A program made the translations under genes and the position numbers. Positions 1-35,299 of a stretch of DNA of 35,299 nucleotides are shown here, in pieces. This stretch comes from a virus (taxonomy: Duplodnaviria > Caudoviricetes): the IMG/VR virus record IMGVR_UViG_3300048575_000506, positions 1 to 35,299 of that record; one strand, written 5' to 3'. The notes beneath the pieces are model-generated. The model did no database searches and was not told where the DNA came from. It saw nothing but the letters and a program-made list of their open reading frames with translations. Within the stretch, counting starts at the first letter, position 1, and every line of letters starts with the position of its first letter.

Positions 1-561
1 ATGTGGCGCAAATACTTTCTCGTGTTGCTGTTCGCAGTCCTTTCGAGCAACCTCCATGCTGATTTCTATTACATCAGCCCGCCCATCTCATTGCACCACA
101 TGGCGGGCACGCCCGGCATCAGGTTCTACATCCGGTCGGATCAGGAAGCTCAGTACGGCGGCAATCACGGTTACAGCACGCTGCTGCACTTTGACCCGGC
201 TGTTTTTTCCAATCCGAGAATTTCGCCGCCACTCGATACCACCTGGGTGCATGCGGGGGGTGCGGAAGTGCACCCGGGTTACTTCCGCTTTTACGAACAG
301 CCCGACCCCTGCAAGCTGCTGGTGACCAATGGCACGGACGTTTCGACAGGGCCGAATGAGGCTTCGGCGGGGAATGAAGTGTTGGCGGTGATCGAACTGA
401 ATGTCAATCCCGCCGCCGTGGGTACCTCAACCCTGACCTTCAGCCGATTGAAGATTACCGACGAAGAAGGCAATCTGAACTCGGGCACGAATTTCTCGTT
501 TGGCCCGGTCACGGTGAAAGTCAATATCAACGCCGCGCAAGGCTGGTCCTTGTACGAATAA
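1..561 (+). CDS. Secreted protein with signal peptide and cohesin-like beta-sandwich; host gene or moron
   Basis: N-terminal signal peptide MWRKYFLVLLFAVLSSNLHA; cohesin-like segments LHFDPAVF and VLAVIELNV...GTSTLTF; aromatic C-terminus GWSLYE; convergent with the phage late genes (14-bp gap). Confidence 0.55.
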   Translation: MWRKYFLVLLFAVLSSNLHADFYYISPPISLHHMAGTPGIRFYIRSDQEAQYGGNHGYSTLLHFDPAVFSNPRISPPLDTTWVHAGGAEVHPGYFRFYEQPDPCKLLVTNGTDVSTGPNEASAGNEVLAVIELNVNPAAVGTSTLTFSRLKITDEEGNLNSGTNFSFGPVTVKVNINAAQGWSLYE

Positions 562-575
562 GCCCACGCGCGCGC

Positions 576-3500
576 TCAGAGGGTACCCTGCCGCAGGCGG
601 AAGAGCAGACGGCGGCGGGCATAGACAAGGCCCTGAGCATACGCTTTGGCGAGCAGTTCGACCTGCGCGTCGGGCTGTGCCCGCTGGATGCGCAGCAGTT
701 CCGCGCGCACGAGCTGGGCGCGTTCCTCGCCGACCAGTTCCAGATACCGATCATATTGCCGATCCGCCAGCCGATGCTTTTCTCCGCGCTCGTCGGTCAC
801 GACGCGCGTGGGGACGCTGGGCAGGGCTTGGGGATCGAGCGTGTTTTCCCAAACCTGCCGGCCGATGGTGGCCACGAAATCGCGTGGGGCGCTCTGGAGC
901 TTCAGGATATCCAGCAAATGATAAAGGTAGGGATTGGCCCCACCCGGCGTGCGGCGGATCGGCCGCCCCCACAGGTCGCGCTTGGGGGTCAAATCATCAG
1001 TCAGGTTGAGCTTGGCTTTGACCACATTGCGGAGTGTCTGTTCTTTGTCGCCGCTGCGCAGTTCGGGGACATAGGTTTGCTGAGTGTTGCCGACCGCCGA
1101 GACGGTGTTGGGAATGGCCAGCGCCGTGACGGCCTCCAGGTAAGAGCGCTGCCAGTGATCGAAGCGGTTTTCGGCCAGCGCTTCCAGCAGCGTCAGATTG
1201 CCTTTCAGAAATGACTGTTGCAGGAGCGCGCCGCCCAGTTCGGGCAGGTTGCCGGCCAGCGCGGCGCCCCACGAGAGCGGCGCGAATGATTTACCCGCCA
1301 GCCGCGCCTCTTTCAGGTCGTGCCAATGGCGGTTGGCCATGATCGAGAGCGCCAGCCCCATGAAGCCCAGCTTGTCATATTTGGCCAGCGTGTCCCCATC
1401 GCGGAACGCCGCGTCGCCCCCCTTGAGCCAGCGAATGAGGCCCGAGAGATTGAGCCGGTTGGGCAGCAGCCCCGCATACTGCGCCCCGCGCAGTTTTTCA
1501 TCCCTGTCGGGGTCGCCCATCGCGAGCCCCAGCGAGACGAGCAGGTGCGCGGCACTCAGCATCGTCATGCCGGTCACGAGTCGCCCCATGGAGAGCAGCG
1601 CGGCGCGCCGGTTGCCGCGCGCGGCGTGATAAAGCATTTGAGCGGCGGGCAGCGGCGGGACGAGATATTGCGCCCCTTCCCAAACGATATTGAGCGGCGT
1701 TTTGACGTACGGCGCCAGCGGCGTCATGAACAGCGCGTCCAGGTAGGCGCCGAGCCACGGAATCTCGCGCACGGCGGCTTTCAGGGCATAGACGGCGCTG
1801 GCGGCTTGGTTGTCCTGTTGATAGACGGAAGCGGTGGCGCGCTCCAGCGCCAGCCGCGCGCTGGCCGCGTCGGGGCTGAGCATGAATTTCTGGAGCGCGT
1901 CGCCGGAGAGCCCGCTCAGGCGCCCCAATTCATCCAGCGCCATGGCATGCGCGGCCGTCTTGAACACCTGATCCCCGGCGGCCAGCCCCCGGAACATGAT
2001 TTCGGGCGCCACGCCGAGCGTGGCCTCGACCGCCTTTTTCAGCCGGTCGGCCAAAGGGACGCGCCCCGTGGCGTCCACCAGGTTGTGCTCCAGATTGAAC
2101 GTTTGCAGCAAGGCACGCCACGGATGGAAACCGCGCGCAATGTCGGGCATGCTTGCGCCGTCCGGCAACACGCCAGAAGGCAGCATGCGGGCGGCCTGAC
2201 CCGCGCCTCGCTTGGCACCGGCGGCCCATGCACCGGCGCCCGAGAGCGGACCTTTCACTGTGCGCGGCTTGCCCGTGGCCATGGTCAGCGTGGCATCGGC
2301 CATCGAGGCCAGCGCTTGCGCCAGCGCACGCGGCGGGCCATTGACGGCATTGCCCAGCACGTTCGCGACTTGCGAAAGCGGCGTCAGCAGGTTGCCTTGG
2401 ATAAATGCCGTCAGGTGATTGCCGAGTCTGGTTGGCGAGAGCACTTGAATCTTGAGCAACAGCTTGCGGCTGGCCAGCTCCGCCGCCAGCAGGGCGTTAG
2501 CGTGTTGCATCGCGTGGAGATCATCAAAGTTTTTGAGGTACTCAGCTTCCGCCACACGCAGTGCCGCGCGCGCTTTGAAATCGGCATCAATTAAATCCGT
2601 CAGCACCTTGCGGGCGGGCGGGGTCATGTAACGCCCCTTGCCCCTCCAATTCGCTTCGAGCATGGCCAGCAGGCCCGCCGGGGTGCTGGTCTTGATTTCG
2701 GCGAACTGGCGTAAAAGCTGCGCCACCGGCGTGCCGATGTTGGCCAGCGTTTCCACCACGTCCGCCACCGACTGGCCGCGCGCGTGGCGGCGGCTCAGCA
2801 GTTCGATGCCCGCCTTGACGGCGGCATTCTCGCGGCTCAGCACATCCTGCAACTGCCGGCGCTTGTGCTGGATCATTTGTTCCAGGTCGGCGTCGCTCAT
2901 TTGTGCCAGTACGGCATTGAGCTGCTGGTAACGTTGCGGGGCGTAATAATTTTCAGGGCTGAAGGCGATGGCCGTCTGGTCGGCGGCGAATTTCGGATCG
3001 GCGGCCATGCGCTCGGCGAAGCCGCGCGGCTGGTAATCCGCGCCGGGCTGCTGCTCGCGCGCCTCGACCCGCGCTTGCGCCAGCGGGTCCAGGTCGGCGT
3101 ACGCCATCACGCGCGCGCCGCGCTGGGTTTTTACTTCTCCGGCGGTTGGTGCTTGCGCTTCGCTTGAGCCTTGCGAGCGTTGCGCCGGGCGAACATGGCC
3201 TCCACGGCCTGATCTTCGATGGCCGAGAAATTCGAGTAATCTTTTTGTGGGGTTGTCGGGGGTTCCGCCGAGGTATTGGGGCGGTTGTCCGAAGGGGACG
3301 TCGTTGGAGTAGTGGGCATAGCTGTCAAAACCTCCTAACCTGACGAATTCATGATAAACGTTCAGGGGTTTGTTGCCTACAACATTAAAGATATAGACCG
3401 GATCGACGAAGCGGCCGGAAGCGACAAAGCGGTCGAACGCGCGCCGCACGGCCTTGTCCGCGTCCAGATGATTGAGCACCAGGTGCACTTCATAGTTGGC

Positions 3501-6500
3501 CGCCTTCAGATTGGTCAGGCGCGTCATGATCGATTTGGGATTGTCGCCCACCAGCGGCCAGACGAGATTGACGCCCTGTTCGACGGCCTGACCCGCGACG
3601 GCCGCCGCGACTTGGCTGGAGGCCTCATGCACGGCAAACGTGCCCGCCCCGCCCCGGAAATTGGCGAATTTACGTTTGGCGATATCGGAGTCGATCAGCA
3701 AGGCGCCGTAATGCTCCGAAAGCGGATCGGCGAGTGTGGACTTGCCGGCCGCCGAGGGACCAATCACGAGAAAAGCGGTTTTTTCAAATTTGAGGCCGCT
3801 GTGGGGCACGCCCCCGCCGACGCCGGGCTTGATCGCTTCTTCGTTTTTTTCCTGTTTGAGCCGCAGCAGGTCATGCACCGCGCGCCGGCGCTCCTCGTGC
3901 GTGGCGGCCTGTTCGCCCAGCTCGTTGGCGAGGCGATTCTGTTTTTCGCGTTCGGCGTAAGCCTGTTCCTTTTCCCGCTCCGTTAAAGAATCCGGGAGCG
4001 GATCGCGTTTCCCGTACTGGAACTTGGGGAACAGATCGGGCTGGGACGCGGCAGCGGGGGATGCCTGCGGCGCTCGCGGCGCCGGGCGTGGCAACTTGGC
4101 CGAGGGCTCCGGTCCGCTGAAGAAATCGCCCATGCCGGGGATACGCTCAGCCGGGCCGAGTTTGGCATTCACGCTGGGGGTGCCGACCTGATCCATGGTC
4201 GGCCGGATAAAATCGGCTTGCGCGGGTGCGCTGGCGGAAGGCGGCGCCAGCGCGGCTTGCCGATCCGTCATGATCGCGCCTAAATCATCGGCGCCGTTTA
4301 CAGCTTGTCGCGCATTTGCTGATAATGGCGGGCGAGAATCTTGTCCGGGTGATTTTCCGGCAGGCTGTCCCACCACTGATCGAACACTTCGGACGCCTGC
4401 TGCATGTCGGAGCGTAGTGATTCGATTTCGGAGGGTGTCAATTGACGCGAAGTGCCGGTAGAGGGCGGCAAGTTGTCCGTGGGTGAGGTGTCGGATGGAT
4501 TGGGCGAGGTCATAGACGGATAATACTCCTGCGAGGTTGCCAAGGCCAAATTTTTTGTCAACGCGGGCCAGCAGGTCGGCCGAGGGCGTCAGGTGCTTGC
4601 CCGACCCGGCCCACGGCGCAAAGGTGGTCGCCAGCGTCGTGGCGTCCACCACCTTGCCGCCGTGCGATTCAAGATATTCGCGTAGCGCCTGCAAGGTGGC
4701 GCCGGTGGTCGCGACATCATCGACCAAAATATATTCCTGCCCCGGCGTGACGGGACCGTCGAATTCCGGTTGGCGCAGCAGCCGCTCCAGTGGTCCGGCG
4801 TCGGTGTGCCGTGTTTCATTGGTTTGCACAATGTTAGTGACGATGGGCAGGCCGCTGAAGCGACTGGTGTATTTGGCCAGCGCGAGCGGCAGTTTGTTTT
4901 TGCCTGTCGCCTCCTGGGCGTGAACCGGCACCAGCATGGCGCGGGGATGCTGGCGGCCCAGTTGATAAGCGCGGTCGCGCTTGATCAGCCGTTGCACGAC
5001 CTGCGCCGCTGCTTGCATGTTCCCCTGTTTGGCCGCCGCATAGTCCGGGTGTGCTTTCATCGTCTGGATCAGCGTGTGAATCGTGGCGTCGGGAAAATCT
5101 TCCGGCCACGGTTCCACGGGGTAGGAGCCGCGCGGCTTTTGGAATTTGAGTTCGCCGTGGCCCGCCCAGGCGCGCAGCACATCGAGCGGTTGCGCCGCGC
5201 CCAGCAGCGAGTCTTCCCCGGCCTGCGCCTTGAAGACGAAATCGCGCAGCGCGTCGCGCAACTGGTTGGGCTTGTGCAGCACGTCGGCCAGCTTGGCGCC
5301 GATCAGCGTTTCTTCTTCCGTGGCGGGCGAAACCCAGTCTTGCGTGGCCTTCAGGTCGGCGTAAGTCCTGGCCCCCTTTTCGGCCATCGAGCGGGCCAGC
5401 CGGTAGAGCGGGCCGGCGAGGTCATAGGCGGGGGGGAGCTTGCCGCCGGCAACGGCCAGCTTGAGCCCCAAGAGGGACGGCAAGGCTTTCGTGATGCTGC
5501 CGCGCAGGCCCCGGTTTTCCTCCAGAAACCGCAACGCGGCGCGCTGCTGCGGTCCCTCGAAGGCTTTGGCCAAAAGCGCCTGTTCCAGGAGACTCTTGCC
5601 CACGTCGGTCAGGCGCCCCTGCGGGTCAACGAACACTGAGCGGTTCTGATGCGTGAAGGCGCGCGCGCGATTCATGCTGCCGACGAATTCGCGTGTCACG
5701 CGCGGGTCGCCGAGCGCCTCGCGCAGCGTCGTGTCGTCGTCCAACTCCAGCGCCGCGATACTGGCCAGCGGCACACGGCCGGCGGTCGAAATCGCCTGGC
5801 TGGTAAGGTCAAGCGCCTTGGTGCCGGTGTCATTGGCCTGGTCGGCAAACTCGCGCCAGCGCGCGCGGGGCAGGCCCGTCAGTTCGCGCACCAGCACCGG
5901 CGCGCGCATCCGCTCAATCCGCGCGCGGTCCAGCCCATACTCATCGGCGGAGCGCAGCAAATGCTGCTGGTAGGCTTGCAGCTTGGCGGGCTGATTAAAA
6001 GCGCGTTGCAACGTCATCGCGCGCCCATTGCCCGCCAGCACGTAACCTTCGGGCGTCACCACCGGCGGGCCGTTTTCCGGCCCCAGGTCGCGCGTAATCA
6101 CCAGCCGGGGATCGAGCCGCGCGGCGTTGCGCAGCACCTTTTCCTGTTCGGCCGGATCGGTTTCATAATCGCGCGGCTGCAGCTCGCGCGTGTAATCGGC
6201 GCGCGGCCGGAAGGTTTGCGCGTCATTGGAGGGGATCAGCTCGGCCGCTTCGCGCACGCGGTAGCGGATCGGGTGGTCTTCCTCAGTGTTGGGATGCCGA
6301 TAAACCGAGGCGTTGCCAAAGTCGGGGGCAGCGGCGCCCGTCACCGGGGCTACCGGTGCGGCCGGGCCGGGCGCCGGCTCCCCGCGCAATTGGCCCTGCC
6401 GATATTCGATCAGCAGCTCAGCCGCGCGCTGGCGCGCCGCTTCCAGACCGGACTCTTTGACCCACGCTTCGGCGTTGTAGGCGCGCGCCAGCCGCGACTT

Positions 6501-8459
6501 GAGCGTCTGCACCAGATTAACAAAAATGCGGGCGACGTGGCGAAAGATCGACGGCTCGCCCTGCGCCAGCCGGTCCCAAAAACGGGGGTCGCGAATCTGC
6601 TGGCCGAGAAAATCGCCCGAGAATTCGGAGAGCGCGTTGTCCAGCGACATTTGCGGCTCATCGTGGAAGCGCGCATAATCGAGGCGCAATTGGGCCGGGT
6701 CGTTGGCGTGCGTCAGCAGCGCCGCGCGCACGGCCTTGACGCGCTCGTGATCGGCGCCCAGTTCGCTCTGGATCGCTTCCCACAGTTCATGACCGACCAC
6801 AAAACTGGCCTGATTCTCCCCGCGCGCATTGATGAAGAGTTGCCCGGGCTGCGCGGGATCATAGGCGCCGTTGAAATAGGGGGCGCCTGCGGTTTGCTCG
6901 ACAAACAGCGCATTCTTGCCGAAAGTATTGGCGACTAAGGCCGCGTATTCGAGTTCGGGGCCGGCGGGTCCGCTGTAAGGTCGGAGGCTGCGGATGCCTC
7001 GTTCATAGTCGGCGGCGCGAGCGTCGCCCCGTTTTCCCGCAACAGATTGTAGACTGGATTTTTGCAGTTGGGCAATGGCTCGCCATGCTGGTCCGTCCGT
7101 TTCGGAACGTTCAGAATGACGCGGCCCAGGAACAGGCGTGGCATGGGTGGGTGCTCCTTGTGTCGGCCCTGATGCTGCCACATTTGACCCTGTTTGTTCA
7201 ACTGGAACTTGAACGGGTTCTTGCGGGCGCAGGGGGGCGGCCGGGACCGGCTGCTGAATCACGGGGGCTGGCGCCGTGGCCGGTTGCGCGGGCGGCGCCA
7301 TGGGTTGAGTGGTTGCCGCTGCCGGTTGTGCGGGTAGCGCGGGCGGTGCGGCTTTGGTCTGCGGTACCTGCGGCGCCGTTTGCGGCAGCGCCTTTTGAGG
7401 CGGCGCCGTTGTCGGCGTGAGGTGTTGCGCGAAGGCGCCCCCCGCGCCGAAGAGACCGCCCGAGAAGGCGCCAAGCACCCCCGCCTCAAGCTGTTCCTGA
7501 CGGCTGGCGCCCTGCGCGCGCGGGTCAAGTTGCTGCGCCGCAATGCCCGGCGTCGTTTGCTCAAAGGCTTCCGTCGCGCCTTCAATCGCGCCCGCCGTTC
7601 CCGCCCGCACGGCCGCCTTTTTGAACAGCCCTTTGGCCGGTTCCTTCACCACGCGGCCCGCCATCGCTTCAAACGGCAGCACGCCCCCCACCAGCGCGTT
7701 GACCACGCCCGAGCCCAGCGCCGAGGTGGCCGCGAACTGGTGCGCCTGTGCCGGTTGGTAGCCCAGGCGCAGGAATTCCTGATAGAGGTCGGGGTAGTTG
7801 CTCCCCATTTCGGAGAGGCCATAGACGGCGGGGCCGACGAGCGGCGCGGCGGGACCGCTGGCCAGCGTGGCGCCCAGCCCCACACCGGTTTGCATCATCG
7901 ACTCCGGGCCGCGCGCGGCCAGCCAGCGCGGGTCGACAAAGCGCCCGAGGTCTTGGCGCGCGGCCAGGTCGGGCGCGAGCGGATACTTTTCGCGCGCCTG
8001 CGCCTGCCCCGCCATGATCAGCGCCGCGCCGCGCTCGCTGAGCGTGGGCGCCGGTGCTTGAATCGGCACCGGCTGCCCGGCCAGTTGCACCCCCGGCTCA
8101 AGCCCCACGGGCTGTTGTTGATTCATGAACAGCCGGGGCCGCCCCGCGCCGAGCAGGGCCGAGTGCGCGGGCGGGCTGAAAATCCCGGCGGCAGCGGTGC
8201 GGGTTGCTGTCTCCGGCACCATCATGCCCGCGCCCACCGGCGTCGTGCCCGCCTGCGCCGCGCCGCGTTCAAACGAACGCCAGCCCTGGCGCAGCGTGTC
8301 GGCGAAATAGCCCAGCGGATTACCCGTCAGCGTGGGCGCGGGCGGAGTATCGAGGGGGGCTACCTGATAGCCGCCGATTTCGGCAGGCAAAGTCACCTGC
8401 GCCCCCGGCTGGGTTGGGGCATCCAGCGGCGCCACCTCATAACCATTGATTGTTGTCAT
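576..8459 (-). CDS. Giant polyvalent internal-virion/ejected protein: degenerate zincin-like, DdrB-like ParB, phosphoribosyltransferase, zeta-toxin-like P-loop kinase, helical C-terminal region
   Basis: 2627 aa. FNGAYDP...GHELWE (~6400-6950); ELQPRDY...GPPVV..GYVLAGNGR (~5570-6280); YILVDDVATTGATL (~4400-5120); GPSAAGKST...IDSD...SGRFVDP (~3290-3790); last gene of the ejection cluster. Confidence 0.85.
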   Translation of the reverse strand: MTTINGYEVAPLDAPTQPGAQVTLPAEIGGYQVAPLDTPPAPTLTGNPLGYFADTLRQGWRSFERGAAQAGTTPVGAGMMVPETATRTAAAGIFSPPAHSALLGAGRPRLFMNQQQPVGLEPGVQLAGQPVPIQAPAPTLSERGAALIMAGQAQAREKYPLAPDLAARQDLGRFVDPRWLAARGPESMMQTGVGLGATLASGPAAPLVGPAVYGLSEMGSNYPDLYQEFLRLGYQPAQAHQFAATSALGSGVVNALVGGVLPFEAMAGRVVKEPAKGLFKKAAVRAGTAGAIEGATEAFEQTTPGIAAQQLDPRAQGASRQEQLEAGVLGAFSGGLFGAGGAFAQHLTPTTAPPQKALPQTAPQVPQTKAAPPALPAQPAAATTQPMAPPAQPATAPAPVIQQPVPAAPLRPQEPVQVPVEQTGSNVAASGPTQGAPTHATPVPGPRHSERSETDGPAWRAIAQLQKSSLQSVAGKRGDARAADYERGIRSLRPYSGPAGPELEYAALVANTFGKNALFVEQTAGAPYFNGAYDPAQPGQLFINARGENQASFVVGHELWEAIQSELGADHERVKAVRAALLTHANDPAQLRLDYARFHDEPQMSLDNALSEFSGDFLGQQIRDPRFWDRLAQGEPSIFRHVARIFVNLVQTLKSRLARAYNAEAWVKESGLEAARQRAAELLIEYRQGQLRGEPAPGPAAPVAPVTGAAAPDFGNASVYRHPNTEEDHPIRYRVREAAELIPSNDAQTFRPRADYTRELQPRDYETDPAEQEKVLRNAARLDPRLVITRDLGPENGPPVVTPEGYVLAGNGRAMTLQRAFNQPAKLQAYQQHLLRSADEYGLDRARIERMRAPVLVRELTGLPRARWREFADQANDTGTKALDLTSQAISTAGRVPLASIAALELDDDTTLREALGDPRVTREFVGSMNRARAFTHQNRSVFVDPQGRLTDVGKSLLEQALLAKAFEGPQQRAALRFLEENRGLRGSITKALPSLLGLKLAVAGGKLPPAYDLAGPLYRLARSMAEKGARTYADLKATQDWVSPATEEETLIGAKLADVLHKPNQLRDALRDFVFKAQAGEDSLLGAAQPLDVLRAWAGHGELKFQKPRGSYPVEPWPEDFPDATIHTLIQTMKAHPDYAAAKQGNMQAAAQVVQRLIKRDRAYQLGRQHPRAMLVPVHAQEATGKNKLPLALAKYTSRFSGLPIVTNIVQTNETRHTDAGPLERLLRQPEFDGPVTPGQEYILVDDVATTGATLQALREYLESHGGKVVDATTLATTFAPWAGSGKHLTPSADLLARVDKKFGLGNLAGVLSVYDLAQSIRHLTHGQLAALYRHFASIDTLRNRITTLRHAAGVRSVRSVVGQPAGKSPGQDSRPPLSANARQAVNGADDLGAIMTDRQAALAPPSASAPAQADFIRPTMDQVGTPSVNAKLGPAERIPGMGDFFSGPEPSAKLPRPAPRAPQASPAAASQPDLFPKFQYGKRDPLPDSLTEREKEQAYAEREKQNRLANELGEQAATHEERRRAVHDLLRLKQEKNEEAIKPGVGGGVPHSGLKFEKTAFLVIGPSAAGKSTLADPLSEHYGALLIDSDIAKRKFANFRGGAGTFAVHEASSQVAAAVAGQAVEQGVNLVWPLVGDNPKSIMTRLTNLKAANYEVHLVLNHLDADKAVRRAFDRFVASGRFVDPVYIFNVVGNKPLNVYHEFVRLGGFDSYAHYSNDVPFGQPPQYLGGTPDNPTKRLLEFLGHRRSGRGGHVRPAQRSQGSSEAQAPTAGEVKTQRGARVMAYADLDPLAQARVEAREQQPGADYQPRGFAERMAADPKFAADQTAIAFSPENYYAPQRYQQLNAVLAQMSDADLEQMIQHKRRQLQDVLSRENAAVKAGIELLSRRHARGQSVADVVETLANIGTPVAQLLRQFAEIKTSTPAGLLAMLEANWRGKGRYMTPPARKVLTDLIDADFKARAALRVAEAEYLKNFDDLHAMQHANALLAAELASRKLLLKIQVLSPTRLGNHLTAFIQGNLLTPLSQVANVLGNAVNGPPRALAQALASMADATLTMATGKPRTVKGPLSGAGAWAAGAKRGAGQAARMLPSGVLPDGASMPDIARGFHPWRALLQTFNLEHNLVDATGRVPLADRLKKAVEATLGVAPEIMFRGLAAGDQVFKTAAHAMALDELGRLSGLSGDALQKFMLSPDAASARLALERATASVYQQDNQAASAVYALKAAVREIPWLGAYLDALFMTPLAPYVKTPLNIVWEGAQYLVPPLPAAQMLYHAARGNRRAALLSMGRLVTGMTMLSAAHLLVSLGLAMGDPDRDEKLRGAQYAGLLPNRLNLSGLIRWLKGGDAAFRDGDTLAKYDKLGFMGLALSIMANRHWHDLKEARLAGKSFAPLSWGAALAGNLPELGGALLQQSFLKGNLTLLEALAENRFDHWQRSYLEAVTALAIPNTVSAVGNTQQTYVPELRSGDKEQTLRNVVKAKLNLTDDLTPKRDLWGRPIRRTPGGANPYLYHLLDILKLQSAPRDFVATIGRQVWENTLDPQALPSVPTRVVTDERGEKHRLADRQYDRYLELVGEERAQLVRAELLRIQRAQPDAQVELLAKAYAQGLVYARRRLLFRLRQGTL
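3131..3319 (-). CDS. Overprinted +1-frame small protein (62 aa) overlapping the end of the zeta-like kinase domain
   Basis: AGGAGG at 3336-3331, 11 nt before ATG 3319; product MPTTPTTS...DYSNFSAIEDQAVEAMFARRNARK; host frame uses rare AT-rich codons here (AGG TTA GGA). Confidence 0.55.
   Translation of the reverse strand: MPTTPTTSPSDNRPNTSAEPPTTPQKDYSNFSAIEDQAVEAMFARRNARKAQAKRKHQPPEK
4298..4513 (-). CDS. Overprinted +1-frame small protein (71 aa) overlapping the end of the PRTase domain
   Basis: AGGAG at 4530-4526, 12 nt before ATG 4513; amphipathic helix LTPSEIESLRSDMQQASEVFDQWWDSL; local GC dip. Confidence 0.6.
   Translation of the reverse strand: MTSPNPSDTSPTDNLPPSTGTSRQLTPSEIESLRSDMQQASEVFDQWWDSLPENHPDKILARHYQQMRDKL
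6935..7144 (-). CDS. Overprinted +1-frame small protein (69 aa) just upstream of the zincin-like domain
   Basis: AAGGAG at 7159-7154, 9 nt before ATG 7144; product MPRLFLGRVILNVPKRTDQHGEPLPNCKNPVYNLLRENG...; local GC dip. Confidence 0.5.
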   Translation of the reverse strand: MPRLFLGRVILNVPKRTDQHGEPLPNCKNPVYNLLRENGATLAPPTMNEASAASDLTADPPAPNSNTRP

Positions 8460-8477
8460 CGCTGCGCTGTGTCCGTG

Positions 8478-9824
8478 TCACGATTGGGGAAGCGGTTGGC
8501 CATCGAAACCGACCGGTTGACCATTGACGATCCAGCCGACGTGCTGGCCGTTTTTGAGTGCCTTGGCGGTTGCGCCGGCCGGTGGCGCGGCGGCGCCCGT
8601 GGGAGGCGCGGCGCCGCCAGTGGGGGGCGTCGGCGTCGGCGCCGCTTGGGCCGGGGGCGGCTGCGCGGCCTGCATTTGGCTGCCGATCTGTTGCAGCGTT
8701 TGCGCCTGCGCCGTGAGCGCTTGCGTTTTGCGCCGCACGTCGGCCAGCTCATCCGCGCCGGTCTGCGGCGGCGTGACGCCCGGCACCCACGTCTCGGAAA
8801 TATCACCCCCCGTTTGCGCCGCGCCGTAAGCCTGACGCTGCAATTGCATGTAATCGGCGGGGCGATTGCGCGCCATCCAGCTAAGTTGTTCATTGAATTT
8901 CTGTAGCCCCTGAAATTCCGGTTCGCGGGCATAATTGGCGAACCACAGCCGTCCGAGCCGCTCCAGCGCGCCGCCGACCGCCGCCGTGGAGGGGGGCTTA
9001 CTGGCCGGCGCTTTGTCCACTTTGGCCGGTTTGACCGGCGGCGTCGCAACCTGCACGCGCCGGCCGGTGGCGGGGTCCACATATTCACCGTAACCCTTGA
9101 GCCACTGCGCCTTGTCGGCTTTAGCCGGGGCGTCAAAGTGCGTCAGCTCGCGCAGGGTCGTGGGCTCGACGAAATAGCGGCGGCCGCCGACGGAGAATTC
9201 AATCGGCGCGCTGGCCTTGCGCCGCGCCGCTTCGGCGCTGGCGGCCACGCGCGCGGCGCTCATGCGCTCGTTAAACTGCTGCGCCGCCGAGGTCAGTTGC
9301 AACTGTGCCAGTGCGGTGGCGTCTTCGGGCGAAAGCCCTTGTGGCACGTTCAAAGCCGCCGGGCCAGTCCCCGTCATTGCCGCTGTCCCCGCCATTCCCG
9401 GCGCGCCAGCCTGGCCCGGCGTACCGGCCGCGCCGGGCGTCCCAGGCATACCGGGCATACCGGCCGCGCCGGACATACCAGCCTGCAAATTCGCCAGACC
9501 GCTGTGAAAAAGTCTGGCGCGCGTCAGTTGCCCCGCCTGGGCGGCCATGCCTTGCGCCAGCGGATTTTGCGGGGCTAGATTCGCGCCGAACTGCGCCAGT
9601 TGATTCATGACATTGGTGCCACGGTCGGAGGTGGCAAAGTTTTTGAAACTGGACCAGACCCCGCCGCCCGCAGCGGTCGGCGCGGGCGCGGGGGCCGCCA
9701 TGGGTCTTGCGGCCGGTGCGGCCGGTGGGGCCTGCGCCGCCAGCGTAGCTTGATAGGGGGAAAATAAAGCGCTCAGATCGCTTTGCGGTGGGGAAAAAAG
9801 CATCGTCGCCAAACCTTTCAGCAT
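8478..9824 (-). CDS. Putative DNA-ejection/internal virion protein
   Basis: 448 aa, Ala/Gly/Gln/Pro-rich; lies between the pilot-like gene and the giant protein. Confidence 0.6.
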   Translation of the reverse strand: MLKGLATMLFSPPQSDLSALFSPYQATLAAQAPPAAPAARPMAAPAPAPTAAGGGVWSSFKNFATSDRGTNVMNQLAQFGANLAPQNPLAQGMAAQAGQLTRARLFHSGLANLQAGMSGAAGMPGMPGTPGAAGTPGQAGAPGMAGTAAMTGTGPAALNVPQGLSPEDATALAQLQLTSAAQQFNERMSAARVAASAEAARRKASAPIEFSVGGRRYFVEPTTLRELTHFDAPAKADKAQWLKGYGEYVDPATGRRVQVATPPVKPAKVDKAPASKPPSTAAVGGALERLGRLWFANYAREPEFQGLQKFNEQLSWMARNRPADYMQLQRQAYGAAQTGGDISETWVPGVTPPQTGADELADVRRKTQALTAQAQTLQQIGSQMQAAQPPPAQAAPTPTPPTGGAAPPTGAAAPPAGATAKALKNGQHVGWIVNGQPVGFDGQPLPQS

Positions 9825-9827
9825 CCA

Positions 9828-10799
9828 TTACAAAGTGCCGCCCGCCAGTGCCAGCCCGCCTCCCGCAACCGCGCCGATCACGGTGCCGATTCCGGGGGCG
9901 ACCATGCTGCCCGCCAGCGCGCCGCTGGCCGCGCCCGACAGCGCGCCGCCCAGCATCGACAGGCCGCTGTTGCCCTTGCGCGTCCCCGCGCCCGGCACCG
10001 TCGCGCCCCCTTGCACATTGCCCAGCAGGTTGCCGGCATAAGCGAACAGTTCCAGATCCCACAGCGCGTCCTTGATCGCGAACTCGGCGTCATCGTCGAA
10101 ATATTCCTTCATCGCGACGATGCGCATCCGGGCGACTTCGGTTTCCATCGCCGCCGCCGCGCGCTCAAGTTCCACTTTGGCGAAGATCGATTTCAGCATT
10201 TCGCTCGTGGCGGCCGTGATCGCGACCAACCGGTCGCGCCACGCCTGCCGCTGCATTTCGGCGCTGAATTTCGCGACTTCATGCAGGTGGTCGCTTTCCA
10301 GCGCCGCCAGTGCGAACAGGTAGGCCGAGCCGCTGACGGCATTGGCGTCAAAGTAGCCCGCCGACAGGCGCGCCATACTGCGCAGGAGTTCGCGGCGCTG
10401 CTCCTGCTCAAAGGCCGCCACCAGCGGCGCAATCGTCTCCGGCCCGGCCAGTTCATTCGCGCGCGCGATGGCCGCCGTCTGCGCCGTTTGGTAATCGCTC
10501 GCGGCATCCAGCGCGCCGACCTTGCCGTGCAGCGCGTCCAGTTTGGCCTGCACGGCGGCCATTTCGCTGGTGGGATCAAAAGGCGCGAGATCGGCATACG
10601 GGGAGTGACCATAAGCGGCGTGCATGGCCTCCCGCATGGTCACATCGCCTTCCTCGACTTCGCCCAGCCAGCCCTTGTGCCGGTCTTGCAGGTAGGAAGG
10701 CCACGAGACTTTGCCCGACGAACCACCGCCGCCGCCCGAACCGCCGCCCCCTTTGTGCGCCACCCGTCCCAGTTGCTCCAGTACGCAGAGGCCCGCCAT
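9828..10799 (-). CDS. Putative DNA-ejection (pilot) protein
   Basis: GGAGG SD before ATG 10799; N-terminal KGGGGSGGGG and C-terminal glycine zipper GGALSGAASGALAG...GAVAGGG typical of podovirus ejection proteins. Confidence 0.7.
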   Translation of the reverse strand: MAGLCVLEQLGRVAHKGGGGSGGGGGSSGKVSWPSYLQDRHKGWLGEVEEGDVTMREAMHAAYGHSPYADLAPFDPTSEMAAVQAKLDALHGKVGALDAASDYQTAQTAAIARANELAGPETIAPLVAAFEQEQRRELLRSMARLSAGYFDANAVSGSAYLFALAALESDHLHEVAKFSAEMQRQAWRDRLVAITAATSEMLKSIFAKVELERAAAAMETEVARMRIVAMKEYFDDDAEFAIKDALWDLELFAYAGNLLGNVQGGATVPGAGTRKGNSGLSMLGGALSGAASGALAGSMVAPGIGTVIGAVAGGGLALAGGTL

Positions 10800-10801
10800 G
10801 G

Positions 10802-11248
10802 TTAAACCTCCAGCGTCAAAAAGCGGTACTGCGCCGCGCCGCCCAGGCGCTGCCACTGTTCCACCACGCGCTCACTGTCGCTGAAGGCCACGATGCGGTG
10901 GCAACCCTGCGCCGCCGCAAACTTGCGCAGCGCGGCCAGCCCAGCGGCCCAAATCTCGTCCGCCATGAAGCGCACTCCGGCCAGGGCGTAAACCAGCAGG
11001 TTGCGCACGCGCGAGCATTCGTCTTCGGAAATCGTGGTCGCCATCACGCCGACATAGACGGCGCCCGGCGTCCCCTCGCGCTCCGCCAGCGCCACCCACA
11101 GTTGCATGCCGCCGTTGAGCAATTCGGCCAGCATGTTGTTCATCCGTGCCGGGTCGCCGTAAGTGAAGGGCGGCAGGGCGCGTTCGAGCTGCGCGCGCAG
11201 CTCCGGCCAGTGTTTGCTGATCAGTTGCGGTCGCATGCGAATAATCAT
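10802..11248 (-). CDS. GNAT-fold/acetyltransferase-like virion-associated protein
   Basis: Likely start MIIRMRP at 11248 after AGGA; LLVYALAG...LRKFAAAQGCHRI pattern; conserved position after the nozzle gene in podoviruses. Confidence 0.6.
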   Translation of the reverse strand: MIIRMRPQLISKHWPELRAQLERALPPFTYGDPARMNNMLAELLNGGMQLWVALAEREGTPGAVYVGVMATTISEDECSRVRNLLVYALAGVRFMADEIWAAGLAALRKFAAAQGCHRIVAFSDSERVVEQWQRLGGAAQYRFLTLEV

Positions 11249-12822
11249 AGTTCCTGCCCCATGTTGGTCGCGCCGTACGGTCCGCGCAGATTGCGCCGAT
11301 CCGAGGCTTGCCATTTGACGGTGACGTAATCGAGCTGCGCGTTCGCCTCGGGTGTGCCCCGGAAGGCGACGCGGAAATCCGTGCCGACGATATTGATCCG
11401 TGCCCAGCCGTCGCGGTTGAGCGGCACCCAACTGGTTTGTGCGAACGGCGCGGCGCTGGCGAGCCGGTAAAAGATCGAGACGGCGGGCGCGCTCCAGCCA
11501 CTCAAGGCGACTTCCACCGCGTTGATGGTTTTGAGTCCCCGCACCTGCATGTCGAAACTGTCGGTTACCAATTCGGCCCGACCCGGCGCCGCCGCGCTTG
11601 CCGCATCGGCCGCCAAATCAGCAGCCAATCCGATCAGTCCCCCTTGCGTGTGCACGAGGCTGGTCAAGCTCTGGTCCAGTTCCGCGAGCCCCGCTTCGGT
11701 CAGCACAAATGAGCGCGCTGCGGCGCAGCAATAAAATTCATGTTCTTCGGGGTCGGCATGCACCAGCAGCGGCTGCGCCAGGAGCGGTTCAAACCATTCG
11801 CGGTAGCCGAGCCGCTCGGGCTGCAAATCGGCGCCGACCGTCCACAGGGCGCCCGAGAGATCAATCCACACCGCGCGCCGGCCGTCGCTCCCCGCCGCGC
11901 CGCGCCCCGCGATGCCGACCTCACTCACCGCCGCGAGGCCATAGGTCGGTTGCGGCAGGTTTACCGGCACCAGCGCCCACACGCCGTCATCGCCGAAGCA
12001 CAAAACCTTGTCCCCCAGCGGCAGCACGCGGCGCACCGCTCCCTGCATCGGCAGCGTCAGCCAACCGAATTCATTGCGCCGCATGGCATCGAGCAGCAGC
12101 GGCATTTGGGCGTCATCATCACTGGCGCCGCCGAGTCCGCCGGCCATGGCGTTTTCGCGCCCCATCAGCCAGCCTAGGTCGCCGCCGCCGACCTGCGACC
12201 ACCAGACTTGATTGGGTTGCATTTGCCCGTCAAACTTGAGCCCCGCCGCCGTCGCGACCGGCACCTGACCCAGCAGCCAATCCACCCAATCCGGTTGCAG
12301 CAGATTTGCGCCCAGTCCCCCGGCAATCAGTCGCCCCTTGTGGTCGCAGACGCTTTGCAGCGTCACGCGCGTGGAGCCCAGCGTCTTGGTTACTTCCCCC
12401 GCCCGCGCGGCGCCGTGCAATTGCCACAGCGTGACGGCGCCGTTGGTCAGCACCCAGCTTTGCTGAAAGTCGGCAAAATGCCACGGCCCGCCGCCGGGCG
12501 GAATGACAAAGGGCGCATCCGGTTCATCGGCAGCGAACAGCGCCAGCTCCGAGGCCGACCAGGTAATTTCATCGATCCGGTAAATTTTGGTTTCCGCGCA
12601 TAATAGTGTCACCCCTTTGCCGCGCAACAGTTGCGGGAAGGGCCACGAGACCGTGACGGCGGGGAGCGGATTGAGGATCGTTTCCGGCACGGCCAGCCCG
12701 AGCCTGGCTTTGGGTTTCAAATTCAGGCAGCGCACAAGGCCCGCCGGTCCGCGCGCATTGCGCGTGTCGGCGCGCAGCCCCGTTTTCAGCTCGCGGTCAA
12801 ATACAATGGAAAACTGGCGCAT
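11245..12822 (-). CDS. Tail nozzle / DNA stabilisation protein (P22 gp10- or T7 tubular B-like)
   Basis: 525 aa with beta-propeller-like repeats (VWWSQVG, CFGDDGVW); position downstream of the adaptor. Confidence 0.65.
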   Translation of the reverse strand: MRQFSIVFDRELKTGLRADTRNARGPAGLVRCLNLKPKARLGLAVPETILNPLPAVTVSWPFPQLLRGKGVTLLCAETKIYRIDEITWSASELALFAADEPDAPFVIPPGGGPWHFADFQQSWVLTNGAVTLWQLHGAARAGEVTKTLGSTRVTLQSVCDHKGRLIAGGLGANLLQPDWVDWLLGQVPVATAAGLKFDGQMQPNQVWWSQVGGGDLGWLMGRENAMAGGLGGASDDDAQMPLLLDAMRRNEFGWLTLPMQGAVRRVLPLGDKVLCFGDDGVWALVPVNLPQPTYGLAAVSEVGIAGRGAAGSDGRRAVWIDLSGALWTVGADLQPERLGYREWFEPLLAQPLLVHADPEEHEFYCCAAARSFVLTEAGLAELDQSLTSLVHTQGGLIGLAADLAADAASAAAPGRAELVTDSFDMQVRGLKTINAVEVALSGWSAPAVSIFYRLASAAPFAQTSWVPLNRDGWARINIVGTDFRVAFRGTPEANAQLDYVTVKWQASDRRNLRGPYGATNMGQEL

Positions 12823-13232
12823 CAGCTCTGCCCCCGGAACATCAGGCCGATCCAGATATCGCCGACCACCGGCGCCGCGTCCCCCACGCCGGTCAGTCGG
12901 CCCAGCGCCAGCGTTACCCGGTCTCCCGCCGCGACCGCCTGCTTAAGTTCGGTTTCATATTCCCCCGCTTTGGCCGGGAAGCGCTGCGCGCTGGTCGTGT
13001 CCGCGTTCTCAATCGTCAAGACGAACTCGGCATAAGCGACGTGCTCAAAGCGGCCGACAAACGCGCGCAGCGATTGCACCGTCCCCGCCCCGGCGGCCAG
13101 ATGCCGCAAGAGCACGCCGTCCGCATCGGGCAGCGCCACATGCGCCGAGATCGGCACGGCCTGCACCAGCGCGCGCGCCGCAGCGGCGCGCGCTTTGGAG
13201 GGACGCTCAAACAGCGGTTCCGGCGAAACCAT
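12822..13232 (-). CDS. Hypothetical virion protein
   Basis: 136 aa, tightly coupled to both neighbours. Confidence 0.6.
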   Translation of the reverse strand: MVSPEPLFERPSKARAAAARALVQAVPISAHVALPDADGVLLRHLAAGAGTVQSLRAFVGRFEHVAYAEFVLTIENADTTSAQRFPAKAGEYETELKQAVAAGDRVTLALGRLTGVGDAAPVVGDIWIGLMFRGQS

Positions 13233-13236
13233 TGCA

Positions 13237-14025
13237 TCAGCCTTTCATTTGACCGCTGGCCAGCGCCAAATCCTGCATCACCAGCTCGCGATCCAAACCG
13301 TTCAAGGCGGTTTGAATAGCTTCCAGCCAGTCGCGCGCCCCCTCGCGGTTGCGGTAACTGACCTCCAGGTGATAGGCGGCGGCCCAGCTAAGGATTTCGG
13401 GATATTGTTCAGTCCAAAAACTGCAATCGCAGTCCTGCACCAGTTGCGGGGGATAGAACCAGCCGACGACTTCAAATGTGCCGGGCGCATCCGTCGCCCG
13501 GTCCAGCACAATACCCCCCTGATGCCAGGGCGAGCCCAGCAGCGCCCCACCCATGCCGCCGCGAAAATCCAGCCGCGTTTGCCACTGGTTGGCATCGGGC
13601 GAGGCTTGCAGCGTGAGCGGCGCCCAGCGCGTCGGCGTGCCGCGCCCCTGACTGGCCACACTGGCCACACTATTGATGGGCGGGACCAGCCCCGCGTCCT
13701 CGCGCGGACCCGCGAGGTCCGCCGCCCCCGGACGCAATTCATCCTCGCGCGCGGGGGCAAGCTGGCGGCGGGATGCTTCAGTCACGAACCAGACTTCACG
13801 CGCCACGCGCAGGTCGGGCACGATGAAGTAATAACAGCCCGCCGGCAGGCGCGCCCAATGCCGCGCACACGCGCGCGGCGTCAGTTGCAGATTCTCCAGC
13901 GTGCGCTGCCCCGCATTGATCAGCCAGCGCGCCTGTCGCGCCCCGGCCTCATCGGCCGCGAAATCGGCGCGCCCGGTCATCTCAATGAACTGTTTCACCA
14001 CGGCCGCCAGCGGCATCGGTTGCAC
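13237..14025 (-). CDS. Head-tail adaptor
   Basis: N-terminal INAGQRTLE and C-terminal FWTEQYPEILSWAAAYHL motifs typical of adaptors; follows the capsid gene. Confidence 0.7.
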   Translation of the reverse strand: MQPMPLAAVVKQFIEMTGRADFAADEAGARQARWLINAGQRTLENLQLTPRACARHWARLPAGCYYFIVPDLRVAREVWFVTEASRRQLAPAREDELRPGAADLAGPREDAGLVPPINSVASVASQGRGTPTRWAPLTLQASPDANQWQTRLDFRGGMGGALLGSPWHQGGIVLDRATDAPGTFEVVGWFYPPQLVQDCDCSFWTEQYPEILSWAAAYHLEVSYRNREGARDWLEAIQTALNGLDRELVMQDLALASGQMKG

Positions 14026-14040
14026 TCGCTTTCAAGTTAT

Positions 14041-14068
14041 GGGCGGGTGTGCGCCGGCACCCCGCCCC
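14041..14068 (-). terminator. GC-rich hairpin after the capsid stop
   Basis: GGGCGGGTG...CACCCCGCCC imperfect inverted repeat just after the stop; no clear U-tract. Confidence 0.35.
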
Positions 14069-14080
14069 GTACTACAGGGC

Positions 14081-15227
14081 TCAGCTTTGCAGGTTGTCCG
14101 CCCCGACCCCTTGCAGGTAGCCCCAGCCCAGCGGATGATGGAATTCGAGCCCCGCTTCGGTCAGGTATTCCTCGATAATCCCGTCGATCTGCTGGGCGTC
14201 GCCCCCCTTCAGCATGCGATCATCGGCCTTGAACAGCGTGTCATCGATGTAGCGATACACGAGGTTCTCCGGCTCAAAGATCATCAGCGCGTGCTGCATC
14301 GTCGCTTCCTGATTAAAGAGCGGATGCGTTTTCAGGTAGAGCGTCCCCCAGGGCGTGATCCATTCGGCCACCTTGATCCCGAAGGCCGGCGCCTTGACCT
14401 GCAAGTTGATCTGGCCATAGGCTTCGGCCAGCTCGTTGATCCCCAGCAGCGCGCTGTTGCCGCAGAAGCACAGCTTTTCGGACTTCCCATAAAGGAAGAT
14501 GTCCTTCAGGCGATGATTCAGCCAGTGCCGCCCCGCCTCGAGCCACGTCTTGCCGCGATAAGCGGCGGCGCTTTCCAGCCGGTAATCGGCCACATTCTGG
14601 CTGGCCGCCTGCAAAATGGCATTGCGCAGGCCCCCGGTGGTCCGTTCAGGCTTGCCGTTCGCCCCGGCGTTCTCGCTGGCCGTGCCGAACAGAAAGGCCC
14701 ATTCCATTTCCACCGAGTGAATCTCGGCGGCCTCGCGCTTGGCTTCCTTGCGCGCATTCGTGGTGCGCAGCCGCGTGCGCAGGGCCGTGCGCGTCAGCGT
14801 CAGCGGCGTGCGGAAGATCTGGGTATAGTTGTTCCATTTGCTCGGATCATTGAGCAGCGCTTCGGGCATCGTGGCGCCTTCGGCGTTGATGTTGCCGACG
14901 CGCAGCGCCGTATCGACATCACTCAAGTTCTGGCTGGGGCTCTTGAGCGGCCCGGTCGAATTTTCCAGGAGGCGCGCCGCAAGGTACGAGTTTTCACCCG
15001 CGCCCCCTTTGGTCAGCACCTTGGCGTTGGTATCGACGCGAAAATCGCTCGACGAGCGCAGCAGCACCTGATGGCCGACGCGGAACATCGCCGCCGCGCC
15101 GGCGGCCAGCTTCACATAGACCGTCACGCCGGCGGCCTGATTGGTCGCCTCCGTGGCCAGCGCGGCATCGGTAAAAATGCCCGCCACCGGCACCGATTGC
15201 GCCGGAAATGCTTTCGTCCACCAATTG
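14081..15227 (-). CDS. Major capsid protein, exon 2 (SU10/DUF5309-like)
   Basis: NYTQIFRT, EMEWAFLFG, RTTGGL and EAGLE motifs; frame open from 15227 (C AAT TGG TGG ACG AAA). Confidence 0.9.
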
Positions 15228-15809
15228 CGCGTGGACCCCTGCGGCTTTCACCACGGGCCAGACTTTATCTTCACCCCTTCGGGGGTGCGGCGTGCAGAGT
15301 CGTTGAGGCAGCAAGCAGCCGGGTTTGTTTCAGCGCGTCATTAAAATACGCGCCCGCGCTCAGCAGTGAACGGAGCCCCGGCACGAGCGTGAAGGCGCTG
15401 CGGTAGCCGCGCGGAGTGGCCTTGATCGGCCCCACGTGGATGCCGAGCCGTTGCATCAGCGCGGCGGTTTGCTCCACCAGCGCGCGGCGCGTGTGCGTAA
15501 ACCCGACGCGCCAGCGCCCGCCCTGTTCATGAATCCAGCCCGCTTCATCCAGCAGCGCCGCCAGCGCCAGCAATTGCTCGCTGCGGTGCGCCGTAAAGAG
15601 TTCCGCCGGCAGCTCGCCGGGGGACTCATAACGGGCAGCGGCCCGCGCGCGCGCATAAGGTGAACCGTGCATTTGCTTGCTTTCCCTGCGGATTGCCCAT
15701 TGTGACATCCCGTGCGCTGTTCCTCTCAGGGGGCACGGGCTTTAGGGGGTTCCCGCATATCTCGCCGTTGTTTTGCCCCGGGTCTCGCCGGGGGGAGTCC
15801 AGTTAGTTA
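15228..15809 (-). ncRNA. Group I self-splicing intron (582 nt) in the major capsid gene
   Basis: P AUAUGCGGGAA (15760-15750), Q AAUCCGCAG (15694-15686), R CUCAACGACUCUG (15307-15295), S AAGAUAAAGUC (15271-15261); P1 GGAGUU/GACUCC with U-G at the 5' splice site; terminal G at 15228; P9 GAAA loop. Confidence 0.93.
15271..15672 (-). CDS. Intron-encoded degenerate/half LAGLIDADG endonuclease or maturase
   Basis: ALAALLDEAGWI...VGFTHTRRALVEQTAALMQRLGI resembles one LAGLIDADG domain; starts in L6 between the P6a arms GCAAGCA/UGCUUGC; alternative ATG at 15708. Confidence 0.65.
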   Translation of the reverse strand: MHGSPYARARAAARYESPGELPAELFTAHRSEQLLALAALLDEAGWIHEQGGRWRVGFTHTRRALVEQTAALMQRLGIHVGPIKATPRGYRSAFTLVPGLRSLLSAGAYFNDALKQTRLLAASTTLHAAPPKG

Positions 15810-15967
15810 AACTCCGGATCATCGACCTTTTCAGATTTAAGTCGGCCCAGCATCGCCGTCAGCGGTGCCTGCCCGTTGGGCCAGAGGTAAAGAATCCCCT
15901 CGCGGAAATTCTTCGGGCGTTCGTCAGTGACCCAATCGCCCGTACCACGCATTCCTAGAAACGGCAT
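15810..15967 (-). CDS. Major capsid protein, exon 1 (52 codons + 2 nt)
   Basis: AAAGGA SD, then MPFLGMRGTGDWVTDERPKNFREGILYLWPNGQAPLTAMLGRLKSEKVDDPE; the unspliced frame stops at 15803-15805; missed by the ORF track. Confidence 0.9.
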
Positions 15968-15984
15968 CTCGCGGTTTCCTTTCG

Positions 15985-16938
15985 TTAGTTAATGAGGTCT
16001 GCAATCATTTGTTCCCGCGCCGAGAGCGGCGTGGGTTCGGGCACGCGCCCGCCCGAAGGGCGCGCAAAGGCGGGCCGGCGCCCTTCACCGGCGGGGGCGG
16101 GCGGCGCGGCCATCAACGGTTTTTTGGCCAGATTCAGCCCCGCGCGCGTCGCCTGTTCGGTTTCCGAGAGCACCTGTTCATAAGACCAGTCGGGGTGCCG
16201 CGCTTCAATTTGCGCGCCCACGAACGTCACGTAATCCAGATGCGGCAGCAGGTCTTGATTGGCCTTGAAAAAATCATGCGCCAGTTGGTTGACATGCACC
16301 TGATGCGCTACCTGGGCGTGAATCGTGCGCGGCAGCTCGCGCAGGATTTCCTCGCGCGTGCGCTGCTGGATGCGCTCCGCAATGCGCGCGAACGTTTCGG
16401 GATGCGCCAGCAGCGCTTCATATTCCCCCGGCGCGATCAGCCCGCCGGCGGACGGCGCCGTGTCTGGCGCCGTGTCTGGCGCGGGGGGCGCGGCCGGTTT
16501 GGTCCGCGCTTCGCCGCTCATCCGCGCCGCAAGCTGCGTCAATTGTTCCGCCAACTGCTGATTTTCGGCGCGCAGCGCCGTCACATCCACCACGGCGGCG
16601 GGCTCCGGCATGGCTGCCGGTGCGGGGTCAACCGGGGTTTGGGCCGGGGGTGCCCCATCAGCGGGCGCCGCAGTAGCGGGCGCCGCATTCGCGGCGGGCG
16701 TATCCGCCGTCATCGGCTCGGCTTCCGGTGCAGTTTCGGCAGCGACCGCCTGCAAAGGCGCCGCCTGCAAAGGCGCCGTTTCGTCCGGGGCCGTCGCGGC
16801 CGTCGCCGCTTCAATCGGTTCGGCGCCCACCGGCGCCGCCGCGCTTGCCGAGGGTGGCTCCGCCACCGTCGGCGCGCCGCGCCATGCCGCCAGCGCGTCA
16901 TCCGCCAGCAAATCCAGTACCATCGCATCCTCAGCCAT
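15985..16938 (-). CDS. Capsid scaffolding protein
   Basis: Ala/Pro-rich N-terminal half, coiled coil and C-terminal short helix; lies between portal and capsid genes. Confidence 0.75.
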   Translation of the reverse strand: MAEDAMVLDLLADDALAAWRGAPTVAEPPSASAAAPVGAEPIEAATAATAPDETAPLQAAPLQAVAAETAPEAEPMTADTPAANAAPATAAPADGAPPAQTPVDPAPAAMPEPAAVVDVTALRAENQQLAEQLTQLAARMSGEARTKPAAPPAPDTAPDTAPSAGGLIAPGEYEALLAHPETFARIAERIQQRTREEILRELPRTIHAQVAHQVHVNQLAHDFFKANQDLLPHLDYVTFVGAQIEARHPDWSYEQVLSETEQATRAGLNLAKKPLMAAPPAPAGEGRRPAFARPSGGRVPEPTPLSAREQMIADLIN

Positions 16939-17179
16939 TGCTTCGCTCCTCGTGTGCGTTCAAAATTTCAAGTTGGGTCCGGGGGAGTTCCAGCACGTAA
17001 TGCAGCGCCTTGATCTGGCCGCGCAAAAACGCGTCGAATTCAGCGCGGGTTTCAAACTCGCTCGGCCGTTCAATGTTTTCCAGCAGCAGCCGATTGGCCG
17101 CCAGATTCTCCGCCAGTTGGCTCGCGACAAACTGCCATTCATCACCGGCTAAAAAGCGTTCCATGCCGAGACTGGTCAT
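16931..17179 (-). CDS. Small hypothetical protein after the portal
   Basis: 82 aa with LRGQIKAL helix; overlaps both neighbours. Confidence 0.7.
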   Translation of the reverse strand: MTSLGMERFLAGDEWQFVASQLAENLAANRLLLENIERPSEFETRAEFDAFLRGQIKALHYVLELPRTQLEILNAHEERSNG

Positions 17180-19134
17180 GCCGCCGCCTCCAACTGTTCC
17201 GCCGGAACCAGATTGCCCGCCGCAAGTTGCCCCGCCACGTTTTCATCGGGCAGCACCATCGGCTTCAGCTCAAAGTCTTCCAAGTTCTTGGCCCCCGTCA
17301 GGCGCGCAATGTGTTTGATGATCCGCGCCGAATCGAACTGCGGCGCCGCCAGCGGATTACTGGTAATGATTTGCAGCACTTGCAGCCACGCATCGACCGA
17401 TTCCATCCCGGCCATGCTGGAGCCGTCATTCACCACCACGTCATAATTGGCGTCGAGCTGATCGGGGCGCACCAGCAGGTAAGGCGAGGTCATGTTGTAT
17501 TCCGCCGCGAGGCGCTCCTGCCAGCGCCCCGACAGCTTGACCCACGTCTCCGCGCTCATCAGTTGGCGCGTCTGGCTGGCCAGCATGAACCCCAAATCCT
17601 GCATCGCCTGCATGCCGACCACGCGCGCCGTCTTTTGCAGGCGCGACAGGCCCGACGTGCGCGCCCCCTTGACTTCTTCCGCCGTGCGCCGCTCGCCCGA
17701 CTTGGCGCGGATAATGCCCTGCATGATGTCGGTCGCGCCGCTCGTCTCGCGCAAGAGTTCCGTCAGCGTCATCGCGTCCTGAATGTGCTGGGTCGTTACG
17801 TCATGCGTGTTCAATTGTTGAATCGCGTCCTTGATGCCGCGTCCCCACGCATTGGGGCGCAGGCGAATCAGTTTGCCCTCGCTCGGATTTTCCAAATCAT
17901 ATGAATTCACCAGTTGCGGGTCATAGACGATCATGTCGTTCAGCACCTTGCGCACATTCGCAATATGCGAGGCAAACAGCCAATCAACCGTCTCCTGCAT
18001 GCCGTAGATGACTTCCAGACGGCTGATCGGCATCAGCGAGCGGCCATCGTAATCGGGCGCCGCCACCGCCAGCGGAAACAGGTTGTGGTCCAGATTGAGC
18101 GGCTGCGCCTGAATCACCGTTTCATCCCCGGCGACGGCAAAGAGCCATTTCTCCGGGTACTCGCGCGGCCCCAAACCCCAGTCCTTGGGGATCAGGTTGA
18201 CGTACATGTAGATCGTATCGACCGGATGCGTGAGATTGCCCGCCTGCGGCTCACGCGCGCCGCCGAGGCCAAAGCGCTCCAAATCGGGGTCCATCCGCGT
18301 CGTCACGCTCGTGCGGTTGGGCTTGCCTTTTAGGCACCGGCAGTTGAACAATCCGCTTTCGCGGTCGCGCTCGCGCGCGAGCAGGTCCATCAGGTTCTCG
18401 CGCGCCAGCCAGCCGACAAACTCCCCGGCCTGCACGTCGTGCAGCGGTACATTGGGATCGGGCAGATATTTATAAGGGTCGATGTTCAGCAGGCGATTGC
18501 CTTCAAACATCACGTAATCCACCACCGACCGCTTTTTCGTCGTCGGCACAAACCGCTGCACCATCGACCAGAAGCCGTCGGTGCGCCAGACCGATTTCTG
18601 CCCCATCACGCGCGACCAGACCGGCGCGATGACGCCGAAGCCATACGCAAAGGCATCGCGAAAGAAGGTATGCAGCGCGAGCCCGTTTTTCAGCCGTTGG
18701 CATTGCTGGTCGATCACGTGCTCATACATGATCGCCGGAATCGCATCTTCCGGCCCGCTGCCTTCGTAGCGGAAATAGGGGCGCTCCAGAAAGACCGTCG
18801 TCATATAGGTCAGCAGCGTTTCCAGCGCGGCAAACGAGACCGGCACCACGATCCGTACCGGTTTACGCGGGTCGGTCTTTTTCAGCGCGCGCTCCGCGTC
18901 GTCCAGCGGCACAAACGCCGTCAGCGTGCGGTCAATCAGCCGCCATGAACTATGACGCGGCTGCATCGCGCCGCAACTGGCGCGCGCCCGCTCGGTCACG
19001 GCGCTGACAATCCGCTGATGCAGCGGCGAGCCGGGGCGCAGGTCCAGCCCGGCGGGATAGTCATAACCCGCTTGCGCCACCGCGCGAGCCGCGCCCGGAT
19101 CAACATAATCGGCCCCGCTCACCACGTTCGGCAT
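17176..19134 (-). CDS. Portal protein
   Basis: 652 aa; DAFAYGFG, SGATDIMQG and RRTAEE motifs of P22/SU10-type portals. Confidence 0.9.
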   Translation of the reverse strand: MPNVVSGADYVDPGAARAVAQAGYDYPAGLDLRPGSPLHQRIVSAVTERARASCGAMQPRHSSWRLIDRTLTAFVPLDDAERALKKTDPRKPVRIVVPVSFAALETLLTYMTTVFLERPYFRYEGSGPEDAIPAIMYEHVIDQQCQRLKNGLALHTFFRDAFAYGFGVIAPVWSRVMGQKSVWRTDGFWSMVQRFVPTTKKRSVVDYVMFEGNRLLNIDPYKYLPDPNVPLHDVQAGEFVGWLARENLMDLLARERDRESGLFNCRCLKGKPNRTSVTTRMDPDLERFGLGGAREPQAGNLTHPVDTIYMYVNLIPKDWGLGPREYPEKWLFAVAGDETVIQAQPLNLDHNLFPLAVAAPDYDGRSLMPISRLEVIYGMQETVDWLFASHIANVRKVLNDMIVYDPQLVNSYDLENPSEGKLIRLRPNAWGRGIKDAIQQLNTHDVTTQHIQDAMTLTELLRETSGATDIMQGIIRAKSGERRTAEEVKGARTSGLSRLQKTARVVGMQAMQDLGFMLASQTRQLMSAETWVKLSGRWQERLAAEYNMTSPYLLVRPDQLDANYDVVVNDGSSMAGMESVDAWLQVLQIITSNPLAAPQFDSARIIKHIARLTGAKNLEDFELKPMVLPDENVAGQLAAGNLVPAEQLEAAA

Positions 19135-19376
19135 CAGGCCTGCGCCTCGGGCGCGGTCGGCGCGGCAATGCTGTTATCCGTACCAGCGGCGGCCCCGCTC
19201 GCAATCGCGTCACGAATGAAAATCGTGCCCAGCCCTGCCAGCGAACTCAAAATCCCGGCGGCCAGATTGGTCTCAAGCTGCCCCATGGCCGTCAAGACAC
19301 CGGTGGTGACTGCAATCAGTCCCGTCCAAAAACTGCGACTCGTGAGTGTTTCACGTGAAAGCTTGAACTTATTCAT
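19134..19376 (-). CDS. Putative holin
   Basis: 80 aa with two hydrophobic segments and SRSFW motif; adjacent to the lysin. Confidence 0.65.
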   Translation of the reverse strand: MNKFKLSRETLTSRSFWTGLIAVTTGVLTAMGQLETNLAAGILSSLAGLGTIFIRDAIASGAAAGTDNSIAAPTAPEAQA

Positions 19377-19771
19377 GCCTGCCCGTCCTTTGCTTCATTG
19401 GTTTTGTCGGTTTCATTGACCAGTGCCACCGCCAGGTGGCTGGCATTTAAAAAATCGTCTTCGGCCGCCGCCCGGTCTGCCGTGCAGATATCCAGTCGCG
19501 CCAGCCCCCGCCCCTTGAACGCGCTCCCCGTATCCACCACGCGAAACTCAACCGGGCGCGCGTAGCGCAGATCGAAGGCGGGCAAGACCAGCCGCGTGCC
19601 GTAAGGCAGCGCCCGCGCATCCATCGCCACCGCGACGTAAGGCGCGCGCCCGGCCAGGTAATCTTGCAGCGTGGCAAGGGGCCTACCGCGCCGGTCGCGA
19701 AAACCGCCTTCCAGCGGCGAACTGTCGGGGTAGTAGCCGGTGGCGCGTGCGCGAAATGAGATCACATGCAT
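19373..19771 (-). CDS. 3D-domain (MltA-like) lytic transglycosylase, putative endolysin
   Basis: ATGYYP, VAVAMD...LPYGT, VVDTGSAFKG..RLDI three-aspartate pattern. Confidence 0.75.
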   Translation of the reverse strand: MHVISFRARATGYYPDSSPLEGGFRDRRGRPLATLQDYLAGRAPYVAVAMDARALPYGTRLVLPAFDLRYARPVEFRVVDTGSAFKGRGLARLDICTADRAAAEDDFLNASHLAVALVNETDKTNEAKDGQA

Positions 19772-19779
19772 GATGACGC

Positions 19780-20067
19780 TCAGGGTTTCAGTTTCAAAAA
19801 GTGCGCCGCCAGCAGCGCGACCAGCGAAGTGGCGCTCGTGAAAAACGTCGCCACCGAGGCGCTGACCACGATCCAGTAAAACTTTTCCATTCGTTCGATC
19901 CGCTGTTTAACCAGTTCCACTTCGGTCTTGAGCCCCAGCTTGCCGTTGCCGTAAATCTGCTCCGCCAGCGCCTTGAGCAGCGGCTCCAGTTCACAAGCCT
20001 CGGCGGGGCGGACCACCGGCGGGCTACTACCGAGCGGGGGGACGCTGTCAAGCGCCGAGGGGCTCAC
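19780..20067 (-). CDS. Membrane protein (coiled coil plus C-terminal TM), lysis accessory or holin-like
   Basis: Likely GTG start overlapping the upstream TGA; GNGKLGL motif; C-terminal hydrophobic helix. Confidence 0.55.
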   Translation of the reverse strand: MSPSALDSVPPLGSSPPVVRPAEACELEPLLKALAEQIYGNGKLGLKTEVELVKQRIERMEKFYWIVVSASVATFFTSATSLVALLAAHFLKLKP

Positions 20068-21740
20068 AGCCCCACCCGCGCAATCGTCAGATAGGTGACA
20101 TAGGGCGCCGAGCCATTGATCGCCAGCGCCGTGCCCGAGTTCTGCCACGCGCGCACATCGACCGTCTGCCCCGCCGCCAGCCGCAAGACGCCGCCGGCCG
20201 CCGCCGAGGTGGCGTTGGAGCTGTTCGGCGCATAAACGCCGTTCATCACGATCGTGCCCGCAACCGCAATCCCGCAGGCGCGCGAGCCGCTCGCATTGGG
20301 TTCGAAATAGCAGCAGGCGGCAACGTAGTAAGTGCCCGCCATCGGCACCGTGAAGACACCCGTCGCGGGATTAAACGCCTGCGCCGTGTCCACTGTCTCC
20401 ACATTGAACGGCACGACGGTCGTGGCGGCGCTGGCCAGCGCCGCCGTATTGCCCGAGCGATAAGCCTGAAGATAAACCTGTTGCAACGCGGAGCGATTCA
20501 CAAACTCCCCCGCATTATACAGCGCGCGGATTTCCCCCGCGCTCAGCGCCCGCGAGAATTGCAGCCATTCATCAAGCTGCGCCGCCAAACGCTGACTCCC
20601 GTTTGCATCGCACGCCAAACGGTAGGCACTGTTGCCCGCCGCGTTGCCCAGCGCGCTGTACGTCGCGCTCCAAAAAGGCACCGCGTCGCAGTACCACACC
20701 ATCTGTTTGGTGGCGCGTTCCAGCGTGAAACTCCACAGGTGCCATTTGCCGTCGAACCACGATACCGGCGGATACTGCGTGGACGGTCCGACCACATTGC
20801 TGCCGTCATACACGACCAGGTATTGCCCGCCGTCATTGGTCAGCGCCCAGCGAAACCCTTTGCTCGTCGCCGTGCTGTAATTGGTGGCGAGATAACCGGC
20901 ATCGGCGGCGCCGGCGCGCAGCCACACGCACAGCGTGAAGCTGCCGTTACCGTCGCCCCCCAGTTCATAACGCGCGCTGTCAAAACTGAGATAATCATCC
21001 ACGCCGTCAAAGGCGAGGCAATTGCCGAGACTCACGCGGCCTGCGCTGTCCACGACCGCCGCCGCCGCCGCCGGGGCACCGGCCAGCGTGGGCGTCAGCC
21101 CATCGACCCAGTTCTGTACGCCCAGCGGCGTATTGGCATCAAAATGCACCTGCACTTGCAGCCCATTGTCGCTCACCCCGCCCCCATTATTAATCAGCGC
21201 CCCGCCGCTGAAGGTATTGAGCCCCGTCCAGGTGAGAGCCGTATTGAGCGGCAGCGAGAAAATGCCGGTCGCGCCATTATAAGCCAGCGGCGGCGCCGCG
21301 CTGAGGCTGGCCCGCGCGCGCGCCGCCGTGAAATACTGATTCGTGCCTTCAGGCACTTGCGAGGTCGTGCCGCCCCAACCGATGCGCTGGAGCGCCGTGT
21401 CATACGTCAGCGGCGCGCCGACCCGGTCGCTGAGCGGCAACCACTGGCGCGTGCCGTCCAGGTATTGACCATAACCGCCGCCCGGCGGCAGCAGTTGCAG
21501 CGTTTGCCAGCCGCCCGTCCCCTTGTCATCGCTGGCCGTAAAGACCTGCCCCGGCGTGGCCGAACCGCCCAGCCGCGTCTGGCCCTCGATCACGCAATCG
21601 CCGTGGATCGTCAGCTTGTCATCGATTTCCCGCTGCCCCCCAGGCGCACTAAAGGGGCTAAAGATAAGAAATACGCTCGCGACGCACCCACACGCCATCG
21701 CGCCGCGTCTCAAAAATGAAATCATGCGTTGCTCCATCAA
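20064..21740 (-). CDS. Tail fibre/receptor-binding protein with LamG (ConA-like) and C-terminal C1q-like domains
   Basis: LAFDGVDDY, FTLCVW, DGKWHL, LDEWLQFSRALSAGEI (LamG); FNPATGVFTVPMAGTYYV (C1q); start codon uncertain. Confidence 0.75.
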   Translation of the reverse strand: MMEQRMISFLRRGAMACGCVASVFLIFSPFSAPGGQREIDDKLTIHGDCVIEGQTRLGGSATPGQVFTASDDKGTGGWQTLQLLPPGGGYGQYLDGTRQWLPLSDRVGAPLTYDTALQRIGWGGTTSQVPEGTNQYFTAARARASLSAAPPLAYNGATGIFSLPLNTALTWTGLNTFSGGALINNGGGVSDNGLQVQVHFDANTPLGVQNWVDGLTPTLAGAPAAAAAVVDSAGRVSLGNCLAFDGVDDYLSFDSARYELGGDGNGSFTLCVWLRAGAADAGYLATNYSTATSKGFRWALTNDGGQYLVVYDGSNVVGPSTQYPPVSWFDGKWHLWSFTLERATKQMVWYCDAVPFWSATYSALGNAAGNSAYRLACDANGSQRLAAQLDEWLQFSRALSAGEIRALYNAGEFVNRSALQQVYLQAYRSGNTAALASAATTVVPFNVETVDTAQAFNPATGVFTVPMAGTYYVAACCYFEPNASGSRACGIAVAGTIVMNGVYAPNSSNATSAAAGGVLRLAAGQTVDVRAWQNSGTALAINGSAPYVTYLTIARVGL

Positions 21741-22038
21741 TTCTGAATCGCCACAGCGCCGTGCCGGCCACGCCGAGCACGATTTGCTCCAGCACGCCGC
21801 TCTCGGCGTCCCCTTTTCTCAACACATCGTGCTCATTCGTCGGCGGGCGCAGGACCGTTACCCGGCCGTCGGTATGCAGCGCGCACACCTCAATCCCGCT
21901 CGGCGTGCCGTCCTCGTTTTCATATTCCAGCGCGTTGCCGTATTCATCCGTTACCGGCACTTCAAACGGGCCGCGCGAGCCGTCGTAAATCGTGATTGTC
22001 GCATTCGGTACACCGGCCATCTCAGGCCACTTTGACAA
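21658..22038 (-). CDS. Hypothetical tail-associated protein
   Basis: 126 aa between the two fibre-like genes. Confidence 0.55.
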   Translation of the reverse strand: MSKWPEMAGVPNATITIYDGSRGPFEVPVTDEYGNALEYENEDGTPSGIEVCALHTDGRVTVLRPPTNEHDVLRKGDAESGVLEQIVLGVAGTALWRFRIDGATHDFIFETRRDGVWVRRERISYL

Positions 22039-23446
22039 TCGAAAGCGTCACGTTGCAATCGGGGTTGCCCGCCGGGGCCACAATCGCCAGCGCTTCGCCC
22101 GCATTCTGGTGTGCCCGAATCGTCAGCTTGTCGCCCGCCTCGGCCGCGACCAGACCGGTCACCTCGTGATGCGTGCCGATGGTGCTGTTCGCTAGCACCG
22201 TGCGATGCGTCCATTCGGTTGCATTGACATAAATGCCGAGGTCCCGTTGACCGTCCGCCTGCGCCGCAAAAGCCACCGTCGCGCTTACCAGGTACGCCCC
22301 GCCGCCCCCCGCCGGGACGGTGAATTCGCCCGTGGCGGCATTGAAACAGTTCCCCACATCGACCCGTTTGGTCGGAAACAGCACCGTCACCGTCGCGTCA
22401 GCGGGTACCAGTTGCGAACCGGCTTGGTAGGCGAAGACGCGCGGATTGCCGCCCAGCGCCGCGATGCCCCCCACCGTCAGGCCCCCCGTGAAATTCCCGC
22501 TCGCGCCGCTGACCGCCCCGGCGGCGCCCACACTGGCCGCCGTCAACATCCCCGCGAGCGTCAGATCGCGCCCATATTGGCCACCGACCGCCGACCAAGC
22601 GCCTCCCGCCGCGCCCGCCACCACGTGCGGCGAGTTCGCCGCGCCGCCGTGACTGTCCCAGGCATACAGCGTGAAGCGCGTCGGGGCGCCGCTTTGCCAG
22701 GCCACCAGCAATTGCCCCTCGTCATGGCCCGCCAGCGTCGCCAGCTCGGGCGCCGGATCGGCCAGGTTGACGACCGGCACGCGCCGCATGATGCCCGCGC
22801 CGTTCGTCAGTAGCGCCAGCGCGGCCGCCAGCGCGGCCAGTTCGCCCAGCACGGCATCGAGTTCCTGCTTGCGCACCGCATCGGTGGCCTCAACCGGCGT
22901 CTGACTCACCCGGCACTGCGATAAAAAGGCGCGCCAGCGCCCACTCTCAAAGCCCAGGTAATAGGCGTCGTCATTCGAGGGGAACAGGTTCCCTTCCAGA
23001 TTCAGCCCGCCGCACTGGATATAGGGGCCGGAGCCAATCCACATCCCGCGCAGCTTTGCCGGGCAGCGGTACGGTTCAAAGCCGCTCCCCGTAAAGGTCG
23101 GATCATAGAGATACTGCGCATAGAGCCGCGCATGCAGCGCGTCCTCGGCCTCCTGCCACACGACCAGCACCCCGGCGTCGTCGCCGTTGTATTTCGCCAG
23201 CTCTTGGGCGGGGTGATAAATGTCCGCCACCTGTAAATACAGTCGCCGCGTCGCCATGGGGTCCACGTCCATCAGCCGCAACACGTCGGTCGGCGCCACC
23301 GGCGCGCCGTCCACGCGCACCGGCAATTCACTGCGCAATCCGCGCAGGGGTGCCCCGTCACTCGGATAAAAACCATCGGGGTCGATTTCCAATAAAATGC
23401 CCGGCCCCAGCCAGACAGCCTTCTTTGCCATTATGCCGCCATCCAT
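22022..23446 (-). CDS. Tail fibre-like protein with C-terminal C1q-like domain
   Basis: FNAATGEFTVPAGGGGAYLV C1q motif; YYLGFESGRWR fibre-type motif. Confidence 0.65.
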   Translation of the reverse strand: MDGGIMAKKAVWLGPGILLEIDPDGFYPSDGAPLRGLRSELPVRVDGAPVAPTDVLRLMDVDPMATRRLYLQVADIYHPAQELAKYNGDDAGVLVVWQEAEDALHARLYAQYLYDPTFTGSGFEPYRCPAKLRGMWIGSGPYIQCGGLNLEGNLFPSNDDAYYLGFESGRWRAFLSQCRVSQTPVEATDAVRKQELDAVLGELAALAAALALLTNGAGIMRRVPVVNLADPAPELATLAGHDEGQLLVAWQSGAPTRFTLYAWDSHGGAANSPHVVAGAAGGAWSAVGGQYGRDLTLAGMLTAASVGAAGAVSGASGNFTGGLTVGGIAALGGNPRVFAYQAGSQLVPADATVTVLFPTKRVDVGNCFNAATGEFTVPAGGGGAYLVSATVAFAAQADGQRDLGIYVNATEWTHRTVLANSTIGTHHEVTGLVAAEAGDKLTIRAHQNAGEALAIVAPAGNPDCNVTLSIVKVA

Positions 23447-24924
23447 GAGTCAGATAATTGCGGAGCATTGCCCCGCTCAAGTTCGCGGTAACACGCTTCC
23501 ATTTCCTCGCGCGTCCAGCCATGTTGCGTGCGCGGATGAAAGTAGCGTCCCCCCAGCTCCAGCAGTTGCACCACGTAGGCCATCGCGTCGCTGGCGTCGT
23601 CGCGCCGGGCGCGTGGAAAGGCGAGCAATTGTTGCTCCAGCGCCCCGCACCCCACGCGATTATGAAAAATCCGTTTTTGCCGATAATACGGCGCCAGCGC
23701 CTTGATCCGGTCCTCTTTGCTGCGATTGTTGGTCTTGAGCGGCTCAATCGCGATCATCACGCCGTGCGCCGTCAGGTAATCCATCATCGGCCGCACCACG
23801 AAATCGACGAGGCTCGCCGTTTCGACCCCCACCACCACCGCCCCCCAGAACCGCACCATCGCCGCAATCTCGGCGTAAATCTCGTCGGGATGCCAATGCC
23901 CGACCCGCACCTCGCGCACGTACAGGTATCCCGTCTTGAGATCAATCCCGACCGCCACAATCGCCGTCTCATCGGCTTTCGTGCTGGCCGACTTGGCCGG
24001 GTCCACCAGCAGGAAGGTCTCAATCCCGCGTTCGGTCAGCCGCGCTTCGCTTTCGCCGTACCACTGGAACATCTCGGCGCGAAAAACCGCGTCTTCCCCC
24101 GCCGTCACCAGATTGCGTCGCTCCATGAACCACAGATCCAGCAACCCCTGCGCGCGGTACGATTCCATTTCTTCGCGGATCGCGTCGTCGCTCATGTACT
24201 CCGGCCAGTGCGTATGCCCCGCGTCGTCGCACAGCTCCACGCGCAAGACCGTCCAGTGCGGGTCTTTTTCAAGGCTCGCGAGCAGCGAATCCTCGTGCAG
24301 CATCGTGCCGATCACGACCACCTTCCAATCGGTGGTCCCCTTGTTGACCAGCGGCAAGAGCGTCTTGTAAAACCAGCGGCGCAGATTCTCGCGCACCTCC
24401 GGATTATTCACTTCACCGTCTTTTTCCAAATCATCGACCACGATCAAATCCGGCCGCTTGCCCCGGTGCAGCGCCCCGCGAATCGCCTGTCCCGCGCCGC
24501 GCGGTTCCACCCGCATCCCCGCCGCCGTCACCCAGCCCTCTTTGCTCCATTCGCCTGAGGTCTGGTCGCCGAACATCGTCAGCAGGATGGGATTGGTCGC
24601 CACTTCATTCTTGATATCCTCGCTGCGCTGCATCGCCATCGATTCATTGTTGCAGACCAGCATCACGTAGTGACTGAGCGCATACGAAATGCGCCGCACG
24701 ATATACGAGAGCAGCATCGAGGTCTTGCCCCAGCCGCGCGGCGCGAGAATCAGGCACCAGCGCTTTTGCGGATCATCGAGCAATTCCATGATGCGCGCGT
24801 GCGACAGCGAGAACTTGAGGTCAAAGCGTCCGGGGAACGCCAGCGACGAAAACGAAAAGGTATTGCGGGCGCCCATCCGCAAGAGGGCATCCCGCGTGGC
24901 GGCGCGGTCGAGTGAAGTTGCCAT
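23431..24924 (-). CDS. terL: Terminase large subunit
   Basis: Walker A APRGWGKT, Walker B IVVDDLE, RNase H-like LVDPA/DETA/RDDASDA. Confidence 0.95.
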   Translation of the reverse strand: MATSLDRAATRDALLRMGARNTFSFSSLAFPGRFDLKFSLSHARIMELLDDPQKRWCLILAPRGWGKTSMLLSYIVRRISYALSHYVMLVCNNESMAMQRSEDIKNEVATNPILLTMFGDQTSGEWSKEGWVTAAGMRVEPRGAGQAIRGALHRGKRPDLIVVDDLEKDGEVNNPEVRENLRRWFYKTLLPLVNKGTTDWKVVVIGTMLHEDSLLASLEKDPHWTVLRVELCDDAGHTHWPEYMSDDAIREEMESYRAQGLLDLWFMERRNLVTAGEDAVFRAEMFQWYGESEARLTERGIETFLLVDPAKSASTKADETAIVAVGIDLKTGYLYVREVRVGHWHPDEIYAEIAAMVRFWGAVVVGVETASLVDFVVRPMMDYLTAHGVMIAIEPLKTNNRSKEDRIKALAPYYRQKRIFHNRVGCGALEQQLLAFPRARRDDASDAMAYVVQLLELGGRYFHPRTQHGWTREEMEACYRELERGNAPQLSDSWMAA

Positions 24925-25033
24925 ATGAAACTAACTAAAAAGATGGTTGCGATACCGGGCTGGACACGTTAAAGAGATAGCCGTCCGGTTGCTCTCTGGT
25001 GCAGCACTTCGGTGACCTCCACACCCGTCAACG

Positions 25034-25441
25034 TCATTGAGGTTCAGGGCTGCAACCGGCGTCCGTTTCAATCACCAGTTCGCACGGCACGTCAATTGTG
25101 TTGCGCTCCAGGCTTTTCACCATGTCGCGCAAGACCTCCACGGTGATATGAAAGTGTTCGTGGCGCACCCGCTTCTGCGGCGTGAAGCCCGCACGGTCAA
25201 ACGCCGAATTGGCGGCGACCGTCTTGGTCTGCGGGCTGGCCTTGGGGCTTTCCATCACTTCGCGCAGCGTTTGGACCGCCAGCGGCGTCAGCGACTGAAT
25301 CGCCGCGTTGATCTCCACCGGGTCACAGCTTTTGGGCGTGTACGGCGTGAGGGCCGTTTCGGCTCCATGCGCCGTTCCAGCCAGCGCCGTTCCGGCGCCA
25401 GCCGGCAGTTCGGTAATTCGGCGCTTACGAAGCTTGGCCAC
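25034..25441 (-). CDS. Probable terminase small subunit
   Basis: AVQTLREVM...AANSAFDRAG motif directly upstream of terL; start estimated (GTG 25441). Confidence 0.6.
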   Translation of the reverse strand: MAKLRKRRITELPAGAGTALAGTAHGAETALTPYTPKSCDPVEINAAIQSLTPLAVQTLREVMESPKASPQTKTVAANSAFDRAGFTPQKRVRHEHFHITVEVLRDMVKSLERNTIDVPCELVIETDAGCSPEPQ

Positions 25442-25509
25442 GGGAGCAGCATGCCGCAACGCACCCCTCACATGCAAACGCCGAATGCCGCACTTTTCCC
25501 TTTGTAATC

Positions 25510-25612
25510 GGGCATATTTTCGCATATGCGAACATATGCCGAGTGACTGCGGAAGCATGCGAAGATATGCAGTCATCCGCGAACATGCGTGAAGATATGC
25601 CGACATATCCGG
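25510..25612. repeat. Cluster of imperfect GAA(G/C)ATATGC-like repeats
   Basis: CGCATATGCG palindrome at 25521-25530, AACATATGC, GAAGCATGC, GAAGATATGC x2, GAACATGC, GACATATCC. Confidence 0.7.
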
Positions 25613-25638
25613 TTGCAATACGAAGCGCCAAAAACGTT

Positions 25639-25768
25639 AAAACAGCGCTCGCGTGCCTTAGGCGTTTTCCGCACGCGAAGGCTCAAATCGGGCTCAATCA
25701 GTGCATTTTGACCATGATTACGCCACAAGCGCAAAAACAGCCTGCGCGTGACTTAGGCGTTTTTGCAC
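25639..25768. repeat. Imperfect ~35-bp direct repeat pair
   Basis: AAAACAGC-N4-GCGTG-N-CTTAGGCGTTTT-N1/2-GCAC at 25639-25674 and 25734-25768. Confidence 0.75.
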
Positions 25769-26089
25769 ATCAGGGCCGGGGGGTGCTCAACTTCCCGCAG
25801 CCGGTTAACGACACCTTTTTGGGGGGCCACCCCCCCCGTGCGGGGTCGCGGCGGGGGCAAAACAGGGCGCGCCGACAGGCTCAAATCAGCCCCGTTCAGG
25901 GCGTGTTTAAGGGCTCATTTGCCCCACATTGTGACCCTGAATTGGACCAAAAGGGCAGCCCCAAGTGCCTGTCCACGGTGATGGCAAGTCCCCCGCAAAA
26001 TAGCGAAATCATTAAGGAAAACATGGATTCTGCCCCATAGTTTCCAAATTATTTCCAAAAACCGGCACGCAACCGGGGCGCAGTCGGGC

Positions 26090-26377
26090 TCAATTGGGTT
26101 CATCCCTGAGCCTGAGCAGTCGGCGCGCGTTGAGCGGCAGGCACAGCGCCGGCGGGGCAGCGGGCGGGCGCGGCGGCGGCGCGGCCGAGGGCGGGGAGTG
26201 TAAAGTATTGATACTTGGCAACATGAGAGGCAAGCAATCAAGCCCCAAGTGACGACTGGCGACTAAACCATATTCGGCAGGTTTGGGCTTGGGGAGGCGG
26301 ATTGTCCGCGCGGCGTGTGTGCGAGTGTGCGCGTCGGCTTTCATGGGCGTGTGCGTGTTGTCCTCCAGCATGCTCAT
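26090..26377 (-). CDS. Hypothetical protein
   Basis: GGAG SD; ATGA-coupled to the upstream gene; low complexity. Confidence 0.4.
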   Translation of the reverse strand: MSMLEDNTHTPMKADAHTRTHAARTIRLPKPKPAEYGLVASRHLGLDCLPLMLPSINTLHSPPSAAPPPRPPAAPPALCLPLNARRLLRLRDEPN

Positions 26378-26619
26378 TGCTCCACGAATTCAAGCGTGCC
26401 GTCTGCATCAGCCGCGACGCTCATGCGAATGCGGCGGCGGATATAGGCCGCGAGCAGCCGGTCGCCATCGGGGCCTTCCAGAATGCTGAGCAATTCCTCG
26501 ATCACGTAACGCACCAGCAGCATGCGCATGCCGGGGGGAATCAGCGCCTTGAAACGCTCGGCGAGCGCGCCGCGCAAAACCAGCGGCGTGCGATAGACGC
26601 TCTGAGTTTTATTTTTCAT
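26374..26619 (-). CDS. Small hypothetical protein, possibly ribbon-helix-helix DNA-binding
   Basis: AAGGA SD; 81 aa with beta-helix-helix pattern. Confidence 0.6.
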   Translation of the reverse strand: MKNKTQSVYRTPLVLRGALAERFKALIPPGMRMLLVRYVIEELLSILEGPDGDRLLAAYIRRRIRMSVAADADGTLEFVEQ

Positions 26620-26877
26620 CGGTTGTCCTTGCCTTTAAAATTTCGCTGAAGGCCACTTGCGGGCTCTATGAGCGACGATCTCGGTTCGAGACGTGTCTTG
26701 GGGTGTTTGAGATTCTTGAGCGGCCGTGACAAGGCCTTAAACGCGTTTTAGTTTTCCACGTCGGTATTAAGTTTCATGGGCGGCATGGGTTGGTGGTAAA
26801 TCGTGCTTCGCATGCAACCTTGTCTTGCGTCCACTGGCTCAGATTGGACAGGACATTTTCCGTGCTCTCACGGCCTT

Positions 26878-27028
26878 AGTCCGATTTGATCCGATGGCCT
26901 CAGTCCGGTCCAACGCAGCATAGTCCGACGGGGGGGTTATATATAATATAACCCTCCCCCCATCGGACTACTGCGTGGAGTGCGTTCCAGTCCGACAGTC
27001 CGAAAAGTCTGATCGGACTTTTCGGACT
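26878..27028. promoter_or_regulatory. Putative replication origin (AGTCCG iterons around an AT-rich palindromic core)
   Basis: About 8 AGTCCG/CGGACT copies; long inverted repeat 26913-26976 enclosing TTATATATATAATAA; directly downstream of the primase-helicase. Confidence 0.7.
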
Positions 27029-27109
27029 GGTTGATAGAGGCTGAATTCAGAGTCGAATTCAACCCCTCCACACCGTAATCCCGGCGCGTGGAAGTGATGC
27101 TTGAGAGGA

Positions 27110-29203
27110 TCATGATTGGCCCTTGATGGGCGAATAGAAACCCGCCGCTTCGATGATCAGCCCTTTGTCCTTGGCATCCCGGATCAGCCGGGCGGCCGTC
27201 GAGCGTACGCATCCTTGATCATCCATCAAGTGCGCGCATAATTCACCAAAACGCAGATTTCTGCCCGCGATTGTCAGCGCGGCAACCACCTGATCGGGCT
27301 TATGCCGCAGGGGTCGGCGAGCGCCGCCGGACTCTCGCACGGCCTGCTTGAAGTCCTCCGGCTCCCACGTGGGATCAAGCTTGTAGCGCAGGCAATCGCC
27401 ATCAAGATAGACCGCGAAGGGATCGAACTTGGGACCGTTGTTGTTCTTGCCGCAGGCAATCAGGATGCGTTTGGATTCCTCATCGGCCTGCGCAATGTTG
27501 AGCTGCGCCCGCGCGATGCTCATCAGCGCCTTGGAGCCGCGCGCAAAGGCCTGAGCATCCCAGCCCAGGGCCTCTGAAGCCGCATTGCGCCCACTCTTGG
27601 CGTGATGAATCAGGATGGTGGCGACTTTGGGCAGCCCCGCCTGAAGCGTCACTTCCCGCAGCCGTTCCATGGTTTCACGGGTCTGCACCGCATCATTTTC
27701 ATTCTCACCCGCGAAGATATCGCCGTAAGGATCGATGATCAGCAGGTCGGGCTTGAACGCCGCCAGTGTGTTGACCATGCGCAAACGCACAGCCTCGTCA
27801 TTGAGGTGCATCGTCAGGTCATGCAATTGCATCGGGACGAGAAAGTGCAAACGCTGATTCACCGACCGGCGTTGTTCGGCACTACAGCCCGCCAGTTGCG
27901 CGCCGATATCGATTTTCAATCGACGCGCTTTGTTCTCAGTCTGCAAGATGCAGATATTCAGGTCATGGCGATGGATCGGGATTGATTCAAGCCACTGAGG
28001 CCGACCCAGCAGGATATCAAAGGCAAGCTGCGTCATGATCCGACTCTTGCCGATATCGGGCTGGCCAACGACGAGCGTGCAATTGCCCAGCTCGACAAGT
28101 CCATCGCCCAGCAGCACATCGCGCGGATCATCCTGATATTCAAACAGGGTCTCCGCGTTCCACATGGTGAACATCGTCACCGGCTTGGCCAGTGTCGGCG
28201 CATCATTCAGCAATTGCTGGAGCCCGGCCACGCCGTGGAGCTTCAGATGGTCATTCAGGTCATAACCGGCGGGAGCCTGCTGCGGCCACTGGACAATCGC
28301 GATTTGTTCCAGCGGCAGCCGCGTGGCCTGCACGGCTTGCGCGGTTTGCTCGTTGCACTTGCGCCCGGCTTCATCATGGTCATTGGCGCAAATGAAGCGT
28401 CCGCCCTGCAATTGCGCGTTGGCCACGATGCCGTCGAGAATGTCCTGCAAGGGCACATGCTCGCCCGTCAGCAGCGCCAGCACATTGAACCCGGCCTCGT
28501 GCGCGGCCATGAACTTTTCCTCGCCGCATACGAAAACAAGGTCATGCGAATCCGCCACCGGCCACCAGACATAGCCGCCCGTGCCGTGCAGATATTCCAC
28601 CCGCCGCTTGCCGTGCTGATTGCGCGCCAGCGACTTGTATTTGAAGACCGACGTGGTTTCAGGCCAATGGCGGCCTTCATAAACGATGCCGGGGCCGTAA
28701 GCGGGATGCTCGAAGTATTTGCACAGCGGCACTTCTTGGGTGAGACCGTAATCGCGTTCCAGCACTTCGCGCGAAGCGGGATGCTGCCACGCCAACAGCA
28801 ACGCATCAAATGTCGCCTTGGCGGCCAGGGGATCATCACCCCACAATTTGCGTGGCTTGGGTGGGGGCGTAGACGCGGGCTTGGCGGAGGGGAGGAAAAC
28901 GGTCTGCGCCGCACTGTGTGCGTTCAGGCCGCCGTCCTGCGTCGCCATCCATGACAGCGTGCCCGCGCCGACCACCCGGCCTTTGCTCGCCACAAAGCCG
29001 CGCCACAGCCGTTCACACTCGCCTGGCTTGTATTTGTGGCTTTGGCGACTGAAGGCATCCCATAGCTCGAAACCCGCCGGCCCCGCGTCCACGGTATGAA
29101 TCGCCTGTCCCACGCGCACCCATGCATCCCGGTCATCCGCGCGCCAAGCGGCCAGGTTGTTCACCCAGCCGCTGACTTTTTCAAACGGTAGCGCGCAGCC
29201 CAT
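27110..29203 (-). CDS. Primase-helicase: PriCT-2 + Toprim + AAA_25 (RepA-like) helicase + wHTH
   Basis: WVRVGQAIH...WDAFS (PriCT-2); NDHDEAG and GYDLND (Toprim); GQPDIGKS, LLIIDP, LIHHAK, ARGS (RecA-fold helicase). Confidence 0.85.
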   Translation of the reverse strand: MGCALPFEKVSGWVNNLAAWRADDRDAWVRVGQAIHTVDAGPAGFELWDAFSRQSHKYKPGECERLWRGFVASKGRVVGAGTLSWMATQDGGLNAHSAAQTVFLPSAKPASTPPPKPRKLWGDDPLAAKATFDALLLAWQHPASREVLERDYGLTQEVPLCKYFEHPAYGPGIVYEGRHWPETTSVFKYKSLARNQHGKRRVEYLHGTGGYVWWPVADSHDLVFVCGEEKFMAAHEAGFNVLALLTGEHVPLQDILDGIVANAQLQGGRFICANDHDEAGRKCNEQTAQAVQATRLPLEQIAIVQWPQQAPAGYDLNDHLKLHGVAGLQQLLNDAPTLAKPVTMFTMWNAETLFEYQDDPRDVLLGDGLVELGNCTLVVGQPDIGKSRIMTQLAFDILLGRPQWLESIPIHRHDLNICILQTENKARRLKIDIGAQLAGCSAEQRRSVNQRLHFLVPMQLHDLTMHLNDEAVRLRMVNTLAAFKPDLLIIDPYGDIFAGENENDAVQTRETMERLREVTLQAGLPKVATILIHHAKSGRNAASEALGWDAQAFARGSKALMSIARAQLNIAQADEESKRILIACGKNNNGPKFDPFAVYLDGDCLRYKLDPTWEPEDFKQAVRESGGARRPLRHKPDQVVAALTIAGRNLRFGELCAHLMDDQGCVRSTAARLIRDAKDKGLIIEAAGFYSPIKGQS

Positions 29204-29206
29204 GCG

Positions 29207-29689
29207 TTATGGTCCTTCCACCGGTACGCTGCTGGGCAGTCCCCCGGCTTCCAGGCGGCCATAATGCGCCAAGAGCAGGGCTTCGGCGCGGCCATCGTCG
29301 CGTTTGCGTGACAGGCGCGGCGAGAGCGTCGGGAAAAGCTGCATCGCCCGCGCCCGGCTGGCGTCCTTGTCCTGCTTGAGCAAGCCCAGTTTGCGTTTCC
29401 AGACATGCGGCGGCACGAGGCGGTAAGGGATGCGCAGCGCGGCGAGCACCCCTTCAATCGTGCCCGCGCCTTTGCCGAAGGTGAACAGCCCCGCGCGCCC
29501 ATCGCCCGGCCGCGAGCCGACCTGTTCCACATAGGCCATGGCCAGCGTGTGCCAATGCGCGCCCGGCAGCCCGAAGCAATCGGCCAGACCTTGCGGCGTG
29601 GCGGGCAGATCCAACACCAGCGGCGTGGGACCATACAGGACGGCAATGGCCCCGGTTTTGCCGGGGTCAATGCCGATGGTGATATTCAT
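29207..29689 (-). CDS. RuvC-like Holliday junction resolvase
   Basis: IGIDPGKTGA, YVEQV, PHVWK and DGRAEALLLA motifs; start MNITI at 29689. Confidence 0.88.
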   Translation of the reverse strand: MNITIGIDPGKTGAIAVLYGPTPLVLDLPATPQGLADCFGLPGAHWHTLAMAYVEQVGSRPGDGRAGLFTFGKGAGTIEGVLAALRIPYRLVPPHVWKRKLGLLKQDKDASRARAMQLFPTLSPRLSRKRDDGRAEALLLAHYGRLEAGGLPSSVPVEGP

Positions 29690-29718
29690 GCTGAATCCTT
29701 GCCTTTGTTGGATGACTT

Positions 29719-30216
29719 TTAAAAGGGGAGATTTTGCTGATGGCCGCCGCCGCGTTGCGGCGTTGTGAGCGGCGCGAGTGCGCCCCTGCTGGCCCGCGCG
29801 CGCCGTCCGAAGCTCTCCAGCAGGGCGCGGAATTTTTCCGGCGACAGCGGTTTGCTCCCGCCGCCGCCCCCTACCGGGTTGATCCATTTGACTTCCAGAT
29901 AATCCTTGCCCTCAAAGGAGCGCCGCTCGGTTTCAATCTGGCACAGCTTTTCGCCCAGCGGCGCGCTGCCGTCAAACAGCGCGCCGAGATCACCATCGAA
30001 CTCGAAGCATTCATGCAGCGTTTCCAGCGTGCGGTCGAACGCTTCGGGGGTCAGGTAGAGCAGGCCGCTGATTTGCTGGCCCTGTTCAAGTCCTTCCATG
30101 ACTTCGAGCGGCAATTCCACGCGCGGCGTGCCCTTTTTCGCCGACTCGGTTAAATACGTCGGCGCGGGGAGCACGCGGCAGAGGAATTTGCCCACCTTCT
30201 GTAAACGTTCCGGCAT
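29719..30216 (-). CDS. Probable ssDNA-binding protein (DUF669-like)
   Basis: AAAGGA SD; SAKKGTP motif; C-terminal LPF; near the Sak4-like gene. Confidence 0.6.
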   Translation of the reverse strand: MPERLQKVGKFLCRVLPAPTYLTESAKKGTPRVELPLEVMEGLEQGQQISGLLYLTPEAFDRTLETLHECFEFDGDLGALFDGSAPLGEKLCQIETERRSFEGKDYLEVKWINPVGGGGGSKPLSPEKFRALLESFGRRARASRGALAPLTTPQRGGGHQQNLPF

Positions 30217-30230
30217 TGGGTCCAATCCTT

Positions 30231-30545
30231 TCAGTCCAGGGGAATGCCCCGATAAACGGGGTGGTTGAGATAGATATCGAAGTAAAAGAAATCCGCCGCC
30301 GCGCACAGCGGCGTGGAATAAAAGCGGGTCCAGGTCTCGCCGTGGCAGAACACCCAATACCCGTGGGTGTTGCGCCGCACCCGGCCCAGTTCCAGCATTT
30401 CCACGAATTCGCCGTCACTGGAAACCATCAGCAGGCAATCGGCGCACTGTTCATTCAGCGGTTCCGCCATGAGCGTCAGTTGCAGCCGCTCAGGGGCGCC
30501 GTCATGATCAGATTCTCGTGCAAGCAGTGCGGCTGGTTCAGGCAT
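30231..30545 (-). CDS. Hypothetical protein
   Basis: 104 aa, overlaps the upstream stop. Confidence 0.55.
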   Translation of the reverse strand: MPEPAALLARESDHDGAPERLQLTLMAEPLNEQCADCLLMVSSDGEFVEMLELGRVRRNTHGYWVFCHGETWTRFYSTPLCAAADFFYFDIYLNHPVYRGIPLD

Positions 30546-31536
30546 GGGCCAAGCCCTCGCTGGTCAGGGGCGATTCGGTCGGCAGGAGCGGTAACAGCCG
30601 CGTCAACAGCCGCTCGATTTTCTCGGCCGGCACCTCAGCCAGCGCATCGGCCGCCAGCGACTTGCAGCCCAGGAACGCCAGCGCGCGCTGCTGCGCCTGC
30701 GCGTCGGGCCACGCCGCCCGCGTCCAGGCTTCCAGCAGGCCTTGAATCTTTTCGGGCTCCGCCAATCGTTTGGGTTGCGACCCCTGCCGCGCGTGGAAAT
30801 CAAACTCGCAGAAGAGCAGCGGCAGCGTGCGCGGCAGGCTGTAATGATTTTTGGCATCCCACGCCGCGCAGCCTTCGGTTTCCACGATCCGCTCCGCGCC
30901 GCCGCAGACCTTGCCCTTGCCGGCCTGCTTGCGCTCCTTTTTCACATACACCTCGCGATGCACGAACAGGAGCGCCTGCGGCCATTCGCGCAGCACACCG
31001 GCCACCGGCCGCAAGAGCTTCATTTCGTACTTGTCGTAATCGTCCCCCAGCGGGTTGCGATAGGTTTTGATATGGCAATGCGCCAGCACGATCACATGCA
31101 GCCCGCCCCGCGCCAGCGCGTCCAGTTGCGCCAGCACCAGCCGCATTTGTTCCTCGACCAGATTCGGCCCCTTGCCGTAACCGTAATCCTCAATCGACTC
31201 CTTTCTGTCGCGCTGACACAGCCAGCGCTTGATCAGCGTTTCCAGCCAATCCGCCGTGTCGATCACGACGGTTTGATAGGCATGCTTTTCCGTGCGCAAC
31301 ATGCGCAGAATTTCAATCACCGCCGGGTAGTCCTGCACCACCACGCGCGGCACTTCGGCCATCGAAGGGGGGATGCCGTCTTCGGCGGCGATGAACAGCG
31401 GCGCCGGCGCGCCCGCCGCCCAGGTCGTTTTCCCAATCCCTTCGATGCCGTAGAGCACCAGTCGGTAAGGCGCGTCGGCGTCGCCGAGGCGCACCAAATC
31501 TGCCAAACGGCGCGGTTGCGCCGCAGTCGTTGTCAT
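30538..31536 (-). CDS. Sak4-like AAA_24 ATPase (single-strand annealing recombinase)
   Basis: YGIEGIGKTT, VVIDTADWLE, GYGKG, LAH and AKN motifs; GGAGG SD. Confidence 0.88.
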   Translation of the reverse strand: MTTTAAQPRRLADLVRLGDADAPYRLVLYGIEGIGKTTWAAGAPAPLFIAAEDGIPPSMAEVPRVVVQDYPAVIEILRMLRTEKHAYQTVVIDTADWLETLIKRWLCQRDRKESIEDYGYGKGPNLVEEQMRLVLAQLDALARGGLHVIVLAHCHIKTYRNPLGDDYDKYEMKLLRPVAGVLREWPQALLFVHREVYVKKERKQAGKGKVCGGAERIVETEGCAAWDAKNHYSLPRTLPLLFCEFDFHARQGSQPKRLAEPEKIQGLLEAWTRAAWPDAQAQQRALAFLGCKSLAADALAEVPAEKIERLLTRLLPLLPTESPLTSEGLAHA

Positions 31537-31574
31537 GCGTCAGTCCTCCAGAAAGAAATAAAATACAGAAAAAA

Positions 31575-32633
31575 CTATGCCTGCCCGCTGGCGAGAGCCT
31601 TGAACCACTGTTCGAGCGTGCCGTGCATCAGCGTGCCGAACGCCAGCGCTTCATCGGTCTGGCCCAGCCGCGCCAGCTTCATTTCATACTGATATTGATG
31701 CAGGCGCGGGCAGCGGCGCAGCGCCGTCATGCGTGAGTTGGTGAGTAGCTCGCGCGAATCCGCCTGCAACTGCGCGGACAATTCCGCGTGCACCGGCCCC
31801 GGCCGCTCGCCGAAACGCACGTCATCAATTGAAGCACGTCCCGTGCACAGCTCAAAGAAGCGGCAACCGCCGTAATGCTGGCAGGCATCGGGATTACGCG
31901 GCCAGATATGCTCGCGGCGAAAATATTCAAGCTGGCGCAGGTTGGCCCAGGCATCGCGCAGGTATTCAACAAGCTGTGCGTCAGTGCGCGCAAGCTCGCG
32001 CTGGGCAAAATACGAGGCCGGGCGCGCTGCCATGTCGGCCTGAATGCGCTGGCCATATTCCTGCGGCGTTTCAATGCGCCCTTTGAGCGTCTCGCCGCCG
32101 CGTGCCGATTGTTTGGGTTCGCCGTCCACGCGCAAGACCCGCTCCCCCCGCGCATTGAGCACGATCTTGCGTCCCGCCGCGTCCAGTTCGGGCACCAGAC
32201 TGGGTTTGAGCGCGGGCTTGCGCAGCACGTCATACACGACGCTTTCCGCGTGCTGGTCGGCAATCAATTGCGCGAGGAAATATTTCGACACCTGCGTATC
32301 GAGCGTCAGCCGTGCCCAGTAATGGGAATCCGGTTCCAGCCCGTCCTGCGTGGTCTTGTGTTCCACCACCTTGCGCAGGCCCGCTTCCTGAATCACCACG
32401 TCGATCTTGCCCGCATCGCAAAACGTGTCGCTCACCGTGTCGGGCGCTTCCGGATTGATCAGCGGAAACTTGAATTCGGCCTCGACCGCCAGAATCTTTG
32501 CCGCGCGAAACCGCGCCGCATATTGACGGTGGTAACCGATCATCAGCGCCGCCGCCTTGGCGCGCAGGTATTCATCCGTCACTTTGGCGTCACGCACAAA
32601 CTCCAGCGCTTGGTTGAGAGGTGAATCGATCAT
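31575..32633 (-). CDS. Cas4/RecB-like PD-(D/E)XK exonuclease, circularly permuted
   Basis: VEAEF, GKID, VEHKT, QVSKY, CQHYGGCRFFELC, then LTNSRMTALRRCPR...FGTLMH at the C-terminus; start 32633. Confidence 0.85.
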   Translation of the reverse strand: MIDSPLNQALEFVRDAKVTDEYLRAKAAALMIGYHRQYAARFRAAKILAVEAEFKFPLINPEAPDTVSDTFCDAGKIDVVIQEAGLRKVVEHKTTQDGLEPDSHYWARLTLDTQVSKYFLAQLIADQHAESVVYDVLRKPALKPSLVPELDAAGRKIVLNARGERVLRVDGEPKQSARGGETLKGRIETPQEYGQRIQADMAARPASYFAQRELARTDAQLVEYLRDAWANLRQLEYFRREHIWPRNPDACQHYGGCRFFELCTGRASIDDVRFGERPGPVHAELSAQLQADSRELLTNSRMTALRRCPRLHQYQYEMKLARLGQTDEALAFGTLMHGTLEQWFKALASGQA

Positions 32634-32818
32634 TGTTCCCCCCTCAGCCAGCGCCAGAGCCCATGCAGCCACGAGGGGCGCCCGCCTTCGGGCCGCAGCC
32701 AAAGCGGAATGTAAAAGGAATCGAGGTGCAGCCCCCGCTGCCTGCCCGTGGGGCGGGTCAAGCCCAATACCCCACAACCGGCCGGCAACACGCCGACCAC
32801 CTGATGACGTAAATTCAT
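32630..32818 (-). CDS. Small hypothetical protein
   Basis: AGGA SD; ATGA overlap with the nuclease start. Confidence 0.45.
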   Translation of the reverse strand: MNLRHQVVGVLPAGCGVLGLTRPTGRQRGLHLDSFYIPLWLRPEGGRPSWLHGLWRWLRGEQ

Positions 32819-32877
32819 GATGCTGTCCTGTCCAAAAATTCCCCGCCGAACCGGTCGCGGTCGCTTAGCTCACTCGC

Positions 32878-33189
32878 TCATCCCATTTCTTTCGTGCCAT
32901 TCATCAACGCTTTGATATTCTCCATGCGCACCAGACGCGGCGCCGATGCGCGGCGCGCCGCGCGCGGTTTGCGGGCCGCCCCCTTGAGCGCCGCCGTGCT
33001 CGGCAGGCGCGGGTCCAGTGCTCCCAGCCGATCAATCGCCTGAATCAGGTCGGCACCCCAATACAGGCGTGAAAATCTTTTCAGCGGCTTGATTTTGCTG
33101 ATGAACTTGTCAACTGACATGCCGTAACGGGCCAGTTTTGCGCGCAATTCCTGCCGCGTGTAAAGTGCATTGGGTCTGATCACAATCAT
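32878..33189 (-). CDS. Excisionase-like winged-helix DNA-binding protein
   Basis: LYTRQEL...RLYWGADL pattern; coupled to the cro-like gene. Confidence 0.55.
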   Translation of the reverse strand: MIVIRPNALYTRQELRAKLARYGMSVDKFISKIKPLKRFSRLYWGADLIQAIDRLGALDPRLPSTAALKGAARKPRAARRASAPRLVRMENIKALMNGTKEMG

Positions 33190-33431
33190 CGCGCCGCTTC
33201 ATCCTTCGCTTCACCGCTTTCTTCCGCCGGATCAATCAGCGCTTGCACTTCGCATTGCAGGGCTTTGGCGACCATGTGCACGGTCGTGATATTGACCTGT
33301 TTTTGCTCACGAATTCGCTTCATCAGGCGGTAAGCGTAATGACGGCTCACGCCCAGGCGCCGGGCCAGCGCCGCTTGCGAAAGCCCGGCCGCAAACATCA
33401 GGGATTCTAATTTTGAAAGCTCGATTTTCAT
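33186..33431 (-). CDS. Cro-like XRE HTH regulator
   Basis: GLSQAALARRLGVSRHYAYRL...TVHMVAKALQCEVQALI; start MKIEL at 33431. Confidence 0.8.
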   Translation of the reverse strand: MKIELSKLESLMFAAGLSQAALARRLGVSRHYAYRLMKRIREQKQVNITTVHMVAKALQCEVQALIDPAEESGEAKDEAAR

Positions 33432-33544
33432 GTGTTGCTCGTGGTGTTCATGATTCAAGGCGCCACACCTTAGTCCTCTCATTTTGCTGCTCGCAACAAA
33501 AAAGCGACACTCAATTACTACCAAAATCGTTTTTTGTTGACATG

Positions 33545-33586
33545 TGTAGACCACTTGTAGACCATGTGTAGACCACATGTAGACCA
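33545..33586. repeat. Four tandem TGTAGACCA repeats with 11-bp period; putative operator array
   Basis: Copies start at 33545, 33556, 33567 and 33578, between divergent HTH genes; TTGACA at 33537-33542. Confidence 0.85.
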
Positions 33587-33617
33587 CGACCCCCTTCACC
33601 TGACAAGGAACTCGATT

Positions 33618-34016
33618 ATGACGCTGCCCCCACCGGTGGACATCACCTACTTTGCCGCCATCCTGCGCCAGATCATGGACACTCACGCGCTCACGGTCGC
33701 CAAGTTGGCCATCAAGCTCAAGGTCTCGCGGCAGATCGTCTATTACTGGCTCGCCCCCAAAACCATCGCCCATCTGCCCGGCGCCAAGAAATTTCCCCTG
33801 CTCTCCAAGCTGTCGGGCATTTCGGTCGAAGAACTCAAACAGCGCAACGCCTTTTTGCGCTTAAGCCTGCACGGCATCATTTTTACGGAAGATGTTTTGA
33901 CCAAGCTGGTGCTGACCCCCGATGAAGGCGCCGTCCTGCAATTCATGCGCCAGGGCGATTACGTCAGCGCCATGATGTTGTTATGCAAATTACTCCGAGG
34001 AAGGAACCCCGTATGA
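33618..34016 (+). CDS. CI-like XRE HTH repressor
   Basis: AAGGA SD; LTVAKLAIKLKVSRQIVYYW HTH; no S24 peptidase domain. Confidence 0.75.
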   Translation: MTLPPPVDITYFAAILRQIMDTHALTVAKLAIKLKVSRQIVYYWLAPKTIAHLPGAKKFPLLSKLSGISVEELKQRNAFLRLSLHGIIFTEDVLTKLVLTPDEGAVLQFMRQGDYVSAMMLLCKLLRGRNPV

Positions 34017-35299
34017 AATGGATCAAGTTGGAGGTCGAGAAGCACGTCACCATTTACCGGTGCGAAGCGGATACGCGGCTGTTTATGTTGCGCTGGCGCG
34101 ATTTGAGCCTGCCCAACCAGAGCAAGGATGCCAAGCAGCGCGTAAAGGGCAGCCTTGTGGACGCGCGCAAGCGTGCCCGCGAGATCGCCAAGACGCTCGT
34201 GCAGGGGCGCGGGCAAGAACTGGTCGAATCGCGCAGCAAGCGCACGCCCGAGCTGGCCGAAGGCGTTGAAAGTGCCATTGCCGGCCTTGCGGCTAATGTG
34301 ATGACCAAACGCCAGTATGGCAATCTGATCAACCATTTTATCCGCTGGCTGAATGTGAATTACCCGCGCGTGCGCTTTTGGGGTCAACTGCGGCCCGCCA
34401 TGCTGCTTGAATTCCGCGCATTTCTTGAAGCGCAAAACCTTGCTTATGATACCGTTCGCTTGCGCATCGCCGCCGTGAGGCGTGCATGGCGTATCCTCTA
34501 TCAGAATCAACCGGCGGATATTCTGCCGCCCCCGCGTGTTGAATTGAAATCGGCGGCGACAAAACCTGTTCAATGCCTGATAGGCAGTGATCTTGTGGCC
34601 TACCTTGATTTCCTCAAGGCGCAATACCCAACCGAATATGCCATCGCCTGTCTGCAAGCGCTGGCGGGCTTACGGCTCTATGAGGCCGCTTATTTGCGGC
34701 GCCGCGATGTAAATCTGAAGCTGGGTTTGATCAACGTGTGTGATACGCCGGACCACACATTGAAAAACAAAGCCAGTCGCCGCATTCTGCCGGTCTGTAC
34801 CGAGGTGCTGGACGCTTTGCGGCCTATCATCGCTCAAGCAAGCGATTCCGAGTTGCTTCTTGTTTCGCCCGCAACCGGCAAAGCCTGGAACTGTCTGGCG
34901 CTTTCCGCCCACTTCCATGACATCCGCTGCAAAGCAGCCAAGGCGACCGGCCGCCCCACAATCAGGAATACGTTTCAACGCAAGTTGCGCGCGAGCTTTT
35001 CCACGCTCACTTACCAAATGGAATTGAGCGAAAAGTTACGTCAGCTCTACATTGGGCACAAACAGGAAACCATCATCAGCCAGCACTACGAAGAAACGCG
35101 CGAACAGCTCAAGCAGCAGATCGAGCGCTTAAGCGTGATCGCCAAATCCATGAATGGCTGGCGTGATTTCGTGGAGCTTCAGGAAAAAAAGAAAGTCCAG
35201 CAGGCCGAAACGAATTTTGGAAACGTTTTGGAAACTTGGCTGCTGGGTGAAACCGATAGCATTGAAAATAAAGAGTTTATGACGGGGGCGTCCGCGTGA
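34013..35299 (+). CDS. int: Tyrosine recombinase/integrase
   Basis: SAM-like domain; GLRLYEA, LKNK, RKLR, IGH and QHY catalytic pattern; ATGA-coupled to the repressor. Confidence 0.92.
   Translation: MKWIKLEVEKHVTIYRCEADTRLFMLRWRDLSLPNQSKDAKQRVKGSLVDARKRAREIAKTLVQGRGQELVESRSKRTPELAEGVESAIAGLAANVMTKRQYGNLINHFIRWLNVNYPRVRFWGQLRPAMLLEFRAFLEAQNLAYDTVRLRIAAVRRAWRILYQNQPADILPPPRVELKSAATKPVQCLIGSDLVAYLDFLKAQYPTEYAIACLQALAGLRLYEAAYLRRRDVNLKLGLINVCDTPDHTLKNKASRRILPVCTEVLDALRPIIAQASDSELLLVSPATGKAWNCLALSAHFHDIRCKAAKATGRPTIRNTFQRKLRASFSTLTYQMELSEKLRQLYIGHKQETIISQHYEETREQLKQQIERLSVIAKSMNGWRDFVELQEKKKVQQAETNFGNVLETWLLGETDSIENKEFMTGASA

Follow-up and report, generated by a model that had tools for sequence, protein, structure and literature searches.

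The question raised by this locus is why a single giant phage gene should carry, within its own coding sequence, three short open reading frames (ORFs) preceded by SD motifs, and whether these encode partners of the enzyme domains of the giant protein. The window, that is, the whole stretch of 35,299 nt analysed here, is a provirus record (36% complete) whose terminase, SU10-type portal and capsid genes lie on the minus strand, upstream of a 2627-codon gene. Pfam matches on the product (ddrB-ParB at aa 726-860, PRTase at aa 1192-1277 and zeta toxin at aa 1560-1690) bring PF18763, PF00156 and PF06414 together in one 2627-aa provirus ORF, which fits the polyvalent proteins described in the accessible text of Iyer et al. 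2017 (PMC5512222). The gene closes the run of virion genes, a position which suggests that the protein would be packaged in the virion. The host gene and its domains map as follows:

576..8459, minus strand: ORF of the 2627-aa polyvalent protein, final gene in the virion gene run of the provirus record
6390..6947, minus strand: zincin-like domain, about aa 505-690, with a HELWE motif at aa 557
5880..6284, minus strand: ddrB-like ParB domain, aa 726-860 (PF18763, E 9e-21)
4401..5111, minus strand: KfrC/ComF-like PRTase domain, aa 1117-1353 (PF00156), with its DD motif intact (VDDVATTGAT at aa 1246)
3255..3782, minus strand: zeta-toxin-like P-loop kinase, about aa 1560-1735 (PF06414, E 9e-10), with Walker A and IDxD present

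The zincin-like region matches no Pfam or PHROG family, its label having been given in an earlier note on this DNA from the motif alone, and the domain is possibly inactive because the window has HELWE where two homologues have HELxH. Elsewhere in the window, two G/A/Q-rich genes directly before the giant gene (8478-10856, minus strand) give no informative Pfam match and seem to resemble ejection proteins. Terminase and portal are separated by two C1q/BclA-like genes (20064-23446, minus strand), of which one has a LamG domain; this is an unusual place for fibre-like genes. A 186-aa ORF at positions 1-561 (plus strand, opposite to the phage genes), with a signal-peptide-like start and no Pfam match, may belong to host DNA bordering the prophage.

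The earlier note had reported three SD-led ORFs in the +1 frame of the giant gene, and all of them were reproduced with the same ATGs, SDs and lengths:

6935..7144, minus strand: N1, nested +1 ORF of 69 aa, from the ATG at 7144 to the stop at 6935
7154..7159, minus strand: SD of N1, AAGGAG, 9 nt upstream of the ATG
4298..4513, minus strand: N2, nested +1 gene of 71 aa, from the ATG at 4513 to 4298
4526..4530, minus strand: SD of N2, AGGAG, 12 nt upstream of the ATG
3131..3319, minus strand: N3, nested +1 gene of 62 aa, from the ATG at 3319 to 3131
3330..3336, minus strand: SD of N3, AGGAGGT, 10 nt upstream of the ATG (AGGAGG, 11 nt)

As the same note had stated, N2 overlaps the tail of the PRTase and N3 that of the zeta-like kinase, while N1 precedes the zincin-like domain. 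These are the only +1 ORFs of the gene that start at an ATG, span at least 50 aa and follow an SD core of at least 5 nt, and the +2 frame holds none. With these thresholds of length and SD, which were fixed after the finding was known, shuffling of synonymous codons gave a mean of 0.13 such ORFs and never three (0 of 2000), a shuffle within local stretches of 60 codons gave a mean of 0.21 and reached three in 5 of 2000, and about 1% of shuffled sequences did so once the SD core was relaxed to 4 nt. The 17 other genes (20,259 nt), taken as a control, contain two alternative-frame ORFs with a 5-nt SD, both of the AAGGA type. The codon switch of the host frame and the local drop in GC reported before are also present, since the three nested ORFs sit in the lowest 65-codon GC3 windows of the gene (host codons 413-477, 0.32; 1339-1403, 0.42; 1692-1756, 0.52), the next-lowest window being at 0.65 and the remainder at 0.78. 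A codon-likelihood ranking returns the same three windows as the worst of the giant gene, and 11 of its 14 CGA and 11 of its 19 GGA codons fall within these 205 codons. A fourth GC3 dip (codons 1955-2019) was rejected as a further nested gene, no SD-led ORF being found there, and the ddrB-ParB domain has none either. None of the three peptides matches PHROGs, and a soil DNA sequencing run with a 0.05 share yielded short scattered contigs and nothing more.

These counts bear on the simplest explanation, in which the ORFs would be untranslated by-products of host-protein motifs (K-E-G giving the SD, D-G or Y-A giving the ATG) and of linker composition. Such an origin would account for the ease with which the +1 frame stays open when the host residues are fixed (89% of recodings over N1, 87% over N3), as well as for the S/T/P-rich leaders of the peptides, which mirror conserved host motifs. 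However, SD, ATG and open frame occur together in 0.98% (N1), 0.08% (N2) and 4.4% (N3) of the same recodings, and recoding nulls in which the host protein is preserved yield counts far below those observed. Moreover, public annotation lists orphan and overlapping copies of such ORFs as genes. For the set as a whole we regard a by-product origin as very improbable; it is unlikely for N2 and N3, while N1 needs a separate judgement, given below.

The N2 peptide has an S/T/P-rich leader followed by an LTPSEIESLR motif and, in an AlphaFold model, two predicted helices (residues 27-50 and 56-70). The PRTase domain itself was modelled with a pLDDT of 90.9 and its best structural match is ComF (7p0h), so that with its type I fold and DD motif it belongs with the invasive-element (KfrC/ComF-like) PRTases. 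A +1 ORF with the same LTxSExExLR motif is found in three AT-rich phage loci at 36-39% identity. Among the 63 distinct viral loci that represent the best 80 of 105 PRTase relatives from an alignment scan, an N2-type +1 ORF with the motif is present in 62, and a peptide profile, in whose training alignment a few of the 63 loci also figure, matches the +1 frame at E <0.01 in 61 loci and at 0.016 in one. The sole exception (L022) still keeps an open, divergent +1 ORF at the same place. Of these 62 ORFs, 52 are wholly nested and 10 overlap the host stop codon. All nine chosen GenBank/PLSDB loci (two of three phage matches and seven of 149 plasmid matches), kfrC included, carry the +1 ORF.

In an alignment of 51 viral PRTase sequences below 90% identity (L009 omitted), the 46 aligned columns of N2 contain no +1 stop in 2346 cells, against 347 in 7433 cells upstream, the +2 frame having 145; by the cruder measure of a window at fixed offset, the +1 frame is open in 35 of 51 sequences, with 5.8 expected. 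Start and open frame together occur in 49 of 51 loci (11.1 expected), and an SD of at least 4 nt in 24 (1.7 expected) or of at least 5 nt in 16 (0.7 expected), which leaves over half of the loci (27 of 51) without a clear SD. Over the motif, whose L, S, E and L residues are 94-98% conserved in +1, the nested frame is better conserved than the host frame (0.72 vs 0.54), which argues against a by-product. Sorted by host codon position in 15 independent close pairs, substitutions amount to 117/78/493 in the enzyme core and to 60/31/32 over the N2 helix, where +1 periodicity takes over, indicating that selection switches to the +1 frame over N2. The leader, which largely mirrors the conserved host motif LTxxEA, is probably passive.

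The N2 start region is weakly structured (rank 2 of 55 +1 ATGs), and promoter-like matches precede it:

4520..4561, minus strand: weak, unproven promoter-like matches before N2 (TTGACA at 4561-4556; TTGGCC-18-TATTAT at 4549-4520)

In 14 of the 51 PRTase loci a sigma70-like site occupies one common register; it has several close kin among its carriers and is absent at that position in the window; in the whole zone such sites are found in 18 of 51 loci (2.4 expected), control zones giving 1 and 2. A protein search with N2 alone found no homologue, and Pfam recognised no family in more than two of 45 N2 homologues.

Several loci of this group are of interest in themselves. In three Moraxella phage fusions of a head protein and a PRTase (L004:1954-3796, L032, L045) the host ORF ends inside the partner gene, of which GenBank annotates just the last 39 codons (AKI27356.1), and one nested ORF of 134 aa (L029:3545-3949) holds three tandem copies of an LTPSEIESL-type motif. 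An apparent in-frame fusion of PRTase and partner (L191) contains two frameshifts, one of them within a C run, and was discarded as the probable outcome of indel errors.

In the case of the kinase, the domain has 2390 relatives, and its profile matches zeta toxin (1gvn, E 8e-11) and PezT (8e-4), in agreement with a zeta-type P-loop kinase with Walker A and IDxD. A scan gave at least 39 viral loci, seven P-loop-only matches were dropped, and the counts refer to 28 non-redundant kinase sequences, the window among them. A +1 ORF of at least 45 aa starts 15-45 codons past GRFVD in 25 of the 28 (9.6 expected), with a 4-nt SD core in 20 (3.5 expected) and a 5-nt core in 17 (1.7 expected), while ten control offsets gave 0-2 of 12-24. 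Substitutions by codon position in four pairs (35/22/86 in the kinase vs 19/6/11) show the same shift of periodicity as N2. The N3-type peptides share a layout (an S/T/P leader and an acidic, probably helical part) and little sequence, their C-terminal half being less conserved than the host frame (0.28 vs 0.37). Promoter-like sites behind the kinase show no clear enrichment (6 of 28, 2.7 expected). A single-protein locus scan with the kinase found nothing, and tblastn with it found no phage record and one plasmid, in which the zeta-like kinase is followed by a separate 130-aa gene instead of an overlapping small one (L016:4608-5000). The toxicity of this kinase clade is assumed by analogy with zeta, as treated in the accessible text of PMC5512222.

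N2 and N3 each start within the last 20-40 codons of their domain, and the relatives differ in whether the enzyme gene ends partway through the partner gene (as in L102 and L122 for the kinase) or reads on through it.

N1 is different. It has the strongest codon anomaly of the three, which sets in some 25 codons ahead of the SD. An alternative ATG, at 7183, lacks an SD, and the start-site structure of N1 is ordinary (rank 24 of 55). No homologue of N1 was found, the N1 and zincin hunts giving matches of 20-31% identity only; Atlas matches for N1 were weak (recognition 2001), a single-protein locus scan with the zincin-like domain found nothing, and six distant zincin homologues have no conserved +1 gene upstream. 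An SD-led +1 ORF before a zincin in L137 was rejected as a relative, because it shares 'LFLG' in another register, probably by chance. N1 is quite probably a third nested gene, yet the lack of a homologue and the ordinary start site would also suit a by-product, which for N1 alone we judge somewhat unlikely. In any case, N1 is outside the domain-linked pattern of N2 and N3.

The earlier note had proposed that each effector cassette carries its own nested partner, and had made this depend on the conservation of SD, ATG and open +1 frame behind homologous domains. The proposed linkage is supported for the PRTase with N2 and the kinase with N3, as start, open frame and often SD recur at the same register; it is not supported for the zincin-like domain and finds no counterpart in ddrB-ParB. 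The close linkage of two genes kept together, as in toxin-antitoxin pairs, is seen likewise for N2 (62 of 63) and N3 (25 of 28) and not for N1.

The premise that the enzymes are toxic, also part of the earlier note, finds published support for a plasmid homologue. The window PRTase is homologous to plasmid KfrC (31-37% identity; 149 plasmid records), and kfrC genes of IncU, IncP and related plasmids (L007-L011, L013, L014), from collections without RK2, contain an unannotated SD-led +1 gene of 52-56 aa. In RA3 (NC_010919) it occupies 4311-4472 (L014:1312-1473) over host codons 207-260, with 53 codons and the SD GGAGGT. Neither this peptide nor N1-N3 has an exact entry in a collection of 15 billion proteins, which contains one overlapping and two orphan copies of the N2-type protein. 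According to the accessible text of Mitura et al. 2021 (PMC8124265), an excess of KfrC slows growth, an effect that a DDT-to-AAA mutant no longer has, and attempts to clone kfrC1-249 under tacp failed. This truncation in RA3 retains 42 of the 53 nested codons, so the cloning failure fits, and does not prove, an antitoxin role of the nested gene; it is open to other explanations, because the C-terminal dimerisation domain is missing from KfrC(1-249) as well, and cloning of the fragment did succeed in the form of two-hybrid fusions (PMC8124265). R751 kfrC lacks both the PRTase and the nested ORF, a double loss that is uninformative because one deletion removes both.

These plasmid data bear on the idea that the nested products are cognate and non-inhibitory, acting as folding chaperones, activators or delivery adaptors of their domains. 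The linkage of N2 and N3 to their domains would be the same, and an excess of intact kfrC, which contains the nested gene, still inhibits growth according to the accessible text of PMC8124265. Nevertheless, the truncation that cuts the nested gene seemed in the same text more, not less, harmful, and a chaperone or activator should not outlast the decay of the enzyme frame, as the orphan copies described next do; we hold this reading to be improbable.

When GTDB genomes were scanned for the exact motif, 48 loci with 50 matches (two counted twice) were obtained, 24 with a PRTase core upstream and 26 without. For 19 distinct matches at least 900 bp of upstream sequence are available and contain no PRTase core in six frames. 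When these orphans are compared with 23 PRTase-linked loci (five short-flank loci and L191 being set aside), an enzyme-frame stop occurs within 60 codons in 14 of 19 orphans against 0 of 23, and the host motif is kept in 10 of 19 against 21 of 23, while the N2-type start and open frame are intact in 19 of 19 orphans, a set biased by the exact-motif selection. Among the genes around the orphans, of which 49 of 59 ORFs were scanned, some resemble phage genes and others have housekeeping or defence roles. Of the 17 N2-peptide matches in viral contigs, 13 lie behind a PRTase; the other four (two distinct) come after an LPD3 domain, and their records contain no PRTase. The RA3 nested peptide matches 115 plasmid records, and the four small plasmids inspected (weak matches, 4 of 4) carry a free-standing N2-like ORF with no PRTase trace in six frames.

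Some details of these orphans deserve mention. Among the small plasmids (L210-L213), the ORF of L210 follows a DUF4160/DUF2442 gene pair and that of L212 is coupled to a resolvase gene; of the homologues on small mobilisable plasmids, one that is coupled to a resolvase gene is annotated (WP_167699514.1). MDI9333147.1 is likewise an orphan copy. One Desulfamplus assembly holds four orphan copies (L169, L170, L175, L176), one Desulfobulbaceae assembly two orphans and one PRTase-linked copy (L167, L172, L173), and in L206 the orphan gene adjoins a DarT and Macro-domain (DarTG-like) pair.

Such orphans raise the possibility that the small proteins are real and independent of the enzyme, serving for example in exclusion, anti-defence or regulation against a target in the host or plasmid, with the overlap alone keeping the two genes linked. 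The free-standing homologues on small mobilisable plasmids without a PRTase, the copies behind LPD3 domains, the four copies in a single Desulfamplus assembly and the tandem motifs of L029 would all be consistent with such a role. However, all examined PRTases of the clade have the ORF at the same register, be it in phage polyproteins, MuF-type fusions or plasmid solos, a different peptide occupies the equivalent place behind the kinase, and orphan antidotes would also be expected if the products were inhibitors. The orphans fit an antidote kept as immunity and an independent function equally well, the former because arc1 likewise stays intact behind a dead avrRxo1, as reported in the accessible text of PMC4938570. 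Independence is in our view unlikely, though to be reckoned with, and it is mainly the existence of N2 homologues without the enzyme that holds our confidence in inhibition at a moderate level.

With that moderate confidence, we favour the reading that N2 and N3 are putative cognate inhibitors, inherited from enzyme-plus-partner cassettes after the loss of a stop codon. The process would start with a two-gene cassette, the enzyme followed by an overlapping partner, whose first stop codon is lost, so that the former partner gene becomes the 'linker' to the next domain and would travel with its own domain whenever polyvalent proteins are shuffled. Expression would proceed from the ribosome-binding site of the partner on the shared mRNA and, in some lineages, from an internal promoter. 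The products, as antitoxin or immunity proteins, would keep the enzyme domains quiet in the producing cell, protecting the lysogen or the assembling cell, and the enzyme would act after delivery or once the partner decays. More tentatively, and here we would speak of a possibility rather than a probability, polyvalent proteins in general may have been built by toxin-antitoxin read-through, with one +1 antidote per toxic domain, the enzyme delivered without its antidote by the virion or the conjugation machine, and orphans collected by chromosomes and small plasmids as immunity. On this wider view, kfrC of IncP and IncU plasmids would be an unrecognised gene-within-gene toxin-antitoxin module in mobile-element conflicts.

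The preferred inhibitor reading suggests how a cell may survive making giant phage proteins full of toxic enzymes, and how such proteins can be carried and shuffled, as well as a reason for the odd codon use in polyvalent-protein linkers. It also offers candidate natural inhibitors for finding the activity of the invasive-element PRTase. Since RA3 kfrC contains an unannotated 53-codon gene, any deletion or truncation of kfrC would affect a second protein too.

Among known systems, the embedded spanins Rz/Rz1 of lambda, a membrane-fusion pair for lysis with the small gene nested out of frame, also have a complete small gene inside a phage gene and products that cooperate, but they form a single module with no enzyme and no read-through linker. 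Epsilon/zeta (PezAT) kinases phosphorylate UDP-sugar cell-wall precursors, and their epsilon/PezA antitoxin is encoded upstream of zeta/PezT; the window departs from this arrangement, as N3 lies downstream of the kinase and overlaps it, and gives no significant Pfam match. AvrRxo1:Arc1 likewise consists of a zeta-like kinase and then a short partner gene, but Arc1 (98 aa) is encoded downstream by a gene of its own and the word 'overlap' is absent from the accessible text (PMC4938570). The polyvalent proteins of Iyer et al. 2017 similarly join ddrB-ParB, invasive-element PRTase and zeta-like kinase in one giant protein (PMC5512222), and the accessible part of that paper calls the role of the PRTase enigmatic and contains neither 'overlap' nor a nested partner. 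KfrC of IncU RA3 and IncP-1 has a homologous PRTase and the same nested +1 ORF, within a two-domain plasmid protein instead of the multi-domain phage protein of the window; the accessible text of Mitura et al. 2021 (PMC8124265) has no 'reading frame', and its lone 'overlap' concerns oriT.

The literature searched, which consisted mostly of papers free of subscription and included the accessible text of Iyer 2017 and Mitura 2021, has no description of genes nested within polyvalent proteins or kfrC, and within that literature the domain-specific link and the kfrC case are the new part. The closest described system is the in-frame antitoxin of Rpn (YhgA-like), where, in the accessible part of the preprint (Zhong et al., bioRxiv 10.1101/2023.05.02.539157), a small product from inside a toxic-enzyme gene blocks the long one. 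Both have a small gene inside an enzyme gene. In Rpn this gene has an internal start and promoter; behind the PRTases and kinases start and SD are enriched, with a promoter-like site at one register in part of the PRTase loci. On the other hand, RpnS is read in the same frame as RpnL and corresponds to its C-terminal domain, whereas N1-N3 are all in +1 and N2 and N3 are unrelated in sequence to their host, and the window partners, as putative inhibitors, are specific to single domains of a multi-domain phage protein.

Follow-up and report, generated by a model that had tools for sequence, protein, structure and literature searches.

The 35,299-base provirus record analyzed here (the window) contains genes for a terminase, an SU10-type portal, a capsid protein, a primase and an integrase, and its major capsid gene is interrupted by a sequence with the appearance of a group I intron. 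The locus raises the questions of whether this interruption is an intact ribozyme, whether capsid production depends on it, and how it came to lie in this gene. A preliminary description had assigned the DNA to a temperate phage, and this assignment held, the record being a provirus with an integrase. Only one capsid gene was found. The protein encoded within the intron was also recorded on a 441-kb contig, which fits integration in a host. At the right end of the window lies the gene for the tyrosine integrase (33983-35299, plus strand) and at the left end (1-561) a signal-peptide-like gene that is probably of host origin; a tRNA search found none. The virion/ejection region includes a gene (576-8459, minus strand) for a 2627-aa protein with ddrB-like ParB, phosphoribosyltransferase and Zeta-toxin-like kinase domains, which we take to resemble polyvalent proteins. 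All features of the window described below lie on the minus strand.

Exon 1 of the capsid gene (15967-15810) comprises 158 nt, or 52 codons plus 2 nt, and its final U belongs to the U.G pair of helix P1, while exon 2 (15227-14081) comprises 1147 nt. The 582-nt intron between them (15809-15228) has a GC content of 66%, is preceded by U and ends in G. When we joined the exons at these coordinates, a single 434-aa open reading frame containing DDPEFNWWTK was obtained, just as had been proposed. Exon 2 matched SU10_MCP (PF17236) with an E value of 1.2e-25 and 91.1 bits against a cut-off of 24.1, identifying the product as an SU10-type major capsid protein, and also matched phrog_1328, major head protein. 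Upstream of the capsid gene lie the genes for a terminase (phrog_38) and an SU10-type portal (PF23899), giving a terminase-portal-scaffold-capsid order that is found likewise in OP947158. The nearest capsid protein in GenBank, that of Desulfofustis phage LS06-2018-MD01 (42%), is annotated as an unbroken single gene. A scan of positions 13900-17200 for promoters and terminators found none.

Capsid homologues were drawn from the best 80 of at least 544 viral matches, the best 80 of 265 metagenome matches and 35 genome matches, and were clustered at 95%. In the first homologue search, six of nine loci were continuous across the junction site and three were split there. The preliminary description had called for an alignment with intron-less homologues, and this bore out the junction: among the matches listed, 24 of 116 intron-less clusters read DDPEFNWWT exactly, and the spacing at the junction was unchanged in 114 of the 116. 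The position of the junction is therefore fixed, because homologues read across it. Among 38 in-frame U/G pairs near the junctions that we tried as alternative splice pairs, only 15810/15227 gave DDPEFNWW. Exon 1 was 62 to 77% identical to the N-terminal exon of intron-bearing homologues, and its columns in the capsid alignment were better conserved than those of exon 2 (0.78 versus 0.66). Exon 1 thus appears to be needed, and capsid synthesis in the window must, judging from this conservation, depend on splicing of the predicted self-splicing intron, as had been suggested; the unspliced capsid mRNA encodes merely a 54-aa peptide. A capsid start within exon 2 (GTG at 15193) was ruled out, exon 1 being conserved among homologues.

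We located in the intron all of the helices that the preliminary description had named. P1 (15815-15810/15799-15794) holds the 5′ splice site and the internal guide sequence, with U15810.G15799 as the splice pair, and P10 forms between 15807-15800 and exon 2 through seven of eight pairs. The in-frame TAA said to follow exon 1 was present, but in the P1 loop (15805-15803), after codons for F and N, and not at the junction itself. Next come the P2 hairpin (15793-15788/15781-15776), a P3 of 5 bp (15767-15763/15292-15288) and P4 (15757-15752/15692-15687). The earlier list had overlooked P5/P5a (15748-15696), along with a 145-aa LAGLIDADG-like reading frame. The 5′ strand of P6 (15686-15685) is part of the 5′ core half (15767-15685), and an 8-bp P6a stem (15681-15674/15317-15310), which includes the pairs 15680-15674/15317-15311 drawn previously, closes an insert of 372 nt. 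The 3′ core half (15308-15260) supplies the 3′ strands of P6 and P3 together with P7 and P8 (15287-15282/15277-15272), so that the P3-P7 pseudoknot core with P4, P6 and P8 is present. The remainder (15259-15228) forms P9.0 and P9, the latter with a GAAA loop (15249-15246), and ends in G15228. P7 itself (15301-15298/15264-15261) is joined by A15303-U15260, and its guanosine-binding pair, G15301-C15261, is in place next to the bulged C15302, where relatives have A; the last P7 pair is a C.A mismatch, seen in one of 12 introns, and to this extent the P7 drawn earlier was imperfect.

A separate observation concerns the AT-rich 9-mer TTAACTAAC, which occurs only twice in the window (63% GC), at 15992-15984 and 15810-15802. 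One copy lies where the putative scaffold gene stops, immediately ahead of the ribosome-binding site of the capsid gene, and the other spans the 5′ splice site; the duplication may be due to chance.

Covariation within the intron family upheld the claim of an intact group I core. Across 12 aligned introns, pairing was found in 60 of 60 cells of P3, 72 of 72 of P4, 71 of 72 of P7 and 71 of 71 of P8. Shuffled partner halves reached the observed score in 0 of 5000 cases for P2, P3 and P8 and in 20 of 5000 for P7, counts that are not probabilities, as the 12 introns are related; for P4, which is nearly invariant and hence uninformative, 382 of 5000 did so. RNAalifold recovered P2, P4, P5 and P5a with double changes in 12 of 20 pairs, and P7, P8 and P9 with double changes in 12 of 21. 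Compensatory changes were seen in P2, P3, P4, P5a, P7, P8 and P9 across 15 related introns, and P3 was fully paired (5/5) in 16 of 16 introns despite varied sequences. Two such changes are private to the window intron: in P4 a U-A pair has become G-C, and the first pair of P7 has gone from G-C to A-U, accompanied by a bulged C in place of A. The U.G splice pair and the terminal G were present in all 16 introns of the family. On this comparative evidence, we assign the element at 15809-15228 to the group I introns, with its core intact.

The covariance-model check that had been proposed did not succeed at the gathering score. RF00028 matched the 3′ half of the window intron with 22.9 bits (E 0.0023) against a cut-off of 50, and 11 of 13 relatives matched weakly, at 25 to 36 bits. 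Rfam at gathering score returned 0 matches over the whole window, with no aptamer or other RNA family. RF00028 is known to miss split and phage introns (PMC11878797 and PMC6125680). All 16 introns have an in-frame stop no more than seven codons past the 5′ splice site, as PMC3073962 describes for most group I introns. A scan of the window with model R1, filters off, revealed no second intron. Subgroup IA, including IA2, the usual phage type, is defined by the extra helices P7.1/P7.2 between P7 and P3, and the T4 td intron is of subgroup IA2, with P7.1/P7.2. In all 16 introns examined here, the gap from the P7 GACU to the 5-bp P3 strand is only 4 to 5 nt, leaving no room for P7.1/P7.2, and the window intron is not of subgroup IA2. 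It is also without P5abc, and by elimination of these helices and from the P/Q/R/S consensus, our guess is that the intron is IB-like.

Both ends of the reading frame in the P6a loop (15708-15271) extend into the ribozyme core, and the frame encodes only a second LAGLIDADG domain. In relatives, the P6a-loop frames encode two-motif LAGLIDADG proteins of 220 to 250 aa, and the loop insert is 611 to 670 nt long, compared with 372 nt in the window. The 145-aa protein aligns to domain 2 of these proteins only, and domain 1 is absent. Its motif is LAALLDEAG, versus LAGLFDTDG in relatives, with Ala at the position where 25 of 27 aligned rows have the Asp of the second motif, the catalytic residue in I-CreI-type enzymes. 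The other row lacking this Asp is P0002, a 177-aa protein that is also without most of domain 1 and reads through the P7-P9 region of its intron. Six of seven relative frames tested passed the Pfam LAGLIDADG_3 cut-off of 22.5 bits, and the window protein scored 16.6. Active LAGLIDADG enzymes have either two motifs or a single motif that forms homodimers, each with a catalytic acid, and the window protein does not conform to this. DNA cutting by the 145-aa protein is very unlikely because domain 1 and the second-motif Asp have been lost.

The protein nevertheless retains the marks of a coding sequence. Its predicted fold (AF2, pLDDT 87) is a single alpha-beta-beta-alpha-beta-beta-alpha LAGLIDADG domain, and all nine Foldseek matches at E ≤ 0.001 were PI-SceI entries. 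The GC contents of the three codon positions (0.73/0.54/0.78) are coding-like, and an open frame of this kind arose in 6.7% of base shuffles. A search for relatives of similar length returned only the protein itself, and the best identity among representatives was 45%; locus searches gave no match with P0002 and one distant match with P0008. The full-length enzyme of the relative L016 was modeled with a pLDDT of 91.9 and matched PI-PfuI and I-DmoI at E values of about 1e-10. Matches of the family enzyme in GenBank phages (H21-H26) lay only inside genes annotated as helicase or terminase. Together with the best fold match being the intein enzyme PI-PfuI, this placement hints at an intein-type origin of the enzyme.

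The distribution of the intron bears on its mobility. In capsid-driven searches, 10 of 126 capsid clusters (about 8%, among the matches listed) had an intron at this spot, and introns farther downstream are under-counted because the searches favor genes with an unbroken exon 2. These counts exclude L082 and L272 (which have an intron at codon 28/29), loci that fell below 40% identity or failed to span the site, and contigs present in duplicate; L262, whose contig ends, was left out of both the capsid tree and the prevalence count. On a 133-row capsid tree (FastTree), the 15 intron rows implied 14 changes, versus 14.4 for shuffled labels, and such scattered presence would fit the pattern of a homing element, as it is described in PMC3984707. 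Empty, near-identical alleles were found for two intron-bearing loci, L016 (L098 and L100) and L024 (L108 and L111). Between L016 and the empty L098, 38 differences fell in the bins spanning −200 to +99 relative to the site, followed by a single difference over the next 1.9 kb beyond +99. This mismatch tract looks like a co-conversion tract; given further mismatch islands at about −1000 and +2600, it may also be ordinary mosaicism. We looked for the family in other genes by scanning 91 loci with R1 (72 more distant endonuclease relatives, L344 and 18 pattern matches without a capsid gene) and found only L272, again in the capsid gene (codon 28/29), and a weak L239. The contig that L272 shares with L082 has, at L082:2064-2922, a related intron with a two-motif LAGLIDADG frame at capsid codon 28/29.

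The explanation that we favor, with a probability of roughly 0.7, is that a group I intron, likely self-splicing and likely brought in by homing, sits in the prophage capsid gene as a decaying homing element whose LAGLIDADG gene has been truncated and is likely inactive. Translation would run through exon 1 and end at the TAA seen in the P1 loop. From the predicted structure and the known chemistry of group I introns, guanosine would be bound by the core at the pair G15301-C15261, the RNA would be cleaved at U15810, and this end would then be joined to C15227 through P10, restoring the 434-aa capsid frame indicated by homology. In relatives, cleavage of empty alleles by the two-motif enzyme, at the conserved codons for DDPEFNWW, would allow the intron to be copied into them, a step that we infer because the distribution is patchy and the site is flanked by the mismatch tract. 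After the loss of domain 1 and of the second-motif Asp, the window intron is likely immobile, with the homing cycle in its decay phase, and the ribozyme would stay under selection because the capsid gene needs splicing. One aspect does not fit well with this reading: an intact remnant frame of 145 codons, with coding-like GC and a confident fold, is poorly matched by long neutral decay.

Of the alternatives, the one that survives best, although we regard it as unlikely, is that the half-LAGLIDADG protein has been retained as a maturase aiding the folding or splicing of the GC-rich intron. The frame runs unbroken between an ATG in the P5 region and a stop in P8, agrees with that of P0008 at both ends (WAIRRE versus WAISRE; TLHAAP in both) and is predicted to fold as one LAGLIDADG domain, and P0002 is truncated in the same manner, without most of domain 1 and the same Asp. 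Many maturases are LAGLIDADG proteins that have degenerated (PMC3073962), and Thermotoga provides a bacterial example of a LAGLIDADG maturase (PMC3984707). However, an in-frame deletion is expected by chance in 1 of 3 cases, and the nearest relative of the protein, at only 45% identity, is too distant for a selection test. Moreover, L023 and L248, the nearest introns at the DNA level, use another start frame, which stops after 24 codons in the window; the Shine-Dalgarno-like GAGGA lies 12 nt from the ATG; and the locus search found no DNA locus for P0002.

A further feature of the family is where it inserts. Among the matches listed, capsid-, endonuclease- and pattern-driven searches yielded 16 distinct introns including that of the window, and these occupy four sites within seven bases of one gene, each site holding the same intron family. 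With the window site as 0 (window, L002, L023, L097 and L248), the others are −1 (L059, L074 and L246), +1 (L008, L016, L024, L106 and L262) and +5 (L090, L209 and L263). Each of the 16 introns has its own U.G pair and terminal G and a P1 and P10 matched to its own exons; P10 in the relatives comprises three to eight pairs that track each one's own exon (the guide of L246 was set by eye). A tree of the intron core built without the guide sequence required three changes for the four sites, which is the minimum, whereas shuffled labels averaged 9.1 and 0 of 200 shuffles were as low. The core tree also rejected a single clade for the site-0 introns (p-AU 0.018, or 0.021 without the long window row), and the endonuclease tree gave 5 site changes, versus 9.0 when shuffled. 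On these trees, which are unrooted and without an outgroup, the sites are most simply explained if site 0 is the ancestral one, from which the others were derived.

Splice-site sliding is a plausible route between the sites, with re-insertion as the alternative, because the first bases of the intron resemble the start of exon 2 and both would pair with the same guide. The more elaborate proposal, that the family slid from a likely ancestral site 0 by −1, +1 and +5 nt, re-matching P1/P10 and keeping one enzyme family, and that the window enzyme was cut down to a dead single-domain maturase needed for capsid synthesis, seems doubtful to us as a whole. If true, the sliding reading would make this a case of natural intron sliding in a group I ribozyme. 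The literature covered, with subscription papers mostly outside it, held no description of this intron family or of one group I family at adjacent sites. Haugen and Bhattacharya, in 2004, reportedly described LAGLIDADG genes spreading to neighboring rDNA sites, and the adjacent-site point may therefore already be published.

The preliminary description had suggested that splicing could gate capsid output, the intron acting as a regulatory switch. Capsid synthesis would indeed have to pass through splicing, as the unspliced mRNA yields only the 54-aa peptide, and C. difficile has a group I intron under riboswitch control (PMC3984707). Against this, the intron is missing from 116 of 126 clusters among the matches listed and from near-identical alleles, its distribution tracks mobility and not host ancestry, relatives encode a homing endonuclease, Rfam detects no aptamer or RNA family in the window at gathering score, and the capsid intron of phage LittleE is spliced, with an efficiency presumed to be high in PMC3706429. 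We consider such a switch very improbable and did not retain this part of the preliminary description.

Least credible of all is that the intron is splicing-dead in a defective prophage with a capsid pseudogene, since the C.A mismatch in P7, the long window branch in the intron trees, the broken endonuclease gene and an estimated completeness of 36% for the provirus record are opposed by the compensatory nature of the window's own P4 and P7 changes and by the open frames of both exons (exon 2 with a high GC3 of 0.82), portal, terminase, primase and integrase.

The decaying homing element thus favored is a selfish element of an already known type and adds one more example to the published capsid-gene introns; less ordinary is the occurrence of one family at four neighboring sites. 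In practice, exon 1 is lost by gene callers, and the entire family escapes RF00028 when its cut-off is applied. The 16 introns at four adjacent sites, the empty near-identical alleles, the full enzymes and the half enzyme form a natural series, which opens tests in phage of how position changes (by sliding or re-insertion) and of enzyme decay versus a maturase fate.

Several known systems share parts of this arrangement. The enzymes more common in phage introns are GIY-YIG, HNH, PD-(D/E)xK and EDxHD (PMC3984707), and in Bastillevirinae most introns belong to IA and carry HNH enzymes, a LAGLIDADG enzyme being present in one case (PMC11878797). The td intron of T4, with I-TevI, resembles the window intron in that the endonuclease frame lies in the P6 loop and extends into P6a and P7 and that an in-frame stop lies past the 5′ splice site (PMC3073962). 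It differs in having a GIY-YIG enzyme and in residing in a DNA-metabolism gene, whereas the window enzyme is LAGLIDADG-type and P7 is followed directly by P3. Archaeal IB4/IA3 introns likewise carry LAGLIDADG frames, one of them in P6, and are missed by RF00028 (Nawrocki et al. 2018, PMC6125680); they reside in rRNA genes, whereas the window intron resides in a capsid gene.

The preliminary description had presented phage introns in structural genes as the less common kind, which overstated their rarity, since capsid introns have been published for LittleE, Tuc2009 and crAss-like phages (PMC3706429 and PMC7886860). Splicing of the LittleE capsid intron was demonstrated by RT-PCR and N-terminal sequencing (Pope et al. 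2013, PMC3706429). LittleE, also temperate, resembles the window in that its major capsid gene contains a group I-type intron, preceded by U and ending in G, with a LAGLIDADG-like frame. In contrast to the window, LittleE is a siphovirus, its intron is about 820 nt long and its frame lies on the opposite strand; in the window, the P6a frame is on the sense strand and is a truncated descendant of a two-motif enzyme, and the capsid gene is SU10-type. LittleE was not among the matches when the full-length family enzyme was compared with 50,697 phage records. A group I intron also lies in the capsid gene of the lactococcal phage Tuc2009, as cited in PMC3706429, and in the major capsid protein genes of crAss-like Delta and Zeta phages (Yutin et al. 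2021, PMC7886860). These introns were identified mainly through endonuclease domains, and the Zeta genes contain up to four inserts each, whereas the window has one intron. Tuc2009 and the crAss-like Delta and Zeta phages belong to phage groups other than that of the window, and what all of them have in common is a major capsid gene interrupted by a group I intron.
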